This document shows positions 1 through 64,000 of a stretch of DNA of 64,000 nt, one piece after another. The translations under genes were made by a program, and so were the position numbers. Positions within the stretch are counted from its first letter, which is position 1. The number at the start of each line of letters is the position of its first letter. Origin of the DNA: Candidatus Marsarchaeota archaeon (GTDB taxonomy: Archaea > Micrarchaeota > Micrarchaeia > Micrarchaeales > CABMGC01); assembly GCA_023379055.1 (NCBI GenBank), contig JAMCSX010000017.1:35868-99867 (forward strand), in the 5' to 3' direction. The notes beneath the pieces were generated by a model. That model did not search any database, had not been told where the DNA came from, and worked only from the letters and a program-made list of their open reading frames with translations.

Positions 1-339
1 CGTAATCTCGTATACCCCCGGCACTGACACAGTGGTGCATGAGTCTATATTAAATGATTGGGAAACGGTTGTAGTTACCTGCGTGGGCGTGGATTTTGGT
101 GCAAACATGTATACGAGCACACCAATTATTGCAATAACCACCACTGCGGCCATTATCTTCTTGGCAATGCCAGTGCCCCCTTGTTCTTCTTCAAAAGGAT
201 GTTCATTCCCCGCTTCCGCAGTTGGTGGCTGAAGCAGCTGCTTTGGCTCTTCCGTCCCTGTATTATCAGGAGGTGACCCTGCCTTAAGGTTCCCATCCTC
301 TACCTCATATGAATCCTTTACCGGAGTTTCATCTGCCAT
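1..339 (-). CDS. hypothetical membrane-anchored protein, N-terminal part (gene continues past the window start)
   Basis: Not in the ORF track because there is no stop inside the window. Hand translation of the minus strand from the ATG (rc of 337-339) stays open for all 113 codons to position 1: MADETPVKDSYEVEDGNLKAGSPPDNTGTEEPKQLLQPPTAEAGNEHPFEEEQGGTGIAKKIMAAVVVIAIIGVLVYMFAPKSTP... The head is acidic and Pro-rich and is followed by one clear TM helix. Confidence 0.45.
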   Translation of the reverse strand, partial: MADETPVKDSYEVEDGNLKAGSPPDNTGTEEPKQLLQPPTAEAGNEHPFEEEQGGTGIAKKIMAAVVVIAIIGVLVYMFAPKSTPTQVTTTVSQSFNIDSCTTVSVPGVYEIT

Positions 340-394
340 AAGTCCAATCACGTTAACTTTATATCTTTGAATACTTATTTATAAATAACTAGGT

Positions 395-468
395 GCCCCG
401 TTAACTCAGCCTGGCAGAGTGCCAGTTTCGTAAACTGGAAGCCGAGGGTTCAAATCCCTCTCGGGGCT
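395..468 (+). tRNA. tRNA-Thr (anticodon CGU)
   Basis: Hand-folded cloverleaf. Acceptor GCCCCGT/TCGGGGC (one T-T mismatch at 7-66), D arm ACTC-AGCCTGGCA-GAGT, anticodon arm CCAGT-TTCGTAA-ACTGG, T arm GAGGG-TTCAAAT-CCCTC. No intron and no encoded CCA. Confidence 0.85.
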
Positions 469-585
469 TTCTTTTCAGAGGTTGAATCGCCCAGTTTCCC
501 ACAACGTTAATAAAGTGGGTAAGAAAGGTACTATGCCTGTGAGGGGCTAGAATTTGGAATAGCAATGGCTTCCTAGGATAGGCAC

Positions 586-593
586 ATATATAA
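586..593 (+). promoter_or_regulatory. TATA-box-like element upstream of ribC
   Basis: The sequence atatataa is centred about 37 nt upstream of the ribC ATG (627). This fits an archaeal TATA at about -27 plus a short leader. Positional argument only. Confidence 0.3.
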
Positions 594-626
594 GGCCTGT
601 TGAGATAGTCTATTTAGTGGATACCT

Positions 627-1091
627 ATGAAGGTGGGATTTGCAGATACAACGTTTTCAAGGTTTGATTACGCGCCCGCAGTGCTGGGCGTACTGTCGAA
701 GAGCAGGCCCCATGTCAAGATTGAGCGCTATACGGTGCCTGGAATAAAGGACCTTCCTGTAGCTTGCAGCATTCTGTTCAAGCGGGGATGCGACATAGTC
801 ATCGCATGCGGCATGGTGGGCAAGATGCCGATAGACAAGCAGTGCTCGCATGAGGCGAGCATGGGCATGCAGGCAGTGCAGCTTATGGAGGGAAAGCACA
901 TACTTGAGGTGTTCGTGCACGTGGATGAAGCAGGGAGCGACAGGGAACTCTCCGAAATCTGCAGGAACCGTGCAAGCAGGCATGCGCAGAATGCACTGTG
1001 GCTTCTTTTCGACCAGGCTACACTGCGGAAGCGGGCAGGAACCGGAAGGCGGCAGGGCAAGGCTGACGAAGGGCCGTTGAGGAAGGTCTGA
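627..1091 (+). CDS. ribC: archaeal riboflavin synthase
   Basis: ORF 627..1091. The pattern MKVGFADTTFSRFDYA...VPGIKDLPVAC...CGMVGK...CSHEAS...HILEVFVHVDEA matches the MJ1184-type archaeal riboflavin synthase. Its stop directly abuts the ribH start. Confidence 0.9.
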   Translation: MKVGFADTTFSRFDYAPAVLGVLSKSRPHVKIERYTVPGIKDLPVACSILFKRGCDIVIACGMVGKMPIDKQCSHEASMGMQAVQLMEGKHILEVFVHVDEAGSDRELSEICRNRASRHAQNALWLLFDQATLRKRAGTGRRQGKADEGPLRKV

Positions 1092-1502
1092 ATGGTTTCA
1101 ATAGCAATAGTAAGGTCGGAATTCAACAAGGAGATAACATCGGCAATGCTGAAGCATGCAAGGTCGCATGCAATGGAGCTTGGACTCAGAATAGTTGCCG
1201 AGGTCACGGTGCCAGGCGCATTTGACATGCCGGTGGTGATAAAGAAGATGCTTGAAAAGAGGAATGTGGACGGCGTTGCTGCCATAGGCGCAGTCATAAA
1301 GGGGGAGACGAAGCATGATGAGATTATATCGCAGCAGGTAGCGCAGGCCATAACCTCCCTTTCCCTGAGATATAGCAAACCGGTTGGTTTCGGAGTAATA
1401 GGGCCTGGAGTAACATGGGTACAGGCCAAAAAGAGGTCAAGGCAGTATGCTGAGCAGAGCGTTGAGGCGGTTCTCAGGCTGCACAGGATACTCAAGGACT
1501 AG
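1092..1502 (+). CDS. ribH: 6,7-dimethyl-8-ribityllumazine synthase
   Basis: 136 aa. The pattern IAIVRSEFNKEIT...VPGAFDMPVV...GAVIKGETKHDEII...KPVGFGVIGPG is typical of lumazine synthase. It sits between ribC and ribK. Confidence 0.9.
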   Translation: MVSIAIVRSEFNKEITSAMLKHARSHAMELGLRIVAEVTVPGAFDMPVVIKKMLEKRNVDGVAAIGAVIKGETKHDEIISQQVAQAITSLSLRYSKPVGFGVIGPGVTWVQAKKRSRQYAEQSVEAVLRLHRILKD

Positions 1503-1516
1503 GCACAGGTGCACAG

Positions 1517-1915
1517 ATGCATCATACCTTGATCATCACCGGAAAAGTGATCGCGGGTCTTGGTGAGGGAAGGCGTTTCATGAGTTTAAGCGGATACAGG
1601 AAACAGTTTATAAAAAAGCTGGGCATCGATCCATATAAAGGTACGCTTAACCTGAAACTGTCAGGAGAAAACGCGCTGAAACTTGCGCGCATAGAGAAAA
1701 TGCGCGGGATAACCGTCAGGGGATTCAGGAAGGGGAAGAAGACCTTTGGCGCAGTTGAGTGCTACAAAGCGAGAATATTGGGAGCTGGCTGTGCACTGAT
1801 AATACCAAAACGCTCAAGGCATACGGATGTTGCCGAGGTCGTAGCGCAATGGAGGCTTCGCAGCGTGCTCGGGCTTGAGGATGGGGACAGGGTAAAAATG
1901 CAGGTTGCTGTCTGA
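1517..1915 (+). CDS. ribK: CTP-dependent riboflavin kinase (archaeal type)
   Basis: 132 aa. GKVIAGLGEGRRFMSL..Y.KQF..KLGIDPYKGTLNLKL matches the MJ0056-type kinase. It is the third gene of the rib cluster. Confidence 0.85.
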   Translation: MHHTLIITGKVIAGLGEGRRFMSLSGYRKQFIKKLGIDPYKGTLNLKLSGENALKLARIEKMRGITVRGFRKGKKTFGAVECYKARILGAGCALIIPKRSRHTDVAEVVAQWRLRSVLGLEDGDRVKMQVAV

Positions 1916-1917
1916 TC

Positions 1918-2301
1918 CTACTTTGCTATCAGCCCGGGAATCACGGCTATTGCAACTACCAGATTCACGAAGACTATGGACGTTATTATCACGTACGTCC
2001 AGTTCCCCCTGTGCAGAAACGACATTATGGAAAGCAGCACGCGGAGTATAGGGGTTGCTATCAGAACAATGATGCCGAGGAATATGAAGGATATGCCGTG
2101 CAGCTGCAAAACCCCGCCCAGCGTCTGTGCAATGCCTACTCCGTGGGAGCCCGACCCGGCGACGGGATTGATCAGTTGTGAGGTGGTTATTCCGATTCCG
2201 CTTTCAGACGATATTAGTATCAGGCCGATCAGCATAAGAGTTGAGGATAGGATTACGCCTAACCTTAGATTCAGCGATAGCAGATCCTCGAACTCCATCA
2301 T
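1918..2301 (-). CDS. small integral membrane protein (DUF1634-like partner of TauE)
   Basis: 127 aa with about 4 hydrophobic helices. It overlaps the upstream TauE-like gene by 4 nt. The family name is from memory of the common TauE + small membrane protein pairing. Confidence 0.6.
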   Translation of the reverse strand: MMEFEDLLSLNLRLGVILSSTLMLIGLILISSESGIGITTSQLINPVAGSGSHGVGIAQTLGGVLQLHGISFIFLGIIVLIATPILRVLLSIMSFLHRGNWTYVIITSIVFVNLVVAIAVIPGLIAK

Positions 2302-3149
2302 GCAATACCAAACCCCCTGAGTATCATTTCCATCCCCGCTATCGCAAGTATGACAAGAAACAGCACCTGTACCCTTGATCCGCGGATATCATCAAGTTTC
2401 TTTGAGCCATAATAAGATCCGGCAAGTATCCCGATTATTATGGGGGCGCACAAAAGCGGCTGCACGTATCCAAGAGACCAGTATATTGCAGCACTTGCCG
2501 CAGCAGTGACGCCTATCATGAAGTTGCTTGTCGCAGTTGTCACCTTGATCGGCAGTCCCATTCCCCAGTCCATTGCGAGCACTTTCAAGGTTCCCGAGCC
2601 TATTCCGAGCAGTCCGGAGATGAGCCCCGCAGCCGCCATTACCAATTCGCCGAACCACCACCTGAAGCCCGAGTACCTTACTGTCTCGTTTATTGCACGG
2701 TCATAGTACTTTCCGGATAGCTGGAATGCGCCAGTTGTCCAGTCCTTGTTCATTCTCCTCTTCCGGCCCTTTTTGTGCTCCATGAATATTGGGATTATTG
2801 AGATGAAGAGCACAATGCCGAATATTATGAATATGTCACTTGAGAGACCCTTCGCGTATATTGCGCTTGCTATAAGAGCGCCGATTATTGCGCCTCCGGT
2901 AGTTGCTATCTCCAGTGACATGCCTATCTTTATGTTTGACAGCCTGCTCTTTACATACGCGCTTGCAGCCCCGCTTGAATTGGCTATTGTTGCGATTAGG
3001 GCGGTTCCGGCAGCATACTCTATTGGAACACCGAGAAGCAGGGTAAGCACGGGTATGATGACCACTGCGCCCCCAAGCCCGCTGAGCGAGCCTACGATTC
3101 CGGCAACTATGCCCGTAAGCAATAGGAAGGCCAGGTAAACTTCAAACAA
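2298..3149 (-). CDS. TauE/SafE (DUF81) family anion exporter
   Basis: 283 aa polytopic protein with two Gly-rich repeat halves (GSLSGLGGAVVIIP ... GLLGIGSGTLKV), typical of TauE/SafE permeases. Confidence 0.8.
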   Translation of the reverse strand: MFEVYLAFLLLTGIVAGIVGSLSGLGGAVVIIPVLTLLLGVPIEYAAGTALIATIANSSGAASAYVKSRLSNIKIGMSLEIATTGGAIIGALIASAIYAKGLSSDIFIIFGIVLFISIIPIFMEHKKGRKRRMNKDWTTGAFQLSGKYYDRAINETVRYSGFRWWFGELVMAAAGLISGLLGIGSGTLKVLAMDWGMGLPIKVTTATSNFMIGVTAAASAAIYWSLGYVQPLLCAPIIIGILAGSYYGSKKLDDIRGSRVQVLFLVILAIAGMEMILRGFGIA

Positions 3150-3218
3150 TGCATCACTGGAATGTGTGATTAGGTGTGGTAGAATAGATATATTATATCT
3201 TCTTGCGATTTATAGGAC

Positions 3219-3788
3219 ATGGGATCCGGACAGAAATATGTGATTGTGCTTGGTGACGCGTTGATGCCAAACGGCGAGATGACAGATACCCTTAGGCTTA
3301 GGCTTGAAAAAACGCTTGAGCTGTGCGCAGAGGGAATGCCCGAAAAGATAATAGTCACAGGCGGGAAGACAGTTGACGGAGTCCATTATTCAGAGGCATA
3401 CAAGATGGCAGAATACCTTAAAGATCACGGAATCCATGAATCGGTGATAGTTATTGAAGAGGAGGCGTTGAATACTATTGAAAATGCGTATTTCTCAAAG
3501 AAGATTGCCGGAGATGCAATCACGGACATAGTGGTAGTGACCTCAGATACCCATGCAGATAGGGCGTACACAATATTCAGGAAGATATTCGGCAACGAGT
3601 GCAGTATTATGATGGAGACGTCGCCAACACCGCCAGACAGACTGCTTAGAATATTGGAACATGAGCGCGCATCGCTCAGGGAAACAGAGACGTTTGGCAC
3701 GTTCAGAGGCGATAATGTCGACGCTCAGATAAAGGCGCTCATAAACAGCATGAGGAAAAAGGCAGGACGTGCGCAGATTGCCACATGA
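3219..3788 (+). CDS. DUF218 / YdcF-ElyC-like protein
   Basis: 189 aa. The pattern YVIVLGDAL.PNGE...L..RLEK...IIVTGG...VVVTSDTHADRA is the DUF218 pattern. Confidence 0.7.
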   Translation: MGSGQKYVIVLGDALMPNGEMTDTLRLRLEKTLELCAEGMPEKIIVTGGKTVDGVHYSEAYKMAEYLKDHGIHESVIVIEEEALNTIENAYFSKKIAGDAITDIVVVTSDTHADRAYTIFRKIFGNECSIMMETSPTPPDRLLRILEHERASLRETETFGTFRGDNVDAQIKALINSMRKKAGRAQIAT

Positions 3789-3789
3789 C

Positions 3790-5031
3790 TCATTTCTTTT
3801 GCTGGATATTGTCCTTGAATGCCTTTAAGACCGGAAGATCCATTCCGGAGATAAATGCAAGCGCTGACCCGCCGCTGGTTATCCTCTTTCCCCCTAGCAG
3901 GTCGTATGCCCTGTCAAGCCCTATGTCGTCCACCGAGTCTGCGGAATTTCCGCCGAAGGTGTAATTCAGCGCCTTCTCCCCCATGAACCGCGTTATCAGC
4001 CTTATGGTCTGGTTGTAGCCTTTCTCATATCGTCCTACGGGGCCTGCATAGACTATCATCTCTGAACGGTCTATTTCCTCGAAGAATCTGGCAAGCGTTG
4101 CATCGCCTATGTCGGCTATGCTGCCCTTGCCAGGAAGGTTCTCGAGTGTCGCTGTCCCTCCGCCTTCTATTATGAAGTCCGTAGGCGCTATGACCCTGTT
4201 CCCGAATTCGCGCACTAGCCTTGAAGCCGTATCAATACTCCCGGTACCATTTATGAATCTCTCATTAGCACCGGTGAAGCTCTCCTTGTTGGTAACGTAT
4301 CGTACGGATTGTCCAGGCACGCCTCCGCAAAGTACGGTTACATTATTGTTCTTGGCAATCTCATACACATACTCGAATTTCTCCCATTTCTTTCCCCCGA
4401 ATATCACGGATGTCTTCTTTCCGGAACTGATGCTTGATGCAATCTCCTCCAGAATCTTGAGCTCAGATTCCATCTGAAGGCCCAGATATGAAGGTAGCAC
4501 TGGCAGGAACCCTATCAGCGAGGTGTCGGATCTGTGCATTGTGGCAGGCGCATCGTTTATGAATATCCCTGCCAGTCCTGCAAGCGACTTTACCATCCTT
4601 GAATCCGACATCTCCTTGACAGATCTGAACCCTGCCTTCTCGTCATCGTCGTCCCTGACGTTCTTTAGCATTAGCACCTCCCCCTCTTTCAGGTCCGATG
4701 CGGCCTTTGCGGCTGCATCGTTGGTAAGCGAGTCGACATACTTGACCGATAGGCCCTTGGTAAGCGACTCTATGACCTGGGCGTGCTGCTCCATGCTTTC
4801 CAGATAGTCGCTATCGCCCCTTCTTCCCTGATGGCTGAGGATTATTGGCGTCAGTCCGCTGTCGGAGTAGGTCTGGATGGATTTTGCGCACGACTTGAAC
4901 CGGAGATTGTTCCTGCTCACCTGCCCTTCCTTTACTGGCACGTTTATGTCGACCCTGACAAGCGCCTTGCCCTTTATCTTCCCCAGCTGGCCACTTATGA
5001 AAACCTCTTGCGGAAGCTGCATCGGATTCAC
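3790..5031 (-). CDS. pgk: phosphoglycerate kinase
   Basis: 413 aa. ALVRVDINVPV and ILSHQGRRG near the N-terminus, with archaeal PGK length and layout. Its start overlaps the fbp stop by 4 nt. Confidence 0.9.
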   Translation of the reverse strand: MNPMQLPQEVFISGQLGKIKGKALVRVDINVPVKEGQVSRNNLRFKSCAKSIQTYSDSGLTPIILSHQGRRGDSDYLESMEQHAQVIESLTKGLSVKYVDSLTNDAAAKAASDLKEGEVLMLKNVRDDDDEKAGFRSVKEMSDSRMVKSLAGLAGIFINDAPATMHRSDTSLIGFLPVLPSYLGLQMESELKILEEIASSISSGKKTSVIFGGKKWEKFEYVYEIAKNNNVTVLCGGVPGQSVRYVTNKESFTGANERFINGTGSIDTASRLVREFGNRVIAPTDFIIEGGGTATLENLPGKGSIADIGDATLARFFEEIDRSEMIVYAGPVGRYEKGYNQTIRLITRFMGEKALNYTFGGNSADSVDDIGLDRAYDLLGGKRITSGGSALAFISGMDLPVLKAFKDNIQQKK

Positions 5032-6110
5032 TTGAATCTCTTCCTGGCTTCTCCCATCATTGCACGATATCCCTTGCTGTATTCAAGCTCCTCCGGTATC
5101 AAGGTTGCAGGATGCACGAAACCCTGCTCCCTCATCATCTCGGCCTTCTTTACGGCCTTGGTCCTGAAGTAGTCCCAGTCGGGGGTTTCAAACGCGTCTG
5201 TGTGGGCCGTGAATTTGCCCTCATGCATGCTGAATAGCAGAGCACTGACTATGGGTATGCAGTAGTTTGCCGTGGCCGCAGTTTTTATCTTTACAGGCAT
5301 CAGTGGCATGTGGTGGCTGCCACGCGTGTCGCCTGCAACGTAGTGCACTGTCTTGAAAACTGAGCATGCCTCCTCAGTAGCCGGGAAATCCTTCTGGAGC
5401 CTGATCAGTGCTGCAGGATCATCCTTTCCGACGTATGTGCCGCCTATGTTATGCAGCCTGTCAGTTGTGGCGGACAGTATTGGGTCTGTCGCATTCCTTA
5501 CAGAATCTATGACATACCTGCCAGGATACATGAGCACAGTGGCTATGAGGAAATTGTCCTGAGGTATGCTGAACTCCGCCTTCTTGTTGTCCATTACATC
5601 CATTACAGTAAGCTTGACTTCGCTTGCAAGTTTGGGGTTCACTATAAGCCCGGTGTTTGCAGAGGGCTCGCAGAATAGCCTGTATAGCGGATAGTTGAAC
5701 GCGCCAGGCTCGGTCTTGTCCATGGTTATTAGCGCGAACGCCTCATTAGGCCTCTCCTCGAACTCCATCTCGGCGACTCCGGGACCCATGCCCTTTACAT
5801 TTCCTGAAAATGAATCCTTCAGAAGGTCCTGGCCTGCGCCGTACAGCCCCTGGCCTTTTGCAACATCCGCAGCTGCCTTGAATGCATCCCATGCAAGTTT
5901 ATGCACTTTGCTGCTGTTAACCCCGTTCTTGTGTGACATCAGTATGTGTATGTCGTCTCCGGTGTACCCTATGTATGTGTCTATAAGCCCTGCCTTTGCC
6001 TTGTTCTTCTTTACGAAACGCTCCACACTGCTCAGAAGCTCGTCGCTTGGTCGGGTATGACCGCCTATCGAGCCCACATCTGCCTTTATCGCTGTTACGG
6101 TTATTCTCAT
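5028..6110 (-). CDS. fbp: bifunctional fructose-1,6-bisphosphate aldolase/phosphatase (class V FBPase)
   Basis: 360 aa. The N-terminus MRITVTAIKADVGSIGGHTRP and the overall sequence match the archaeal FBP aldolase/phosphatase family. Confidence 0.9.
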   Translation of the reverse strand: MRITVTAIKADVGSIGGHTRPSDELLSSVERFVKKNKAKAGLIDTYIGYTGDDIHILMSHKNGVNSSKVHKLAWDAFKAAADVAKGQGLYGAGQDLLKDSFSGNVKGMGPGVAEMEFEERPNEAFALITMDKTEPGAFNYPLYRLFCEPSANTGLIVNPKLASEVKLTVMDVMDNKKAEFSIPQDNFLIATVLMYPGRYVIDSVRNATDPILSATTDRLHNIGGTYVGKDDPAALIRLQKDFPATEEACSVFKTVHYVAGDTRGSHHMPLMPVKIKTAATANYCIPIVSALLFSMHEGKFTAHTDAFETPDWDYFRTKAVKKAEMMREQGFVHPATLIPEELEYSKGYRAMMGEARKRFK

Positions 6111-6352
6111 TTTATTACCTATTACGCCACTGTTGGCATCTTACACATAATCCTTGTGCACATAGCTGCAGTCCCACTTCCTTCCCGGATATTCAGATGT
6201 GACATCCTCCAATTAATGTGACACCGTTTTATCGAATACTATAACGCAATAACACCTTTTATAACTTTTCTTATCGGTTAATTTGCGAGGTCCACGGTTT
6301 ACACTGGACATCAGGACTGCCAAGTACTGCATCGAATGCAGTGCGGCGAATC

Positions 6353-7369
6353 CTACAAAGAGAGCCCTATGCCAAGGCTTCTGTCGGTTTTCTCTATAGA
6401 CTTTGCGGCATCCTTCTCGATGCTGCACATGGCGCGTATTGCGTCCACGTTCTCAGGTACGACATCTGACTCCTGGTGTACTGCCTGCATGTACTCCAGC
6501 CTGCTTCCATCTACCAGCATCTCCTTCCAGACCGCTATCTCGTAGAGGTCTCCCATTCCCCGCCCCATGTCCCTTGCCATGTCCATAAGGTGTGCAGTGG
6601 ACGCGAGCCCGTCCCTTGCGGATACCGCCACTATTCTTCTGTACCCCGACCATGCGTCGAGTAGCTCATCGCTTGTCGCCCCGCTTCCAAGCTCCACGGT
6701 CACGTGATGTATGTGCATAAGGGTGGTGGATGCCTTTATCGCTGTGGTGCTTATATTCAATTCTGGAATCACCGTCTTCACGTCATCGCCGTGATGCGAC
6801 GGCATCTGCTTCTCAAGTTCAAGAGCGTTTATTGGCCCCTTCTTGGTCTCGGAGGGGTCTGCAGCGCGCCTTACGAGAAACGCGTTGACGGATTTTATGC
6901 CGAATGCGGCCTTCAACGGAAAGAGCGTACGTAACAGCCCGGTAGTGTTGCATGACACAACCCTTGCATATCTTGCCCCGAATGCCTGCCCGTAGTTGGC
7001 GTATGCATTGAATGAGAGCCCAGATATCGAATGCTCCTCTCCGCCCTGCCATATCGCCCTGCATCCTGCCTTTTCGTACAGTGGCTTGTTCTTCTCGCCT
7101 ATGCCTTCGGGAGTGCAGTCCACTATGATGTCGACGTTCTGCAACAGGTCGTCTATTGTACCGGAAACTACCACGCCTGCCCTGTCGAAGGCGCCGGTGC
7201 CAGATAGATCTGACGAATATATCTTGAATCCCTTCGCAGATGCCAGCTTGGCCTTATAGTCGGGATGCCCCTTCGCTATCCCCACAAGCTCCATGTCGTC
7301 CTGCTTTGATACGGCGTAGGCTATGCGCCTGCCAATAACCCCGTAGCCGTTTACCCCAACCCTTACCAT
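6353..7369 (-). CDS. gap: glyceraldehyde-3-phosphate dehydrogenase, archaeal type II
   Basis: Contains VGVNGYGVIGRR (Rossmann motif) and SCNTTGL (catalytic Cys). I place the start at the internal Met (MVRVGVNGYG, 7369) rather than at the ORF-track start 7450. Confidence 0.9.
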   Translation of the reverse strand: MVRVGVNGYGVIGRRIAYAVSKQDDMELVGIAKGHPDYKAKLASAKGFKIYSSDLSGTGAFDRAGVVVSGTIDDLLQNVDIIVDCTPEGIGEKNKPLYEKAGCRAIWQGGEEHSISGLSFNAYANYGQAFGARYARVVSCNTTGLLRTLFPLKAAFGIKSVNAFLVRRAADPSETKKGPINALELEKQMPSHHGDDVKTVIPELNISTTAIKASTTLMHIHHVTVELGSGATSDELLDAWSGYRRIVAVSARDGLASTAHLMDMARDMGRGMGDLYEIAVWKEMLVDGSRLEYMQAVHQESDVVPENVDAIRAMCSIEKDAAKSIEKTDRSLGIGLSL

Positions 7370-7463
7370 AAGACTCAGTTGAATGTTGCCGTCAAACAAA
7401 TAAAAGCCTTTGGTAGGCAGGTCGGACGAACATTTTTTTAATTTGATCATGCATCATACTCTC

Positions 7464-8204
7464 ATGAAGACGATACTGTTCAATTTCAAGACCTATGTTG
7501 ACTTTGACAGCACTATCAAGCTTGCGAACCGCATAGGGAAGATAAGGACAAAACATCGCCTAATAATTGCGCCGCCGACGCTTTTCATACACGCGCTTTC
7601 TGTGGTATTGAATAGCAAGAAGGTGGAACTGTGCGCACAGGACTTCGATTACCAGGAAAGCTATGGAGCACATACTGGCGACGTGCTCATAGAGGACCTC
7701 AAGGACCTTGGGTGTAGATATGTCTTGATAGGGCATTCTGAGGTCAGGAACAGAAAGGATCCGCACAAAGGGGACAGCGAGGAGCTTGTAGGCATAAAGA
7801 CCAGGATGTGCCTGAAGAACGGCCTTACTCCAGTGCTATGCTTCGGGGAGAAGCATGAGGAGAAGGAGGCGGGAATTGCCAAGGCCGTAATATCGAGGCA
7901 GCTTGATACTGCACTTGACGGCATAAGCAGGAAGAAGAGAAGGGGGATAATATTTGCCTATGAGCCGGTCTGGGCGCTCAGTTCGACTGCTGGCGCAAGG
8001 CGATGCGACGTAGGCTATGCAGAGAGAATGGCAGTGCATGCAAGAAAGGTGGTGGGATGCGGCAGGGGCGCAGTGCTCTATGGAGGCAGCGTGGATAAGG
8101 ACAATATTACAGATTACATCTCAAACAGGAGGCTTGACGGGGTGCTGGTAGGAAGGGCAGGCACGGACTTAAAGTCGCTGGGACGCATTGCCGGACTGCT
8201 ATAG
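7464..8204 (+). CDS. tpiA: triosephosphate isomerase
   Basis: Contains MKTILFNFKTY, GHSEVR, YEPVWAL and YGGSV. The start is moved to MKTILFNFKTY (ORF-track start 7410). It is divergent from gap. Confidence 0.85.
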   Translation: MKTILFNFKTYVDFDSTIKLANRIGKIRTKHRLIIAPPTLFIHALSVVLNSKKVELCAQDFDYQESYGAHTGDVLIEDLKDLGCRYVLIGHSEVRNRKDPHKGDSEELVGIKTRMCLKNGLTPVLCFGEKHEEKEAGIAKAVISRQLDTALDGISRKKRRGIIFAYEPVWALSSTAGARRCDVGYAERMAVHARKVVGCGRGAVLYGGSVDKDNITDYISNRRLDGVLVGRAGTDLKSLGRIAGLL

Positions 8205-8894
8205 CCTTGAAGCTGCAGCCTTGTCTAACACAAAAACAGTGTCATCATGTTCCTGCAGAAACGACGCTGGCACATTGCTTGTTATGCCTCCCCTCACCGC
8301 AAGCCTTATTGCGTCGCTTTTCTCCTCTCCGGAGGCAAGAAGCATTATGCGCCTTGATTCCATTATCTCGTTTATTCCCATTGTTATGGCCATGTTTACC
8401 TTTGCATTATTCCGCAGTATGGTGTCAGACGAGAGCGATACCATCCTTATCCTTGAATTTCTCTCAGACCCGGGCTCATTGAACCCTATGTGACCGTTGT
8501 GCCCGATACCAAGCACCTGAAAGTCAAGAGGCCCCTTGCTCCGGTATGCATCGGCATAGAGCCTTACTGAATTGTCCCAGTTAAGCTCGGAATTTGGAAG
8601 ATAGACATCGTTACCTTCAATATCTATGTTATTGAACAGCCTCTGGGCCATATAGTAGCTGTAGCTGCTTGGATCTGACCTGCTTATCGGGTAGTATTCG
8701 TCTAGATTGAAGGAAACCTTGCCCTTGAAGGACAGCCTGCCAGACTGGCACTCCCTGGAAAGCAGATCATAGAGCAGGATCGGAGTATTGCCTGTAGCAA
8801 ACCCAAGAGATACCGAATCCTTCATTGCTTCCTTGAAGATCAGGAACGCCTTCTCTGACATATCTTTATAATTATCGCATACTATTATCTTCAT
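8199..8894 (-). CDS. nagB: glucosamine-6-phosphate deaminase / NagB-Pgl family sugar-phosphate isomerase
   Basis: Contains GFATGNTP, FNLDEY and GIGHNGHIGFNEPGS. The 3' end overlaps the tpiA 3' end by 6 nt (convergent genes). Confidence 0.8.
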   Translation of the reverse strand: MKIIVCDNYKDMSEKAFLIFKEAMKDSVSLGFATGNTPILLYDLLSRECQSGRLSFKGKVSFNLDEYYPISRSDPSSYSYYMAQRLFNNIDIEGNDVYLPNSELNWDNSVRLYADAYRSKGPLDFQVLGIGHNGHIGFNEPGSERNSRIRMVSLSSDTILRNNAKVNMAITMGINEIMESRRIMLLASGEEKSDAIRLAVRGGITSNVPASFLQEHDDTVFVLDKAAASRL

Positions 8895-8943
8895 CTAACT
8901 ACGCTTCTGGTTATATACGATTAGTATTTGGTTGGGATAATTT

Positions 8944-9393
8944 ATGAATATTGCCATTTCTTCTGATGAAAAAAGCGACATTGCAGATTTCGTTGCCAGA
9001 TATCTGAAAGGAAGGGGGCATAGGGTAAGAAGGTTTGGTGCGGTATCTAAAAGGGCTGTGGACTGGGCTGATTCGAGTGAAGAGCTTGCAGAGGAAGTAG
9101 CAGGTGGAAAATGTGATCAGGGAGTGCTCTTTTGTTGGACCGGGACAGGATCCAGCATTGCAGCAAACAAGGTCCCAGGAATTCGCGCTGCGCTCTGCGT
9201 TGACTCCGAAGAGGCGCGCTGCGCAAGGAGATGGAATCATGCAAACGTGCTAGTGATAAGTACGAGGCTCACATCAGAGCATATTGCCAGGGAGATACTT
9301 GATGCCTGGTTTTTAGAGCCGGACGGCTCGAGCGCATATGACAAGAGAAATGTAAAAAAGCTGGCGGATATTGAGAGAAGGCATATGGGGTAA
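8944..9393 (+). CDS. rpiB: ribose-5-phosphate isomerase B (RpiB/LacAB family)
   Basis: 149 aa. The pattern MNIAISSDE...CWTGTGSSIAANKVPGIRAALC is typical of RpiB. Confidence 0.8.
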   Translation: MNIAISSDEKSDIADFVARYLKGRGHRVRRFGAVSKRAVDWADSSEELAEEVAGGKCDQGVLFCWTGTGSSIAANKVPGIRAALCVDSEEARCARRWNHANVLVISTRLTSEHIAREILDAWFLEPDGSSAYDKRNVKKLADIERRHMG

Positions 9394-9397
9394 CCTT

Positions 9398-9907
9398 ATG
9401 GGCATAGTGGATATATTCATGCGCAACAGGAAGTTTGTGAATTGCAGCCTTAATAGTTTGGAGGAGTATTCGCGCATCCTCTCAGGGAGGATAATAGCGG
9501 GAAATGGAAAACCGGATGCAATAGTATACATAGAGAGAGGAGGCATGGTGATAGGCAGACTACTTAGCGATGCGCTTGGTGTAAAGCGTGTTGCAGGAAT
9601 AAATGCAAGCTATTACAGAGGTATTGGGAAAAAGGCGCACAGCGTGTCTGTAGGCGAGGTGCCGAGACTTGGAAGAAAAGGCGGATACCTGTTGCTTGTC
9701 GACGATATAGCAGACACCGGAAAGACGCTTAAGAAGGTATCTGCCCGAATAGCAAGGAGGCATGGCGGAAAGGTGCTCACATGTACGGTATTCTACAAGC
9801 CAAGATCTGAGGTGAGGCCAGACTTCTATGTGAAGGAGATAGGCAATGACAGATGGATTGTCTTCGAATATGAGAAGCGCGAATTCGATTACCTGAGGCA
9901 CAGATAA
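9398..9907 (+). CDS. purine phosphoribosyltransferase family protein
   Basis: Carries the PRPP-binding motif [14 protein letters not shown]. The start is moved to the Met at 9398, just after the rpiB stop (ORF-track start 9371). Confidence 0.7.
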
Positions 9908-9909
9908 TC

Positions 9910-10191
9910 TTGATGTATACGTTTGTAGTGCATGGTGTAGTGCAGGGCGTAGGGTATCGCGCATTTGTAAGGGAGGTTGCAGAAAGGCTCGGAATATCAG
10001 GCGCAGTGAAGAACAGCGACGATGGGTCGGTTTTCGTTCTTGCTGAGGGAAGCGAAGATGCGCTGGGACGGTTTGGGAAGGCCATAGACATATCCACGGC
10101 ACGCGGAGTACAGGTTATGAAAATTGAGAGGCATAAGGGCAACCTTTTGCCGGAGTGCGGAATTATCGCAGGATTCAGGATAATCTGGTAG
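9910..10191 (+). CDS. acyP: acylphosphatase
   Basis: 93 aa. [14 protein letters not shown] plus [17 protein letters not shown] are the two acylphosphatase signatures. Confidence 0.85.
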
Positions 10192-10252
10192 CGGAGTGCG
10201 TTGGAAGGGATAAAAGGGAAGCCTGACGTTAAAAAGGGCGCCAATTCCGTCC

Positions 10253-11563
10253 TTATATGTTGTATGCAGAGGCTAGCTGCGGATGATACACCTCGTATTT
10301 TTCCTTGAGGGATGCCTGAAGCTCCTTTGACCTTTCAGGTTCACCATGCACTATGAATATGCGCTTCAGGCCCTTTATCCTTCCCATAAGGGACATGAGC
10401 TGCTGCCGGTCAGCATGCGCAGAGAGGTTGTACTTCTCGACCTTCATGTTGAACTGCACCTTCCTTCCTTCTATCATCACAGACTTTGCGCCTTCAAGTA
10501 TCTGCCTTCCCAATGTCCCTTCTGCCTGGTATCCGACAAATATGAGCTTATTCTCGCTGTTGCTTGCCAGACGCTCCAGGTACCTCAACACGGGACCGCC
10601 GGTCAGCATGCCGCTTGTCGTCACTATCAGTGCCGCATCGCCGCGCGCCATTATCCTGCTTCTCGTCTGCTTCGTCATCACGTTGTGGAAGTTGACGCTC
10701 TTGAATGGATCGTCGTCGTTCATCAGTATCCTCTTCTGCAGCTCGTCCCTGCAGTATATGACATTGTGCCTGTGAATCCGCATTGCCTTTCCGATCATGC
10801 CATCCATGTATAGGTTTATCTTTGGCATTAGGCCGGATTTTATGTAATCGTCGAGTATCAGCAGTACCTCCTGTGCCCTTCCAACACCAAAGCTCGGTAT
10901 TATTATCTTTCCACCCTGGTTTATTGTATCCTTTATGCTTGTCAGCATTGTATCGAGCACTTTTTTCTCTGGCTGGAACACGTCCTTGTCACCGCCATAT
11001 GTAGATTCTGTTATTAGGGTATCTGCGCTAAGCCCTTCGGTCCGGGCAGGATCAAGCAGTTTCGTAGTCCTCATGTTTATATCGCCGGTGTATATTATGC
11101 TGTGCCTTGAATCGCTTACCCGTATCATTGCGCTTCCGAGAATGTGGCCCGCCGGAAGCAGCCATAATGACAGGTCCTTTATCCTGAACTCCTCGTTGTA
11201 TCCCACAAGCTTGCAGTGCGTCTGCATGCCCGACATCCCCTCCTTTGTAACGTTGTCGGGATTTGATATGCGCATGTAGTCGCTGACGAGCACGTTGGTA
11301 AGCTCGAATGTCGGCTTTGTCATGTATGTTGACTTGGAGTATCCTGCGGAATATACGTGGGGAAGATATCCCGAATGGTCAAGATGTGCGTGACTTATGA
11401 CTATGCCGTCAAGCGTCCTTATTTCATCGTCGGTTATCAGCGGGTACTCCACCTGCTTCCCGAGTTTTATGCCTGCATCAAGGAGTATCTTTGCCTTGTC
11501 GCTTTCTATCATGATGCAGCTTCTGCCCACCTCGTTGGCGGCTCCAAAAAAAGTGATCCTCAA
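10253..11563 (-). CDS. beta-CASP metallo-beta-lactamase ribonuclease (aCPSF2-like, no KH domains)
   Basis: 436 aa. HAHLDHSGYLP (HxHxDH) plus a beta-CASP C-terminal half ending in HGE. Confidence 0.85.
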   Translation of the reverse strand: MRITFFGAANEVGRSCIMIESDKAKILLDAGIKLGKQVEYPLITDDEIRTLDGIVISHAHLDHSGYLPHVYSAGYSKSTYMTKPTFELTNVLVSDYMRISNPDNVTKEGMSGMQTHCKLVGYNEEFRIKDLSLWLLPAGHILGSAMIRVSDSRHSIIYTGDINMRTTKLLDPARTEGLSADTLITESTYGGDKDVFQPEKKVLDTMLTSIKDTINQGGKIIIPSFGVGRAQEVLLILDDYIKSGLMPKINLYMDGMIGKAMRIHRHNVIYCRDELQKRILMNDDDPFKSVNFHNVMTKQTRSRIMARGDAALIVTTSGMLTGGPVLRYLERLASNSENKLIFVGYQAEGTLGRQILEGAKSVMIEGRKVQFNMKVEKYNLSAHADRQQLMSLMGRIKGLKRIFIVHGEPERSKELQASLKEKYEVYHPQLASAYNI

Positions 11564-12189
11564 TTCAGCACCGATTCGTCAAACTCCGTGTCTTCCTTCT
11601 TCTCGTCTTTCTTCTCCTTCATTATGGCTATGTCAGCGAAGCTTATCTCCTGCTTATTGTGTTCTTCCCTGTGCTGCTGCTTACCGCCAGGCTTGGACTT
11701 TCTCTTCGTCTCCCCGGTAAGCGACCGGAGATTTGAATAAAGCTCGTCAAGCCGCTTGCCTGAGACCTTTATCCTTGCCTCGGCTTCATCTATTCTCTTG
11801 TTAAGCTCGATTATGTCCCCTTCTATAAACTCGAGCTTTTTCCTGAGCCTGTAGCTCTTCAGTGCCTGCCCGAATTCCCTCTCAACCTCGTTCTTCTTCC
11901 TTATGAGATCCTTCTCGGCCTCCAGCGTGAACGCCTCGGTAGCTATCCTGAATTCAAGCTGCTCCTTCTTCTTCCTTAAAAAGCCTATATTCTTCGTGTG
12001 CGATTTGCTTATCTCGGATAGTTGGGATATTGCCTGCTTGTCTGCCAGCTTGTATGCCAGCCTGTTCCTGGCAGATCTTGAATCGTGTATGTAATTTGAC
12101 CGTTTCTGCTTCTCTTCGTCTATAGCGGCCTTGAGTATGTCTACAGGCGACTTTGGACCCTGTGCCTTGGCATGGGCTGGCGCTGACAC
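11560..12189 (-). CDS. conserved archaeal coiled-coil protein, function unknown
   Basis: 209 aa, Lys/Glu/Arg-rich with heptad-like periodicity. It overlaps the beta-CASP gene by 4 nt. It resembles the COG1340-type archaeal coiled-coil family (from memory). Confidence 0.65.
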   Translation of the reverse strand: MSAPAHAKAQGPKSPVDILKAAIDEEKQKRSNYIHDSRSARNRLAYKLADKQAISQLSEISKSHTKNIGFLRKKKEQLEFRIATEAFTLEAEKDLIRKKNEVEREFGQALKSYRLRKKLEFIEGDIIELNKRIDEAEARIKVSGKRLDELYSNLRSLTGETKRKSKPGGKQQHREEHNKQEISFADIAIMKEKKDEKKEDTEFDESVLN

Positions 12190-12281
12190 ATCCTTGCTTG
12201 CAGATGCAGGATCCGCATCCTGCTTCGGCGCATGGGCAGGTTTCTCTGACGCAACCCCATTATTAACAGTGCCTTCATCGC

Positions 12282-13457
12282 TCAGTAAATCGCCTTCTTT
12301 GATAAGACCAGATTATAAACATCTATCAACGTGTCCGCCACTTTTTCTTTGGAGAATTCTGCAGCAGTCCTTATTGCGTTTTCTTTATAATGGCCGGTGC
12401 TATTTAAAACCTTTTCTATCTTCCTTGCACACTCGGTATAATCTCCGGGCCTGAATTTTTCGCCGTTCTCCCCGTTTTTTATCAGTTCGGCTATAGCAAG
12501 ATAGTCTGCTCCGACCACAGGCTTGCCCATGGCCATGGCCTCGAGAAGTACTATCCCCTGGGTCTCGAACGTCGATGGAAGGCAGAATACGTCAGATGCT
12601 GCGTACACCGAGGGAAGCATATCCGCTGTGACAAATCCCAGAAACGTGGTATTTGCAGAGATGCCCATGCGCCTGGCCATTGCCGTGTAATAATGCTCTG
12701 CTGGTCCGGTGCCGCCTATCAGCAGCCTTATGTTCTTGTTCTTACTCGCCAGAAGCCTTACCGCCCTGAGCAGAACTTCGAGCTTCTTCTCCCTGCTCAG
12801 TCTCCCGAGATAAAGGATTACCCTTTCCCTGCCGTTAATGCCATAGCGTCTTCTTACCGTGACCCCGCTAATGTTTGGATTGAGGGCTCGGGTATCAACG
12901 CCATTTGGTACGACACTCAGCTTGGATATGCCATAACCGTGCAGAATGCTCCTTACGGTCTCTGATGGGGCTATGACACGGTCGCAGCTGTTATAGAATA
13001 CTTTCATGTATGCAGTAAGTGAATCTGTTGCAATTCTTCTAAGGTGCCTGTTCTTAGGGTAATATGTATCCACTATGGGTTTGTTTGTGACCATTGTATG
13101 AAACGTGCTTACAAACGGTATCCTCAAAAGCTTGGATGCCATGAGGCCGGCAAAGCCCATTACCATCGGAGTCTGCGCGTGTATTATGTCTATATCAAGG
13201 CCGCTTAGCCGAAATATAGAGTTATATGGGAATAATGCAACATTGTACTGGGGATATGGCCTGAATTTCACTCCAGGATATAGGAATACATTTTTTTTAG
13301 AGTAGGTCCGTATATTCTTTGAATCGGAGCTTGCGAATATGTATACATTGTGGCCCTTTCTCTCAAGTTCATCCTTGAAATTCAGGGTTGATGTTACGAC
13401 ACCGTCAACACCAGGCAGATATACGTCAGTGTAAAAAGCTATGTTAAGCCTGCGCAT
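12282..13457 (-). CDS. glycosyltransferase, GT-B fold (family 4)
   Basis: 391 aa. The C-terminal sugar-donor region PSTFETQGIVLLEAMAMGKPVV is typical of GT4 enzymes. Confidence 0.8.
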   Translation of the reverse strand: MRRLNIAFYTDVYLPGVDGVVTSTLNFKDELERKGHNVYIFASSDSKNIRTYSKKNVFLYPGVKFRPYPQYNVALFPYNSIFRLSGLDIDIIHAQTPMVMGFAGLMASKLLRIPFVSTFHTMVTNKPIVDTYYPKNRHLRRIATDSLTAYMKVFYNSCDRVIAPSETVRSILHGYGISKLSVVPNGVDTRALNPNISGVTVRRRYGINGRERVILYLGRLSREKKLEVLLRAVRLLASKNKNIRLLIGGTGPAEHYYTAMARRMGISANTTFLGFVTADMLPSVYAASDVFCLPSTFETQGIVLLEAMAMGKPVVGADYLAIAELIKNGENGEKFRPGDYTECARKIEKVLNSTGHYKENAIRTAAEFSKEKVADTLIDVYNLVLSKKAIY

Positions 13458-13465
13458 GAATACAC

Positions 13466-13852
13466 TTAGACCTGTATTGCTTCCCCTCCAGCGCTTTTAA
13501 TCTTCTCCTGTGCAGATTTCGAGAACCCGCCCGCAGTTATCTTTATGGGTTTTGATATTGAACCTCCGCCGAGTATCTTGTATTCCCTAAGCTCTATCTC
13601 CCCTTTTCCGCCAGCGGCAGCTTCCACATAATCAAGGTTGACTACATTTTGTTTTGATTTATGCCAGGGAGTGAAGCCTGACTTTGACATCCTCTCCCGC
13701 TCATATTTCACTATTCTGGTGAATTTGTGCTTCTTTCCTGCCCTGCCAACCCCGCCCCTGCTTCCGGAACCCCTTCTGTTCTTTATGTTCCCTGCGCCCC
13801 ACCTCCTGGTGCCGAGAAACTTTCTTGCCCTTTTTTCATACCTAAGCGACAT
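13466..13852 (-). CDS. rpl15: 50S ribosomal protein uL15
   Basis: 128 aa. RRGSGSRGGVGRAGKKHKF and the C-terminal KILGGG...ITAGGFSKSA match the uL15 pattern. Confidence 0.9.
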   Translation of the reverse strand: MSLRYEKRARKFLGTRRWGAGNIKNRRGSGSRGGVGRAGKKHKFTRIVKYERERMSKSGFTPWHKSKQNVVNLDYVEAAAGGKGEIELREYKILGGGSISKPIKITAGGFSKSAQEKIKSAGGEAIQV

Positions 13853-13854
13853 AA

Positions 13855-14280
13855 CTACACCATCCTTTCAAGCAGTCTGCTGATCTCTTCCCCACGGTAT
13901 CCGAGTGCCCCGCCATGCAGGAAATTATGCTTTATTCCCCCGTATCCGTGTTTTGGAGGCCTTAAGCGGATCGGAATGCTTATCACGGCCTTCGGATTCT
14001 TCTTTCCTGATGCAATGGCATCCGCCTCGCCCTTTGCCTTGTCGCCTCCCTTCTCTGAGAGTAACCGCTCAAGCATGTCCTTTCTTATCTCCCCGTATGT
14101 GACGAAATCGCCAACCTTCTTGATCATACCTATATTTGACCTTGTGCCGTATATAAGTACAAGATTGTTTACCCTCTCAAGATTAAGTCGCTTCATTGTT
14201 TCGTTCAGTTCCCTTCTTACGCCCATACTTCCGCGTACTCTTACAACTGCAAGAAGCTTGTTCTCAAGATCGGACTTCAT
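13855..14280 (-). CDS. rpl30: 50S ribosomal protein uL30
   Basis: 141 aa. LAVVRVRGSMGVRRELNETMKRLNL is typical of uL30. It lies directly upstream of rpl15. Confidence 0.9.
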   Translation of the reverse strand: MKSDLENKLLAVVRVRGSMGVRRELNETMKRLNLERVNNLVLIYGTRSNIGMIKKVGDFVTYGEIRKDMLERLLSEKGGDKAKGEADAIASGKKNPKAVISIPIRLRPPKHGYGGIKHNFLHGGALGYRGEEISRLLERMV

Positions 14281-14441
14281 AGACTAATACCTTGTAAATC
14301 ATACTTATTTAATTCAAAAAGCTTTTTAAGATTACCGAATTACAGCCTGCCACTGCGCACGCCACTGCAGCCGTTATTTATTACCAGAAAGCTTTAAAAG
14401 AGCCTGATGGCATAAATTAGTATCGTGGTAAAAAGGATTTT

Positions 14442-15269
14442 ATGATGACCAATCAAAAAACGCCACCGGAAGCCCCCAACCTTCAGTTGGGAGGAGATGT
14501 CACGAGGAATATAATTTTTGGCATACTTGCCCTGTGCCTTATGTCTGCAAATGTCATGGCCTCAATGAGCGTAACGTACATAAACACTACGGCAGTGCTA
14601 AATAGGACCACAAGCGCAAAGATAGTGGAGACAGTGCTCATAAATATAAGCAACTCATCCATAAACCAGTACCTTCAGGACAGGCAGGCGATAAACCTTA
14701 CTCTTGGCGGCTGGGGCAGGGTGCTGCACACGCAGTCCCTAATACAGCAAGTGTTCAACCCCAATTCAAGCATATCGAACTTCACGCTGCTGCCTGGGCC
14801 CATAATAGGCAATGCAGGATATGGAGGGTATGCAAAGCTTACAATGATATACACTGCATATAACATAACGACTATAAGGAATGTGGGCCCGAGGAAATTT
14901 GACTACTCGTTCAACAGCCAGTCGCTCAACTTTGAGCATACGGCAAGCGGCGAAGCGCTTCCGCAGAACACGCGCTTCAATATAATCATACCGAAAGGCA
15001 TCGAAGTTGTGTCGGTATATCCCGAACCAGATTATCCGTATCCGAATTTTGGTGGCAACTACAACAACGTAACCATGTTTTCATGGTATGCAGGCGAGCC
15101 GCTCTCGAAGTTCACTTTCTCGTACATAGTAATGCAATCACTTCAGGATGAGGTTATAAGCTACTTCTCCGGAGTTTATGCAACATATACGCAACAGATA
15201 TATTTGCTGGCAATAATACTGGCAGGCGTGCTTTCGATTTATATATATTCAAAGGTATTTGCAGAGTAG
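14442..15269 (+). CDS. secreted/membrane-anchored hypothetical protein, N-glycosylation-sequon rich
   Basis: 275 aa with an N-terminal signal/anchor (IIFGILALCLMSANVMAS), a C-terminal TM (IYLLAIILAGVLSIYIY) and 8 N-x-S/T sequons. I recognise no family. Confidence 0.6.
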   Translation: MMTNQKTPPEAPNLQLGGDVTRNIIFGILALCLMSANVMASMSVTYINTTAVLNRTTSAKIVETVLINISNSSINQYLQDRQAINLTLGGWGRVLHTQSLIQQVFNPNSSISNFTLLPGPIIGNAGYGGYAKLTMIYTAYNITTIRNVGPRKFDYSFNSQSLNFEHTASGEALPQNTRFNIIIPKGIEVVSVYPEPDYPYPNFGGNYNNVTMFSWYAGEPLSKFTFSYIVMQSLQDEVISYFSGVYATYTQQIYLLAIILAGVLSIYIYSKVFAE

Positions 15270-15280
15270 GTGCGTTTCCG

Positions 15281-16744
15281 TTGCACAGATATGAATTGTT
15301 GTTATTGAAAGCGCTGGTAAAGAAGCCGAGCATGAGCCTTGAAGAGCTTGAATCTGCATCCGGTCTTGGAAGGGCTGAGGCAATGTGGGCTCTGGAGAAC
15401 CTCAAAGCCAGAGGGCTGGTCGAGGTGACATATTCGCAGAGGGACAGGCTGACGCTAAGCGGAGAGGGGCGGGAGTATGCGGAAAAGGGATTGCCAGAGG
15501 AGAGACTGCTCAGGAGGCTTGCAGAAGAGGAGGTAAGGGCAGCAGCCCTTAATTCAGAATCTGAAAAGATAGGCTTGCAGTGGGCAAAAAGGCTTGGACT
15601 CGTAACAATAGAGGGCGGGATGGTCAGGATCACCGAATCTGGGGTAAAGGCAGCGTCTGCTGGCGTGGCAGACGGAAGGACGCTTAGATCCATATCTGCA
15701 GGTTCTTACAAGCCAGGTGCCGGAGATGACGTGGCAAATCTGGTCAAGAGGGGGCTTGTGGAGTCGAAGACGCAGAGACATATAGACGGAATAATAATAA
15801 CTGACGCCGGAAGGGCGGAGGATACCTCGGGAAACGATGAGATAGACGCGGTAGACAGGAACACAATAACAAACGGGACGTGGAAGGAGCGGGGATTCAA
15901 GAGATACGATGTCAGCGTGGATATTGAAAGGCAGGCGCCTGCAATGCGCCATCCGGTAAAGAGATTGATAGAGAAGATGCGCGACACATATATTAGCATG
16001 GGATTCAAGGAGATATCAGGGCCTGCAGTAGAATCGTCTTTTTGGGTGTTTGATGCCCTGTTCGTTCCGCAGGACCACCCAGCGCGTGATGCACAGGATA
16101 CGTTCTACATATCAAACCTTGAGAATGAGCTATTCGGTGGACTGTCATACGTTAAGACTGTCAGGAAGGCGCATCAGAAGGGGTGGAATGCGACGTGGAG
16201 CGAGGAGGTTGCAGGGCAGAGGCTTCTAAGGACCCACACCACAAGCGTATCTGCGCGTCACATGTATAGGATAATAGATGATATAAAGAAAAACCCGAAT
16301 AAATATGAGCTTCCGGTTAAGTTATTCTCCATAGGCAGGGTATTCAGAAACGAGGCAGTGGATTACAGGCATCTTGCTGATTTCTACCAGCATGACGGGA
16401 TAATTATAGGCAAGGACCTTACGCTCTCCAACCTATTTGATACCTTAAGAAGGATATACAGGTCAATTGGCATTGACATAAAATTCAAGCCGTCATATTT
16501 TCCATTCGTAGAACCCGGGGTGGAGTTTATGTCGTACTCTGACAAAACAAAGGAGTGGATAGAGATGGGAGGGGCAGGCATGATAAGGGAGGAGATAACA
16601 GGCGTGAAAAGGAACAGGCTGACAGTGCTTGCCTGGGGCCCTGGAATGGAGAGGATATTGCTGATAAGGGATCCAAGCATTTCAGGCATATCCGAATTGT
16701 ACAATAACGGGCTTGGATGGCTGAGAGATAGGAGAGGTGTATGA
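15281..16744 (+). CDS. pheS: phenylalanine--tRNA ligase alpha subunit
   Basis: 487 aa. Class II motifs FVPQDHPARD, RTHTTSV and GPGMERIL are present. The ORF-track start is a TTG codon, so the true start is uncertain. Confidence 0.9.
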   Translation: MHRYELLLLKALVKKPSMSLEELESASGLGRAEAMWALENLKARGLVEVTYSQRDRLTLSGEGREYAEKGLPEERLLRRLAEEEVRAAALNSESEKIGLQWAKRLGLVTIEGGMVRITESGVKAASAGVADGRTLRSISAGSYKPGAGDDVANLVKRGLVESKTQRHIDGIIITDAGRAEDTSGNDEIDAVDRNTITNGTWKERGFKRYDVSVDIERQAPAMRHPVKRLIEKMRDTYISMGFKEISGPAVESSFWVFDALFVPQDHPARDAQDTFYISNLENELFGGLSYVKTVRKAHQKGWNATWSEEVAGQRLLRTHTTSVSARHMYRIIDDIKKNPNKYELPVKLFSIGRVFRNEAVDYRHLADFYQHDGIIIGKDLTLSNLFDTLRRIYRSIGIDIKFKPSYFPFVEPGVEFMSYSDKTKEWIEMGGAGMIREEITGVKRNRLTVLAWGPGMERILLIRDPSISGISELYNNGLGWLRDRRGV

Positions 16745-18398
16745 TCTGCCAGTAATATCATTCGATAAAAAGTACCTGTATGGGCTTATAGGAGAGGGAA
16801 TTGACGACGACAAGTTCTCCGAGCAGGTATCCAAGCTAGGTTTTGGGGTTGAGGAGATCAGCAAGGAAAGCATAACTGTGGAGCTCACGGCAAACAGACT
16901 TGATCTGCTCGATGCAGTGGGACTTGCAAGGTCACTCAGGAACTTTATGCACAAAAGTAAGAGATTCGTATATGAGATAGCTGACAAAGATCCTGGACTT
17001 GAGATTAAGGTTGATAGAAGCGTCAGGCAGGTAAGGCCATTCATAGCAGGCATTGTAGCCAGGAGAGTGAAACTGGACGAGCAGGCCTTGGTAAACCTGA
17101 TAAACTTCTCCGAGAAGTTTTGCGAGACATATGGCAGGGATAGGCGGAAGATAGCAATAGGCATGCACAACCTCGACGCGGTAAAACCCGGACTCACATA
17201 TAGATGCTCAAAGGAGGGCAGGTTCGTTGCGCTTGGAGAGAGGGACGAATCAAGCTACAGCAGCATAATCGAGACACTTGACAAAGGGAGGCAGTATTCG
17301 GGCCTTGTTAAGGGCAGGAAAGGCAACGTTTATCCCGAACTGATTGACGGCGAGGGGGCCATAGCATTGATTCCGGTAATAAACTCTGAAAGGACAAGGG
17401 TCACTGCAGAGACAAAAAACATGTTTGTAGATATAACTGGAACTTCCGCATACGCGGCAAACAAGGTATCAGAGCTGCTTGCATCCACATTTATAGACAT
17501 GGGTGCAGACGTAAAGAGAGTGAGGGTAGATTACGGCAAAAAGCAGGTTGACACCCCGATACTGGACACCAGGTACATAACCATCCCCGTAGTAAGGGCA
17601 GAGAGGGAGATAGGTGTTCGGATAGGATACAACAATGTGATATCTTTGGCAAACAAGATGGGGTATGAGGCAGCGCTTGTGGATAGAAAGGTGAGGTTTA
17701 GGGTACCGGAATACAGGCTGGACGTCATAGGAGAGCAGGACGTGATAGAGGATCTTGCAATAGCGTATGGATATGACTACATTAACCCCAAGCCCATCTA
17801 CTATGCTGAAAACGGGGAGCTCGAGGAAGAGACGAAATTCAACAGGACAGTAGCAGAGATAATGACAGGGCTTGGGTTCTCTGAATTCGCAAACTCGTAT
17901 CTTACCAATGATGACTACAACTTTGATAGGCCAAGAATAAAGCGTGATGGAAGTGCCGTCGTGATTAAAAACCCGAAGACCGAGGCGATATCAATAATGC
18001 GAACGTGGATCCTGCCTTCCATCCTGAGGGATCTCTCAATGTCTGCAAACGACAGGACACCGCAGAATGTGTTTGAATTGGACCTCGCATTCAAAGTGGA
18101 CAGAAGGGCAGCAAAGGAATCATATCATCTTGCAGCGGCTTCCCTGGATCCGAAGGCAAACTTCAACAACATAAAGGCTACGGTAGAAGGACTGCTTTAT
18201 GCGCTTGGGGTAAAATATGACATAACAGAACAATCACACGGCAGTTTCATAGAAGGCAGATGCGCGGATATAAGAATAAACGGAAAGAACGCAGGAGTGT
18301 TTGGAGAGATACATCCGGAAGTACTTAAGAACTTCGGGCTGGAGGAAGCAGCGGTGGCTTTCGAAATGGATGTAGCTGCGCTGATGCCTAAGAGCTGA
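16737..18398 (+). CDS. pheT: phenylalanine--tRNA ligase beta subunit
   Basis: 553 aa with archaeal PheRS-beta layout. It overlaps pheS by 8 nt. Confidence 0.9.
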   Translation: MYDLPVISFDKKYLYGLIGEGIDDDKFSEQVSKLGFGVEEISKESITVELTANRLDLLDAVGLARSLRNFMHKSKRFVYEIADKDPGLEIKVDRSVRQVRPFIAGIVARRVKLDEQALVNLINFSEKFCETYGRDRRKIAIGMHNLDAVKPGLTYRCSKEGRFVALGERDESSYSSIIETLDKGRQYSGLVKGRKGNVYPELIDGEGAIALIPVINSERTRVTAETKNMFVDITGTSAYAANKVSELLASTFIDMGADVKRVRVDYGKKQVDTPILDTRYITIPVVRAEREIGVRIGYNNVISLANKMGYEAALVDRKVRFRVPEYRLDVIGEQDVIEDLAIAYGYDYINPKPIYYAENGELEEETKFNRTVAEIMTGLGFSEFANSYLTNDDYNFDRPRIKRDGSAVVIKNPKTEAISIMRTWILPSILRDLSMSANDRTPQNVFELDLAFKVDRRAAKESYHLAAASLDPKANFNNIKATVEGLLYALGVKYDITEQSHGSFIEGRCADIRINGKNAGVFGEIHPEVLKNFGLEEAAVAFEMDVAALMPKS

Positions 18399-19620
18399 AC
18401 CTTGAATATTTGGAGATGGCAGCAACCTCGTCTTTTTCAAGCAGATAGCGCGAATACATGAAATCACGCACGGCATCTTCGCCGTATGATTTTATTGCGA
18501 TGTTGACCATGGCGCTGAACAATACAAGATGCTCATTTATTATTGTCTTCTTGTTTGCATGCAGATAAGAAGATAACTTGAGCGCGATCGCGCTTATGGC
18601 ATCCCTGCCCTTCTTAGTTTTGCTCATTCTGCTTATTCTTGCAGGGAATGCGTACTGTGCAAGCATGCTTACGTTGCCATTGCTTGCAAGAGAGACTCCG
18701 GAGGACATGAGAACGCTGGAATATCGCATATAACCGTAGTAGCTCGTTCTGGATGCCATCTCGTTGAACATGCTTGCACGTGAAAGATTATCGAATGCCT
18801 CGTATATGCAATATTTTGACAGGTACTTGCCAGGTATGTTCTGACCTATCCAGTTCAGCATCATGTCAAGTGCTATGTCTGTGGATGACAATGCGCTCCT
18901 TGCAATCTCAAAGTCTGACGAGAGGAATATCCTGTCAAGCACTTTGAATATCTCGACCTTCCGGTTCCTTACGCCAAGGAATTCCATGAGATCGGGGCTG
19001 GCATTGATCATCATGTCCAGATCATTAAGTGCGCCGCGTATGTCCCCGTTGCTTCTGTCGGCGATCTCCTGGAGTATCGCCTTATCAACAGTCTTCTTCT
19101 CACTTAGCAGTATCCTCTCCATAAGTCCCATTATCTGCGCGCTGTCGGGTCTCTTGAACTCTATCTTCTCAACATTGTCCCTTAGAAAGGATACTTTCCT
19201 GTTCCAATAGTCGTTGGCTATGAAGATTATGGGATGGCGCGATTCCCTAATGAGCTTCAGTATCACGGATTCGCAACCCGAATCGGCCCTAGACGACAGC
19301 TCGTCTATTTCGTCGAATAGTATGAGACACTTCTTTGAGAAGAGGCTTCGAGTAGTGCCAAGCGGTACCACTCGCGTCCTTAGACTCTCGGCATCCCTGT
19401 AGTCGCTTGCATTCAACTCTATGAGCTCAAGCCCATTTGAATAGGCAAATGCATGCGCTGCGGTGGTCTTGCCTGTGCCGGAAGGCCCGCATATCATGAC
19501 CGGCCTTACCCTGTTTCCCTTGAGTACCTCGCTTCCCAGATCCAACATCCTCTTCCTTGCAAGACCATTGGATAATATGCCATTTATAGTGAATGGGGTA
19601 TACTTTTCGCATAATGACAT
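18388..19620 (-). CDS. rfcL: replication factor C large subunit (AAA+ clamp loader)
   Basis: Walker A GPSGTGKTT and Walker B LILFDEIDEL are present. The start is placed at MSLCEKYTP (19620; ORF-track start 19641). Confidence 0.85.
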   Translation of the reverse strand: MSLCEKYTPFTINGILSNGLARKRMLDLGSEVLKGNRVRPVMICGPSGTGKTTAAHAFAYSNGLELIELNASDYRDAESLRTRVVPLGTTRSLFSKKCLILFDEIDELSSRADSGCESVILKLIRESRHPIIFIANDYWNRKVSFLRDNVEKIEFKRPDSAQIMGLMERILLSEKKTVDKAILQEIADRSNGDIRGALNDLDMMINASPDLMEFLGVRNRKVEIFKVLDRIFLSSDFEIARSALSSTDIALDMMLNWIGQNIPGKYLSKYCIYEAFDNLSRASMFNEMASRTSYYGYMRYSSVLMSSGVSLASNGNVSMLAQYAFPARISRMSKTKKGRDAISAIALKLSSYLHANKKTIINEHLVLFSAMVNIAIKSYGEDAVRDFMYSRYLLEKDEVAAISKYSRFSS

Positions 19621-19678
19621 TAAGATCACACAGATTAGCAACTATTATATTAGTATTGAGATACATAAATCTTTTGTT

Positions 19679-19753
19679 GCTCCGATCATCTAGTCCGGTC
19701 AAGGATGCAGGCCTCTCACGTCTGAAACCCGGGTTCAAATCCCGGTCGGAGCA
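19679..19753 (+). tRNA. tRNA-Glu (anticodon CUC)
   Basis: Hand-folded cloverleaf. Acceptor GCTCCGA/TCGGAGC, D arm ATCT..GGAT, anticodon arm CAGGC-CTCTCAC-GTCTG, T arm CCGGG-TTCAAAT-CCCGG. Confidence 0.85.
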
Positions 19754-19794
19754 AATAATATTTGGGGTTATATATAACCCCAGCAAATAATATT
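19751..19794. repeat. 12-bp direct repeat (gcaaataatatt) flanking a perfect 20-bp palindrome (tggggttatatataacccca)
   Basis: Read directly from the sequence. Repeat copy 1 is at 19751-19762 and overlaps the last 3 nt of tRNA-Glu. The palindrome is at 19763-19782 and repeat copy 2 is at 19783-19794. Confidence 0.9.
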
Positions 19795-19957
19795 GAGACT
19801 TATCTGAAACTTTGTCTAATTATCAAAAACTACATAATTTGACATTTGAACCTGCTGACAAGTGTAGAATAAAAGTATTTAAGTTGATAATAATTAATAG
19901 GTTTATAATCGGTTCTTATCATGACATTTGCCAACCCAACCAAACCAGGTATGATCA

Positions 19958-21703
19958 ATGTCAATATTTAATATAAATCTACGCAAAATGAAATATTTCG
20001 AAAAATGGCTTATTCTAGGAATAATAATAGGAGTCGCAGCAGGAATAGGCGCAATAATATTCTATTATTTGATAATATATATGCAGAGCCTTTTTCTTGG
20101 CGGAATCGTTGGTATGACTGTACCTACGGCATCTGGAGAAGGCGGCAGCGGATTCGTGCAAGGCAACTTCCTCTTAGTGCCAGTTTCCATAATACTGGGT
20201 GGATTGCTTTCTGGCTTTCTTGTTTACAAGTTTGCTCCTGAAGCAGAAGGCCATGGAACTGATGCTATAATAAACTCATTTCACAACAAGAATGGAGAGA
20301 TCAGACATAGAGTACCAATAGTAAAGACGATATCATCTGCGATCACCATAGGCTCCGGCGGTAGCGCAGGCAGAGAAGGACCTACCGCGCAGATTGCATC
20401 GGGCATAGGGGCATTTTTTGCTGACTTGCTAAAACTCACTAAAAAAGAGAAGCGAATTGCAATATTGGTTGGTGCTGGAGCAGGGATAGGTACCATATTC
20501 AAAGCGCCGATAGGTGGCGCTCTGCTTGCCGTAGAAGTTCCATACAAAAGGGATTTTGAAACCTCGGCTCTGTTCCCAGCCATAGTTGCAAGCGCAGTTG
20601 GATATTCAATATTCGGATCCATAGTTGGCTTTCAGCCAATCTTCGGATATTATCTTGGCGGATTCAATCCGTTAAATCTGCCACTATATGCTGTGCTAGG
20701 CATAGGAACAGGCATCTTCGCGATAATATATATAAAATTTTTCTACTACATTCATGATAAATTCAAGTCGTTTAAAATAAGCAACTACTACAAGCCCGCC
20801 GTAGGTGCGGTTATAGTTGGTACTATAGCGATTCTATTTCCTGAAATAATGAGTGTGGGATATGGATGGGTCCAGTTTATGGTAAATGGCAGTATTTCTT
20901 CGTTTCCGACGTTTGGCCTTCCAACACTTCTTATATTAGTGCTCCTTCCATTTGCAAAGATAGTTGCAACCTCATTCTCAATAGGTACGGGGGGCAGCGG
21001 AGGTGTATTTGCACCGGGAATATTCGTAGGGGCTTCGGTAGGACTTCTTTTTGGCATGCTGTTCCATATGATCTTCCCTAGCCTAGTCACTTCGGTTGCA
21101 CCTTTTGTGATAGTAGGCATGCTAGCGCTGATGGGCGGAGCAGGAAAAATCCCAATATCAGTATTACTCATGATAACTGAGATGACTGGTAGCCTTCAGC
21201 TCTTGCCCGCAGCGATGATCGCCGTATCAATGTCATATCTGATATCAGGCCAAAGCACAATTTACCGCTCGCAGGTGGCTACAAGGAAAGAATCACCAGC
21301 TCACACGAATGAATATCGTAAACCAATACTTGAAAGTATAAAGCTAAAGGATCTTCGGCTAAATGATATTTCAGTTGATGCGCGCCTTCCAGTTTCCTAT
21401 GCAATCAAGCGCATGAAGGAATTTGGCATCACTTCCATTCCGGTTGTGGACAAAACTGGAAGGAAAAATCGATTAGGGGTGATAGCATTACTTAATATGC
21501 GCAACACATATTCAGAAAAGGTTAGGGCAGTGGCCGCCTGGGATATTAGGATGGTTAAACTAGACAGCAGCGGAAGAGTCGCACTAGATGTAATGTCAGA
21601 AATGAAAACGACATGGGTTGCAGTGGAGGATGGAAACGAGTATGTTGGTTGCATAACCCTAAAACAGATTGTCAATGAATACAAGAAGCGGCTTGAAACA
21701 TAG
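19958..21703 (+). CDS. ClC-family chloride channel/transporter with C-terminal CBS pair
   Basis: 581 aa. It carries the selectivity motifs GSGGSAGREGP and GGVFAPGIF. The C-terminal ~130 aa look like two CBS domains. Confidence 0.85.
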   Translation: MSIFNINLRKMKYFEKWLILGIIIGVAAGIGAIIFYYLIIYMQSLFLGGIVGMTVPTASGEGGSGFVQGNFLLVPVSIILGGLLSGFLVYKFAPEAEGHGTDAIINSFHNKNGEIRHRVPIVKTISSAITIGSGGSAGREGPTAQIASGIGAFFADLLKLTKKEKRIAILVGAGAGIGTIFKAPIGGALLAVEVPYKRDFETSALFPAIVASAVGYSIFGSIVGFQPIFGYYLGGFNPLNLPLYAVLGIGTGIFAIIYIKFFYYIHDKFKSFKISNYYKPAVGAVIVGTIAILFPEIMSVGYGWVQFMVNGSISSFPTFGLPTLLILVLLPFAKIVATSFSIGTGGSGGVFAPGIFVGASVGLLFGMLFHMIFPSLVTSVAPFVIVGMLALMGGAGKIPISVLLMITEMTGSLQLLPAAMIAVSMSYLISGQSTIYRSQVATRKESPAHTNEYRKPILESIKLKDLRLNDISVDARLPVSYAIKRMKEFGITSIPVVDKTGRKNRLGVIALLNMRNTYSEKVRAVAAWDIRMVKLDSSGRVALDVMSEMKTTWVAVEDGNEYVGCITLKQIVNEYKKRLET

Positions 21704-21743
21704 GACTAATTGATGCATAGGCAGCTTATCAGGAAAACATGAA

Positions 21744-21764
21744 ATAAGGGGCTTCGCCCCTTAT
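21744..21764. repeat. GC-stem hairpin ataaggggc-ttc-gccccttat (copy A of a two-member family)
   Basis: 9-bp stem with a 3-nt loop. It lies 41 nt downstream of the ClC stop and 60 nt downstream of the tnpA stop. A related copy is at 62342-62359. Confidence 0.75.
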
Positions 21765-21823
21765 AAACCCTAAGCACGGGCGGGTTCCTCCGCAGCAAGC
21801 TAGCGGTATCTCACCCGCCCGAA

Positions 21824-22303
21824 TCAGTTGAATTGCAGTTTCATCTGATGTCCTTCCTCTTCGTGTTGCAGAAACGGTTCGAAGGAGACATCCTGTCTTC
21901 TGATGTAATTCTGTATTATATTTTCGCCGACAGGACCGACACTGCTGTTACTATACTGTCCTCCCCAGAAATGTTTCTTGGGATATCGTTTTGTGAAGTT
22001 CGGCATTTCTTTGAAGATTTTTGATGCGGAATGCGACTTCAGGATCTGTACGACCTGTTCCATTGAAAGGTTGTTTGGCACATTTACTTCCATATGCACG
22101 TGTGCATAATCGTCTCCAAATGAGAACTCCTTTATTTTTATCTTGTACTGCATCTCAGTTTCTCGAAATGCGTCTGCAACAACCTTCTGCGTCTTCGAAT
22201 TTTTGAATACTTTGAATCGGTACTTTGATACAAGCACAATGTGCTCAAAATTGTATTGGAAGTCCGATACATTTTTATGATTTCCATGAGTTATACTCAC
22301 CAT
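21824..22303 (-). CDS. tnpA: IS200/IS605-family Y1 (HUH) transposase TnpA
   Basis: 159 aa. The HUH motif is in YAHVHMEV and the catalytic Tyr is in IIQNYIRRQ. Confidence 0.85.
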   Translation of the reverse strand: MVSITHGNHKNVSDFQYNFEHIVLVSKYRFKVFKNSKTQKVVADAFRETEMQYKIKIKEFSFGDDYAHVHMEVNVPNNLSMEQVVQILKSHSASKIFKEMPNFTKRYPKKHFWGGQYSNSSVGPVGENIIQNYIRRQDVSFEPFLQHEEEGHQMKLQFN

Positions 22304-22382
22304 TGCATTACTTCGGCGCGACGAACATCACGTCGCGTCAAGTATTTTTCCTCCTCAAAGCGTATATTTACTGCAGAATCAG

Positions 22383-22420
22383 TTCAACCCCCAACGAGGT
22401 TGGGGGAATTCTCTAGGTAT
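22383..22420. repeat. IS200 outer-end hairpin block ttcaaCCCCCAACgagGTTGGGGGaattctctaggtat
   Basis: 8-bp stem with a 3-nt loop at 22388-22406, with conserved flanks. A second copy with a compensatory stem change is at 53539-53576. Confidence 0.8.
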
Positions 22421-22447
22421 TAAAATCCTTGTTGTTGATATGTTATC

Positions 22448-22783
22448 ATGCGCGACCTTGACAGTGCGATAGAGAACCTTGAGGCCTGGGAGGCAAAGGA
22501 AAAGGGCAATGCCGAGCCGACAATGGTCTCGAATCGGGTTTTGATAGGCAGGGTAGAGCAATTCTTCGAAAAGATAGGCGTCATGGCGATAACACTAGAA
22601 TCTGATCTTAAGGTAGGGGACATAATAGAAATAGGTAATTATGAGGAAGCAGTGAGGCAGAAGATTTCCAGCATGCAGATAGACAAGAAGGACGTAGCAG
22701 AGGCTGGAAGGGGGAATGACGTAGGCATAAAGCTGAAGTATAGGGTCTCTGCAGGAAGCGAAGTATACAGGATTGGGAGGTAG
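22448..22783 (+). CDS. stand-alone EF-Tu domain-2-like beta-barrel protein
   Basis: 111 aa. The pattern GRVEQFFEKIGVMAITLESDLKVGDIIEI......ISSMQIDKKDVAEAGRGNDVGIKL....SAGSEVYRI follows the translation-factor domain II pattern. Confidence 0.6.
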   Translation: MRDLDSAIENLEAWEAKEKGNAEPTMVSNRVLIGRVEQFFEKIGVMAITLESDLKVGDIIEIGNYEEAVRQKISSMQIDKKDVAEAGRGNDVGIKLKYRVSAGSEVYRIGR

Positions 22784-22806
22784 GATTTCAGCGTTAGTCC
22801 GGACTA

Positions 22807-23832
22807 TTACCTCAATATTGTAGAGTTACATCCGGCAGGCTGCGACAGCTGGCCGCTTATTATAAGCTTGAGGTATCCCACCGCAGGCACTATGCCTATC
22901 ACATATCCAACTACTGCGTCCTGCGCCACCGGATAGTTTCCGAACTGTATGTCAAGACCACCGTTGTTGTCACCGCGGGTCAATAGATAATACCGGCCGC
23001 CCGCATTTATGGCAGCCACTACACGGTGGATTATGTCACCGGAAAAAGTATCATTGCGTGTTGTGCGGTACACTATTATGGGATTGCTGAAGTTCTCACT
23101 TATGGTTGTATTGTTTATCGTTATCAGTGAAGTCTGGATAATCTTGAGAGTCGTTCCGCTGATGTTTACACGGCCTATTGAATAGTTGTATCTGATAAGG
23201 CCTGTTTGATTCCTCACAAGGCACGTATAATAGCTGCTCTGCCTGCCGAAGTATCCGTAAGAATCAAGACAGTTGGTATTGTACAGGCCCACAGAAAAGG
23301 TATTGGAACCCGTCATCTCGACTATGTTGGACCTGTTCGTTGGATTGTATGCGAAGAATGCAAGAGATTCGGACCCCATATTGGCCAGCGTGTAGTTCAT
23401 TGCAGAAGGGGATACGTTCACCACAGGGATGTGGTATTGCCTTAGGAAGTAGCTCATGTTTGATATTCCGTGCAGAAACACCATGTCGCCCCTGTGAAGG
23501 CTTGGAAGCATGCTGCAGCTTGCAACAACATCTACTGGAGACCAGGTGCCGAGTATGAGCCCTGCAGCCACGAACAGCAGTATCACAACTGCAAATACGG
23601 TTATTATCTCGTATATCGTCTTCCTGAATCCCTGCTCCTTAACACCGTGCCTGAACTCCGCTATTAATGTAACTATAATAAGCACGAATGCGACAAGTCC
23701 GAGTATCACGCTGTTCCATATCGCGTAGCTGATTATTGAGAGTAGGATAAGGAGATAAAGCACATTGATGGCCATATTCCGGCTTTTTGCGTTAGCCGCT
23801 ACATTAGCGGAGTTTTTTTGTCTGCCTCTCAA
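22807..23832 (-). CDS. signal peptidase I (archaeal Sec11/S26B type) with a large insertion
   Basis: Catalytic boxes SCSMLPSL (Ser), GDMVFL, GDIIHRVV (His) and TRGDNN are present. At 341 aa it is much longer than the usual ~180-200 aa. Confidence 0.8.
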   Translation of the reverse strand: MRGRQKNSANVAANAKSRNMAINVLYLLILLSIISYAIWNSVILGLVAFVLIIVTLIAEFRHGVKEQGFRKTIYEIITVFAVVILLFVAAGLILGTWSPVDVVASCSMLPSLHRGDMVFLHGISNMSYFLRQYHIPVVNVSPSAMNYTLANMGSESLAFFAYNPTNRSNIVEMTGSNTFSVGLYNTNCLDSYGYFGRQSSYYTCLVRNQTGLIRYNYSIGRVNISGTTLKIIQTSLITINNTTISENFSNPIIVYRTTRNDTFSGDIIHRVVAAINAGGRYYLLTRGDNNGGLDIQFGNYPVAQDAVVGYVIGIVPAVGYLKLIISGQLSQPAGCNSTILR

Positions 23833-23842
23833 GATACTTACC

Positions 23843-26800
23843 CTACTTGTTAGCCATCATGCTGCTTATGTCCAGTCCCACTGCATTCGATTCCTTGCTT
23901 TCGTCCATGGCAACGCCTATCGCCGTGTCTGCGTTCACTATAAGCGAATTATTGTGGCTTATCACAACGAATTGCGCATCCTTGCTCATCTCCTTTATGA
24001 GCCTAGACAATATTTTTGCATTCTCCGAGTCAAGGGCCGCATCCACTTCGTCGAACAGGTAAAGTGAGGATTTCTTGCATTGATGTATGGAAAACAGCAG
24101 CATAAGCGCTATTATGGACTTCTGGCCTCCTGACAGCGATTTCAGCGGAATATCGAGCTTTCCGTCAGTCATCTTTATGTACAATCCGCTGTTAAGCGGA
24201 TCCTTTTCATCGTCAAGCATTATGGTTCCCTTCCCAGGAAACACCTGATTGTACAGCTTGGTGAAATTCTTATTCACCTCATTAAGCATCTCCATGAATG
24301 TCTGAAGCTTCTTTGAGTCTATTTCCTCAATCATGCGCAGCACCGCATCCTTCTCATTGTGTAACGTGTCTACCCTTGACCTTGCCTCTTCGGTAAGCTT
24401 CTTTCTTTCTTCATACAGCTCCGGAGCCCTGAGGTTAACGTTTCCCAGCTCCGTTATTCTAACCTGCAGGGTATTTGCCTCAAGCTCCATATCAGGTATC
24501 TTGTCCTTTACAACTATCAGTGATTTGTCGTACGTTGACAACTCTGCAGCGATATCGTTGAATCTCGTCTCGCTATTTCCCCTCTTTATGCCCAATTCGC
24601 TTATCTGCCTGTCAATGTTAGAAGTGTCGCTGCTAAGCGATCCGATGGCATTGCCCAGGCTAGCCAGTTCGGTATCCAATGAAGTTACTGTTTCAAACGC
24701 ATTCTTTGTAGATTCGTTCCTCCCGCTTATCTCTTTTTCGAGCTCGGAGCGTGACTTTGCAAGCAGGCCTTTTCTTACCTCCTTGTCACGTAGGTCAGAT
24801 TTCATCTGCTTTAACTGGTTCTTTGCACTGGATACAGCAGTGCTGAGCTCGCTGGACTTCTGTTCGAGCATTTGCATCTCCTTGTTAAGTTCTGCCCTTG
24901 CGATCTTGTAGCCTTCTATGTCATCCCTCATCTTCTCTGACATTGCCTTTTCCTCCTTGAACTTTGCTGACCTGCCCATATTCAACGCAGAATTCATCTT
25001 GTCGTAGACCGCTGAGCGTGACTCCCTATGCGAATTTAGGGCGGAGGCTATCTCCAGCCTTTCTCTGTCCTTCTTTGACATCTCGTCACGTATCTTTGAG
25101 ATCCCGACTGAACACGATTTTATCTGCACATTTAACTCAGACTGCAGCTTAAGCATATTGCCCAGGTCGTCCTTGGCAGCTTTTATGGCTGCTGCAACCC
25201 CGCTTATCTGCGCCTCAACAAGATATCTTTCCTTCTCTGCGGCCCTCAGCGACTCGGCGATAAGTTCTGCGCCCTTTCTCAGCTTGGACTTTTCTGCATC
25301 AAGATCTGCAAGCCTGCCTTCTATTGCTGCAAGGGAGATTCTCCTTGAAGAGCCCCCGGATATAACGCCTGATTGCTCTATGAGCTCCCCTTCAAGGGTC
25401 ACGTATCTGTGCTTCCCTATGCCGTATTTTTTGGCGTCTCCAGAAGAATCTATGAGGTAGGTATTGTTGAAGATGTATGAGAAGGCCTTCGCAAACTTTT
25501 CGTTGTATTTCACTATATCCAATATGGGAATCAGCCCTTTTTCCTTCTGCTGCTTCTCGGGGTTGAGTTCTGATAGAGGTATGAATGTTGCGCGGCCCAT
25601 GTTATTCTGCTTTAGGTAGTCAATTATCTTTGTGCCAATATCTATGGATTCCACTACAAAGTAATCGAATCTGCTTGATGCGGCGACCTCAACAGCACAT
25701 GCATGATGTACATCGTACTGGCATAGCCTTGATGCCTTTCCGTAGAATCCGTCCTTCTCCCCGAATTTGTCGGATATCTTACCAAGAAGGCCGCCCTCCC
25801 TGGATTGAGCTGCGGCGCGCTGTTCCATAAGCCTGAACTGCTCCAAGTCTATCTCAGAAAGCCTCTGCTTTGCCTTGGAGCTCTCGGTTGTCAGTTTTGC
25901 AATTGTTGCTGCATTGTCAGTTAGGCGGAGGCGGGCACTCCTGAGCTCTTCCTCCTTATTCGCAGTTAGCTTCAGCATCCTGTCGCATTCGTTCCCGATA
26001 TCAGACAGCTTTTTCTCTGATTCCGATTTCCTTGATTCGGAATTCGACAGGTCCGACTGCAGTTTCTGCATGTAGACCTCAAGCTCGGTGAGTATGCCCT
26101 CGTGCTCGGATATCGTACCGTCAAGCTCCTTGAGATCCTTCTGAAAATCTGCACCATCGTATAGAATGCCGAGTTTGGCAAGCCCAGCCTCCAGCACTGC
26201 AACCTTCTTGGTAAGCTCGTCTACAGACAGGGTGTTTGAGGTTATTTTTTCGTTAGCAAGAGCCAGTTCCTGGCCAGACTGCAAAATAAACGCATTCCTG
26301 TCCTCAATAGATCTCTGCAGTGCAGGCATCTCAACCTCAAGCTTTGCGAGCTCTCTGCTCAGGTTCTCCAACTTTGCGTTTGTCTCACCTGACGTTGAGG
26401 ATATCTTGTTTAGCTGCGCAGTCATGGCCTCCCTCTCGCCGCTAAGCTGGGTGCGCTTATTGTTCAGTTCGGCGAGTTTGCCAGATACCTCGGATTTCCT
26501 CGAGTTTAGCAATTTTATCTCCTTTGCACTGACGTCAAGGGATTCCTGAAGCTCAGCCTGCCTTGCCAACAGTATGCTATACCGGAGGCTTGTCAGCCGC
26601 TGTTTCATGTTGTTCCACTTCTCTGCTGCCTCTTTTTCCTTTTCAAGCTCATTTAGGAATCCCTGCCTTTCGTTAAGCTGGGCATTTGCAACGCTTATGT
26701 TCTGCTCCACCTTGTCAAGCTCCTTGAGAGCCTCGGATTTTTTGTATTCGAAGTCCCTTATACCTACTGCAGTGTCTATCAGAGACCGCCTATCCTTAGA

Positions 26801-27241
26801 ATTCATCTGTGCAATTTGATTTATCATTCCCTGAGCTATTGTAGTTGTATCATCCACCTTAACCCCATTAGATGACAGGACCTCTATCACCTCCCGCCTT
26901 GTCATTGTCTTCCCGTTAAGCTTATAGTGGGTCTTCGAATCCGAGTTTACCGACTTGATTATTGTTATATTCTGTCCGTCACCCTCGAATTCCATTTTCA
27001 CATGCGCAACGAGGGGCTCTCCGGATCTTTTCTTCATGTTCCTGTTTATAAGCTCGCTGAGGCCATCCACCCTTAACGCAGACAGCGAAGGCTCGCCGAG
27101 GTCGAACATCATCGAATCGAAGATCACGCTCTTTCCGCTTCCGTTTGGACCGACAACGCAGTTGAACCCCTTGCTAAAAAGAAGTTCCGCATGCCTAAAT
27201 GACTTGAATTTATCTATGATAAGTGACTTTAGGTACAACAT
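23843..27241 (-). CDS. smc: chromosome segregation protein SMC
   Basis: 1132 aa. Contains Walker A GPNGSGKS, long coiled coils, the signature LSGGQKS and Walker B LYLFDEVDAALD. Confidence 0.9.
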   Translation of the reverse strand: MLYLKSLIIDKFKSFRHAELLFSKGFNCVVGPNGSGKSVIFDSMMFDLGEPSLSALRVDGLSELINRNMKKRSGEPLVAHVKMEFEGDGQNITIIKSVNSDSKTHYKLNGKTMTRREVIEVLSSNGVKVDDTTTIAQGMINQIAQMNSKDRRSLIDTAVGIRDFEYKKSEALKELDKVEQNISVANAQLNERQGFLNELEKEKEAAEKWNNMKQRLTSLRYSILLARQAELQESLDVSAKEIKLLNSRKSEVSGKLAELNNKRTQLSGEREAMTAQLNKISSTSGETNAKLENLSRELAKLEVEMPALQRSIEDRNAFILQSGQELALANEKITSNTLSVDELTKKVAVLEAGLAKLGILYDGADFQKDLKELDGTISEHEGILTELEVYMQKLQSDLSNSESRKSESEKKLSDIGNECDRMLKLTANKEEELRSARLRLTDNAATIAKLTTESSKAKQRLSEIDLEQFRLMEQRAAAQSREGGLLGKISDKFGEKDGFYGKASRLCQYDVHHACAVEVAASSRFDYFVVESIDIGTKIIDYLKQNNMGRATFIPLSELNPEKQQKEKGLIPILDIVKYNEKFAKAFSYIFNNTYLIDSSGDAKKYGIGKHRYVTLEGELIEQSGVISGGSSRRISLAAIEGRLADLDAEKSKLRKGAELIAESLRAAEKERYLVEAQISGVAAAIKAAKDDLGNMLKLQSELNVQIKSCSVGISKIRDEMSKKDRERLEIASALNSHRESRSAVYDKMNSALNMGRSAKFKEEKAMSEKMRDDIEGYKIARAELNKEMQMLEQKSSELSTAVSSAKNQLKQMKSDLRDKEVRKGLLAKSRSELEKEISGRNESTKNAFETVTSLDTELASLGNAIGSLSSDTSNIDRQISELGIKRGNSETRFNDIAAELSTYDKSLIVVKDKIPDMELEANTLQVRITELGNVNLRAPELYEERKKLTEEARSRVDTLHNEKDAVLRMIEEIDSKKLQTFMEMLNEVNKNFTKLYNQVFPGKGTIMLDDEKDPLNSGLYIKMTDGKLDIPLKSLSGGQKSIIALMLLFSIHQCKKSSLYLFDEVDAALDSENAKILSRLIKEMSKDAQFVVISHNNSLIVNADTAIGVAMDESKESNAVGLDISSMMANK

Positions 27242-27278
27242 ACTTCAACACCGGTCGCAGTATTAAGATATCGACAAA

Positions 27279-28352
27279 TTATTTAAAAGCTTTCCTTTTA
27301 GGTTTCCTTGCTACATGCAAGGTAATGAGCGCGGCAAGATGAGACCCAGTCGCTATGCCCATGAGCCTCGAGCCCTTTACTATTGCAGCAATCCTGAATG
27401 CGTTTCCTTCCGTCTTTGACAGCACATCCACAATGTTCATAGAAGGAGGCAGATTTGGTATCTGGACTGCGATATCCTTTAACTTCCTTGCTTTTGAAAT
27501 GGCCTGCTTATCGAATAGATTTATCGCTGCAAATCCACGGTTTGGGATCTTGATTAACACCAGGTGCTCCTTCTTCCTGCGTATTGTGTTGTAAAGCTCG
27601 CTTATATCTGCATTATAGTCCATGAGCGCATAGTCATGGCTTAGTGCGTCTGCAACAGTAATTCCCTTTGCATTCTCGCGCAGCGTGACGGCGTTCTCCT
27701 CTGCCTTCATGCCGCTGTATATGAAGAACACTATTATCATGTCCCAGAGAAGCGTAAGCTCCTTATATCCCAAGGAATACCTGCTGGGAACTGCGACGAA
27801 TACCAGGGTACCGATTACTATAAGCCACAGGAAGTACTTGCTTATCTTTACAGTCTTCATTGTCGCTTCGTAGAACCCAGACCTTCTCTGCAGATAGCTT
27901 CGAAGCACTCTGCCCCCGTCCATCGGAAACGCGGGGATAAGATTGAACAGGCCAAGAAGTATGTTTATCAGGAACAGGTACTGCACTATGTAGGTTATTA
28001 GCCCTGGCGGAGTTACTGCCACCAGAATACCGAACATGCTGCCGAGAAACATGCTCATTATCGGCCCTGCAATAGCTATGTTTAATTCCACTGCAGGATC
28101 TATGTTAAGGTCGTCGATGATTGATGCGCCGCCTATCGGCAGCAGTATTATCTTGCTTACTTTTATGCCGTTTCTAAGCGCAGTTACCGAGTGCGATAAT
28201 TCGTGCACAAGCACGCAGACGAAAAGCAGGATCCAGATAAGACCAAGAAGCGGGGACAGATATATGAAGAATAGTATCAGCAGAATGAAAAGCCAGTTTA
28301 GCTCTATGTCTATGCCGAATATGCTGCCTATTTTTATTGAACCGTCTGCCAT
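27279..28352 (-). CDS. site-2 (M50) intramembrane metalloprotease with CBS domains
   Basis: HELSHS lies in a TM helix, followed by PAFPMDGGRVL and a C-terminal CBS pair. I favour the start at MADGSIKIGSIFGI (28352). The ORF-track start 28400 is possible. Confidence 0.8.
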   Translation of the reverse strand: MADGSIKIGSIFGIDIELNWLFILLILFFIYLSPLLGLIWILLFVCVLVHELSHSVTALRNGIKVSKIILLPIGGASIIDDLNIDPAVELNIAIAGPIMSMFLGSMFGILVAVTPPGLITYIVQYLFLINILLGLFNLIPAFPMDGGRVLRSYLQRRSGFYEATMKTVKISKYFLWLIVIGTLVFVAVPSRYSLGYKELTLLWDMIIVFFIYSGMKAEENAVTLRENAKGITVADALSHDYALMDYNADISELYNTIRRKKEHLVLIKIPNRGFAAINLFDKQAISKARKLKDIAVQIPNLPPSMNIVDVLSKTEGNAFRIAAIVKGSRLMGIATGSHLAALITLHVARKPKRKAFK

Positions 28353-28403
28353 CACCATTATTTCCAAAAAAAGACTTATTAATGCTCTTACAGTCATCAT
28401 CTC

Positions 28404-29117
28404 ATGGGAGTATTATTCATTGACGGAGCCCCGGCATTGATGATCGAGAAAGAGAGGCTTATTGTGGTTGGTGATCTTCACATAGGCGTCGAGGAGAAAT
28501 TTGCAGATTCGGGAATATCATTCCCTAATGCGGCAGCGGCAATGGGCAGAGAGCTAAGGTCCATAGTTGAGAAGAACAACGCATCCGGGGTAGCCATTCT
28601 AGGAGATATAAAGCACAGGATAACAAACCTTACAAGGGAGGATATGAACTCTTTCAGCAGCTTTTTCCATGCAATGGACGGGATAGGGATAAAAGTGGCA
28701 AGAGGCAACCATGATGCCTACATAGAGGATCTGCTGCGCCGCATAGGATTCGATGCAAGCGTAAGCAAGGAGATACTTACCTCTGATTCTGCACTAATGC
28801 ATGGCAATGCCATGCCTTCTGAAGAGGCGGTGCTTAAGGACTACATAATATGCGGACACGGCCACATAGCTGCGCAGGTCAACGGAGTGGACAGGAAGGC
28901 ATGGCTGGTAGCCAGTGCAGGCGGCGGAATGAAAGAGCATTATGGAAAATACAATAAAAACATAAAGCTGATCGCAGCGCCTGCGTTCAACAGGTTGATA
29001 ACAGGAAGCAGAATAGGGTACGAGACAGGAGAGCATCTGCCGCTGCTCAATAATGGATTATTTGATTTCAGTAACGCAAAGGCGTACGACCTTTACGGGA
29101 ATCTGCTTAAGAGATAG
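28404..29117 (+). CDS. calcineurin-like metallophosphoesterase (ICC/COG1407-like)
   Basis: Carries the motifs VVGDLHIG, GDIKH, GNHD and GHGH. Confidence 0.7.
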   Translation: MGVLFIDGAPALMIEKERLIVVGDLHIGVEEKFADSGISFPNAAAAMGRELRSIVEKNNASGVAILGDIKHRITNLTREDMNSFSSFFHAMDGIGIKVARGNHDAYIEDLLRRIGFDASVSKEILTSDSALMHGNAMPSEEAVLKDYIICGHGHIAAQVNGVDRKAWLVASAGGGMKEHYGKYNKNIKLIAAPAFNRLITGSRIGYETGEHLPLLNNGLFDFSNAKAYDLYGNLLKR

Positions 29118-29153
29118 CAGTATTGCTGAAGGGGAGACTGAAAGGGTAGGGAA

Positions 29154-30590
29154 TCAGATCGGGTTGGGCCTGAACCTCTCCTTGACTTCGTGCATGCGGT
29201 TGTTGACAATGGCCTTCCATTCATCGAAACTGCGCGGATCCTTAGGATAATTATTATAAAGCCCGTTCATCTCCTTCATTACCTTAACGCAGTATATCAG
29301 ATCCTTGAATGCGTTTATATTGGAGAGCCCGCTAAGCACTTTGGTGAATGTGTTTGCAATAGTTATCTCAGGCACGTTGCCATAGCTTATCTGTATGGCC
29401 TCTTCCTTTGTGAGGAACTTTGACATGCCATAGTTTATCAGGCCATTGTTGAGAGACTGCAGATATATCCTGAAGACCTCAAGGCCTGCGGTCTTGTTTC
29501 CATATACTTCATTATATCTTATATTGTACTTCCATAAGAATTCGATGCCTGCGTCATTTGCAGCTACGGCTTCGGCTGCAACCTTTCCAGCTATTGCACC
29601 TGCGGTCATTGCCGGACCTATTCCTCCTGCACTTATTGGATTTGGCATTGCCATGCTGTCGCCAGCGCCCATGTATCCAGGAAATACCAGCGAGTCAAAC
29701 TGCCTGCGGACAGTAACTGACCAGTATCCTTTGCCGTTTGCATCCGTTTCGTCTATCTTTATGTTCTTTACTACAGGATTCCATGCCACGTACTGGTCTA
29801 TAAGCATGTGAAGCGTGTCCTTCTTGTTCATCTTTGCATTCCTTATATCAAGGCTCTTCTTTTCTACGCCGAGCCCTATGTTCACCCTGTTGCCGCTCTT
29901 TGGAAATACCCAGCCATATCCGCCGGGAGCAAGCTGCTGGTTCAGGTGTATAAGCGCATTGCCCTTGTCGTAATAGTTTATGTCGCTGCCATTAGCGTCG
30001 AAGTGGCATATGTATCTGCCGGTTGACTCTATGTCATTAGTGCTTACGGTATTCTCTATGTACTTGTTCTGCGGCAGCTTCCTTCTTATCGTGCTTGCAA
30101 TTCCCAGCGTATCTATTACTATCTTTGATCTGTACTTTACCTGTGCGCCTTTCTCATCCCTGCCATATACGCCCACAACCTTGCCGTCCTCGATTATTGG
30201 ACCTTCAACCTCGTGATGGGGCATATAATCCGCTCCGCTGTTTTTTGCGAAGTCTATGAGCACGCGTGCAAGCTTTGGCCTGTCAAGGCTGTATCCTGCG
30301 CCCTCAAACTGGAATTTTCTTGTAAGATCCGGACTTAGGACCTGCACGCCTTCTACAGAAATGTCCAGCACTGGCTCGGTAAGCCTTAGGCCTATCTCCT
30401 TATGAATGAAATCAATGTGGGTCTTTGCCACTGCGTCTCCGCACACCCACCCCCAGTTTGTCTTTTTTCCGACTTGTGAGTAGTCATTCCTGTCAAGGAC
30501 CAGTACCTTTGCACCGCCCTTTGCAGCGCCTGCAGCTGCAAGAGACCCGGATATTCCTGCACCAGCAATGATAACATCATAATCTGACAT
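29154..30590 (-). CDS. geranylgeranyl reductase family flavoprotein
   Basis: N-terminal FAD fold YDVIIAGAGISGSLAA and overall GGR-like sequence. At 478 aa it is about 80 aa longer than typical. Confidence 0.8.
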   Translation of the reverse strand: MSDYDVIIAGAGISGSLAAAGAAKGGAKVLVLDRNDYSQVGKKTNWGWVCGDAVAKTHIDFIHKEIGLRLTEPVLDISVEGVQVLSPDLTRKFQFEGAGYSLDRPKLARVLIDFAKNSGADYMPHHEVEGPIIEDGKVVGVYGRDEKGAQVKYRSKIVIDTLGIASTIRRKLPQNKYIENTVSTNDIESTGRYICHFDANGSDINYYDKGNALIHLNQQLAPGGYGWVFPKSGNRVNIGLGVEKKSLDIRNAKMNKKDTLHMLIDQYVAWNPVVKNIKIDETDANGKGYWSVTVRRQFDSLVFPGYMGAGDSMAMPNPISAGGIGPAMTAGAIAGKVAAEAVAANDAGIEFLWKYNIRYNEVYGNKTAGLEVFRIYLQSLNNGLINYGMSKFLTKEEAIQISYGNVPEITIANTFTKVLSGLSNINAFKDLIYCVKVMKEMNGLYNNYPKDPRSFDEWKAIVNNRMHEVKERFRPNPI

Positions 30591-30600
30591 ACCGATGACC

Positions 30601-30777
30601 TTAGCTGTGATTTCTTACTACAACTATTGGTATTGCCTCCTCCTTAAACTCCAGATCAGCAAGCGCAAGAGGGTCAGTGACTCCCTGCGGCACTTTTATA
30701 AGTGGCGGTGCGCCGTATGCCAGCTGAAGCGCCCTGGCACCGATTATGGTTGCCTTTTCGAATTTTGTGTATTCCAT
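30601..30777 (-). CDS. rpoK: DNA-directed RNA polymerase subunit K (Rpo6)
   Basis: MEYTKFEKATIIGARALQLAYGAPPLI matches RpoK. The start is moved to this Met (ORF-track start 30819). Confidence 0.8.
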   Translation of the reverse strand: MEYTKFEKATIIGARALQLAYGAPPLIKVPQGVTDPLALADLEFKEEAIPIVVVRNHS

Positions 30778-31059
30778 CTGCTCCCCAGCACTAAGTATGA
30801 TGTGTAAATAACCAAGCATGATTATTAGTATAATAAGTCTTTTATAGCTATGGGATTAGACGAAAATTTGGGCTCTCCGGTTTCAGGTGTATGAAGGAAT
30901 TGGTAGAGTAGGCCATGTTGCCGAGCCGCTTCACTTTCATGACCTTTCCCATATTAGCATTGAGATCCCTCCATGAAAATCCCCTGCTACGAAGAGGTTA
31001 TGTATCGCCGAAGGTGCTTTTATGGTTTGAGGTAGCCATGCGGCGCTTGAACTGATTAT

Positions 31060-31689
31060 TTATTTCTTCTTGATTGGTTTTTGAAGTAAAATATAGAACC
31101 GTCTGCTTTTAAAGTAAAATCTTATTGTTTTATAATCTCCGAATAGATTCTTAAGTTCTGTCTTTGTAAAGTAATGGTAATAATCCCCGCGACTACCATG
31201 CCTGTATGTTCCGTCTTCCCTTGTTTTAATCTGACCGTAAACTCTTTTTCTTTGCCATGTAAAGTGCTGATCACTTTCAATATAAAAATATCCCCCGGTT
31301 TTCGTTATCCTATCAATTTCTTTTACATACTTTTCAATATCGGCCATTTTTGCCTGATACAGAGCCCGAACAGCGATTACCGCGTCAAAAAAGCCGTCTT
31401 TATATGGCAACTTGCCCTTAAGCATTGATAATTTGAATTTTACTTTGGTTTTAGCACGCACCTGTTTCGTCAGTGCCATTTGTATTGCTATTTCAGATCT
31501 GTCGAAACCATAAATTTTGAACCCCTTTTTTGCTAAGAATATGGAGTTTCTACCTGCGCCACAATAAAAGTCAAGAATCCGTTTTACACCTTTTTCCTTG
31601 AAAAAAGTGCTTAAATTATTCATGCTTTTCGATGGATGTTGTTGCCCGACACCTGAACCTTTATAATAACGTTCGTAACCATCTTTCAA
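31060..31689 (-). CDS. class I SAM-dependent methyltransferase
   Basis: Carries motif I ILDFYCGAGRNS and post-I GFDRS. The gene is markedly AT-rich: 26% GC by hand count over 31081-31180. Confidence 0.8.
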   Translation of the reverse strand: MKDGYERYYKGSGVGQQHPSKSMNNLSTFFKEKGVKRILDFYCGAGRNSIFLAKKGFKIYGFDRSEIAIQMALTKQVRAKTKVKFKLSMLKGKLPYKDGFFDAVIAVRALYQAKMADIEKYVKEIDRITKTGGYFYIESDQHFTWQRKRVYGQIKTREDGTYRHGSRGDYYHYFTKTELKNLFGDYKTIRFYFKSRRFYILLQKPIKKK

Positions 31690-31729
31690 TCATACACCTA
31701 TTGTGTTTCCTATCTTATACCTTTATACT

Positions 31730-32110
31730 TTATCCTTTATTAGCCATACGGCGTTTGAGTGCGTCTATTTTTTTATTTATTTCTTTGGCAGACCCCTCTT
31801 TGTCCTCTACTTCCACTATCAGATAAGTGTAAGGCTCGTTCTTGAATTCTATCGTCAGGCATTTGTTAATGTCGCGCATTGCAAAAAACGCCTTCTTACC
31901 ACGGAGCAGGTATCTTCCCTCCTTGATTATGCCTGGCACGCCAGTGCCCCCGTATCTGATGCCTTCCAGCCATTTCCTGCTTTCTGTTGTTATCGAAACA
32001 ACATTCTGCAATGAGAACCGGAGTTCCTTCATTTTAAGCGCTGCTATCTTCTCCCAACCCAGAAATTCCACAACAAGCGCATCTCCATCAATGCTTATCT
32101 TGTGCACCAC
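31730..32110 (-). CDS. hypothetical protein, possibly bacterial-PH-like fold
   Basis: 126 aa ORF in the same AT-rich patch. The beta-rich pattern followed by a C-terminal helix is reminiscent of bPH domains. This is a weak call. Confidence 0.5.
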   Translation of the reverse strand: MVHKISIDGDALVVEFLGWEKIAALKMKELRFSLQNVVSITTESRKWLEGIRYGGTGVPGIIKEGRYLLRGKKAFFAMRDINKCLTIEFKNEPYTYLIVEVEDKEGSAKEINKKIDALKRRMANKG

Positions 32111-32587
32111 TTAATTCATCCCGATTACTTATTTGGTATTTGTAATAAACCTTTATATAGAGGCTATCAAGGAGCGCTGCGGCATTTGAGCTCTGCGTGC
32201 ACACCCGCGCCCTAAAGTGCCGTGCAGGTGCGTTATCTAAAGTGTGGTTTAGGTTGCTGTAACTGTTTTATGAAAAACCAAGTGGGATAATAACGTATGT
32301 CCAAACGCCTGCTGCTATAACATAAAGTGTGAGGATAGCATATAATACAAAAAGGATAACTGCTGTCCAACTCGACTTTCTTAAAAGCATGAAGAATATG
32401 CTAGATAAAAGGGATGCTATAACTAGGAAAATAATAACGTGTAATTGTTGGTAAAAGTATAAAAATATTCCCTGTAAATCCTGTTTTTTGTCTGTTCTAG
32501 CCCTAGCCCCTTAAGCATGCCCGAAAAAGCCGTTCCCGGAGGACGTCCTGCATGTTTTGCCAGCCTTCAAGCCCCCTTTTTCTAGAT

Positions 32588-32640
32588 AAAACCTCTTTTT
32601 GCCACTGAGCAGGGCGAAGATGGTGTAAAAAGAGGGTTTT
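32588..32640. repeat. inverted repeat aaaacctcttttt / aaaaagagggtttt with a 26-nt spacer
   Basis: Read directly from the sequence. It is a 13/14-nt imperfect inverted repeat inside a 614-bp non-coding gap. Confidence 0.8.
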
Positions 32641-32724
32641 GCGGAGGTGGGCCGACCCGTGCCTGCTTGGAAGTGGGTTTTATCATAACAAGCCCATTAT
32701 TCTGCGAGAATAGTCTATAGCGCG

Positions 32725-33453
32725 TCACCGTATGTTCTTGTAGTTGGATCTTGACTTCTTCAGGAAGTTGTACATCAGCATGTTTATGAAGTAGTATATG
32801 AAATAGCCGCTTATTCCCCAGGCAGCAACCCTCCGGGTACTTGACTTGACGATGGCCCCGTTGGAATAGACTATTCTGCCCTTGCCGTTCAGCTTCTTTG
32901 ACAGATCCCAGTCCTCATAAGTCAGGAATTTATCATTAAATCCGTTTACCTTTCTAAAAGTATCGGCATTGACTGCAAAATTAGAACCCATTATGGCAGG
33001 ATGCCTTAGGAATATGGAAAGCTTGACAAAAAATACGGAGATAATCTTGTATCCGATGCGTATTCTTAACGGGGATTTTTCTAATGGAAGTATCGGACCG
33101 GTAGCAGCAGCAACACCAACATCCGAGAATATGGAATGATAGTTATCAAGCAGTCTGGGGGACGGCCTAGTATCTGCATCTATGAACACCAGTATCTTAC
33201 CTTTTGCTATGCTTGCGCCTTTATTTCTACCGCTGCCTGGGCCATGGCCATTATCTATCAGTATATGCGCGTACTTTTTGGCTATGCGCACAGTATCGTC
33301 GGCGCTTCCCCCATCAACAACTATGGTTTCAAAATTCTTGAAGGTCTGCTTCTGGAGCCCTAGCAGTGGCTGTATTATGTACTTTTCCTCGTTAAGTGTT
33401 GGAATTATCACACTTATTTCGGGATTATTCACTTTGTCAGCGTATCGGTTCAT
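32725..33453 (-). CDS. family 2 glycosyltransferase (Dpm1-like)
   Basis: Contains EISVIIPTLNEE, ETIVVDGGSADDT and FIDADT. The start is moved to MNRYADK (33453; ORF-track start 33504). Confidence 0.8.
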   Translation of the reverse strand: MNRYADKVNNPEISVIIPTLNEEKYIIQPLLGLQKQTFKNFETIVVDGGSADDTVRIAKKYAHILIDNGHGPGSGRNKGASIAKGKILVFIDADTRPSPRLLDNYHSIFSDVGVAAATGPILPLEKSPLRIRIGYKIISVFFVKLSIFLRHPAIMGSNFAVNADTFRKVNGFNDKFLTYEDWDLSKKLNGKGRIVYSNGAIVKSSTRRVAAWGISGYFIYYFINMLMYNFLKKSRSNYKNIR

Positions 33454-34147
33454 AGTTCTCCTTGGATTTGTGGAATAGATTATACCTAAGCACATTGCCG
33501 GCATTGAACAGTATGTATCTTATTAAGCCCCATTTAACTATTCTTCTGGCGCTTGTTTCAACACGCGCGGTATCTACATATTTAACTGAACCGCACGCCT
33601 TCAGTCTTGCAACAAGATCTAAATCTTCGTATGTTACTAGTGATTCGTCGAACCCCCCCATCTTATTGAAAGCGGATCTCCTTACCGCGAGGTTTGAGCC
33701 GCTTATTGCAGGCATGCCCATAAGGAAGGATAATTTTGCAAGTACTACGGACGCGAACCAGTATCCGAATCTTATGAACATTGTTGTCTTTTCAAGTGGA
33801 AGAAGTGGGCCAGAGGCGGCAACTATTGACTTGTCTTCGAAAAGTCTGCTGTAGATCTTCAAAAGCCCCGGAGAAGCCCGCGTGTCGGCATTGGTAAAGA
33901 ACAGTATCTTTCCTTTGGCAGCCCTTGCACCGGTATTTCTTGCAACACCTATATGCGGCCTGTTTTCTAGTATAATCCTGCCGTGTTTCCTCGCAATGTC
34001 CCTGGTCCTGTCGGTGCTGTTGCCGTCGACAACTATGATTTCAAAATTCCTGAACGTCTGGTCGGACAGGCCTTTAAAGACGTTTTTGATGTACCCTTCC
34101 TCGTTCAGTGAAGGTATTATTACGCTTATCTCGGGTTTACTTGGCAT
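33437..34147 (-). CDS. family 2 glycosyltransferase (Dpm1-like), tandem paralog
   Basis: Contains EISVIIPSLNEE, EIIVVDGNSTDRT and FTNADT. It is clearly paralogous to the downstream GT2. Confidence 0.8.
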   Translation of the reverse strand: MPSKPEISVIIPSLNEEGYIKNVFKGLSDQTFRNFEIIVVDGNSTDRTRDIARKHGRIILENRPHIGVARNTGARAAKGKILFFTNADTRASPGLLKIYSRLFEDKSIVAASGPLLPLEKTTMFIRFGYWFASVVLAKLSFLMGMPAISGSNLAVRRSAFNKMGGFDESLVTYEDLDLVARLKACGSVKYVDTARVETSARRIVKWGLIRYILFNAGNVLRYNLFHKSKENYEPIR

Positions 34148-34610
34148 TTTGTTCGATCTCTTTCATTGATTTGAATGCAAACTTCAATACATGCCTTACA
34201 TTCTGGAAGGTCTTTATTTTTTGTATCTCTGACGCGCCGATCCACCTTAACTCCGTAGACTCACCCTTTCCAGGCCTTCCACTGACACCTGAAGGCCTTG
34301 CAAGATATACTATATCAAAGTGTTTATGACTGCCTGCAGCATACGGGACATTCTCACAGATGGTGAGAAGGGGTTGCACAGGTTCCAATGCATCCTTTTC
34401 GTCCAGTGGAGGCAGTACCCGTCTGCCGATAAGTGAAACGCCCATTCCTGTTTCTTCCTTTGCCTCGCGTATTGCCGCTTCTGTAGGCATTTCGCCTTCT
34501 TCTATGTGGCCGCCGGGATATAGCCATACGCCCAGTTTTTTGTGTTTGAGTAGCAATATCTTGCCCTTATTTACTATTACGCAACCTGCAACAATGCATG
34601 TCTTTTCCAT
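34137..34610 (-). CDS. Nudix hydrolase
   Basis: The Nudix box GGHIEEGEMPTEAAIREAKEETGM fits G-x5-E-x7-REUxEExGU. The start is moved to MEKTCIVAG (34610). Confidence 0.8.
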   Translation of the reverse strand: MEKTCIVAGCVIVNKGKILLLKHKKLGVWLYPGGHIEEGEMPTEAAIREAKEETGMGVSLIGRRVLPPLDEKDALEPVQPLLTICENVPYAAGSHKHFDIVYLARPSGVSGRPGKGESTELRWIGASEIQKIKTFQNVRHVLKFAFKSMKEIEQNAK

Positions 34611-34623
34611 CAGGTCACCCGGG

Positions 34624-35256
34624 CTATGCGTATGCCTCGTGAAGCTCTGCAGCACCCCTTACCAAGATGTATAGTACGAGTATTGCTACCAACACATATC
34701 CTATGACCATAGGATATCCCCAGATATATGCAAATGCGAGATATGAGAAGGTAAGAAACTTTACTACATTTATTCCTCCCCTCCACAGGTTTGAAGAGTA
34801 TATGACCTGCGCAAACCTTGTTTTCATCTTTGATGACGTACCCTTTGCAGCCATCACAGCATCCACAAAGGAGTGCCTTATTATTACTATGAATATTACG
34901 AAGACAGGTATCACTGCAAGATAGGTATATGTGGCCCAGAGGATGTATTCAGCTGCCCTGTCCCCGGCAACATCTATTCTAGGGCCGAATCTTGATGACC
35001 CGTTAGTCTTACCCTTGAATCTTGCAACTTCTGCACGCGATGCTTTATTGCCCATTAGCGCGGAGGCATATATGCCCAGACTTATTCTGCCCTTGCTGGA
35101 TTCTCTTATTGCAAGGTAGCCATCGAATGCGTCCAGCGAAATCGCTGCTGCAATTATAACAGTGATTATTATGGGACTTGACTTGAGTAGTATAAGATAT
35201 GCAACCACAACTATTAACAGAACACGGAATACTGTTGCTGCGTCTGCTGACCTCAT
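34624..35256 (-). CDS. CDP-alcohol phosphatidyltransferase family protein (non-canonical motif spacing)
   Basis: Polytopic protein. It contains DAFDGYLAIR ...(about 31 extra aa)... SSRFGPRIDVAGDR, where the canonical motif is D-x2-DG-x2-AR-x8-G-x3-D-x3-D. The start is moved to MRSADAAT (35256). Confidence 0.7.
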   Translation of the reverse strand: MRSADAATVFRVLLIVVVAYLILLKSSPIIITVIIAAAISLDAFDGYLAIRESSKGRISLGIYASALMGNKASRAEVARFKGKTNGSSRFGPRIDVAGDRAAEYILWATYTYLAVIPVFVIFIVIIRHSFVDAVMAAKGTSSKMKTRFAQVIYSSNLWRGGINVVKFLTFSYLAFAYIWGYPMVIGYVLVAILVLYILVRGAAELHEAYA

Positions 35257-35335
35257 TTTATTACCTATAAAGGTTTTACAGCAAAAAGATTTAAAGAATG
35301 GGATGCAATAGGATATCCTGGCCTCGGTGAGGTTT

Positions 35336-38300
35336 ATGATAGATCTTAACAAGAACGAAGAGCACATACTGTCATACTGGAAGGAGCACGAGATACTTGA
35401 AAAAACACGGTCTAAGAACAGGGGCAGGAAATCGTTCTATTTCCTAGACGGGCCCCCGTTCGTGAGCGGGGACCTTCATCCAGGGCAGATGTGGGTGAAG
35501 TCCATGAAGGATGTAATCCTAAGATACCGGAGGTTCAGGGGATACGACGTTTATGACAGGGCGGGCTACGACGTACACGGACTGCCGATAGAGAAGCGGG
35601 CCGAGGCAAAGCTTGGTGTAACCTCAAAGAAGGACATAGAGGCCAAAATAGGCGTAGAGAACTTCGTAAGGACATGTAAGGATTATGTCGAATCGTATAT
35701 AGGAAGGATGGATAATGATTATAGAAGGTTTGCAATGTCTATGGACTTCTCAAATCCGTATATCCCTTCCAGGACACCATATATGGAGATAGAGTGGGGC
35801 TATCTGAAGAGCATATATGAGAAGGGGCTGCTATATGAGGATAGAAGATCGACAACATTCTGCACCAGTTGCGGTACTTCGGTGTCGCAGGGAAGCATGG
35901 AGGTTGAATATAAAGAGGATACGGATCCATCCATATTCGTTGCATTCGAAGTGAATGCAAGGCTTTCAAAACCAAGGATAGAGATAGGCAACGAACTCAG
36001 TCTGCTTGTATGGACAACTACTCCGTGGACTCTTCCATCAAACCTTGCCGTGGCAGTGAACCCGAAGGAGCGGTATGTGATAGCAAGGATCGGGACGAAG
36101 AGATATGTACTTATTAAGAACAGGCTTGATGCGGTTGCCACCCTGCTGAACGAGAGCGCCATTGTGGAAAGCGAGTTTTACGGAAGCGAACTTGAGGGGA
36201 TATATTACATTAATCCGCTTGAGCTACAGGTGCCGAAGCAGAAGGAGTTCAGAAGGTATCACAAAGTGGTAATGGCCGAAGGGCTCGTCTCTGCAGAGGA
36301 GGGAAGCGGAATAGTGCATATAGCACCGGGACATGGCCTGGAGGACTATCTTGTCGGAAAGAAGAACAAGCTGCCTATATTCTCGCCTGTTGACGTGCAG
36401 GGCACGTACACGGAAGATGCAGGCACATACCTCGGCTTGAAGGTTCCACAAGATGCAAACAGGCGAGTTATAGATGATTTAAAGTCATCTGGTTCACTCG
36501 TACATAGGGGAGATGTCACACACAGTTATCCACACTGCTGGAGATGCGACACCAAGCTGATATTCATTGCAACTGACCAGTGGTTCGTGAACATACAGAG
36601 AGTGAAAAAGAAGCTGATAAGAGAGAATGGAAAAGTAAATTGGCATCCTGCAGACGCAGCAAAATGGCAGGAGGCGGTGCTTCAGAGTTCCCCGGACTGG
36701 GCAATATCAAGGCAGAGGTATTGGGGAACACCCATGCCCATATGGAGATGCCAGTCATGCAAAGAGATAAAGGTCATCGGTTCTATCTCGGAGTTAAGGG
36801 AGAATGCAACTAACATAACCTATGTTGACTCGCTCACCGACATACATAGGCCGCACATAGACAACGTAGTACTCAGGTGTGGCAAATGCAACAGCGAGAT
36901 GCACAGGATAGCAGATGTGCTTGATGTATGGTTTGATTCAGGCATAGCATACAGGGCAAGCCTGACTGAGGAGCAGTTCAGGCTTCTCTTCCCCATGGAT
37001 TTCATACTCGAGGCAATAGAGCAGTTGCGTGGATGGTTCTCCTATCAGCTTAAGACAAGCGTGATAGTGCATGGAAAGAGGCCGTTCAAGAACGTGGTCA
37101 TGCACGGGATGATGCTTGGAAGTGACGGTAGGGAGATGCACAAGAAGATAGGCAATTATGTGCCGCTGCACGAAATGCTTAGCAGCGGAGTGACTGCTGA
37201 TTCGTTCAGGCTATGGTGTACTTCACATACCCCGCAGCTTGATCTCATATTCAGCATGGACAAGATAAACGAAGCAAACAGGGCGATTATACTTGTCTAT
37301 AATGTAGCAAATCTTGCAAGCGAATATTCTGACGCGATAGGGTACAAGCCTAAAAAGATACACAAGCCAAGGGAAATAAGCCGACTTTATCCTGAGGATG
37401 CGTGGATATTGTCCAGGCTTCACAACACAATAAGGCAGGTAACGGAGAGTCTTGATCGATATGAGATATACAAGGCGGCAAATGCAATAAGATCGTTCTT
37501 TATAATGGATCTGAGCAGGTTCTACCTCAAGATAGCAAAAAGAAGGATACTTTATTCTCCGAAAGCCAGCGCAAAGTCCACCGTAGACCTGATAAACTAC
37601 CTTCTGTACAACTCGCTTCTGCTTATAGCTCCAATAACCCCGTTTGTTGTGGAGAAGGTGTACCTCGACAGCTTCGGGTTTGAGGAAAGCATATTCCTGG
37701 AATCGTGGCCAAGGTATGATGAAAAATTTGTGAACAGCAATATGGAATCGCAATTCGATATAGCACTTGATGCAACCACGGCGCTTCTCAACAGCAGGGA
37801 GAAGGCGAATGCAAAGTTAAGATGGCCACTTGCAAATGCAACAGTTGAGGTGCACAGCGACGAGGCATTCAACGCAGTACAGAGACTTTCAGGCATAATA
37901 GAAGGATACACGAACGTGAAGAGACTATTGGTAAAGAAGGTCGGCAGGTCAAATGTGGAGATACGTCCGCTGTATGCGAAGATAGGTCCGAGGTTCAAGG
38001 AGAATGCAGGCGTGGTGGCAAGCGCCCTTAAAGACGCGGATTCAAACGTTCTCATGGAATCGATAGAAAAGTCCGGTGAGTATACATTGCATACTGAAAA
38101 GGGGCCAGTTGAGATCACCCAGGAGTATTTTGAGGCTGTGCAGAGGCTTGAGAGGACGGACGCAGTGGCATTCAGGCACGGCATGGCATACGTGGACAAG
38201 GAGATAAGCAGGGAGCTTTACGAGGAGGCGATGGTTAGGGAATTTGAGAGGAGTGTGCAGCTAGCTAGGAAGGAGATGGGACTGAAGAAGGCGGACAGGA

Positions 38301-38479
38301 TAGTGCTGCGCTACAGGAGCTCGCCGGAGATTGCATTGCTGATAGAAAAGAATGAGGCCAAACTGAGATCCGACCTCAGCGCATCCGGAATTTCAAGAGA
38401 GGAAAGCGTGGGCGCAGGATTTGTTAAGGAATTCGAGGTAGGAAGAGAGAGGATAGCCGTAGGGATAGACAGAGCGTGA
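35336..38479 (+). CDS. ileS: isoleucine--tRNA ligase
   Basis: About 1047 aa. Class I layout with a HIGH-like segment (GDLHPGQ), the editing domain WTTTPWTLPSN, Zn Cys pairs and a KMSKS-like segment (REMHKKIGN). The ATG at 35336 is preferred over the GTG at 35327. Confidence 0.9.
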   Translation: MIDLNKNEEHILSYWKEHEILEKTRSKNRGRKSFYFLDGPPFVSGDLHPGQMWVKSMKDVILRYRRFRGYDVYDRAGYDVHGLPIEKRAEAKLGVTSKKDIEAKIGVENFVRTCKDYVESYIGRMDNDYRRFAMSMDFSNPYIPSRTPYMEIEWGYLKSIYEKGLLYEDRRSTTFCTSCGTSVSQGSMEVEYKEDTDPSIFVAFEVNARLSKPRIEIGNELSLLVWTTTPWTLPSNLAVAVNPKERYVIARIGTKRYVLIKNRLDAVATLLNESAIVESEFYGSELEGIYYINPLELQVPKQKEFRRYHKVVMAEGLVSAEEGSGIVHIAPGHGLEDYLVGKKNKLPIFSPVDVQGTYTEDAGTYLGLKVPQDANRRVIDDLKSSGSLVHRGDVTHSYPHCWRCDTKLIFIATDQWFVNIQRVKKKLIRENGKVNWHPADAAKWQEAVLQSSPDWAISRQRYWGTPMPIWRCQSCKEIKVIGSISELRENATNITYVDSLTDIHRPHIDNVVLRCGKCNSEMHRIADVLDVWFDSGIAYRASLTEEQFRLLFPMDFILEAIEQLRGWFSYQLKTSVIVHGKRPFKNVVMHGMMLGSDGREMHKKIGNYVPLHEMLSSGVTADSFRLWCTSHTPQLDLIFSMDKINEANRAIILVYNVANLASEYSDAIGYKPKKIHKPREISRLYPEDAWILSRLHNTIRQVTESLDRYEIYKAANAIRSFFIMDLSRFYLKIAKRRILYSPKASAKSTVDLINYLLYNSLLLIAPITPFVVEKVYLDSFGFEESIFLESWPRYDEKFVNSNMESQFDIALDATTALLNSREKANAKLRWPLANATVEVHSDEAFNAVQRLSGIIEGYTNVKRLLVKKVGRSNVEIRPLYAKIGPRFKENAGVVASALKDADSNVLMESIEKSGEYTLHTEKGPVEITQEYFEAVQRLERTDAVAFRHGMAYVDKEISRELYEEAMVREFERSVQLARKEMGLKKADRIVLRYRSSPEIALLIEKNEAKLRSDLSASGISREESVGAGFVKEFEVGRERIAVGIDRA

Positions 38480-38484
38480 CTATC

Positions 38485-38682
38485 CTATTCCTTTGTGGTG
38501 CCCTTGAAAAGCTTTTGTGCAGGCATCTTTGACCAACAGCTTTTGCATATTACAAGTCGCCATACCTTCGAGACCCTTCTGGAGCTCTTGACGCAGTTGA
38601 AGCATACCTTCTTCTTGCAGTAATTGCACGTGTTGTACTTGTATATCGTCTTTCCGCATCTTTCGCATATCACATAGATCAC
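38485..38682 (-). CDS. small double zinc-ribbon protein (4 x CxxC)
   Basis: 65 aa with four CxxC pairs: CERC, CNYC, CFNC and CKSC. It is basic and I recognise no family. Confidence 0.55.
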   Translation of the reverse strand: MIYVICERCGKTIYKYNTCNYCKKKVCFNCVKSSRRVSKVWRLVICKSCWSKMPAQKLFKGTTKE

Positions 38683-38744
38683 GTTGTAGGTTATGACAAA
38701 GCAGTAAGCTATAAAGAGTTAAGTCTTTTAATAGTTGTGGTGGC

Positions 38745-40034
38745 ATGGCAAAGGCAGTGATAGAGACATACGGGTGCACTCTCAACAGGGCAGACAGCGA
38801 TATTATTGAAGGCATGCTTAAATCAGAAGGCATGGAAGCGGAGTCGAAAAAATACGCAGAAAGCGATAATGCCGACTATGTAATAATAAATACGTGCACT
38901 GTCAAGAGACCGACTGAACAGAGGATACTGGACAGGATAAGAAAGGTCTCCGTCGGGAATGCACGGCTTGTTGTCACGGGATGTATGGCAAGTGCAAACA
39001 GGGACAGGATACTCGCTGTCGCCCCGAGGGCAAGCATAGTTACTACAAGCAACGTGCACAGGATAGCCGATGCCATTGAAGAGCTCGGTGCACGTGACAG
39101 GGTAGATTATGAAGGATACATGAGAAACGACAAGCTCGAATATTTCAGTCCGGGAGGCTCCGTAATTGCAAGGATACCGATAAGTGAGGGGTGCCTGAGC
39201 AATTGCAGCTTCTGTGAGACTAAGTTCGCGCGCGGGGCACTGAACAGCTATTCGGAAAATCTCATACTAAAAGCCATTGAGATCAGTGTGGGGAAGGGGG
39301 CAAAGGAGATAGAGCTGACCTCGCAGGACGTTGGCGCATATGGATTGGATAAGAAGACTAACATAGGAGAACTTCTTTCTGGAATTGCAGACATGGAAGG
39401 CGATTTCAGGATACGGGTGGGAATGCTCAATCCGGAACACCTTCCGAAATATATCGATACCTTGTTAATGGGCCTTGAAGACAAAAGGATCTACAGGTTT
39501 CTCCACCTTCCCCTCCAATCGGCAAGCAATAAGGTCCTCAAAGATATGGACAGAAGGTATACGATAGAGCAGTTCTGCAGCCATGTCGCCGAGATAAGGA
39601 ATAAAATAGGCGACATAAGCATAGAAACTGACATGATAGTTGGATATCCTACTGAGACTGATGGAGATTTTCAGGAATCATTGGCGTTCATAAGGGAGCT
39701 AAGGCCCGCATTCACCAACGTATCCAGATTCGGAGTAAGGCCGCACACAAAGGCATCAAGGCTGAAGCAGATAAGTAACATGCGCATAAAGAATAGAAGT
39801 TCGGAGATGTCCAGAATTGCGAGGTCAATCCAGAAAGAGGATCTGTCACGGCTAGTGGGAAAGACCGAAAGCATACTAATAACAGAACAGAATGACAGGT
39901 CCATAATTGGCAGGGATGATTGCTACAGGATAGTGGCACTTAACAGAGAAATCTGCAATGCACGCTTAGGGGAAAGGTTAAACGCAAGGATTATCGGAAA
40001 TACGTCAGTGTGCCTGCTTGGAACTGCGCTATAG
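38745..40034 (+). CDS. MiaB-like radical-SAM tRNA methylthiotransferase (archaeal MtaB/CDKAL1 type)
   Basis: N-terminal MTTase domain (IETYGCTLN), a radical SAM motif CLSNCSFC and a C-terminal TRAM-like region. Confidence 0.85.
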   Translation: MAKAVIETYGCTLNRADSDIIEGMLKSEGMEAESKKYAESDNADYVIINTCTVKRPTEQRILDRIRKVSVGNARLVVTGCMASANRDRILAVAPRASIVTTSNVHRIADAIEELGARDRVDYEGYMRNDKLEYFSPGGSVIARIPISEGCLSNCSFCETKFARGALNSYSENLILKAIEISVGKGAKEIELTSQDVGAYGLDKKTNIGELLSGIADMEGDFRIRVGMLNPEHLPKYIDTLLMGLEDKRIYRFLHLPLQSASNKVLKDMDRRYTIEQFCSHVAEIRNKIGDISIETDMIVGYPTETDGDFQESLAFIRELRPAFTNVSRFGVRPHTKASRLKQISNMRIKNRSSEMSRIARSIQKEDLSRLVGKTESILITEQNDRSIIGRDDCYRIVALNREICNARLGERLNARIIGNTSVCLLGTAL

Positions 40035-40035
40035 A

Positions 40036-42615
40036 TTATTTGTTAGCCTCAAGGAACTGGATGTTTGCCAGTATCCGCTCTGTGGTGTCTGCATAGGCCT
40101 GCTTCATATCGTCCCTCATCATTCCTTTTTGGCTGAAGAATCGGATTACCTCCTCAAGGTCCTGGCGGGTGTCCAAAACGGATAGTGCTTCCACGAATTT
40201 CCCGATCATGTTCGTTCCGCCGAGATATCTTGACTTCAGCTCCTCAAAATTATCCTCTGTCCATTTCAGTATCATGCCCTTTGCCGCAGGATTGCGATAG
40301 GCGCCGAACGAAGTAAGCTTGAAGGTGTCCTGTATTTTGACATCAGGGGACATTGCAAAGTCAAATGACCTGAGCAGAAGATTTTCGTCGGCAAACATTG
40401 ACATTGCTTTGAGCAGCCTGGCCTTTTCTTCTGCAACCTTCTCTGACTTGAATCTCTCTTTCAGCAGCCCGAATACCTTCTCTCCCTCCGACCTTGCTGC
40501 AATGTAGTAGACTGCGCCGCGTATGTTTGGGTCTATCTCCTCGCCGTTGTTCATGTGTGCATAGAACATCTGAACGGCCTTGGATATGGTTGGCTGGTGG
40601 CCGGCAAATCCCAGCTCGAGTATTGCCGACGGCCGCGTCATTGTATCAAATGCAGTCTCCCCGCTCTTCCTTTCCCATCCGAGTTTATCAAGCAGCCTTA
40701 TGCCATCTTGTATGAGCATATCCTTTGCCCTTTCGTTCTTTCCTTTGGGAAGTGCATTGGACAGCGCGCTGAGTCCGCCCAATACGCTTGAGTTTGTCGG
40801 GTAATCTGCGTCTTTGCAGTATCTCTCAACAAAATCAAGATAGCTTTCTGCGCTTATTCTCCCAGATATTGCGCGTGCAAAAAGGTCATGATGCACACCC
40901 CATGAGTCTATGCTTTCCACCCTCTTTGCGGCAATCAGTGCGCCAAGTCTGTCGACATCATCGCCCTCGTATGCCACCCTGTAAAATCCGTTCTGGCCGA
41001 AGTTAAGCTTTATCCACTGGTCCCTGCCCATTTTTATGCTTGCAGTCCTGCCGTCCATCAGCAGCTGGTGGTCTTCTCCCGACACCTGATAATTGACAGG
41101 TATGGGCCAGCTTGTGGCATCTGACAGATTGTTGAGCAGGAAGTGCCTTTGCTGCTCCAGTTTCACCCCGCTTTTTGTGCGGCTTACTGCTATGGAAGGA
41201 TACCCTGGCAGGTCTATCCACCTGCTTGCAACCTTGGATACGCTTACATCCTTATTCCGCTCCCGTGCAACCTCATCCATAAAGCCCCAGAGATCCGCCC
41301 TTGTTGCATTCGAATACGAATACTTGATAAGATACCTGTGCAGTCCCTCCCTGAATATCTCCTTGCCCGCATAACTCTCTATCATGTTGAGTATGGATCC
41401 CCCCTTTTCGTAAGTTATCGCTCCGAACAGCGTATCTGCGTCTGCAGGAGACCTTACATTGACGCTTATCGGATGCGTAGAACTGAGCTGGTCAGCTGAC
41501 AGGGCCGCAGACGTGTCCTCTGTGATGAACTCTCTCTTCATCTGCCAGTCCGGGAATATGAACTCCATTGCCTTGTAGCCCAGGAATTCGGCAAATGCCT
41601 CGTTCAGCCACAGATCATTCCACCATTCCATTGTGACCAGGTTGCCGAACCATTGGTGTGCAAGCTCGTGCGCGATCACCATTGCAACCCTCTGCAATGT
41701 CGCAATGGAGGTATTATTGTTTGCAAGCAGGTCTACCTCCCTGAATGTTATGGCTCCCCAGTTCTCCATTGCGCCCGCGGAGAAGTCTGGTATTGCGATA
41801 AGGTCGAGCTTTGGGAGTGGATACTTTATCCCGAAGTAATCCTCGTAAAAATCAAGGAATTTGCGCGCAAGCTGGAGAGGTACATCTGCCATGTGACTGT
41901 TGCCATGAGTTGTCAAGACGCTTATCTCCGTATTTCCTGATGTGTCGCTGAGCCTGTCGTAATTTCCGATGCCGAGGTATAGAAGGTAGGTTGACATCTT
42001 TGGCGACTTGCTGAACTTTACTTCCTTAAGGCCGTTTCCAAGGTCAGTCGATGACGCGGACGGCATATTTGATACGCATTCCAGATCGCTTGGCACTATC
42101 ATTGAAACATCAAATACAGCCTTGAACTCCGGCTCGTCGAAGCATGGAAACGCCTTTCTTGCATCGGCAGATTCAAACTGCGTGGTAAGCAGGACATTGG
42201 CCTTATCTCCGTCCACATATGTGCTTCTGTAGAAGCCGTACATTCCGTCATTGTTTGTTCCTGAGAAATCTATTTTTATCTGCGCATCATGGCTGACGTC
42301 ATTGGCAAGCTTAAGCACTATTCTCTCATTGTCTGGATCCACTTTCACAACTGCCTGCTGCACCACGCCATTTGATATGACTACCGCGCCGTTTATTGTG
42401 AGCTCTGCGGCATTCAGCTGTATCTCATTTGTAGCAGACGCTATATTGACGTCTATAACAACTGTTCCGTCAAATGTAGAACTGCCAAAATCAGGTTTGA
42501 CTGAAAGTGAATATTTGTTTGGTGATACATTCCTTCCCAGTGTTTGGTGCGGTTCTTCCTTTCCGCTTGCTTTTTGTTGCTTATTTTTAGTAGGCATGTG
42601 GATTGACTCGGCCAT
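40036..42615 (-). CDS. M1-family aminopeptidase (tricorn-interacting-factor F2/F3-like)
   Basis: 859 aa. Contains GAMENWG plus HELAHQWFGNLVTMEWWNDLWLNEAFA (HExxH-x18-E). Confidence 0.9.
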   Translation of the reverse strand: MAESIHMPTKNKQQKASGKEEPHQTLGRNVSPNKYSLSVKPDFGSSTFDGTVVIDVNIASATNEIQLNAAELTINGAVVISNGVVQQAVVKVDPDNERIVLKLANDVSHDAQIKIDFSGTNNDGMYGFYRSTYVDGDKANVLLTTQFESADARKAFPCFDEPEFKAVFDVSMIVPSDLECVSNMPSASSTDLGNGLKEVKFSKSPKMSTYLLYLGIGNYDRLSDTSGNTEISVLTTHGNSHMADVPLQLARKFLDFYEDYFGIKYPLPKLDLIAIPDFSAGAMENWGAITFREVDLLANNNTSIATLQRVAMVIAHELAHQWFGNLVTMEWWNDLWLNEAFAEFLGYKAMEFIFPDWQMKREFITEDTSAALSADQLSSTHPISVNVRSPADADTLFGAITYEKGGSILNMIESYAGKEIFREGLHRYLIKYSYSNATRADLWGFMDEVARERNKDVSVSKVASRWIDLPGYPSIAVSRTKSGVKLEQQRHFLLNNLSDATSWPIPVNYQVSGEDHQLLMDGRTASIKMGRDQWIKLNFGQNGFYRVAYEGDDVDRLGALIAAKRVESIDSWGVHHDLFARAISGRISAESYLDFVERYCKDADYPTNSSVLGGLSALSNALPKGKNERAKDMLIQDGIRLLDKLGWERKSGETAFDTMTRPSAILELGFAGHQPTISKAVQMFYAHMNNGEEIDPNIRGAVYYIAARSEGEKVFGLLKERFKSEKVAEEKARLLKAMSMFADENLLLRSFDFAMSPDVKIQDTFKLTSFGAYRNPAAKGMILKWTEDNFEELKSRYLGGTNMIGKFVEALSVLDTRQDLEEVIRFFSQKGMMRDDMKQAYADTTERILANIQFLEANK
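41737..41835. repeat. 99-bp tract 100% identical to 44395-44493 (inside the M1 aminopeptidase paralogs)
   Basis: Compared base by base. The tract ctccctgaatgttatggctcccc...ggatactttatcccgaa is identical in both genes. The flanks on both sides diverge immediately. Confidence 0.95.
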
Positions 42616-42696
42616 CCAGATAAGATGATACTGCCCGGATCTATGTGGGAATTATCTCATATATAAAGGGGTAGCATGACCGTCGTGACCGGGATT

Positions 42697-45231
42697 TTAT
42701 CGGTTTGCATCCATGAATCTTATGTTGGAATCTATCTGCTCTAGGGTATTGTTTAGGGAATTTCGCAGGTCTTCACGGAAGTTCTTCTTTGCCCTGAAGA
42801 ATCTTTTAACTTCGGCAAGATCCTTCCGTGTTCTTAGCACGCCGAGGTTGTCTATGTATCTCCCCAGCATATGCGTTCCGCTTGCATACCTCTTCAGCAG
42901 CGTATTCCAGTTTTTCTTCGTCCATCCAAGGAGTATTGCCCTGCCAAACGGATTCGAGGCGCCAATTGCAGGTAGAATATATGAATCCTGGATCCTTACG
43001 TCTTTTGAAAGTGAAAAATCGAATGCCCTGCGCATCAGTCTGCTGTCGCTGAAGAATGCCAGCGATTTCAACAGCCTTATTTTCTCCTCGGGAAGAGATT
43101 CCCTTAGGTATCTGGATCTGAGCAGGTCAAATATTTTCTTGCCTTCGGACCATGCGGCAAGATAGTATACCGCGCCACGTATGTTTGGGTCTATTATCAC
43201 CTTGCTTTTCATATGGTCATGGAACATCCGCACGGCCTTGTCAAGCGTTGGCTCGTATCCTGCAAGCCCGGATCTCAGTATTGCGGCAGGCCTGAGAAGG
43301 GTGTCAAATGTGCTCTCCCTGGGCTTTCTGGACCACCCAAGCTTGCCAAGAATCTCGTTTGCATGCATTATTAGCAGCTCCTTTGAGCGTACGTTGCCCT
43401 CTCCGTATAATCTGTCGTAGATCCATGCAATGCTCCCAAGGACATCGGCATTTAGAGGATAGCCGCCATTAAGGCAGTATCTCTCTGCAAATTCAAGATA
43501 GTCGTCGGCGTGGACCCTGCCGGACCTCGACATGGCAAATATGTCATGTTCAACTCCCCACGAGTCCACATTGCCAAGGGAACCGGAAAGGATAAGTTCG
43601 CCAAGGCGTTCTGCATCTTCCCTGTCATATGATACCCTATACAGACCTGCCTGCCCAGCATTGAGTTTTATCCATTTGCCTTCTCCGACATTTATTGTAG
43701 ATGACCGTTTATTGATAATGACCCTGTGCCTTTTACCAGATACCAGATAGTTTACAGGTATTGGCCACACCGTATTGTCATGCTCTCCGTTTAGAAGAAA
43801 GTATCTGCTTTGCCTTAATGTGACCCCGTGTCTGCCCCGTTTTACATCTATTGAAGGATATCCGGACTTATTTATCCAGAAGCTTGCCACATCGTATACC
43901 ATTACATCCTTATGCCGTGACCTTGCAACCTCGTCTATTGCACGCCAGAGGTCATACTTTGTTGCGTTTGAGTATGCATGCTTTTTAAGATACCTGTGCA
44001 GCCCTTCCCTGAATATCTCTTTCCCAACATAATCCTCAATCATATTGAGTACGGTTCCACCTTTTTCGTAGCTTATTTCGTCGAATATCTGATCCACGTC
44101 GGCAGGCGACCTAACGTTAACGCTGATAGGGTGGGTGGACTTAAGCTGGTCTGCGGCAAATGCAGTTGCAATTACCTGTTGCGTATACTCTACCTTCATT
44201 TTCCATTCGGGAAATACACCGTCCATTGCCTTGTAGCTCATGAATGTGGCAAAGCTCTCGTTCAGCCATAGGTCGTCCCACCACTTCATTGTGACAAGAT
44301 CGCCAAACCACTGATGCGCAAGCTCGTGCGCTATGACCTCTGCTATCCGCTGCAATACTGCAAGAGAGGAATTTTTGTCTGCCAAGATCTCCGTCTCCCT
44401 GAATGTTATGGCTCCCCAGTTCTCCATTGCGCCCGCGGAGAAGTCTGGTATTGCGATAAGGTCGAGCTTTGGGAGTGGATACTTTATCCCGAAATAGGCC
44501 TCGAAGAACTTAATAAATCGCTTTGCATACTCGAGGGATAGGAATGCGAGCTTCCTGTTACCCGGAGTAGTCACAACCCTTACCTTCAGGTCGCCCACAT
44601 TGCCGGTCGCATAGTCGTAATTTCCAACGCCCAGGTATAACAGGTATGAAGACATTCTAGGGGTATCAAAGAATACAACCTCCATTTTGCCGCCGCCGAT
44701 GTCCGTTTCTCTGGAGATGGGCATGTTTGATATGCATTCCAGTCCCTTGTCAACTACCAATGCAACACTGAATATGGCTTTGAAAGCGGGTTCATCGAAG
44801 CATGGAAATGCGTTCCTTGCATTGGCAGCCTCAAACTGCGTTGTGAGGATATGTTTATTTGATCCCTTGTAGTTGTAGCTGCTTCTGTAGAACCCGTATA
44901 GTGCACTATTGTTTGATCCCTCGAAATCAATCTTAATCTGTGATTTGCCCACTATGGATTTCTTGAACTTCAGCGTTATGGTCTGGTCCTTGTTGGATAT
45001 AACAGTAACCCTTTGCACATGAGAACCGGATTCTATCTCCGCAGATTTTATCCTGAGATCCGCGGCATTTAGAGAGATCTGCCTCGTGGGTCTCCTTACT
45101 GTTACATCTATTGATTCGTTGCACAGATATAGAAATGTGTCCTGATTTGGGGTAACTCTGAGGGAATAATGCAGAGGGATAACATTCTCCCCAAGTGTCT
45201 GGTACTTTTTCGTTTCGTTTGCCCCCGGCAT
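42697..45231 (-). CDS. M1-family aminopeptidase (tricorn-interacting-factor F2/F3-like), tandem paralog
   Basis: 844 aa. Contains GAMENWG plus HELAHQWFGDLVTMKWWDDLWLNESFA. Confidence 0.9.
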   Translation of the reverse strand: MPGANETKKYQTLGENVIPLHYSLRVTPNQDTFLYLCNESIDVTVRRPTRQISLNAADLRIKSAEIESGSHVQRVTVISNKDQTITLKFKKSIVGKSQIKIDFEGSNNSALYGFYRSSYNYKGSNKHILTTQFEAANARNAFPCFDEPAFKAIFSVALVVDKGLECISNMPISRETDIGGGKMEVVFFDTPRMSSYLLYLGVGNYDYATGNVGDLKVRVVTTPGNRKLAFLSLEYAKRFIKFFEAYFGIKYPLPKLDLIAIPDFSAGAMENWGAITFRETEILADKNSSLAVLQRIAEVIAHELAHQWFGDLVTMKWWDDLWLNESFATFMSYKAMDGVFPEWKMKVEYTQQVIATAFAADQLKSTHPISVNVRSPADVDQIFDEISYEKGGTVLNMIEDYVGKEIFREGLHRYLKKHAYSNATKYDLWRAIDEVARSRHKDVMVYDVASFWINKSGYPSIDVKRGRHGVTLRQSRYFLLNGEHDNTVWPIPVNYLVSGKRHRVIINKRSSTINVGEGKWIKLNAGQAGLYRVSYDREDAERLGELILSGSLGNVDSWGVEHDIFAMSRSGRVHADDYLEFAERYCLNGGYPLNADVLGSIAWIYDRLYGEGNVRSKELLIMHANEILGKLGWSRKPRESTFDTLLRPAAILRSGLAGYEPTLDKAVRMFHDHMKSKVIIDPNIRGAVYYLAAWSEGKKIFDLLRSRYLRESLPEEKIRLLKSLAFFSDSRLMRRAFDFSLSKDVRIQDSYILPAIGASNPFGRAILLGWTKKNWNTLLKRYASGTHMLGRYIDNLGVLRTRKDLAEVKRFFRAKKNFREDLRNSLNNTLEQIDSNIRFMDANR
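44395..44493. repeat. 99-bp tract 100% identical to 41737-41835
   Basis: See the partner feature. The tract encodes ...FGIKYPLPKLDLIAIPDFSAGAMENWGAITFRE... in both genes. Confidence 0.95.
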
Positions 45232-45241
45232 ATATGCAGCC

Positions 45242-45700
45242 TCATTCTTTTAGTTCCTTTATTGCGACGATTATCTCCTTCTCATGTCCAAGGGGGTTTA
45301 CCTTCGGGAATATTCTTGCTATCTTCCCATCCCCATCTATTATGAACGTTTTTCTTAGTGTGCCTTGGCCAAATATACCTCTGCTGCCGTAGGCTCCATA
45401 GCGCTTTATGGTCTTGCTTGTTGGATCGGAAAGCAGAAGCACCTTCAACCCGTATTTAGAGCAGAATTTAACATGGGAGCCGATATCGTCGTTACTTATC
45501 CCTACCACCTCTGCGCCCAACCTGCGGATGGTCTCGAATTCCGACGTAAAGCTCTTTGCCTCCATTGTACAGCCAGGGGTATCGTCCCTTGGATAGAAAT
45601 AGACTACCAGGTACCTGCCTAAGAACTCTCTTAGAGAGTGTTTCTTACCATCAGAACCGTCTAGATTGAAATCCGGAGCGTAAGCCTTGATATCCAGCAA
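45242..45700 (-). CDS. bcp: peroxiredoxin, Bcp/PrxQ type
   Basis: 152 aa. The active site is YFYPRDDTPGCTMEA. Confidence 0.85.
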   Translation of the reverse strand: MLDIKAYAPDFNLDGSDGKKHSLREFLGRYLVVYFYPRDDTPGCTMEAKSFTSEFETIRRLGAEVVGISNDDIGSHVKFCSKYGLKVLLLSDPTSKTIKRYGAYGSRGIFGQGTLRKTFIIDGDGKIARIFPKVNPLGHEKEIIVAIKELKE

Positions 45701-45780
45701 TAAATCACAGTAGATATATTATCTGCAAATGTTTTTAAAGCTTGGAACGGATATTGTCTGGTAGACTTGGCCGTGATTAG

Positions 45781-46482
45781 TTGATACCGATAATAGGACG
45801 GATATTTGGCAAGAGGGAGACTTCTGAGAATTTGAATCGGCAGGACTCGAGGATAAACGTAACAGTAGTGAATCTCAAGTTTATGGGCAATACGCATGGG
45901 CTTGGTGGCATTAAGTCTGACAAGCCCATTTTTGAGCTCGACATACCGTTCCAGAATAAGATGGGCAGCGAACTGCTCCCTAACAATATAAAGGGCCCGA
46001 AGATAAGGATAGATAAAATCTCGGTAGCAGGGCCGTTTGCGTTGCTGGATATCAGCCCGAAACTTCCGGTAGATGTGGAGTTTATGTCAAGGGCGGTATT
46101 CAGGCTGAGGATAAAGGGACCGGATGTCAGGTATGAGGGCCCACTTTCCGTGAATTTCGGCAATGACCCAGCAGGCACAGTCAATATAGGGATCGGGAGA
46201 ATAATATTACACCATAATGGAAAGGACATCGAGCTGGAAAATTCGCAGATAATCTCAAATATGCAGAGATCACAGGTATTCAGGCAGGGCATACAGCTGT
46301 ACAGGATAATGTCATTGGGAGATACGTTGAACAACATAGCTATAAATAGGCCTTTCGAGGTCATTGACACAGAGCCAAAATTGCCGGTAAACCTTAACAA
46401 GAAGGACAGTTACATAATAAACATATTTATCAAGGCTCCTGACGTAAGTTATTCTGGGAATCTTGACATTGTCTTTGAGTAG
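45781..46482 (+). CDS. hypothetical protein with an internal duplication (two ~50-aa beta-rich repeats)
   Basis: 233 aa with a TTG start in the ORF track. Repeat 1 is ISVAGPFALLDISPKLPVDVEFMSRAVFRLRIKGPDVRYEGPLSVNF. Repeat 2 is IAINRPFEVIDTEPKLPVNLNKKDSYIINIFIKAPDVSYSGNLDIVFE. A TATA-like tttttaaag lies about 45 nt upstream. Confidence 0.6.
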   Translation: MIPIIGRIFGKRETSENLNRQDSRINVTVVNLKFMGNTHGLGGIKSDKPIFELDIPFQNKMGSELLPNNIKGPKIRIDKISVAGPFALLDISPKLPVDVEFMSRAVFRLRIKGPDVRYEGPLSVNFGNDPAGTVNIGIGRIILHHNGKDIELENSQIISNMQRSQVFRQGIQLYRIMSLGDTLNNIAINRPFEVIDTEPKLPVNLNKKDSYIINIFIKAPDVSYSGNLDIVFE

Positions 46483-46489
46483 TGGTTTG

Positions 46490-47389
46490 ATGCACTTCCT
46501 CGTATCTGTTCCAATAAACGAGAACCTGGCGTCATTCATAGGAAAGAAGGGGTCCGAGGACGGCTTGGTATTCTTCAACAGGAAGCTGGGAGATAATACG
46601 ATAGTGGCAATAATGCCTGCGAACAAGGAGGACAGGGTATATTACAACATGGCTGAATCAATGCTGATATGCACACAGATAGTAATAAGCACGGAGACTG
46701 TGGATAAATCACTGGGCGAGGCAGTAGTAGCTGCATCCCTTGCCGGAAAACATATCATAATAACCGATGACAATGATGTATCCGGAATAGTTGGGGGTCT
46801 GCTTGAGGATTTTGAGGTGGCACCGATGGATGCGCTTCTGGACAGAATAACTGGCAGGAACGAAGTGCATGAAGGGAGATTGAGAATTGACGTGGACAAG
46901 TCATTTCCGGTAAAGGGCATAGGCACTGTTGCGCTCGGCATAGTGACAAATGGCGTTGTGAAGGTGCATGATACGCTTTATAGCGGGGACGGAAAACAGG
47001 CTACAGTCAAGTCAATACAGAGCCAGGATATTGATGTGGCTGAGGCAGGATATGGGACCAGGGTGGGTCTTGCACTGAAGGGAATAGAGCATAACGATCT
47101 TGGAAAGGGAGATCTGCTTCTTGCCGAGCCGTATAGAAGGACAAGGGCCGCAAGAATAAGCCTGCGCATAAGCCCGGCGTCAAAGGAGGCGATAGAGCCG
47201 CAGGGAAGGTACATGTTCGTGTCTAATCTATCACGCGCCTTCTGCAAGATGGAGGAAGTTGGCGCAGATTCGGCAAGGGTGGCGTTTGAAAAGCCGCTAT
47301 CCGTACTCAGCGGGGACAGATTCCTTCTGATACGTGATGCCAGCCCAAGAATATTCGCTTCAGGAACAGTAACGGAGTGCATTATCTAG
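46490..47389 (+). CDS. EF-Tu/SelB-like protein with a degenerate (motif-less) G domain
   Basis: Domain II is clear: FPVKGIGTVALGIVTNGVVKVHDTLY...ATVKSIQSQDIDVAEAGYGTRVGLALKG. The N-terminal ~125 aa align to a G domain, but the P-loop, DxxG (reads MPAN) and NKxD (reads TDDN) are all lost. The start is moved to the Met at 46490, after the upstream stop. Confidence 0.7.
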   Translation: MHFLVSVPINENLASFIGKKGSEDGLVFFNRKLGDNTIVAIMPANKEDRVYYNMAESMLICTQIVISTETVDKSLGEAVVAASLAGKHIIITDDNDVSGIVGGLLEDFEVAPMDALLDRITGRNEVHEGRLRIDVDKSFPVKGIGTVALGIVTNGVVKVHDTLYSGDGKQATVKSIQSQDIDVAEAGYGTRVGLALKGIEHNDLGKGDLLLAEPYRRTRAARISLRISPASKEAIEPQGRYMFVSNLSRAFCKMEEVGADSARVAFEKPLSVLSGDRFLLIRDASPRIFASGTVTECII

Positions 47390-47946
47390 AGTTTGTGCCA
47401 CATGTCCCAGAACTGTCCGCGCAGCCTGCTTATCTCGTCGCTGTTATAGGTTATGCTTATCTGCTCGAGGTTCCTGTGCGTGCCCTTGTACGTGAGGTTT
47501 GCAGATCCGGTTATCGCCATGTTATCCGATATGTATATCTTTGCATGAACGAACTGCCTTGGCACCTTGAGGACTATGTTCTGTTTTCTTGATGAGTACT
47601 TGAACAGGCCTATCGCAGCAGGGATCAGGGAAGGTATTATTAACATCAGGCCCAGGCCTGCCAGTGTGGATACGGATACAAGGAGCATTGATAGGAGCAT
47701 GTATCCAAGGACCGCGAATGGGCTTTTCCTGCCGCTCAGGCGCCTGCTTACCTCCTGCTCTATGGATGACGCGATTATGTAGAATCGCCTATCACTGCCA
47801 GAGTCCGAGAGCATTCTTGCATAATAGTCATCTATGTAGGGCGAGACTATCAGTATGTCACCCGCAGAATTTATCAGTCCGTTTATGTACTTATGCGTGT
47901 CAATGCCGCAGTAATGTGTGCTGCCTTCCGGCTTCCCTCCTCCCAT
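47386..47946 (-). CDS. PLD/HKD-fold (Nuc-like) protein interrupted by a two-helix membrane hairpin
   Basis: 186 aa with a single HKD motif, HAKIYISDNMAITGSANLT. About 41 hydrophobic residues (FAVLGYMLLSMLLVSVSTLAGLGLMLIIPSLIPAAIGLFKY) are inserted between the N-terminal half and the HKD half. Confidence 0.65.
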   Translation of the reverse strand: MGGGKPEGSTHYCGIDTHKYINGLINSAGDILIVSPYIDDYYARMLSDSGSDRRFYIIASSIEQEVSRRLSGRKSPFAVLGYMLLSMLLVSVSTLAGLGLMLIIPSLIPAAIGLFKYSSRKQNIVLKVPRQFVHAKIYISDNMAITGSANLTYKGTHRNLEQISITYNSDEISRLRGQFWDMWHKL

Positions 47947-47979
47947 GATTATATTATGTGTGCTCTAGAATAAATTCCT

Positions 47980-48672
47980 TTATGGCGTAACACCGAGGAA
48001 GTGTCCAATCAGGAATCCCGTGAATCCGGATGTCAGTCCGATCAGCGCCATCCTTATCCCGCTTTTCAATATGGACCCGCGCGTTGTCTTGGCCTCGTAG
48101 TATCCTATAAAGAATAGAGTTATACCGCTGAGCACCACAGATCCGATCATGCCACTCTCAACGCCGTTACGGAATATTATAAATGGGAGTATTGGTATAA
48201 CTGAGCCGAATATTGTTGCGGCTAGAACAGTCGCAAAGCTCTTGAGGGGCGCTGACTTGTCAACTGGAGAGAGCTTTAGCTCGAATGCCATCATAAACTC
48301 CACCCACGCTTTCTTGTTTGAGCAGATAAGGTCGGTGAGGTTCTTCAGCTTTCTGCCGGCATAACCCCAGCCAGATAGCACGTCGCGAACCTCCTGCCTT
48401 TCCACATGCGGTATCTGCGCTATCTCCCTGTGCTCCTGCTCCGCCTCTTTCAGATAGAGCATGCGCCTTGACCTTGTGGACGTATATGCCACCGCCCCCA
48501 TGGATATCGACTCTGCACCCAGTGCGGCAAGTGCTGCCACAAATATTATCCTGAAGTCAGACGTGGCTGCAGACACTCCTAAGAGGATTCCTAGTACGTT
48601 TACAAGGCCGTCCTGGCTGCCAAGTATAAAGTCGGACAGGAAGGTTGGATGCGCATGATCCTCGCTATGCAT
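47980..48672 (-). CDS. VIT1/CCC1-family iron/manganese transporter
   Basis: Contains FILGSQDGLVNVLGILLGV and C-terminal TM helices. The start is moved to MHSEDHAHP (48672; ORF-track start 48867). Confidence 0.75.
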   Translation of the reverse strand: MHSEDHAHPTFLSDFILGSQDGLVNVLGILLGVSAATSDFRIIFVAALAALGAESISMGAVAYTSTRSRRMLYLKEAEQEHREIAQIPHVERQEVRDVLSGWGYAGRKLKNLTDLICSNKKAWVEFMMAFELKLSPVDKSAPLKSFATVLAATIFGSVIPILPFIIFRNGVESGMIGSVVLSGITLFFIGYYEAKTTRGSILKSGIRMALIGLTSGFTGFLIGHFLGVTP

Positions 48673-48790
48673 CTGCCTAACATTATATGCTGTCAAGTAC
48701 TCACTGAAAAGCTTGAGATAGGATGGATAGGAAACATATAAAAGAGCTTCGTAGCATAAGGATATTGCCGCGTGCATTTGGCGTGTTGTT

Positions 48791-49495
48791 ATGAAAACCG
48801 ATGCCTTCCTGTTTGTAATAGCCGTATTGGCAGTGCTTGTAGTTGGGGCTATGCTTGCATTAAGCATTCTCTATCCAAACGGAGCGCAGGGACCCCAGCA
48901 GGCGAGGCGCATATCCATAAGCGCATCTGGAATAGCTTATGCATCGCCGAGCATGGCAACTATGTATGTAATGATCAACGGAAGTGGTTATACACCTGCC
49001 ATGGCAACGGCAAACCTGTCTGACACCATGAACGCATTCAATTCGACTGTGCTGAAGTACATAGAGGGCAACGTGAGCGGGATAACAACGCAGTCGTACT
49101 CGATGCGAAAGGTGTACAATAGGACGGCATACCAGGCCACGGAGTTTGTGACAGTGTCAATACCAGACATAGGGAATGTAAGCCCGCTTCTTGGATCCAT
49201 ATCATCAATAAACAATGTATATGTTGATCAGGTAGAGGCGCGGCTCTCTGGAAACCAGACTAGCGCAATGATCAATGATGCGCTTTCAATGGCAGTCCAG
49301 AATGCAACGTCACAGGCGCGGGAGATAGCCGGGAACAGCACGCTTACCATAACAAACGTATCGGTGTATGGCACACCAAGGTATTTCTATTATCCGCTTG
49401 CTGCAGCTGCCGAGGCCGGAACCAATGGACAGCTATATTTCAATGGTCGGCAAGGCGTGCGCGAGACAGTGAGCATTGAATTCTTGTACAGGTAG
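48791..49495 (+). CDS. SIMPL/DUF541-domain secreted protein
   Basis: 234 aa with an N-terminal signal anchor. The middle and C-terminal pattern (...LSGNQTSAMINDALSMAVQNATSQAREIAG...) is reminiscent of DUF541. Confidence 0.65.
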   Translation: MKTDAFLFVIAVLAVLVVGAMLALSILYPNGAQGPQQARRISISASGIAYASPSMATMYVMINGSGYTPAMATANLSDTMNAFNSTVLKYIEGNVSGITTQSYSMRKVYNRTAYQATEFVTVSIPDIGNVSPLLGSISSINNVYVDQVEARLSGNQTSAMINDALSMAVQNATSQAREIAGNSTLTITNVSVYGTPRYFYYPLAAAAEAGTNGQLYFNGRQGVRETVSIEFLYR

Positions 49496-49511
49496 CGTCA
49501 GTGGAGTGACT

Positions 49512-50021
49512 TCATGTATTTGCGCAGCCCAGACATGCGCTGGGTAAGCTCCGCTTTGTTGCCACTTCTCTTACAAGCCCGCTCCACTCCTTTGCGCGCG
49601 ACACGAAGAGCCTGTCAGCTCTGCACGCGCTGGGCACTGATACCTGAAGATATACATACAGCTCAGGGCTTGATTCCACTATGCTTGATACAAATGGCAT
49701 TAGGAATCTGAAGCTCGTGCTGCTCGACCCTGAAAATCTTTGTATCCTCAGCAACTTCCACGAATCTGCGGTGACAAAACCGACAAAATATGTAAGAAAT
49801 AGCACTGTGCCCATCATCTCATCGTGCTTTCTTGGCGACATGACCAGCGTCCTGAACCCCTTTGGCCCAAGATAGTGGCCCATGGCTGACGAAAGCCTTG
49901 CCTCTTTCCCGTTTGTAGGGGTTAGTGTTATATTCTGCCCAGTCGCTTCTGCAGATGGACCGAACATCGGGTGCACCCCGAGAATAGCGCCATGCTTTAT
50001 GTACCTATGCATCATCTTCAC
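49512..50021 (-). pseudogene. tyrA: prephenate dehydrogenase (TyrA) remnant lacking the N-terminal NAD-binding domain
   Basis: The ORF has only 16 residues before the catalytic-His motif (GVHPMFGP). No GxGxxG Rossmann segment is present, and pheA ends 12 nt upstream. The helical C-terminal domain is partly recognisable (SPRKHDEMM, SSPELYVYLQ). Confidence 0.55.
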
Positions 50022-50033
50022 GGGAAATACGGA

Positions 50034-50861
50034 CTAAGCATGCCTATCGAACCTTGCCCGCTTGTATGATCCAAGCACCTTTACGAAATCCGAAGATTCG
50101 CAGAGCTCCTTGACCGCATCCCTCATCTTCTTCTCCCAGATGCCCGAATCGCAGTCTATATAGAAATTGTACTCCCATGGAGTTCCGGGAATTGGCCTTG
50201 ACTGTATGTAAAGAAGATTGACCTTGTTGTGTGCAAACGCGTTAAGCGCCGTGAACAGGGACCCTGACTTGTTCTTTGCACTGAATGTTATGGCTGTCTT
50301 GTCAGGATTATCCACATCCCCGGATTTCGAGATTATCAGGAAACGGGTGTAGTTATGGCGGTTAGACTGTATGTCCCTTGCAAGCACATTCAAGCCATAA
50401 ATCTTTGCTGCCCTGGCGCTGGCTATTGCTGCAGCATCCCTGATTCTCGATCCTGCAAGCATCTTTGCACTTCCTGCAGTGTCGTAAAAGGGAACGGATT
50501 CAAGCCTATGGCGTTCTATGTAGTCGCGGCACTGTGCCAGTGCCTGCTGATGTGAATACACGAACTTCAGGTTTGCCAGCTTAACGCCCCTTTGGGCCAT
50601 AAGACAGTGGGATATCCTGACTATGTCTTCCCCGATTATCGAAAGGTCTGATTGAAGGAGCAAGTCGTAGGTCTGGGTAACCGCACCCTCTATTGAATTC
50701 TCTATCGGCACTACGCCGAAATCTGATTCAGATTCTACTGATTCGAACACCTCCGGAAGGAACTTGCAGTACCTTAGCCCTATTTTCCCGCCACCGAAAT
50801 ACTGCAACGCGGCCTGCTCGCTGTATGACCCGGTCTCGCCATATATGGATATCCGCTTCAT
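50034..50861 (-). CDS. pheA: prephenate dehydratase (PDT + ACT domains)
   Basis: 275 aa. Contains NYTRFLIIS, and the ACT region carries LLYIQSRPIPGTPWEYNFYID. Confidence 0.85.
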   Translation of the reverse strand: MKRISIYGETGSYSEQAALQYFGGGKIGLRYCKFLPEVFESVESESDFGVVPIENSIEGAVTQTYDLLLQSDLSIIGEDIVRISHCLMAQRGVKLANLKFVYSHQQALAQCRDYIERHRLESVPFYDTAGSAKMLAGSRIRDAAAIASARAAKIYGLNVLARDIQSNRHNYTRFLIISKSGDVDNPDKTAITFSAKNKSGSLFTALNAFAHNKVNLLYIQSRPIPGTPWEYNFYIDCDSGIWEKKMRDAVKELCESSDFVKVLGSYKRARFDRHA

Positions 50862-51012
50862 AATAACAGCCCCTCTGCACCCAACATCTGATTGCAGAAT
50901 TACGCAGCTAACTTATATAGTTACAAGTTTTAATATCTTATGCGCAGGTAGTAGCAGAAGGGTCTTGAACAGGCTAACTCACGGCAAGCCGTAGAGCATT
51001 TGTCGGGATTGG

Positions 51013-52317
51013 ATGAATAACGAAACTGGCAACGCAAAAAACCAGTTTAGGTGGATGTATCCATATTTAGTGTTTAGCATTGCGGCCGGACCACTCACGA
51101 CGCTGATACAGCTTTATATATTAAGAGTCGGCGGAGGAGTGCTAGATGTGTCATATGCAATAACATTTGCAAGCGCAATAACCATACCTGCAGTCTTCTT
51201 CTGGGGCATTGTAACGGACTTCGTAGACAAAAGAAAGGCCTTCCTCGTATTGGCATATCTTATAACAGCAATATTGATAGCCAGCCTCCTATTCATAACA
51301 AGCGTGTTTGGGATAATAGTGATCTATACGCTTATAGCATTCATAGGCGCAGCTACGGCTGCGCCTCTGGAACTTCTGGTGATGGAGACTGTGCAGAAGA
51401 GGAGATGGTCTCACAATTTTTCCGTGCTTCAGGCGCTTGGGTCTGCAGGAATGGTGGCAGGGTTGGTAATGGCTTGGATAATAACCGGCCAGTCTGACCT
51501 AGGCCTGCTCATAATTGCACTTGCAATAGTAGCGTTTGCCTCGGCAGGACTTGCAGCAGGATTGATGAGCGAGCCGCGCAGGGCACACAAGAGGCTATCT
51601 CTTTCGGGCCGTATCCACTTGTTCGTGTACAGGCTGATAGGGCTGCCGCATGTGCTCGTGAGGATACCAAACCCCGGTGACTTGAAGGATGCGTTCGGAT
51701 TCGGTAGGCGGGTGAAGGTTAAACGGAACTTCGTGCCGATGTTCTATGCAGCGTCATTTATCTTCTTCTTTGGCTCGTCAATATTCAATACTGAATATCC
51801 AGTCGGACTGGAGTTCTTCAATGTTAGCTCGTCGGCAATATTCTTTATCATGCTTTTTGCAATGATAATACAGTCAATCGTATTCTGGTACTACGGCCGT
51901 TTTGCAGCCCACAGGAAGCGGTACTGGGTGGCATCCGCGTCGCTATTCCTGCGTGGCATCGCATACGTAGCGATAGGGATGATGTTCATATACCTTTCAG
52001 GCCTCCTGTTTGAGTTCAGCAACCTGATAATTTATTCAATAGCAGCAGGAATGGCATATGCGGTGTATTATACGACTGCATACTCGCTCTTCTTCAATAC
52101 GCTGTCGGCCAAAGGCAGAGGCACTGCAATTGGGATATACACCGCAATTGCAGGAATCGGCACGTTTACTGGAGCGCTCGCCTCTGGAAATGCGGTAATT
52201 GCGCACGGATTTGGCGACACATTCATAATCGCAGGGCTGTTTATGTTCCTCGGCAGTTACATATTCGAATCACTTCCTCGCAGTAACGTTGTGGTAAGGC
52301 CGAGGCCATCAGGTTAG
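51013..52317 (+). CDS. MFS transporter
   Basis: 434 aa with about 12 TM helices in a 6+6 layout and a central loop. Confidence 0.75.
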   Translation: MNNETGNAKNQFRWMYPYLVFSIAAGPLTTLIQLYILRVGGGVLDVSYAITFASAITIPAVFFWGIVTDFVDKRKAFLVLAYLITAILIASLLFITSVFGIIVIYTLIAFIGAATAAPLELLVMETVQKRRWSHNFSVLQALGSAGMVAGLVMAWIITGQSDLGLLIIALAIVAFASAGLAAGLMSEPRRAHKRLSLSGRIHLFVYRLIGLPHVLVRIPNPGDLKDAFGFGRRVKVKRNFVPMFYAASFIFFFGSSIFNTEYPVGLEFFNVSSSAIFFIMLFAMIIQSIVFWYYGRFAAHRKRYWVASASLFLRGIAYVAIGMMFIYLSGLLFEFSNLIIYSIAAGMAYAVYYTTAYSLFFNTLSAKGRGTAIGIYTAIAGIGTFTGALASGNAVIAHGFGDTFIIAGLFMFLGSYIFESLPRSNVVVRPRPSG

Positions 52318-52456
52318 CAGGTTGGCATGGCCAGCCCAGTTACTGTCAGGAATTTTCCGCCTGTACCAAAACAGAGTTCGCATCAATTCTGAGAGTGCAA
52401 TGCAAGGCCAACCGGCAGTGGCAGATTTAAGTATTCTATGCTTCAAATTATTATTT

Positions 52457-52762
52457 ATGAAGGAAGAGCAGGTAATAAGCAGGCTTGCCATATATACCAT
52501 AAAGAAGAACAAGGTCAAGTATGTCTCTGATGCCACAAGGGAATTCCTTGGCCAGGTGCATGATAAGGAGCATGGAATAGTGACATATAGGGTCTTCCAG
52601 AACAAGAAGAAACCGCATGAATTCATACATTTCATGGTCTTCAAGAACAGAAGGGCAGAGAAGCTTCACAAGTCTGCAAAGCACATGAAGAGGCTGGTAG
52701 ACATAATATATCCGAATTCCTCCAAGGAACCCGTATTTATTGACCTTAACAAGGTACATTGA
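52457..52762 (+). CDS. ABM (antibiotic-biosynthesis-monooxygenase-like) ferredoxin-fold protein
   Basis: About 101 aa starting from MKEEQVISRLAIYTIKK. The pattern ...GIVTYRVFQNKKKPHEFIHFMVFKNRRAEKLH... fits the family. The start is moved from 52322. Confidence 0.55.
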   Translation: MKEEQVISRLAIYTIKKNKVKYVSDATREFLGQVHDKEHGIVTYRVFQNKKKPHEFIHFMVFKNRRAEKLHKSAKHMKRLVDIIYPNSSKEPVFIDLNKVH

Positions 52763-53435
52763 GGGGCGGTGCAGAACCTGGAGGATCCTCATAGTTCCTT
52801 CGATATTAGATTCTGATTTTGGCAGCCTCGGGGAGGTGGTAAGGGAATTGGAGAGATGCAAGGCAGACGGTGTGCACATAGATGTAATGGACGGGATGTT
52901 TGTGCCTAACATAACAATGGGCCCTGCAGTGATATCAGCCGTGAGGAAAGGCACGCACATCCCATTTGAAGCGCATCTTATGATAGAAAACCCGGAGAGA
53001 TACATAAAGCAATTTTCAGAGGCGGGATCGGACAGGATAATTGTACATTATGAAGCCACAGCGGACATTAAGAAAGTGATAAGGTCCATACGGATGTGCG
53101 GTGCAGAACCTGGAATTGCGATAAATCCGGAGACCAGTTTCAAGTCGGTTAGCAGATATGTGGACAGCATCCATACACTGTTGGTGATGAGCGTACATCC
53201 CGGCTTCGGCGGCCAGAAGTTCATTGATAGATCACTCAGAAAGATTGCTGAGGCGCGGGACTTCAAGAGCATGAACGGCTGTGATTTTGCCATAGCCGTT
53301 GATGGTGGGATAGATCTGAAAACCGGAAAAGACGCAGTCTCAGCAGGAGCAGAAGAGCTCTGCCCTGGTTCTGCAGTCTTCAGATCAGGAAACATACCGA
53401 ATGCCATGAAAAAATTCAGAATGCTTGGAAAATAG
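52740..53435 (+). CDS. rpe: ribulose-phosphate 3-epimerase
   Basis: Contains PSILDSDF, HIDVMDGMFVPNIT and MSVHPGFGGQKF. The start is uncertain because it overlaps the upstream gene by 23 nt. Confidence 0.85.
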   Translation: MTLTRYIEGRCRTWRILIVPSILDSDFGSLGEVVRELERCKADGVHIDVMDGMFVPNITMGPAVISAVRKGTHIPFEAHLMIENPERYIKQFSEAGSDRIIVHYEATADIKKVIRSIRMCGAEPGIAINPETSFKSVSRYVDSIHTLLVMSVHPGFGGQKFIDRSLRKIAEARDFKSMNGCDFAIAVDGGIDLKTGKDAVSAGAEELCPGSAVFRSGNIPNAMKKFRMLGK

Positions 53436-53515
53436 ATTTGCTTTGGCCAAAAAGGGGATTTTGCTTGGTGCTTTTGGATTTTTAGCCGACTGATATCAAA
53501 ATATTGAACGACGAT

Positions 53516-53528
53516 CTTAGGAGGGGAT
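53516..53528. repeat. 13-bp copy (cttaggaggggat) of the 3' end of tRNA-Thr(UGU); att-like distal repeat
   Basis: Exact match to 55193-55205, which lies inside the tRNA gene (T-arm/acceptor 3' strand), in the same orientation and 1.68 kb away. Confidence 0.6.
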
Positions 53529-53538
53529 GGGAAAATAA

Positions 53539-53576
53539 TTCAACCACCAACGGGGTTGGTGGAATGCTCTAGGTAT
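53539..53576. repeat. orphan copy of the IS200 outer-end hairpin block ttcaaCCACCAACgggGTTGGTGGaatgctctaggtat
   Basis: Aligns with 22383-22420. The stem change C>A in the 5' arm is matched by G>T at the pairing position of the 3' arm. No transposase gene is adjacent. Confidence 0.8.
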
Positions 53577-53599
53577 ACTACATTGATATCCCATACATA

Positions 53600-53728
53600 T
53601 CATTTCGCATATTCTTCGGGTGCCTTATCAAACTTTTCTTTGCATCCAAGAGAGCAGAAACGGTACTCATCGCCGGTCTTGGACGAGAAGATGGCCTTTG
53701 CAGATGCACGGCCTTGATGCACAGGCAT
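53600..53728 (-). CDS. YHS-domain miniprotein (42 aa)
   Basis: Below the ORF-track cutoff, so translated by hand: MPVHQGRASAKAIFSSKTGDEYRFCSLGCKEKFDKAPEEYAK. The C-terminal Y.FCS.GCKEKF...PE.Y is the YHS signature. The usual N-terminal Cys of DPVCGM reads His here. Confidence 0.6.
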   Translation of the reverse strand: MPVHQGRASAKAIFSSKTGDEYRFCSLGCKEKFDKAPEEYAK

Positions 53729-53792
53729 AACTCAGGAGACTATTGCTTTCGAATTCATACCATAGCTTAACAAGTACCGGATTTCTATGTTA

Positions 53793-54560
53793 TTAAAGTC
53801 CATCTTCAATAAGTAGTTCTGACGACATATTCATTATTTTATTCCAATTGGCTATTTTTAATCTTTTAAGTTTCTTTCGTAGTATAAGGTATGCAAGGGT
53901 ATAGCCTGCCCAGTGCGGAAATTCCTTATCGTCTGGACTTAAGAAGACCCTGTAATGAAGGTCTCTGCTTTTAATATCCAATTTCCCATTCAGTTTTGCC
54001 CACGTTTTTTGGGCCTGAGAGTTTGTTATGGCTGTTGACCAAGGCCTTATTGTTCCAACGCTATCCTCCTCAAAACACTGAGCTAGGCCTTCTAGGACTA
54101 GACTATCTAGGAGAGTAAAGTATCTAGGCAATTTGATTCTTTGGAATCTTATCGCATGATTGAATTCATGTGCAACCGTACCTATTATATACTTCTTCCA
54201 TTTAGATTTGATATTTATTGTGAGAAACAAAGTGTATGCGTTTTGTGTATAACCCGCTATTCCGCCCATTTTATCCTTAACAAATTCATCCTGAGTAGAA
54301 GAAGCAATAATTACTATATCATTTTCAATCTTTAGTAATTTTGATGCCGTCAGTAGACCCTTCTTTAAGAAGGGTATTGTTTTTTGCAGATTCATCTCAT
54401 AGTTTATTATGATTTTATAATTTCCAATTTTTAAATGTGAGACATCAAAATGCCTACCAACATCCCCAACGAGCTTACTTTGATTAGGAGTCATCTTTCT
54501 TGTCTCCATTTCTGTTTTTGTTGCAATCATATTCTCGCCTACTATAATATGTTCGTTCAT
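53793..54560 (-). CDS. putative zinc metalloprotease (DUF2268-like, HExxH)
   Basis: 255 aa with GTVAHEFNHAIRF. The gene is very AT-rich: 26% GC by hand count over 53793-53892, against 52% over 627-726. Confidence 0.65.
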   Translation of the reverse strand: MNEHIIVGENMIATKTEMETRKMTPNQSKLVGDVGRHFDVSHLKIGNYKIIINYEMNLQKTIPFLKKGLLTASKLLKIENDIVIIASSTQDEFVKDKMGGIAGYTQNAYTLFLTINIKSKWKKYIIGTVAHEFNHAIRFQRIKLPRYFTLLDSLVLEGLAQCFEEDSVGTIRPWSTAITNSQAQKTWAKLNGKLDIKSRDLHYRVFLSPDDKEFPHWAGYTLAYLILRKKLKRLKIANWNKIMNMSSELLIEDGL

Positions 54561-54624
54561 ATTATTAATGCTTTCAGTCGTATTTTCCCGATATATTGTC
54601 CTGAGAGTACTTATTTAATCGTGA

Positions 54625-54656
54625 CATCCTCCCACCGATAAATCGTGTGGGCTTCC
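54625..54656 (-). repeat. hairpin repeat copy A (minus strand: ggaaGCCCACaCGAtttaTCGGTGGGagg)
   Basis: 5-bp outer stem plus 3-bp inner stem with a ttta loop and conserved flanks. The partner copy lies 160 bp away in the same orientation. Confidence 0.75.
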
Positions 54657-54706
54657 AATGATTGATGATTTTTATGAAAAACCAAAAACCAAATATAGTT
54701 CTCAAT

Positions 54707-55140
54707 TCAACGACACAGCTTGCAACTGTCGACTTTGCAGTTGTAGAGGCAAATATCTCCAAGAGAGTTAATTCGGGTGCGTCCCACCCTCCCACGACTA
54801 AAGCCCGTGGGCTTTCCATAAGCTGATGAAACATGTCGCACAGCAACAATCGGTTCAACAACCGCATCTGGACGAATGAGCCCGTCTACAGGGACTCGCC
54901 TATTGGAGATCTGGAAAGAATCACGGTTAGTGGCATCTCTCCGCTCCAACAGGGATTTTATGGCAATATTCAAACTTGCCTCGTCTTTCCAGAGCCTGTT
55001 GAATTCAGAATTCTCCTTCAAAGAAAAGTCCCTGGGAATTCTACCCTTCTTGGCAGTAATTCCATCAATCTGCTTTCTTCAAGGTCTTTCATTCCGTGTT
55101 TAAGCCAAGTTCCTATCTCGATATCAAAATCCTTTGCCAT
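54707..55140 (-). pseudogene. frameshifted / degenerate ORF of unknown family next to tRNA-Thr
   Basis: Reading from ATG 55140 gives MAKDFDIEIGTWLKHGMKDLEESRLMELLPRRVEFPGTFL*. A second frame is open across the same junction (..KQIDGITAKKGRIPRDFSLKENSEFNRLWKDEASLNIAIKSLLERRDATNRD...) and then runs through the hairpin repeats. I am not confident of any family; a vague HEPN-like helical pattern is all I see. Confidence 0.3.
54785..54817 (-). repeat. hairpin repeat copy B (minus strand: ggaaaGCCCACgGGCtttaGTCGTGGGagg)
   Basis: Same architecture as copy A. The inner stem differs by compensatory changes (CGA/TCG versus GGC/GTC). The G-T pair only forms on the minus strand. Confidence 0.75.
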
Positions 55141-55189
55141 TATGTCGGGTTTATCCTCTCCAGGCTTTGCTCTTTAAGTCTTTTAGGTG

Positions 55190-55261
55190 AGCCTTAGGAG
55201 GGGATCGAACCCCCGACTTCCGGTTTACAAAACCGGCGCTCTACCACTGAGCTACTAAGGC
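55190..55261 (-). tRNA. tRNA-Thr (anticodon UGU)
   Basis: The reverse complement folds as acceptor GCCTTAG/CTAAGGC, D arm GCTC-AGTGGTA-GAGC, anticodon arm CCGGT-TTTGTAA-ACCGG and T arm GGGGG-TTCGATC-CCCTC. Confidence 0.9.
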
Positions 55262-55370
55262 ACAGTAAAGAATATGCAGGTGCAGATTTTAAACGTTTGC
55301 GTGATGATAGAGGGGTATTGCACTCTTTAGGTTATTTAAAGATTTTTGCAGATAAAATATGCAATAGGCA

Positions 55371-56717
55371 GTGGGTGTTTTGCCGCTGCACATGGGTTTT
55401 GTTTTGAGCTACAGGATGGGGATAGGACTTGCAGTTGCACTGTGCCTCAGCGCGATAATAGGTGACACGCTCTTCGTGTTCACAGGTGTGCCCATAACTG
55501 AAATAGGCGCAAACTCCATAATGGCATACGTTATTGTTGGAATAATCGCCATCATCATAGCAATGCAGCTTGGTGAGCTAAGCTCCATAATGCCACATGA
55601 GAAGGGGGGCCCGTATTCATATGTGACGAAATCGTTTGGCAGCGAACTTGGCTTCGTTACTGGAATACTGCTGTTTATAGGCTACTGTGCAATAGTCGCT
55701 GCGGTAACTCTCGGATTCGGAAGCTACTTCCTGTCGCTTTTCGGCCTTGGAGGTACAGCTGCGCACATTTCGATTGCAATAGTACTCATAATCGCAATAT
55801 CCATTATAAACATGCGGGGCGTTAAGAGCGCTGTGGAACTCAACAAGATGCTGATTGCCATAACTCTGCTTACTGCTGCATTGTTCTTTATATTTGCCGT
55901 GTTTTACGGACATGATCACGGTTCGCTTGCAACCAATTTCATCGGCAGCGCGGCGCAGAACATGCCAGGCGCATTTTTTCAGGCAATAACCGCAATTGTG
56001 TTTGCATTCGCAGGATTTCAGATAATAGTGACCCTGACGGATAACGTAAAGGGGCTCGGAAAGGGAGTGACTAGGGCAATGGTTTATGCGATACTGATAA
56101 GCATAGTTGCTTACATAGCGATAACATTCGGGCTGCTTATGATGCTTCGCGCATCCAGTTTCACGATAACAAGCGAACCGCTGTTATATGCTCTGAGCAG
56201 CGTACACGCACCATCCATAGTCGTGATACTTGTGGACTTTGGCACCCTGTTCGCCATAGCAGCGTCCGTGATTGCAATAATATTCACTGCCTCCAGGCTG
56301 TTCTTCCAGATAGGAAATGACGGGCTTCTGCCCGGGATCACGCGCAGATTCGACAGGAAAAGGGGCGTTGCAACAAGCGGAGTGGTTATGACGTCGCTCG
56401 TATCCATAATGATACTGTTCTCTGGAAACCTGTACACCATACTCTCCATAAGCAACTTCGGCATGATATTCTCCTGGCTCATGTCCTGTTTCGCTGTAAT
56501 AAACATGAGAAGAAGAAAGAAGATCGGCGAGTATTCATCTCCGTATTATCCCTACCTAACGATGGTCGGGATAATAGCATGCCTTATATTCATCTTTGGA
56601 CTGCCGAGCATAAGCCTTGCCATAGGGGTCATAGTCCTGCTGTTCCTGATACTCGTGTACTATATAATAGTGGAGATAAAGTACAGGGAGGTACCGCGCG
56701 TGCGTCTTTTTGATTAG
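55371..56717 (+). CDS. APC-superfamily amino acid permease
   Basis: About 440 aa with 12 TM helices and the typical N-terminal ...SAIIGDTLFV... region. The start is uncertain: GTG at 55371, or ATG at 55392 or 55416. Confidence 0.8.
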   Translation: MGVLPLHMGFVLSYRMGIGLAVALCLSAIIGDTLFVFTGVPITEIGANSIMAYVIVGIIAIIIAMQLGELSSIMPHEKGGPYSYVTKSFGSELGFVTGILLFIGYCAIVAAVTLGFGSYFLSLFGLGGTAAHISIAIVLIIAISIINMRGVKSAVELNKMLIAITLLTAALFFIFAVFYGHDHGSLATNFIGSAAQNMPGAFFQAITAIVFAFAGFQIIVTLTDNVKGLGKGVTRAMVYAILISIVAYIAITFGLLMMLRASSFTITSEPLLYALSSVHAPSIVVILVDFGTLFAIAASVIAIIFTASRLFFQIGNDGLLPGITRRFDRKRGVATSGVVMTSLVSIMILFSGNLYTILSISNFGMIFSWLMSCFAVINMRRRKKIGEYSSPYYPYLTMVGIIACLIFIFGLPSISLAIGVIVLLFLILVYYIIVEIKYREVPRVRLFD

Positions 56718-56752
56718 GCATCGGGTTTTTGCAGCTTTTGATATCCTGTCTT

Positions 56753-57187
56753 TTAATCGCTGCTCCTGTTTGCATAGAATACCTGATGCCGTTTCGGCTT
56801 CAGTTTCTGCACTACGTGGTTGAATGCTGCATGCGGATCCGAATGCTCACCGCAGGTGTATATGTCTAGCGTTGCGTACTTGTATTCATTCCATGTATGG
56901 AGAGCAACATGGCTCTCCGTAACAAGCGCAATGCATGAGACCCCCCCTTTCTTGCCGCCAAAAGACCATGCCTTTATCTCTACCAGAGTCATCTTGGCCA
57001 TATCTACTGCCTCGAGCACAGCGGACTTTATATACTCCACATCTGTGGCAAGCTTTGGGTCAAGGTCGTACAGATTACCGAAAACATGTAGCCCAACGAT
57101 CCTGTCCTTTTCCATCTGAGGATAAGAGTCTTGTATCTGGATTCTCATCGGTTTTTGTATCGCGTCTTGTTTAGATGGTTTTGCCAT
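56753..57187 (-). CDS. speH: S-adenosylmethionine decarboxylase proenzyme (pyruvoyl, SpeH type)
   Basis: Contains the self-cleavage site [12 protein letters not shown] and [11 protein letters not shown]. Confidence 0.85.
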
Positions 57188-57307
57188 TCTATCTTGAACC
57201 TGGGTAGTTACAATCCTTAGTCATTTATACTTTTGCAGTATAATTATTGTAGGGGCATTAATTTAAATATATTCCCCAAATTTCTGACCAATAATACGCC
57301 GATTTTT

Positions 57308-59458
57308 ATGCACATAAAAGATCTGATAGGCAAGGTACCGGGGGAGCTCATCGAATCAATAGAGGGCAGGGGCATCTCTGAGCTTACGCCACCGCAGTCC
57401 ATGTCCGTCGAATATGGACTTACAAGCGGCAATAATTTTGTAGTTGCCGCGCCAACAGCAAGCGGTAAGACACTGATAGCAGAGATTGCTGCGATTAATT
57501 CGATAATCAGCAACAGAAAGAAGGCAGTGTACATAGCTCCGATGCGTGCGCTTGTCAGGGAGAAATATACAGAATTCAGAAATGCGTATCCTTATCTTAA
57601 GATAGCAATGTCAGTAGGCGACCTTGATTCCCTTGACAGATGGCTTGAAAACTACGACATGGTATTCGCGTCCACTGAAAAATTCGACAGCCTGATACGT
57701 CATGGGTTGGGATGGCTTGAGGACATTGGCTGCATCGTGATCGATGAAGTACACATGCTTGATGATGAGAGCAGGGGACCTACACTTGAGGTGCTTATCT
57801 CGAAACTTAGGCGGCTATGCGGGAACGCCCAGGTCATAGCTCTCAGCGCGACAATAGGAAACTCCAGGGAAATTGCAGGGTGGATGAATGCAAAATTGAT
57901 AGAGAGCGATTACAGGCCGGTGCTCCTTGAGCGTGGGATAGAGATAAACGGAAAGGCAGTATATGATACTGGACGTGAGGAGCAACTGGACAGCAAGAGT
58001 AAGATACCTGAGATTAGGATAACAGAAGATACGCTGAGAAGATCTAAGCAGGTGCTTGCATTCTACAGCACTAAAAGGAATGCAGAAGCAGGATCAGAGC
58101 GTCTTGGCGACATTGTGGCAAGATATCTCAGCGCCGAAGACAAAAAACGCCTTGAATTATTGAGCAATGAGATTCTTGGCGTACTTGGAAAACCGACGTT
58201 ACAATGCGAAAGGCTGTCAAAGGCAGTGCTTTCGGGCACGGCATTCCACCACAGCGGGCTTGTCAATACGCAGAGGGAGCTTGTGGAGGATGCGTTCAAG
58301 GAAGGGTTACTGAAGGCAATATGCTCGACAACAACATTGGGATACGGGATAAACATGCCTGCGCATACGGTATTGATACGCGACGTCGTCAGGTATGGAG
58401 AACATAGCGGAAGAGAGTATATAGGAATAAACGAGGTAACCCAGCTATGCGGCAGGGCAGGCAGGCCCGAATATGATAAGGTGGGCAGGGCATTCATGAT
58501 TGCAAGATCGGAGTCGGAGGCACACGACCTCTACAACAGATACATACTATCAGATCTTGACCCCATAACATCGAAACTGGGCATGCTACCAGTAATGCGT
58601 ACGCATATACTCGCCTTTGTCGCCACAAAATTCCTGACAAGTGAGGAATCAATACTTGACTTCATGAACAGTACATTCTATGGCCATCAATATGCGGATT
58701 CGAAGGAGCTCAAGTCCATAATAGGCAGGGTGCTTGCAGAACTATCCGAATGGGGATTCCTTGAGGGGAGGGGCAGCGCCTATAATGCGACAAGGATGGG
58801 CCACAGGATAAGCGAGCTTTATATAGATCCGCTCTCGGCAAAGTGGATGGTCGACTCGATACCAAGGATGACTGATGATATATCAGTACTCTTCATGATA
58901 TCCAATACACTTGAGATGAGGCCTTATGCAAAGGCCACGGAGGAAGCCGAGGAAAGGTACATGCAATACAATTCCATGGTGGACAATAGCATAGCCAGAT
59001 ATGACGGGGGGGAATACCTGTACTATGATCCAGTAAGGCCCTTCAGCACTGCGTTGATGCTTAATGATTGGATAGATGAAAAGGGGGAGCGCGACATAAT
59101 AAGCAGGTATAGGACTACTCCGGGGGCCCTGTTCGTAAAGATAACAAATGCAGACTGGCTTCTTTATGCAGGGTCAGAGATAGCGAAGATCATGAGAACA
59201 GATAGCATCAAGCTTCTTGAAATGAGGATTCGGGTCAAGTATGGAATAAGGAAGGAGCTCATGGATTTGATAAGGCTTGAGCAGGTTGGACGGGTCAGGG
59301 CAAGAATGATGTATGAAAGAGGCATAAAGAGGACAAGCGATATACGCAAGTCTGAATCGCAGGAGGCGATGAAGGTAATGTTCGGCAAGGAGATAGCAGG
59401 CAGAATAATAGCGCAGATAACTGGACCGAACGACATAAAAACAGGCCAAATGAAGTAA
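57308..59458 (+). CDS. hel308: Hel308/Ski2-like DNA helicase
   Basis: Contains AAPTASGKT (motif I), DEVH (motif II), SATIGN and later helicase motifs. The start is moved to MHIKDLIGK (57308). Confidence 0.85.
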   Translation: MHIKDLIGKVPGELIESIEGRGISELTPPQSMSVEYGLTSGNNFVVAAPTASGKTLIAEIAAINSIISNRKKAVYIAPMRALVREKYTEFRNAYPYLKIAMSVGDLDSLDRWLENYDMVFASTEKFDSLIRHGLGWLEDIGCIVIDEVHMLDDESRGPTLEVLISKLRRLCGNAQVIALSATIGNSREIAGWMNAKLIESDYRPVLLERGIEINGKAVYDTGREEQLDSKSKIPEIRITEDTLRRSKQVLAFYSTKRNAEAGSERLGDIVARYLSAEDKKRLELLSNEILGVLGKPTLQCERLSKAVLSGTAFHHSGLVNTQRELVEDAFKEGLLKAICSTTTLGYGINMPAHTVLIRDVVRYGEHSGREYIGINEVTQLCGRAGRPEYDKVGRAFMIARSESEAHDLYNRYILSDLDPITSKLGMLPVMRTHILAFVATKFLTSEESILDFMNSTFYGHQYADSKELKSIIGRVLAELSEWGFLEGRGSAYNATRMGHRISELYIDPLSAKWMVDSIPRMTDDISVLFMISNTLEMRPYAKATEEAEERYMQYNSMVDNSIARYDGGEYLYYDPVRPFSTALMLNDWIDEKGERDIISRYRTTPGALFVKITNADWLLYAGSEIAKIMRTDSIKLLEMRIRVKYGIRKELMDLIRLEQVGRVRARMMYERGIKRTSDIRKSESQEAMKVMFGKEIAGRIIAQITGPNDIKTGQMK

Positions 59459-59584
59459 ATGCTGCTTTAGAACAGCAATCTGAATACGGCGGCCAACCAT
59501 ACCGATAAAGACCTCTAAAGGAAAGCTATATAAAAATGATTCGCACAACAATATGTAGTCGTTAAAGGCGACTAGTTGAGCAAA

Positions 59585-59950
59585 ATGGGAGTTTTTAGCA
59601 AATTGGGCCAGGCATTTGGCGCAAACAAGGAAATAAATATAGAGGAATACATGAACTCCGTTGAGATGGAGAACGTGGACCTGCTGCACGAGCCAGCTGA
59701 CATGTATGTCAAGCCAGTGTCGATAGCGAGCGAGGACGAGGTAAGAGCAATACAGGAGGAGATAGCAAAGAAGAACATAATCCTTCTGGACATAACAGAG
59801 CTTAACAAAAGACCCAATACGGCAAAGAACGTCATAGCTTCGCTGAAGGCTTTCGTTGACAAGCAGGATGGAGACATAGGCCAGATAGATTCATCAAGGA
59901 TATTGATAACGCCTGCACGTGTCAAGATAATAAAGAGAAAGAAGCAGTAG
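59585..59950 (+). CDS. sepF: cell division protein SepF
   Basis: About 121 aa. An N-terminal amphipathic MGVFSKLGQAFG is followed by a DUF552-like core (ADMYVKPVSIASEDEVRAIQEEIAKKNIILLDI). The ATG at 59585 is preferred over the TTG at 59576. Confidence 0.8.
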   Translation: MGVFSKLGQAFGANKEINIEEYMNSVEMENVDLLHEPADMYVKPVSIASEDEVRAIQEEIAKKNIILLDITELNKRPNTAKNVIASLKAFVDKQDGDIGQIDSSRILITPARVKIIKRKKQ

Positions 59951-59955
59951 CCAGG

Positions 59956-60636
59956 CTACTTGAATGCAGTTATAAGGGCATGGATCTCCTGAAGATTAGG
60001 TTGTGATAGGCTTACAAGCCTCCTGAATACGTTCTTTACGGCCTTCCTGTCCCTTATCCTTTTCTTCCCTATCATTATTGCAAAGGATTTCATAAGATAG
60101 TTCAGCGCTTCTTTTCTGCGCGGATCGGCGCCCCCTTTGTATACTGACGCGAAACCTTTTGCCGTAAGAAGATACAGGATTATCCCGAGCGCATGCGATA
60201 TGTTCAATACTGGATAGTCCTGGTCGGTGCCTATATAGGCAATCATGTCGCACTTTTCAATTTCATCCCTCTTCAACCCGATGTCGTCTCTTCCGATGAG
60301 TATTCCTATCGTCTTTCCCGATCCGATCCTCTCAAGCCTTTTTACGGCGTCGTCAATCAGGTATATCCTTTTAAAGTTTATTCCAGATTTGCTTCTCAGC
60401 CCGGTTGTGCCAACCACAATGTCGCAGTCGGCTGTTGCAGAGCCTAGTGTCGCGTATATTTGCGCATCCTTCAGCAGGTCTGCAGCATGCTTTGAAAACA
60501 TTATTGCTCTTTTGCCGATTATTGTGCGCGGCCTGACAAGAAACAGCCTCCTTATCCCAAAGTTTCTTGATACCCTTGCAATGTAACCGAGGTTTATCTG
60601 GTATCTCGGCTCAACTATTATTATCTTGAATCTCAA
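59956..60636 (-). CDS. SpoU/TrmH-family RNA 2'-O-methyltransferase (TrmJ-like)
   Basis: 226 aa. MRFKIIIVEPRYQINLGYIARVSRNFGI plus the C-terminal knot motifs (VLNISHALGIILY). Confidence 0.8.
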   Translation of the reverse strand: MRFKIIIVEPRYQINLGYIARVSRNFGIRRLFLVRPRTIIGKRAIMFSKHAADLLKDAQIYATLGSATADCDIVVGTTGLRSKSGINFKRIYLIDDAVKRLERIGSGKTIGILIGRDDIGLKRDEIEKCDMIAYIGTDQDYPVLNISHALGIILYLLTAKGFASVYKGGADPRRKEALNYLMKSFAIMIGKKRIRDRKAVKNVFRRLVSLSQPNLQEIHALITAFK

Positions 60637-60644
60637 ATCTGCAC

Positions 60645-61325
60645 CTAACCGAACATCGCAATTACGCCGAGCATGTTGACAAGCATATGCGCTGCAATCC
60701 CCGGATATATGGATTTTGTCTTTTTGAATACGTACCCGGCTATCACTGCAAATATGAATGCGAATATTACCTCTACGCCGAAGGTTGACATGTATGAATA
60801 GTGGGCCAGGCCGAACAGAATTGCGCTTGGGAGTATGCCCAGTCTGGGCACCATGAAGCCCCTAAACAGGGTTTCCTCGTTTATTGGAGCTATTACGGCT
60901 ATGAATATATAAAACCAGACGGGCGCTCCGGAAAATACGTTTGACACATTGGTATGTATCTGTATGTTAGTTGTGTAGCCTGCAACGTTTACCAGGATTT
61001 CTAGCGTCAATATTGCAATGAATATCAATATGCCTATCCCGATGTTTCTCAACATGCCCTTTCTTCCGTAGCCAAGACTGGTAAGTATCTTCTTTGATGA
61101 CATTCTCTTATAAGCCGAGAGATATGCTATCACGGTAATTGGAAATGAGAGTGATGTCCCTGCATATGACATGAAGATAAGGCTAGTATGCCCGATGTAC
61201 CCGGCATCGTACGCCAGACCAAGCACAGCAGAGAATACAAGCTGGATCATTACAAATATCAGGATGAATACGAGCAACGACCTGATATCCGCAGATATGC
61301 CCTGCTTCTTCCCTGGCTTGGGCAT
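60645..61325 (-). CDS. CPBP-family intramembrane glutamic endopeptidase
   Basis: Polytopic protein with motifs NEETLFRGF, FGLAHYS and AAHMLVN. Confidence 0.8.
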   Translation of the reverse strand: MPKPGKKQGISADIRSLLVFILIFVMIQLVFSAVLGLAYDAGYIGHTSLIFMSYAGTSLSFPITVIAYLSAYKRMSSKKILTSLGYGRKGMLRNIGIGILIFIAILTLEILVNVAGYTTNIQIHTNVSNVFSGAPVWFYIFIAVIAPINEETLFRGFMVPRLGILPSAILFGLAHYSYMSTFGVEVIFAFIFAVIAGYVFKKTKSIYPGIAAHMLVNMLGVIAMFG

Positions 61326-61475
61326 TCACTTACCTTTCTGTGCCTTCCATTCGGTGTACGAGCATCTTCCACACGCATACCTATCTGCATGGCTTGCCAT
61401 CCTTGCGCCGCATTTTGTGCAGAATTTCTCTACAGGAGTGTACTTCTTTACAGGTTTCTTCTTATCGTCTGCCAT
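61326..61475 (-). CDS. rps27ae: 30S ribosomal protein eS31 (S27ae)
   Basis: Below the ORF-track cutoff, so translated by hand: MADDKKKPVKKYTPVEKFCTKCGARMASHADRYACGRCSYTEWKAQKGK. It is a CxxC...CxxC zinc ribbon. Its stop codon directly abuts the start codon of the CPBP gene. Confidence 0.8.
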   Translation of the reverse strand: MADDKKKPVKKYTPVEKFCTKCGARMASHADRYACGRCSYTEWKAQKGK

Positions 61476-61483
61476 TTATACAC

Positions 61484-61786
61484 CTACGTTGCTGTTGCAG
61501 TGGCTTTGGGGGCTTGCTTTTCGCCCTTCTTTCCCCTTTTCTTGGCAAGCCTTTCCATTACCTCCTTGCTTGAGTAAGAGTATGCAGTTATACTGCTCAG
61601 CCTTAGGCCGTATTGCTGACTTATAATGCGAATCTCAACAAGGTCGGGATTCAGGCTTAGCTTCTTGCAAAGCTCCTCCTTCACCTCGTCCTTCCTTGGA
61701 GTTGTATCAGCATATGTTGCAGTTGCACTGATCTCGCGCCTTCCCAAAAATCTGTTTTCGTAGTCGTTTGTTATCTTAAGGTCCAT
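61484..61786 (-). CDS. rps24e: 30S ribosomal protein eS24
   Basis: 100 aa. MDLKITNDYENRFLGRREI...HP..ATP.. style N-terminus with the usual S24e-S27ae gene pair. Confidence 0.9.
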   Translation of the reverse strand: MDLKITNDYENRFLGRREISATATYADTTPRKDEVKEELCKKLSLNPDLVEIRIISQQYGLRLSSITAYSYSSKEVMERLAKKRGKKGEKQAPKATATAT

Positions 61787-61787
61787 A

Positions 61788-62195
61788 TTAGCTACCTCCG
61801 CTCATCACTCTGGATATTGCCTTCTTGCCCATGCTCTCCATTACCTCAACCTCCACGCCCTGCCTGAGTAAAGACCTGAATTCTTCAGGGACTGAAACAT
61901 CATATGTCTCATAAGTATCAAGATCCATCAGCTGTGCTAGATTCTCTGTTACTGACACTACCTGGGCCTTCTTCTTGTTTATTATTGGCACTTCTATGTC
62001 AGCTGAACTTGGTTTTAGAAGCGTCCTCTTCTGTCCGTCAAAGATCCCAACTGCAGTCACCCTCATCTTTGCTGCACCGTGTTTTCCTGGAGACGATACG
62101 TCAAGCTCAACAACCCTGCACGGAACGCCGTCTATCAGTATGAAACGGCCAGGCTTTATGTCTTTCATTGAAGCATACATTATGTCTTCAGGCAC
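61788..62195 (-). CDS. eif5a: translation initiation factor 5A (aIF5A)
   Basis: 135 aa with the hypusine loop SSPGKHGAAK. Confidence 0.9.
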   Translation of the reverse strand: MPEDIMYASMKDIKPGRFILIDGVPCRVVELDVSSPGKHGAAKMRVTAVGIFDGQKRTLLKPSSADIEVPIINKKKAQVVSVTENLAQLMDLDTYETYDVSVPEEFRSLLRQGVEVEVMESMGKKAISRVMSGGS

Positions 62196-62225
62196 AAGAT
62201 CACGCTAAGTAGATGCAGATTGAGG

Positions 62226-62234
62226 TTTATAAAA
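62226..62234 (-). promoter_or_regulatory. TATA-box-like element upstream of the aIF5A operon
   Basis: ttttataaa (minus strand) is centred about 35 nt upstream of the aIF5A start. Positional argument only. Confidence 0.3.
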
Positions 62235-62341
62235 CTTTCAATGAAGATGTTTTACAGAGAGAAGCCATACTGACATCCTTCCGCAGCCAAAGCATATGGT
62301 ATTTCCCGCTCACGTTGTTAAAAATAGCTGAAAAATAAAAG

Positions 62342-62359
62342 TAGGGGCTTTCGCCCCTA
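62342..62359. repeat. GC-stem hairpin taggggc-tttc-gccccta (copy B of the family at 21744-21764)
   Basis: 7-bp stem lying 7 nt downstream of the ftsZ stop (minus strand). The outermost pair is swapped relative to copy A (T-A versus A-T). Confidence 0.75.
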
Positions 62360-62365
62360 TAAGAA

Positions 62366-63385
62366 TCAGTACAGTTTTCCTATGCTCTCTATGTTGAGTG
62401 CAGCAACCTTCTCTGCGTCCATGCGCCTCTCACCGAACTTGGCCTTGACACCGGTAACTACTGACATGACCCTTATCTCGTCATTTAGCTCTGGCATCAT
62501 CCTTGCGCCGAAGATAACATTTGCGTTGTCTGCCACGCCCTCGGTCACTCCCGACCCTATCTCGGTTGCCTCGCTTATTGTAAGGTTTGTGCCTCCAGTT
62601 ACCTGTATAAGGCCACCTTTTGCGCCTTCGTAATCTACAGAAAGCAGTGGATGCGTCCTCGTAGATTCTATGGCCTGCCTTACCCTATCGGTCCCTCTGC
62701 CATACCCTATGCTTATTACAGCAGTGCCGGTATCTCTCACAACAGTCTTAAGATCTGCAAAGTCGAGATTTATAAGGCTTGGGAGGGATATTGTGTCCGA
62801 AATGCCCTTTACAGCGTTTCCTGTGACATTATCTACAACCTCGAATGCGCGCTCTATTGGAAGGTTAGGCACATATGATAGAAGCTTATCGTTCTCTATC
62901 ACAATTGTGCAGTCCGCCTCACGGTTAAGCTGCTCAAGACCCCAGTCAGCCTTCAGCCTCCTTGATCTCTCAAGAGAGAAAGGATATGTCACTGTTGCAA
63001 TTACAGTTGCACCGGACTCCCTTGCTACTTTTGCGACTATTGGCGCAGCGCCAGTGCCTGTTCCGCCACCCATCCCCGCAGCTACGAATATGAGATTGTA
63101 TCCATTCAATGCTTCCTCAAGTTCGCCTCTGCTGACATCCGCGCACTTTGCAGCTACCTCCGGGAATCCGCCTGCCCCAAGACCATTTGTAATGCTTTTG
63201 CCTATCAGCAGCTTCTTCGTAGCCTTTATCATGTTCAGGTGTCCAATATCTGTATTCACAGCTATTGTGTCTGCACTCCTTATGCCGTAGCTGAACAACC
63301 TGTTTACAAGGTTGCTTCCCTGTCCTCCCACCCCTACCACCGCTACGCGTGGTGTGAATAGGTCATAGTCAAACTGATCTGACAT
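62366..63385 (-). CDS. ftsZ: cell division protein FtsZ (paralog 1)
   Basis: 339 aa. Contains VGVGGQGSN, the tubulin signature GMGGGTGTGAAP and the NLDFADL motif. Confidence 0.9.
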   Translation of the reverse strand: MSDQFDYDLFTPRVAVVGVGGQGSNLVNRLFSYGIRSADTIAVNTDIGHLNMIKATKKLLIGKSITNGLGAGGFPEVAAKCADVSRGELEEALNGYNLIFVAAGMGGGTGTGAAPIVAKVARESGATVIATVTYPFSLERSRRLKADWGLEQLNREADCTIVIENDKLLSYVPNLPIERAFEVVDNVTGNAVKGISDTISLPSLINLDFADLKTVVRDTGTAVISIGYGRGTDRVRQAIESTRTHPLLSVDYEGAKGGLIQVTGGTNLTISEATEIGSGVTEGVADNANVIFGARMMPELNDEIRVMSVVTGVKAKFGERRMDAEKVAALNIESIGKLY

Positions 63386-63410
63386 TTGTGGTCACCAATA
63401 TAAAGGTGGC

Positions 63411-64000
63411 TTAGATTGTCTCTAAGCCGCCGTACTTGGCCTGCTGTGGCTCATCCACAAACTTGCCAACTATGCTGGAGCCCTTCACGCCGGTTACTAT
63501 TGCCACTATCTCTAACTGGCCCTCGTATCCAGGTATGATTCTAGCTCCCCACTTGACGTTTGCCTTTGGATCCATTCTCTCAGTGATTATCTCTCCTGCC
63601 TTTATTGCGTCTCCAAGGCTTAGGTCTGATGCTCCAGATATGTGAATCAGCGCTCCCTTTGCATTCTCAAAGTCCACATCAAGAAGCTTGTTCTTGAGCA
63701 CTGACTCTGCTGCAGAGGTAACCTTGTCGTTTCCTTTTCCAGTCCCAACAGATATGAATCCCACATCTCCGCTGCCCATGATTGCCCTTACATCGGCAAA
63801 GTCGATATTTATCAGGCTTGGCTGGGTTATTGTCCAGACAAGTCCGCCTATCGCCTTTGCAAGTATGTCATCAGCAACTGCAAATGCCTCGTTCATAGGG
63901 AGGTTAGGTACAAGCTTTACAAGCCTGTTGTTGTCCAGGAGGATAACACTGTCGCTGAACTTTCTCAGCCTCTGTATGCCCTCCTCTGCCTTCACCTTCC
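63411..64000 (-). CDS. ftsZ: cell division protein FtsZ (paralog 2), C-terminal part (N-terminus beyond the window end)
   Basis: The frame is open to the window edge. ...LLDNNRLVKLVPNLPMNEAFAVADDIL...INIDFADVRAIM...IHISGASDLSL... is clearly FtsZ and paralogous to the downstream gene. Confidence 0.85.
   Translation of the reverse strand, partial: KVKAEEGIQRLRKFSDSVILLDNNRLVKLVPNLPMNEAFAVADDILAKAIGGLVWTITQPSLINIDFADVRAIMGSGDVGFISVGTGKGNDKVTSAAESVLKNKLLDVDFENAKGALIHISGASDLSLGDAIKAGEIITERMDPKANVKWGARIIPGYEGQLEIVAIVTGVKGSSIVGKFVDEPQQAKYGGLETI

Follow-up and report, generated by a model that had tools for sequence, protein, structure and literature searches.

A mosaic islet with IS200/IS605 debris beside a tRNA-Thr(UGU) gene in an uncultured archaeon, with a possible origin in tRNA integration

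The DNA analysed here is a stretch of 64 kb, called the window in what follows. Within it, the stop codon of rpe and the 3' end of an intact tRNA-Thr(UGU) gene are separated by an interval of 1752 nt (~1.75 kb; 53437-55188). The original prediction was that this interval is the remnant of an integrated element, in which a 13-bp repeat of the tRNA 3' end brackets 1.7 kb of AT-rich cargo. The interval and the tRNA gene are made up of the following parts.

53437-53522, no strand assigned: spacer of 86 nt, specific to the window, from the rpe stop to the block shared with the closest relative (L081)
53516-53528, plus strand: left (distal) copy of the 13-mer CTTAGGAGGGGAT, an exact match and a candidate attR-type scar
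53523-54489, no strand assigned: block of 967 bp shared with L081 at 95.3% identity (blastn)
53539-53576, minus strand: orphan IS200-type left-end hairpin, recognised by homology to an intact IS200 copy
53600-53728, minus strand: gene for a YHS miniprotein of 42 aa (PF04945, 3.8e-9)
53793-54560, minus strand: intact gene for a DUF2268 HExxH putative Zn-protease (PF10026, 5e-25)
54620-54659, minus strand: solo IS605/TnpB-type right-end hairpin, recognised by homology to the right end of the TnpB IS of L081
54780-54819, minus strand: right-end hairpin of the TnpB remnant (repeat search, pattern search, tblastn and fold)
54791-55073, minus strand: C-terminal TnpB pseudogene remnant of the IS605 family (tblastn; homologs with PF07282)
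55074-55188, no strand assigned: tRNA-proximal segment of 115 nt, holding the ATG and first ~22 codons of a frameshifted ORF
55189-55261, minus strand: tRNA-Thr(UGU), intact (ARAGORN; Rfam, 73.4 bits)

The 13-mer occurs exactly twice in the 64-kb window, at 53516-53528 and at 55193-55205, both on the plus strand, and the coordinates, the common orientation and the position of the left copy on the 3' side of the tRNA had all been given correctly. The right copy spans the end of the T-loop, the 3' strand of the T-stem and five of the seven acceptor nucleotides, and no longer exact match to tRNA-Thr(UGU) exists within the 64 kb. Among the 98 fetched loci the 13-mer was present in tRNA-Thr genes only. 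Under a third-order Markov model, 0.028 matches to any 13-mer of the tRNA are expected per 64 kb on one strand, which agrees with the earlier estimate of about 0.04 for both strands; the same model gives 7.6e-4 for the 1752-nt interval and 7e-5 for the 165-nt intergenic stretch between rpe and the YHS gene. Local alignment of shuffled intervals (n = 300) gave scores with a 95% quantile of 21 and a maximum of 28; the observed score is 26. The 13-mer is not a common motif, and a chance origin is unlikely.

Gapped alignment of 53437-53540 with 55061-55215 did not extend the repeat past 13 bp, and a nearby 11-mer, GATATCAAAAT (53492 and 55120), tried as an extension, is at the level of chance. A length of 13 bp is short, and we count this against integration. 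Next to the distal copy comes ATC, in place of the GCT that makes up the last three nucleotides of the tRNA. A canonical distal junction (attR) should keep the original tRNA end, as conservative recombination that rebuilds the tRNA requires. The lack of the terminal GCT in the distal copy therefore counts against a clean att scar.

Comparison with relatives shows that the interval is accessory and lineage-variable. In L081 it measures 3.2 kb and contains YHS and DUF2268 genes, a nitroreductase fragment, an intact TnpB IS and HicAB. In the more distant L083 it measures 0.54 kb and contains only a DUF2283/DUF4258 toxin-antitoxin pair, with neither YHS nor DUF2268, and in L091 a different gene adjoins an identical tRNA. 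The tRNA of the window and that of L081 are the same at 72/72 positions. Homology to L081, L083 and L091 resumes exactly at the tRNA 3' end (55190), and on the other side homology to L081 ends at the rpe stop. Between these points, the block at 53523-54489 has abrupt edges with non-homologous DNA beyond them, and the flanking genes are only 87.6-91.3% identical to those of L081, below the value for the block. The 86-nt spacer is not similar, by alignment or blastn, to the 27 nt found at the same place in L081 and L082; neither resembles the intact IS200 copy, and the idea that one or the other is an IS200 right end or interior was rejected. The last 7 nt of the spacer, CTTAGGA, are the outer part of the left 13-mer, which straddles the breakpoint of homology between the window and L081 (53522/53523). 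At the other end of the interval, the 115-nt segment had no match in the fetched loci or the collections, and the sequence at this position differs among the window, L081, L083 and L091.

Relatives with the same genes but without the repeat had been named beforehand as evidence against an element, and they exist in part: L081 and L082 have the same YHS-DUF2268 block after rpe, but of the 13-mer they retain just GGGGAT. An apparent degenerate version of the tRNA end in L081, AGCCCTATGGGGAT (AGCC...GGGGAT), was rejected as evidence (P ~0.15), and a second look-alike beside the L081 tRNA, GCCTTAGGGGATTGGAAC, scored less than the best local alignments. The variable intervals of L081, L083 and L091 yielded no tRNA fragment. 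The proposed comparison with an empty site, where rpe would be followed directly by the tRNA, found no such relative, the site being filled in L083 and synteny being lost in L092 and L093. The matches listed in a scan of genome contigs with Rpe were at most 51% identical, mostly bacterial and dominated by HIDVMDGM, and gave no usable synteny; an exact-protein look-up of Rpe and DUF2268 of the window returned nothing, possibly owing to different start codons. A metagenome scan with the 3' half of the tRNA retrieved two contigs, a duplicate of L083 and the 1-kb L091.

Pfam bears out both protein assignments of the original prediction, an HExxH DUF2268-like protease and a YHS miniprotein. The latter scores 36.8 bits against a gathering cut-off of 30.3, is 41% identical to a YHS miniprotein that adjoins a YHS-type P-type ATPase in L094, and is putatively metal-binding; its divergence from L081 is roughly core-like. 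The DUF2268 protein scores 88.6 bits against a cut-off of 23.6 and carries the motif HEFNH, with H131, E132 and H135 invariant across 8 homologs. It shares the HMM match, the HExxH motif and other invariant residues with the predicted YjaZ-like Zn-proteases of PF10026, and we regard it as metalloprotease-like, with a putative function. It differs from them in belonging to a small archaeal subfamily, with only 18 detectable relatives among 5.8e9 clusters, and is 25-34% identical to bacterial plasmid-borne members. The true start is likely the ATG at 54494, and the 22 codons upstream of it are specific to the window.

At third codon positions the DUF2268 gene is 0.940 identical to its counterpart in L081, compared with 0.824-0.843 for the flanking core genes (Fisher p = 1.6e-5), and its divergence at synonymous sites is about three times below that of the flanks. 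These values show that the two lineages have had the gene in common more recently than their core genes, and that it has circulated among related strains since the core diverged. Its homologs occupy non-syntenic accessory contexts. For instance, in the archaeal contig L084 a homolog lies in a 5.8-kb island that adjoins tRNA-Pro and is flanked by the two copies of a clear 68-bp direct repeat, 11 nt of which come from the tRNA-Pro 3' end, and no recognisable integrase was found in this island. The other homologs do not adjoin tRNAs, and in L099 an IS200-like hairpin adjoins a nitroreductase-DUF2268 pair.

The DUF2268 gene is compositionally foreign. With a GC content of 0.353 it ranks at the 0.16% quantile among all windows of 768 bp and coincides in part with the minimum of the whole stretch (0.349, starting at 53802). 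Of 50 genes (mean GC3 0.535, sd 0.064) it also has the lowest GC3, 0.328 (z = -3.2). The hand counts of GC behind the original prediction (0.26 for 53793-53892 and 0.52 for 627-726) are exact. However, low GC is limited to about 53.73-54.70 kb, and the description of a 1.7-kb AT-rich cargo is therefore overstated. It holds for DUF2268, whereas the YHS gene (0.488) is host-like and the TnpB relic at 54700-54999 has values of 0.46-0.53.

The interval also holds IS200/IS605 debris. The hairpin at 53539-53576 begins 11 nt past the left 13-mer, where an orphan IS200 end had been predicted, and is identical at 34/38 positions to 22383-22420, where an intact IS200 copy has its left end, upstream of the gene for the TnpA Y1 transposase (21824-22303; PF01797, 1.8e-25). 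It folds at -19.3 kcal/mol (z = -1.7), and in L081 its stem is kept and its loop changed. Lying downstream of YHS, the orphan hairpin may now also be terminator-like. Two further hairpins had been noticed and both are present. The one at 54620-54659, which belongs to repeat family D2 and was also picked up by pattern search and by folding, matches the L081 TnpB IS (an intact copy) at its right end, over 36 nt at 89% identity and in opposite orientation. The one at 54780-54819 extends into the last part of the TnpB frame.

The frameshifted ORF adjoining the tRNA is real, and its identity could be established: it is a C-terminal TnpB pseudogene, preceded by a start that lies in the 115-nt segment. 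The frameshift-corrected ORF had no match in Pfam, NCBIfam or PHROGs, and the TnpB relationship emerged from a later homology search, in which 54791-55072 is 80-86% identical (tblastn) to the C-termini of PF07282 proteins; each homolog either has PF07282 or goes by the name IS605 OrfB. About 90 C-terminal codons are left. A Marsarchaeota MAG contig also matches the remnant, at 92.6% DNA identity and with an upstream end at the same point. The remnant is part of a miniature non-autonomous unit. The interval contains no TnpA, and an intact transposase is absent. The bracketed DNA is not one element, as had been supposed. It is a mosaic in which at least four pieces differ in origin, and three of these are IS200/IS605 relics.

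These relics are familiar in kind from IS200/IS605 elements and their miniature derivatives (palindrome-associated or MITE-like units, and TnpB with a right-end ωRNA region). As in those, the left-end hairpin has its homolog in a TnpA-bearing copy in the window, the C-terminal frame of TnpB runs into a right-end hairpin, and the same truncated TnpB unit recurs in an unrelated MAG. They differ in that each of the three copies in the interval is a fragment lacking a transposase and in that they leave the 13-bp repeat unexplained: IS200/IS605 elements make no target duplications and therefore cannot yield it. We also rejected the possibility that YHS and DUF2268 are passengers between IS200/IS605 ends, because the orphan left end points away from these genes and the body of its element would lie toward rpe.

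The absence of an integrase from the interval, already remarked on in the original prediction, was confirmed with Pfam, NCBIfam and PHROGs, which found neither an integrase nor a fragment of one in any ORF. A split integrase of the SSV type was rejected, since the ORF adjoining the tRNA is derived from TnpB and its frame does not continue across the repeat. The proposed search of the cargo against plasmids and viruses lent the element little: the whole cargo had no blastn match in the plasmid and phage collections, the cargo proteins had none among phages or in IMG/VR, and the plasmid collection matched with only distant bacterial DUF2268 genes. In IMG/VR, the 3' segment of the tRNA, the putative attP junction and relatives of DUF2268 were all absent, and the scan detected no excised or circular form and no attP.

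The explanation that we prefer, at about even odds, is that the interval is a decayed tRNA-adjacent accessory islet, seeded by an old integration at tRNA-Thr and reworked by IS200/IS605 elements. In this scenario, an element bearing a copy of the tRNA-Thr 3' segment would have integrated by site-specific recombination, rebuilding the tRNA at one junction and leaving a partial tRNA copy at the far junction beside rpe. The integrase and most of the element would subsequently have been lost, and insertions of IS200 and IS605/TnpB, deletions inside the interval and the replacement of segments would have reshaped the rest. The predicted element remnant is supported in part, by the variable interval, the repeat that is unlikely by chance and the foreign DUF2268 gene. 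Against a clean att scar stand the outer 7 nt of the repeat, which L081 does not share, the missing terminal GCT, and the lack of an integrase, an empty site and a viral or plasmid homolog. The integration history is what we infer, and the mosaic content and the circulation of DUF2268 are what the data show. The islet is no longer mobile, and no part of it is able to catalyse its own movement.

Integration in archaea is usually into a tRNA gene and restores an intact tRNA, and the att sites may be short or reach beyond the gene (PMC8371274). In acidophilic archaea, genomic islands tend to low GC and are sometimes flanked by tRNAs with direct repeats (PMC12302457). Like these islands and the remnants of pNOB8- and SSV-type tyrosine-recombinase elements, the islet adjoins an intact tRNA on its 3' side, has a partial copy of the tRNA 3' end in the same orientation at its far boundary, and holds a low-GC foreign gene, with content that varies among relatives and toxin-antitoxin pairs at the site. 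Unlike the pNOB8- and SSV-type elements, it carries neither a whole integrase nor one split into Int(N) and Int(C), and it lacks viral or plasmid genes. Its repeat has only 13 bp, leaves out the last 3 nt of the tRNA and is not conserved in the nearest relative, and its 1.75 kb are far less than the usual island sizes of 4-92 kb (PMC12302457).

Three other explanations have to be weighed against this one. The interval may be a permissive intergenic hotspot in which IS200 and IS605/TnpB insertions, small accessory genes and deletions have piled up through illegitimate recombination, with no tRNA integration and a 13-mer that matches by chance. Three separate IS200/IS605 relics within 1.75 kb fit such a history, as do the independent intact TnpB IS in the interval of L081, the hairpin of L099, and a repeat that is not conserved in L081, lacks the last three tRNA nucleotides and comes without an integrase; an expectation of 0.03 over the whole window also carries less weight when many kinds of pattern have been screened, as was done for the original prediction. 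Nevertheless, the chance expectation for the geometry observed is 1e-4 to 1e-3, the match coincides to the nucleotide with the breakpoint found by comparison, and IS200/IS605 activity does not account for the repeat. We regard this explanation as somewhat unlikely. A purely native locus, in which YHS and DUF2268 are inherited vertically and the differences are normal intergenic divergence, is largely refuted and, in our judgement, very improbable. In the window and L081/L082 alike, the block does follow rpe in the same position, and the GC of YHS is host-like, but the block is absent from L083, both of its edges are abrupt with non-homologous DNA outside, and the DUF2268 gene has a GC3 3.2 sd under the gene mean, a synonymous divergence well below the flanks, and rare, non-syntenic homologs.

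A more ambitious alternative is that the islet is a cis-mobilisable mini-island that has no integrase of its own, is moved in trans, through att-like repeats at tRNA 3' ends, by an integrase whose gene lies elsewhere, and has DUF2268 as typical cargo. The window and L084 would be alike in this respect, each pairing a tRNA-derived repeat (13 bp and 68 bp) with DUF2268 and no recognisable integrase, and the recent exchange of DUF2268 between lineages would follow from such movement. These are two examples only, however, with cargo that is unrelated apart from DUF2268; the repeat in the window is short, missing from L081 and without the tRNA end, the other DUF2268 homologs do not adjoin tRNAs, and neither an excised or circular form nor an attP was detected. 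We find this explanation improbable. Slightly more doubtful still is the general claim that would build on it, of a class of cis-mobilisable, integrase-less archaeal islands, exemplified here and in L084, that ferry the rare DUF2268 gene among acidophilic Thermoplasmatota.

The decayed islet is an ordinary kind of genome feature and has no bearing on open questions. The locus presents a tRNA-adjacent site, in an uncultured lineage, where foreign genes and IS200/IS605 debris have collected. Its value lies mainly in annotation, where the frameshifted ORF becomes a TnpB relic, the hairpin an orphan IS200 end, and a rare, recently exchanged DUF2268/HExxH gene is flagged as accessory cargo. If the repeat is indeed an att scar, tRNA-Thr(UGU) would be an integration target in this lineage. 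An attP sought for an element using tRNA-Thr(UGU) would carry (G)AGCCTTAGGAGGGGAT.

Regardless of how it arose, the interval between the rpe stop codon and the 3' end of tRNA-Thr(UGU) (53437-55188) is a decayed, immobile accessory islet beside a tRNA; features of this kind are already known (PMC12302457, PMC8371274). In minus-strand order, the tRNA and the islet comprise:

55189-55261, minus: tRNA-Thr(UGU) (ARAGORN, Rfam)
55188-55074: 115-nt segment, with no match anywhere we looked
55073-54780, minus: C-terminal remnant of TnpB (IS605 family) running into its right-end hairpin
54659-54620, minus: second, solo right-end hairpin; the right end of the intact TnpB insertion sequence of relative L081 matches it at 89% identity
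54560-53793, minus: intact DUF2268 gene (PF10026, 5e-25)
53728-53600, minus: gene for a 42-aa YHS miniprotein (PF04945, 3.8e-9)
53576-53539, minus: IS200 left-end hairpin, matching at 34/38 positions the left end of an intact IS200 element elsewhere in the window
53528-53516: left copy of the 13-mer, an exact repeat
53522-53437: 86-nt spacer adjoining the rpe stop, whose final 7 nt also belong to the 13-mer, as its outer part

The original prediction of a same-orientation repeat of the tRNA 3' end on its 3' side was correct. CTTAGGAGGGGAT has two exact copies in 64 kb, both on the plus strand (53516-53528 and 55193-55205). The right copy spans the end of the T-loop, the 3' strand of the T-stem and 5 of the 7 acceptor nucleotides, and 1.68 kb separate it from the left copy. 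The match between the copies ends at 13 bp, and the window has no longer exact match to the tRNA. Among 98 fetched loci, the 13-mer is confined to tRNA-Thr genes. By a third-order Markov model fitted to the window, chance alone would give 0.028 matches to any 13-mer of the tRNA in 64 kb (about 0.04 had been estimated); the figure falls to 7.6e-4 for the 1752-nt interval and to 7e-5 for the 165 nt between rpe and YHS. The local alignment score was 26; among 300 shuffled intervals the 95% quantile was 21 and the highest score 28. What looked like a longer degenerate copy in L081 was rejected as not significant (P about 0.15).

Usable relatives came from Rpe homologs and their contigs; the matches listed by a scan of genome contigs included no close relative. 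Rpe is 92% identical to that of the window in the closest relatives, L081/L082, and 72% in L083. The L081/L082 flanks are 87.6% (rpe side) and 91.3% (permease side) identical, and a 967-bp block (53523-54489) with the hairpin, YHS and DUF2268 aligns at 95.3%. Homology ends at the stop codon on the rpe side and starts again precisely where the tRNA's 3' end lies. The L081 stretch from DUF2268 to the tRNA carries three things absent from the window: a nitroreductase fragment, an intact TnpB insertion sequence (406 aa) and a HicA/HicB pair. The HicA/HicB pair adjoins the tRNA, and the nitroreductase-like gene before DUF2268 (11669-13240; sequence inspection only) is interrupted by the TnpB (IS605 OrfB) element. 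In L083 a DUF2283/DUF4258 toxin-antitoxin pair alone separates rpe from the same tRNA, in L091 an identical tRNA adjoins a different gene, and in the more distant L092 and L093 no tRNA follows rpe. Given that content differs among relatives, the rpe-tRNA interval is a variable accessory site, and none of these loci has the truly empty site that had been proposed as a check.

The GC values counted by hand (0.26 and 0.52) were exact. The description of the whole cargo as AT-rich holds for DUF2268 (GC 0.353, at the 0.16% quantile among 768-bp windows and overlapping the window minimum of 0.349) but not for YHS (0.488) or the TnpB relic (0.46-0.53); the anomaly is local. GC3 averages 0.535 (sd 0.064) over 50 genes and is lowest in DUF2268, at 0.328. 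The next lowest (0.338) belongs to a SAM-methyltransferase gene (31060-31689, minus strand; GC 0.356) in a low-GC patch at 30700-32200, probably another laterally acquired gene.

DUF2268 has the predicted HExxH motif (HEFNH, invariant among homologs) and 18 detectable homologs in unrelated contexts. At third codon positions, window and L081 match with an identity of 0.843 in ABM, 0.824 in the permease, 0.884 in YHS and 0.940 in DUF2268 (Fisher p = 1.6e-5 against the permease). By these values the two lineages shared DUF2268 more recently than their core genes. On contig L099 a nitroreductase precedes DUF2268, an arrangement that shows the two to be an older gene pair; there the nitroreductase-like gene (1-367; sequence inspection only) adjoins an IS200-like hairpin, GGGGCGAAGCCCC. 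The predicted YHS miniprotein was also recovered, and on contig L094 its homolog adjoins a YHS-type P-type ATPase.

The frameshifted ORF predicted beside the tRNA is present and is the TnpB remnant. When frameshift-corrected it matches only TnpB C-termini, in proteins with a PF07282 domain or annotated as IS605 OrfB, with homology over 54791-55073 (80-86% identity, tblastn). Its DNA (54871-55073) is 92.6% identical to L094 4021-4223, on a contig assigned to Marsarchaeota MAG GCA_023484965.1. The two copies stop at the same nucleotide, which suggests a miniature mobile unit, not the product of a random deletion, and implies that a miniature TnpB-derived element has spread across lineages. The solo hairpin (54620-54659) is in opposite orientation to the L081 right end. 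An apparently intact IS200-type insertion sequence at 21740-22430 encodes a 159-aa Y1 transposase, TnpA (21824-22303, minus strand; PF01797, 1.8e-25), with a left-end hairpin at 22383-22420 and right-end hairpins GGGGCTTCGCCCC and CGGGCGGG...CCCGCCCG at about 21745-21820. The orphan hairpin at 53539-53576, which had been recognized correctly, probably derives from its family.

A parallel island lies on contig L084 (ENA ERZ25039479 contig_48683), 3' of tRNA-Pro(UGG). At either end of its 5.8 kb (3884-9749) stands one copy of a 68-bp direct repeat (3884-3951 and 9681-9749; about 93% identity), in which 57 nt come from the downstream flank and 11 nt from the tRNA 3' end. Besides a frameshifted gene that resembles LAGLIDADG by motif inspection only, the island carries a GmrSD defence gene, a homolog of DUF2268 and another HExxH protein (291 aa), with no recognisable integrase.

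We favour, at roughly even confidence, a history in which the islet would have begun with an old tRNA-targeted integration, the 13-bp repeat being its scar, and would later have been heavily reworked by IS200/IS605 elements, by deletions and by recombination between strains. The integrated-element reading first proposed is partly supported. The 13-mer is improbable by chance, has the right geometry and lies exactly at the window/L081 breakpoint (53522/53523); the rpe-tRNA site behaves as an insertion hotspot, and the L084 island offers a parallel. Against a scar, L081/L082 hold the YHS-DUF2268 block and keep the right-hand sequence (GGGGATGGGAAAATAA and hairpin), but AGCCCTAT replaces CTTAGGA, so the outer repeat is absent. 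After conservative recombination that rebuilds the tRNA, the distal junction should still carry the tRNA's original end (PMC8371274); here ATC follows the distal copy in place of GCT. The other variable intervals contain no tRNA fragment. Searches for a virus or plasmid relative, an attP-like junction and an integrase found none; no ORF of the interval matches an integrase, as predicted.

The main rival, a junkyard driven by IS elements with a coincidental repeat, is less probable, a tentative second choice. IS200/IS605 elements explain the hairpins and pseudogene but, as they make no target duplication, not the 13-bp repeat. That the islet, like the L084 island with no recognisable integrase, belongs to a class of cis-mobilisable mini-islands seems improbable, and a native locus very improbable indeed.

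T-arm 13-mers can recur across tRNA genes: GGGTTCAAATCCC is common to the T-arms of tRNA-Thr(CGU) (395-468) and tRNA-Glu(CUC) (19678-19754, plus strand). The repeat at tRNA-Thr(UGU) also takes in acceptor-stem bases specific to that tRNA. A second tRNA-end repeat occurs at 19750-19794, where AGCAAATAATATT, a 13-mer, starts at 19750, overlapping the final 5 nt of tRNA-Glu(CUC), and again at 19782. Its copies enclose a perfect 19-nt palindrome, TGGGGTTATATATAACCCC, in intergenic DNA of 33% GC; a terminator whose flank was duplicated, or the footprint left by a tiny insertion, could explain it.

Follow-up and report, generated by a model that had tools for sequence, protein, structure and literature searches.

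The closest described relatives of the locus analyzed here are the TnpB-only (IS1341-type) insertion sequences of the IS200/IS605 family, for which ISDra2, IS608 and ISGst2 serve as models, together with the guide RNAs of TnpB (omega-RNA or reRNA; Karvelis 2021, PMC8612924; Meers 2023, PMC10055086), the palindrome-associated transposable elements (PATEs), and the REP elements with their RAYTs, which are domesticated IS200-like Y1 transposases. For IS608/ISGst, a mechanism has been described in which TnpA uses a DNA guide (PMC10055086), and in ISDra2 the last ~16 nt of the reRNA come from the flanking DNA (PMC8612924). PATEs carrying omega-RNAs have likewise been described, and they often encode omega-RNAs that act with TnpB in trans (PMC10055086). 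The concepts of the omega-RNA, of PATEs with omega-RNAs and of covariation between TAM and guide are all, then, already in the literature. The DNA under study is a stretch of 64,000 nt (the window) from a Candidatus Marsarchaeota MAG, and a locus within it is almost certainly the fossil of a TnpB-only IS200/IS605-family (IS1341-like) insertion sequence, of a type often met with in DPANN and other archaea.

Two hairpins near a tRNA gene

Two matches to GCCCAC-N11-GTGGG lie in the window, where shuffles lead one to expect 0.02; both are on the minus strand, with a start-to-start spacing of 160 nt. An earlier note on this DNA, made from its letters, had reported two hairpins of the same orientation at this place and spacing; they are indeed present, and their end coordinates agree with that report within ~3 nt. 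The features that frame the locus are as follows.

54631-54652, minus strand: hairpin 1 (G-CCCAC-A-CGA-TTTA-TCG-GTGGG), the subterminal hairpin of a right end and the terminal stem-loop of an omega-RNA scaffold
54791-54812, minus strand: hairpin 2 (G-CCCAC-G-GGC-TTTA-GTC-GTGGG), a second copy of the family end hairpin
55189-55261, minus strand: tRNA-Thr(UGU), the 3' end of which marks one border of the variable island containing the remnant

The core of hairpin 1 (54652-54631) reads GCCCAC-ACGATTTATCG-GTGGG and that of hairpin 2 (54812-54791) reads GCCCAC-GGGCTTTAGTC-GTGGG. The two agree in their outer 5-bp stem, TTTA loop and flanks, and all three pairs of the inner stem are changed with pairing kept (CG, GC and AT in hairpin 1 vs GC, GU and CG in hairpin 2). 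The compensatory nature of these changes, proposed from the two window copies, was upheld in 55 distinct family copies gathered with the hairpin interior left unconstrained by the search pattern, among which 119 of 165 inner-stem cells pair, compared with 69 +/- 5.5 in shuffles. The 5' flanks of the two hairpins are out of register (GGAAG-CCCAC in hairpin 1, GGAAAG-CCCAC in hairpin 2), and for that reason GGAARGCCCAC, the motif that had been suggested for finding further copies, would miss hairpin 1.

Homology to a close relative (L117) breaks exactly at 55190, at the tRNA gene, and resumes at 54489, and at this same hotspot the relative carries an intact TnpB element of the family described below. 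A 13-nt repeat of the tRNA-Thr 3' end, considered as an att site, is present only in part in that relative. A conceptual protein obtained by frameshift correction from the DNA between the tRNA and hairpin 2 looks HEPN-like by eye and had no Pfam match at E<=1. The two ORFs that overlap the interval between the hairpins (54574-54867 and 54707-55021) had no Pfam match either.

The archaeal TnpB family and its terminal module

The search for further copies in related genomes, as the earlier note had advised, was productive. The pattern AAGCCCAC-N11-GTGGGAGGRTG returned more than 116 copies, nearly all of them archaeal, against ~9 expected by our own estimate from the specificity of the pattern and the size of the database, and family copies were found in genomes of Micrarchaeota, Marsarchaeota, Thermoplasmata and Nitrososphaerales. 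An ORF of 402-439 aa is closed by the motif in nine loci, and Pfam scans of five of these ORFs identified every one as TnpB (OrfB_IS605, Cas12f1-like_TNB and HTH_OrfB_IS605); the TnpB of L117 also passes the NCBIfam model guided_TnpB with 271 bits (cut-off 100), and close family proteins number 459 at E<=1e-100. In intact elements a left-end hairpin of the same type stands 40-80 nt upstream of tnpB, and in L021, L077, L078, L094, L102 and L117 left-end and right-end hairpins of the form CCCAC-N10-12-GTGGG flank tnpB in the same orientation. The suggestion that the hairpins belong to IS200/IS605 elements was thus borne out by their presence, equally oriented, at both ends of TnpB-encoding elements in other archaea, and the minus strand, which had been picked as the functional one, is the tnpB-coding and omega-RNA strand of the family.

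The ends of the family are well defined by comparison. Similarity between copies from other genomes ends directly after ...GATGTCAC, and the right-end tail AGGATGTCAC is found in 105 of 117 copies. On the other side, in 20/20 left ends, TTA-N-(C/A) sits 15-17 nt upstream of the stem and its N is the complement of the base directly 5' of that stem, a covariation that matches the TnpA DNA-guide mechanism of IS608/ISGst. An intact element is laid out as the target motif TTA-N-C, a left end with its CCCAC..GTGGG hairpin, tnpB (~400-440 aa), an omega-RNA scaffold of ~170 nt that overlaps the tnpB 3' end, the right-end hairpin and finally AGGATGTCAC. A Y1 transposase (TnpA) supplied in trans would recognize both hairpins on the single-stranded top strand and would be directed to its cleavage sites by pairing with the nucleotide(s) directly 5' of each hairpin, and the omega-RNA, extended into the flanking DNA, would guide TnpB in re-cutting the emptied site.

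The family supplied the frame in which the interval between the window hairpins could be read, and the following features were assigned.

54621-54789, minus strand: complete but diverged homolog of the family terminal module (omega-RNA scaffold), located with nhmmer
54775-54789, minus strand: omega-RNA stem 1 (GGGTG-GGACG-CACCC; 5 bp, conserved GGAC loop)
54723-54743, minus strand: variable scaffold hairpin CAACTG-CAAAGTCGA-CAGTTG, at the position of the family variable stem-loop in alignment A1
54698-54714, minus strand: conserved box GTCGTTGAATTGAGAAC, in nearly invariant columns of A1, part of which is the 3' side of a long-range helix
54621-54630, minus strand: right-end tail AGGATGTCAC, containing the transposon-encoded motif TGTCA (54626-54622)
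54601-54620, minus strand: flank directly 3' of the right end, GATTAAATAAGTACTCTCAG, at the guide position of an omega-RNA

Hairpin 1 and the tail that follows it are the right end of an element. The hairpin scores 45 bits against the right-end profile, its interior is identical in two other loci (L022 and L087), and the element boundary falls between 54621 and 54620 (+/- 1 nt), the similarity among copies of other genomes stopping just past the tail. Upstream of this end, an nhmmer profile of the terminal module that was built without the window sequence matched 54789-54621 over its positions 9-162 of 162 (E=7.3e-25, 82.6 bits); the module is the omega-RNA scaffold of the family, which in intact elements overlaps the tnpB 3' end and reaches to the right end. 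Family members score 66-118 bits against the profile, with a median of about 104, and the window copy lies in the lower tail of that range; pairwise BLASTN gave 76% identity over 96 nt to L094 (E=1e-11) and 77% over 97 nt to L104 (E=6e-15).

The consensus structure of the family omega-RNA has 26 pairs in four covarying helices. Its cells are paired in 91.5% of cases vs 34-43% when the partners are slid, double-change cells number 195 vs at most 72, and the covariation score is 0.618 vs at most 0.147. Stem 1, present in 49 loci, shows 10-19 compensatory double changes at each of its pairs, with no pair broken in 30 sequences, and it is perfect in the window copy, which, from A1, keeps 3/5 pairs of helix 2 and 4/5 of helix 3. 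The small hairpin that the earlier note had seen between its two repeats is the window version of the variable stem-loop, the counterparts of which read GTTCC-AACAG-GGGAC in L088 and AGCGC-AACAG-GCGCT in L115. That hairpin and the lack of a family or Pfam ORF around it both stand, but the interval is no featureless spacer, being a full-length homolog of the ~170-nt omega-RNA/right-end module, and in this sense the alternative guess of a structured RNA was also right. Because the scaffold stops where the transposon does, the guide would come from the flank; GATTAAATAAGTACTCTCAG is the putative positional equivalent of one, and TTAAC followed by GATTAAATAAGTACTC would be the predicted TnpB target of the window scaffold.

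No tnpB accompanies this scaffold: tblastn of the window with nine family TnpBs gave nothing significant, the best match (E=0.007) lying inside an SMC gene, and the window unit is consequently a derivative or remnant and not an IS. A TnpA with matching end hairpins had also been thought of, but the window has a single IS200-like Y1 transposase (21824-22303; PF01797, E=1.8e-25), detected when 36 mid-sized ORFs were scanned with Pfam, and the hairpin in its flanks is another one, CCCCCAAC..GTTGGGGG; no cognate Y1 TnpA with CCCAC/GTGGG ends was found within the window. A TnpB of 94% identity exists in a Marsarchaeota genome. One protein, P0139, was considered as the family TnpB of the source assembly and rejected, as it belongs to another MAG.

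Origin and present state of the unit

The identity of hairpin 2 is the point on which the history of the unit turns. It is separated from stem 1 by one nucleotide (A, 54790), and its upstream side has the following feature.

54813-54836, minus strand: 5' flank of hairpin 2, CATGTTTCATCAGCTTATGGAAAG, with the near-target motif TTTCA (54831-54827) 15 nt from the stem

We lean towards hairpin 2 being the left-end hairpin of the element itself, placed 1 nt upstream of stem 1 by one internal deletion. Such a deletion would have removed tnpB and produced a ~200-nt ORF-less, PATE-like derivative with the guide RNA only, which would since have decayed, as its non-canonical left flank and imperfect target motif suggest, and which is probably immobile. 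A competing history, somewhat doubtful but deserving of a hearing, is that an older, truncated copy left hairpin 2 behind as its right-end hairpin (or as a solo left/right hybrid scar), and that a deletion then joined it to stem 1 in the omega-RNA of a second element; in that event, the fusion would have occurred at a shared AGGGTG microhomology and the two hairpins would never have bounded one element. The profiles side with the second history, the right-end profile scoring hairpin 2 at 23.9 bits vs 18.4 for the left-end profile (better by 5.5), as does the 3' flank AGGGTGGGAC, which matches the right-end tail at 7/10 positions (one tail at 8, six at 6) vs 2-4/10 for left-end flanks. The bases of AGGGTGGGAC also serve as omega-RNA stem 1, however, and reading them as a right-end tail places a G where TGTCA requires a C. 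The base 5' of the stem is G, as in all right ends but in only 2/21 left ends; the best match of the 5' flank is a 9-mer, CATGTTTCA, common to the right-end flank of short elements, though the similarity of this flank to right-end flanks is not above random. Hairpin 2 moreover has neither of the conserved left-end flanks (GTGAGCGGGAAAT upstream and ATGAAAGCGAAC downstream) and no proper TTA-N-C target motif. TTTCA has one mismatch to the family rule and retains the diagnostic C, which is weak evidence for a left end because near-matches of this kind have a background rate of 6-19%.

Set against these points, wherever else a genuine family hairpin stands upstream of a right end in the same orientation, it is of the left-end type (18/18), the strict right-end pattern matches no more than once in any of the 116 fetched loci, and hairpin 2 has the GGAAA-N-CCCAC 5' flank that is typical of left ends. 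Upstream of it no likeness to omega-RNA or tnpB was detected, the profile seeing only the hairpin, and a second, decayed omega-RNA there was considered and rejected, since its pairwise score was below the shuffle mean. Two right ends would also require two insertions and at least two deletions. The locus is, on the other hand, an insertion hotspot, and truncated right-end remnants and a solo hybrid scar do occur elsewhere in the window, at 14448-14503 (the extent of the nhmmer match; the similarity may begin near 14430) and 62321-62271. Comparison of hairpin 2 with the left ends of those loci whose right end equals hairpin 1 gave no decision between left and right end.

Whichever end hairpin 2 may have been, ORF-less relatives are a regular part of the family. 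In other loci their hairpin-to-hairpin distances are 116-351 nt, four of them (L017, L024, L036 and L070) retain the complete omega-RNA, and L004 and L074 are one 291-nt ORF-less element at two sites in one genome, from which it follows that ORF-less derivatives of the family transpose. The window unit shares with PATEs the want of any ORF with a family match between its hairpins; multiple dispersed copies or mobility were not seen, there being one copy in the window and the same copy at the same site in a near-identical assembly (L120). The junction of hairpin and stem 1 had no match in contigs of the metagenome collection when the hairpin was sought within 25 nt of stem 1. The earlier note had proposed a PATE-like element, and as to the IS200/IS605 kind and the absence of an ORF this is correct; a left end was not demonstrable, the left-end flanks and TTA-N-C being absent, and together with a junction that was not found elsewhere this makes the unit a decayed single-copy fossil and not a demonstrable intact PATE. 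The locus is, in sum, a PATE-like, omega-RNA-bearing remnant, an ordinary transposon fossil and a known kind of object.

Would such a unit still function, as a mobile mini-PATE and/or as an orphan omega-RNA gene whose transcript is employed in trans by a TnpB from another part of the genome? The retention, at least in part, of all four helices with a perfect stem 1, the several ORF-less relatives that keep exactly the omega-RNA, the trans-acting omega-RNAs of PATEs (PMC10055086) and the 94%-identical TnpB all speak for it, but its profile score of 83 bits compared with the family median, the 2/5 broken pairs of a long-range helix, the missing canonical target motif and left flank, the single copy with a junction absent from metagenomes, and the lack of a cognate TnpA or TnpB within the window make it improbable. 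A still bolder version, and one we consider slightly more improbable again, would see in the ~200-nt unit a minimal "guide-only" selfish element, or else an orphan omega-RNA that has been exapted. Its transcription would run toward the neighboring DUF2268 gene, and a TnpB from another part of the Marsarchaeota genome would take up the RNA in trans; if so, the recurrent ORF-less copies that retain the omega-RNA would reflect selection for guide-RNA parasitism of TnpB. At the far end of the scale, the idea that the hairpins are a free-standing structured RNA or terminator pair unrelated to mobile DNA, or a conserved peptide-coding tail, is effectively refuted. The hairpins are GC-rich, and the similar translations GKPTGFSRGRV and WKPTRFIGGRM (both KPTxFxxGR) might seem to favor it, but a T-run is absent after both hairpins, Rfam gave no matching family even at E<=10 (the gathering score was reached by tRNAs only, and 53500-55600 had nothing relevant), and in other genomes the motif goes with TnpB elements. 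The coding tail was rejected, the ORFs having no Pfam match and the peptide similarity reflecting the DNA repeat, because in intact elements tnpB runs into the hairpin.

Comparison with described elements

Within the window, recognition of the remnant as transposon debris explains 700 bp of "non-coding" DNA next to tRNA-Thr and disposes of two spurious ORFs. The wider yield of the comparison is a definition of the ends, of the target motif TTA-N-C, of the DNA-guide covariation and of an omega-RNA structure backed by covariation, all for an archaeal TnpB family that is very abundant. This definition could aid the annotation of DPANN and Marsarchaeota genomes and the choice of compact TnpB/omega-RNA pairs.

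The family follows the IS200/IS605 models closely: it has subterminal hairpins in the same orientation and no inverted terminal repeats, inserts 3' of a 5-nt target motif (TTA-N-C, vs TTGAT in ISDra2 and TTAC in IS608) that covaries with a "guide" base beside the left hairpin, has its right boundary ~10 nt beyond the hairpin, and encodes a TnpB with OrfB_IS605 and Cas12f-like TNB domains. Its hosts are DPANN, Marsarchaeota and other archaea, and not the bacterial model organisms, and the window copy departs from the models in that tnpB, a canonical left flank and a proper target motif are all missing. The scaffold resembles the described omega-RNA/reRNA in being a structured region of ~150-170 nt over the tnpB 3' end and the right end, with multiple covarying helices; it differs in that the family scaffold matches no Rfam model and that the window copy is orphaned from its protein. 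As in PATEs, the window unit is ORF-less, ~200 nt long and bordered on both sides by family hairpins in the same orientation, and other genomes hold bona fide mobile ORF-less copies of the same family, some with the whole omega-RNA. PATEs by definition have both functional ends and multiple copies, whereas the left side of the window unit is non-canonical and one copy is known. With REP elements the hairpins share their short, GC-rich and extragenic nature and, in all likelihood, recognition as single-stranded DNA by an HUH Y1 enzyme, but REPs are highly repeated, often in inverted pairs, and unlinked to tnpB or omega-RNA, whereas the hairpin of this family is the end of TnpB elements.

The two hairpins and their family

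The window carries two hairpins of one type on the same strand:

54651-54631, minus strand, stem of hairpin 1: ...TTGGAAG-CCCAC-A-CGA-TTTA-TCG-GTGGG-AGGATGTCAC, then the element boundary and G...
54811-54791, minus strand, stem of hairpin 2: ...ATGGAAAG-CCCAC-G-GGC-TTTA-GTC-GTGGG-A-GGGTGGGACGCACCC...

Hairpin 2 lies 160 nt upstream of hairpin 1 on the minus strand, and a repeat finder returned the pair as a 40-nt direct repeat of 73% identity at a spacing of 160. All positions of the inner three pairs differ between the two and pairing is nevertheless kept, and GCCCAC-N11-GTGGG occurs exactly twice within the 64 kb, with 0.02 expected from shuffles, confirming the earlier note's description of two same-strand hairpins with a compensatory inner stem. 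The search across genomes which that note had proposed did find further copies: a scan that took one genome from each prokaryotic species, with the pattern AAGCCCAC-N11-GTGGGAGGRTG, gave at least 116 loci versus about 9 expected by chance (estimated by us from how specific the pattern is and how large the database), and among the matches listed nearly all were archaeal, i.e., from Micrarchaeota, Marsarchaeota, Thermoplasmata, Nitrososphaerales and a few haloarchaea. At nine loci an ORF of 402-439 aa ends in the motif, and the five of these ORFs that were scanned all matched OrfB_IS605, Cas12f1-like_TNB and HTH_OrfB_IS605. The copy of a close relative scored 271 bits against NCBIfam guided_TnpB (cut-off 100), and the family is very large, with 459 proteins at E<=1e-100, named IS200/IS605 TnpB/OrfB by NCBI.

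Similarity between copies in unrelated contexts ends directly after ...GGAGGATGTCAC, which is therefore the right end (RE) of the element. In intact elements another hairpin of this type, set in flanks of its own, precedes the tnpB start by 40-80 nt, and this left end (LE) has the layout TTA(A/T)C, boundary, AAcGTGAGCGGGAAAt-CCCAC-N10-12-GTGGG-ATGAAAGCGAAC. As in IS200/IS605, the subterminal hairpins share one orientation, inverted repeats are absent, and the left side has a target motif of 5 nt.

The outer five pairs were fixed by the search pattern, and their invariance among copies is thus an artefact of ascertainment, but the 11 interior bases were left free. Among the 55 distinct interiors, 119 of 165 inner-stem cells were paired, compared with 69 +/- 5.5 (maximum 86) in shuffles, so that the covariation of the inner stem that had been proposed from two copies was borne out; the unpaired base after the outer stem was a purine in 48 interiors, and the loop was TTTA or TTCA in 49. 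The minus strand had also been proposed to be the functional one, and this held, since homologs encode tnpB on its equivalent. The motif TTA-N-(C/A) lies 15-17 nt upstream of the stem in 20/20 left ends (including that of a relative at a collinear locus, L117, and one scar in the window), and in every case its fourth base can form a Watson-Crick pair with the base directly 5' of the stem (T:A 10, A:T 8, G:C 2). Right ends invariably have G directly 5' of the stem, and their terminal motif, TGTCA, likewise has C in the fourth position. Site choice by Y1 TnpA through pairing with a DNA "guide" by each hairpin was shown for IS608 and ISGst2, and comparable covariation was described in that work (PMC10055086). 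The covariation at both ends is that which would be expected from Y1 TnpA guide pairing, and it supports family membership by mechanism.

A predicted omega-RNA scaffold between the hairpins

The earlier note had described a small hairpin and no credible ORF in the interval; the hairpin is real, and the interval is not a spacer. A profile of 29 terminal regions from other genomes, built with the window left out, matched window 54789-54621 over positions 9-162 of 162 (E=7.3e-25, 82.6 bits), and family members scored 66-118 bits (median near 104), so the copy in the window, although diverged, is complete. In pairwise comparisons, 54793-54698 aligned to the ~110 nt that lead up to the RE hairpin in an intact element, L094 (76%, E=1e-11), and 54715-54621 to three further loci (L104, L107 and L038). 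For an alignment of 30 sequences RNAalifold predicted four helices. Two structures of the family have these positions in the window:

54789-54775, minus strand, stem 1 in the window: GGGTG/CACCC
54743-54723, minus strand, variable stem-loop of the family: the small hairpin noted earlier

In this alignment 91.5% of cells in the predicted structure were paired, versus 34-43% when the 3' partners were slid, with 195 double-change cells (<=72 in slid controls) and a covariation score of 0.618 (<=0.147). Each of the five pairs of stem 1, which has a GGAC loop, showed 10-19 compensatory double changes, and no pair was broken. No Rfam model matches the interval. In family elements it extends from the tnpB 3' end to the RE boundary; the TnpB guide RNA (reRNA or omega-RNA) is ~150 nt, with its guide derived from the flank (PMC8612924). 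The interval matches such an RNA in position and size and is a predicted omega-RNA scaffold.

Other remnants and genomic context

Further remnants or possible remnants of the family, as well as a Y1 transposase gene and a second copy of its associated hairpin, were found in the window:

62271-62321, minus strand, solo hairpin scar, ~50 nt: TTAAC, boundary, AACGTGAGCGGGAAAT-ACCATATGCTTTGGCTGCGG-AAGGATGTCA
14448-14503, plus strand, truncated RE remnant: GATGACCAATCAAAAAACGCCACCGGAAGCCCCCAACCTTCAGTTGGGAGGAGATGTCAC, boundary (nhmmer E=1.3e-4)
6199-6210, minus strand, exact RE-tail 12-mer GGAGGATGTCAC (~0.008 expected by chance)
21824-22303, minus strand, IS200-like Y1 transposase, 159 aa (PF01797 E=1.8e-25; motifs HVHMEV, QNYIRRQ)
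53539-53566, minus strand, solitary tnpA-type hairpin, CCACCAAC-CCC-GTTGGTGG-TTGAATTATT, just downstream of the YHS gene

The scar, with a canonical LE flank and target motif, one decayed hairpin and an RE tail, resembles the product of an LE x RE deletion and is intergenic, upstream of aIF5A and directly after a GGGGCGAAAGCCCC hairpin. Pattern-retrieved "right ends" such as L027 (~25 nt upstream of the motif, minus strand), with a perfect TTACC 15 nt before the stem and the LE-like flank AACTAGCGCAGAAAG, are probably similar hybrid scars. The truncated RE remnant, whose similarity by eye may start near 14430, overlaps the predicted start of an ORF (14442-15269) without a Pfam match. The 12-mer, with no recognisable hairpin upstream, could be yet another remnant in an advanced state of decay. 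At 21749-21765 and 62340-62357 (minus), and just upstream of the element in L022, there is a GC-rich hairpin, GGGGCGAA(A)GCCCC, with T-rich sequence after it. It recurs directly upstream of insertion sites with TTAAC and also follows the tnpA gene; it may be a terminator that offers elements a favoured place to insert. The hairpins flanking the Y1 tnpA gene (21770-21835 and 22383-22410) differ from those of the family (CCCCCAAC-CTC-GTTGGGGG upstream, GGGCGGGT...ACCCGCCC downstream), and this transposase does not evidently mobilise the CCCAC/GTGGG family. The tnpA-associated hairpin has exactly two copies in the window (0 expected), and the solitary one is also found in L117 with its loop changed.

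ORF-less copies occur elsewhere, either with a complete omega-RNA scaffold (L017, L024, L036, L070) or with only the terminal hairpin and ~250 nt of shared filler unrelated to tnpB (L004, L010, L073, L074, L022, L034). One 291-nt element lies at two sites of the Micrarchaeota MAG MAS3.bin106 (L004 ~4900-5227 and L074 ~1125-1452, both plus), each copy bounded by TTAAC and ...GATGTCAC, which is direct evidence that ORF-less copies transpose; L074 has a third left end at ~7164.

The permease adjoining the tRNA has an NCBI counterpart of 100% identity from a Candidatus Marsarchaeota MAG, and contig JAMCZS010000032.1 (GCA_023484965.1) matches the window at 99.92% over 9.1 kb, the whole hairpin region included. 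L117, from a more distant relative (DUF2268 protein 91% identical), is collinear on both sides; its homology breaks exactly at the tRNA-Thr 3' end (55190) and restarts at 54489. Between these points L117 has HicA, an ORF of 46 aa and, on the opposite strand, an intact TnpB element of the family (406 aa) with a canonical TTAAC-bounded LE and RE. The window remnant thus belongs to a variable island next to a tRNA gene, in a lineage where the family has been active. The DUF2268 and YHS block (53523-54489; L117 3763-4729) is 95% identical and the flanking core genes 88-91%, which may hint that the block moves or recombines apart from its surroundings. The tRNA-Thr 3' end recurs exactly over 13 nt as a direct repeat, ATCCCCTCCTAAG (53516-53528 and 55193-55205, minus, 1.68 kb apart), which brackets YHS, DUF2268 and the hairpin region, and may be an old integration scar; the homology block ends at 53523, where L117 shares just ...CCCATCCCC of the repeat, and 32 nt past its tRNA L117 has the tRNA end again in degenerate form.

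Origin of hairpin 2 and comparison with known systems

There is no tnpB in the window, and homology to the tnpB 3' part stops exactly at the end of hairpin 2, which is 1 nt from stem 1. We incline, at slightly better than even confidence, to hairpin 2 being the element's own left hairpin, with a single deletion having taken everything between it and stem 1. In keeping with this, all genuine family hairpins that lie upstream of an RE in the same orientation at other loci are of LE type (18/18), a second strict right-end match is absent from all of the 116 loci listed, and ORF-less derivatives are common, four having LE, spacer, complete omega-RNA and RE. No omega-RNA-like sequence lies upstream of hairpin 2, the GGAAA-N-CCCAC flank is present, and TTTCA, with the correct diagnostic C, stands 15 nt upstream, although near-matches have a background rate of 6-19%.

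Hairpin 2 could instead be the RE or solo scar of an older copy, fused to a second element by deletion at the shared AGGGTG, a possibility to which we give around one chance in three. It scores higher against an RE profile than an LE profile (23.9 vs 18.4 bits), it lacks LE flanks, and comparable truncated RE remnants exist elsewhere in the window. Its 3' flank agrees with the RE tail at 7/10 positions (one tail 8, six 6) and with LE flanks at 2-4/10, evidence that is partly confounded because the same bases form stem 1 and its GGAC loop. When metagenome contigs were scanned for a family hairpin of any kind no more than 25 nt from the stem-1/GGAC/GAA.../GGAGA signature, there were 0 matches, and the junction therefore looks like a one-off. 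It is very unlikely that the unit is still live as a guide-only element or has been exapted as an orphan omega-RNA.

The IS200/IS605 or PATE layout suggested earlier stands for the same-orientation end hairpins and for TnpB in homologs, but not for the window unit as a member: without tnpB it is not an insertion sequence, and it is ORF-less, as a PATE is, and may or may not have two functional ends, but it is not present in multiple copies. PATE-like elements "often encode omega-RNAs" that need TnpB in trans (Meers et al., PMC10055086), and so this kind of object was already known; new here is only the description of an archaeal family's ends, target motif and RNA structure. The object in the window is derived from a TnpB-only IS200/IS605 element with its omega-RNA, and it would work as they do.
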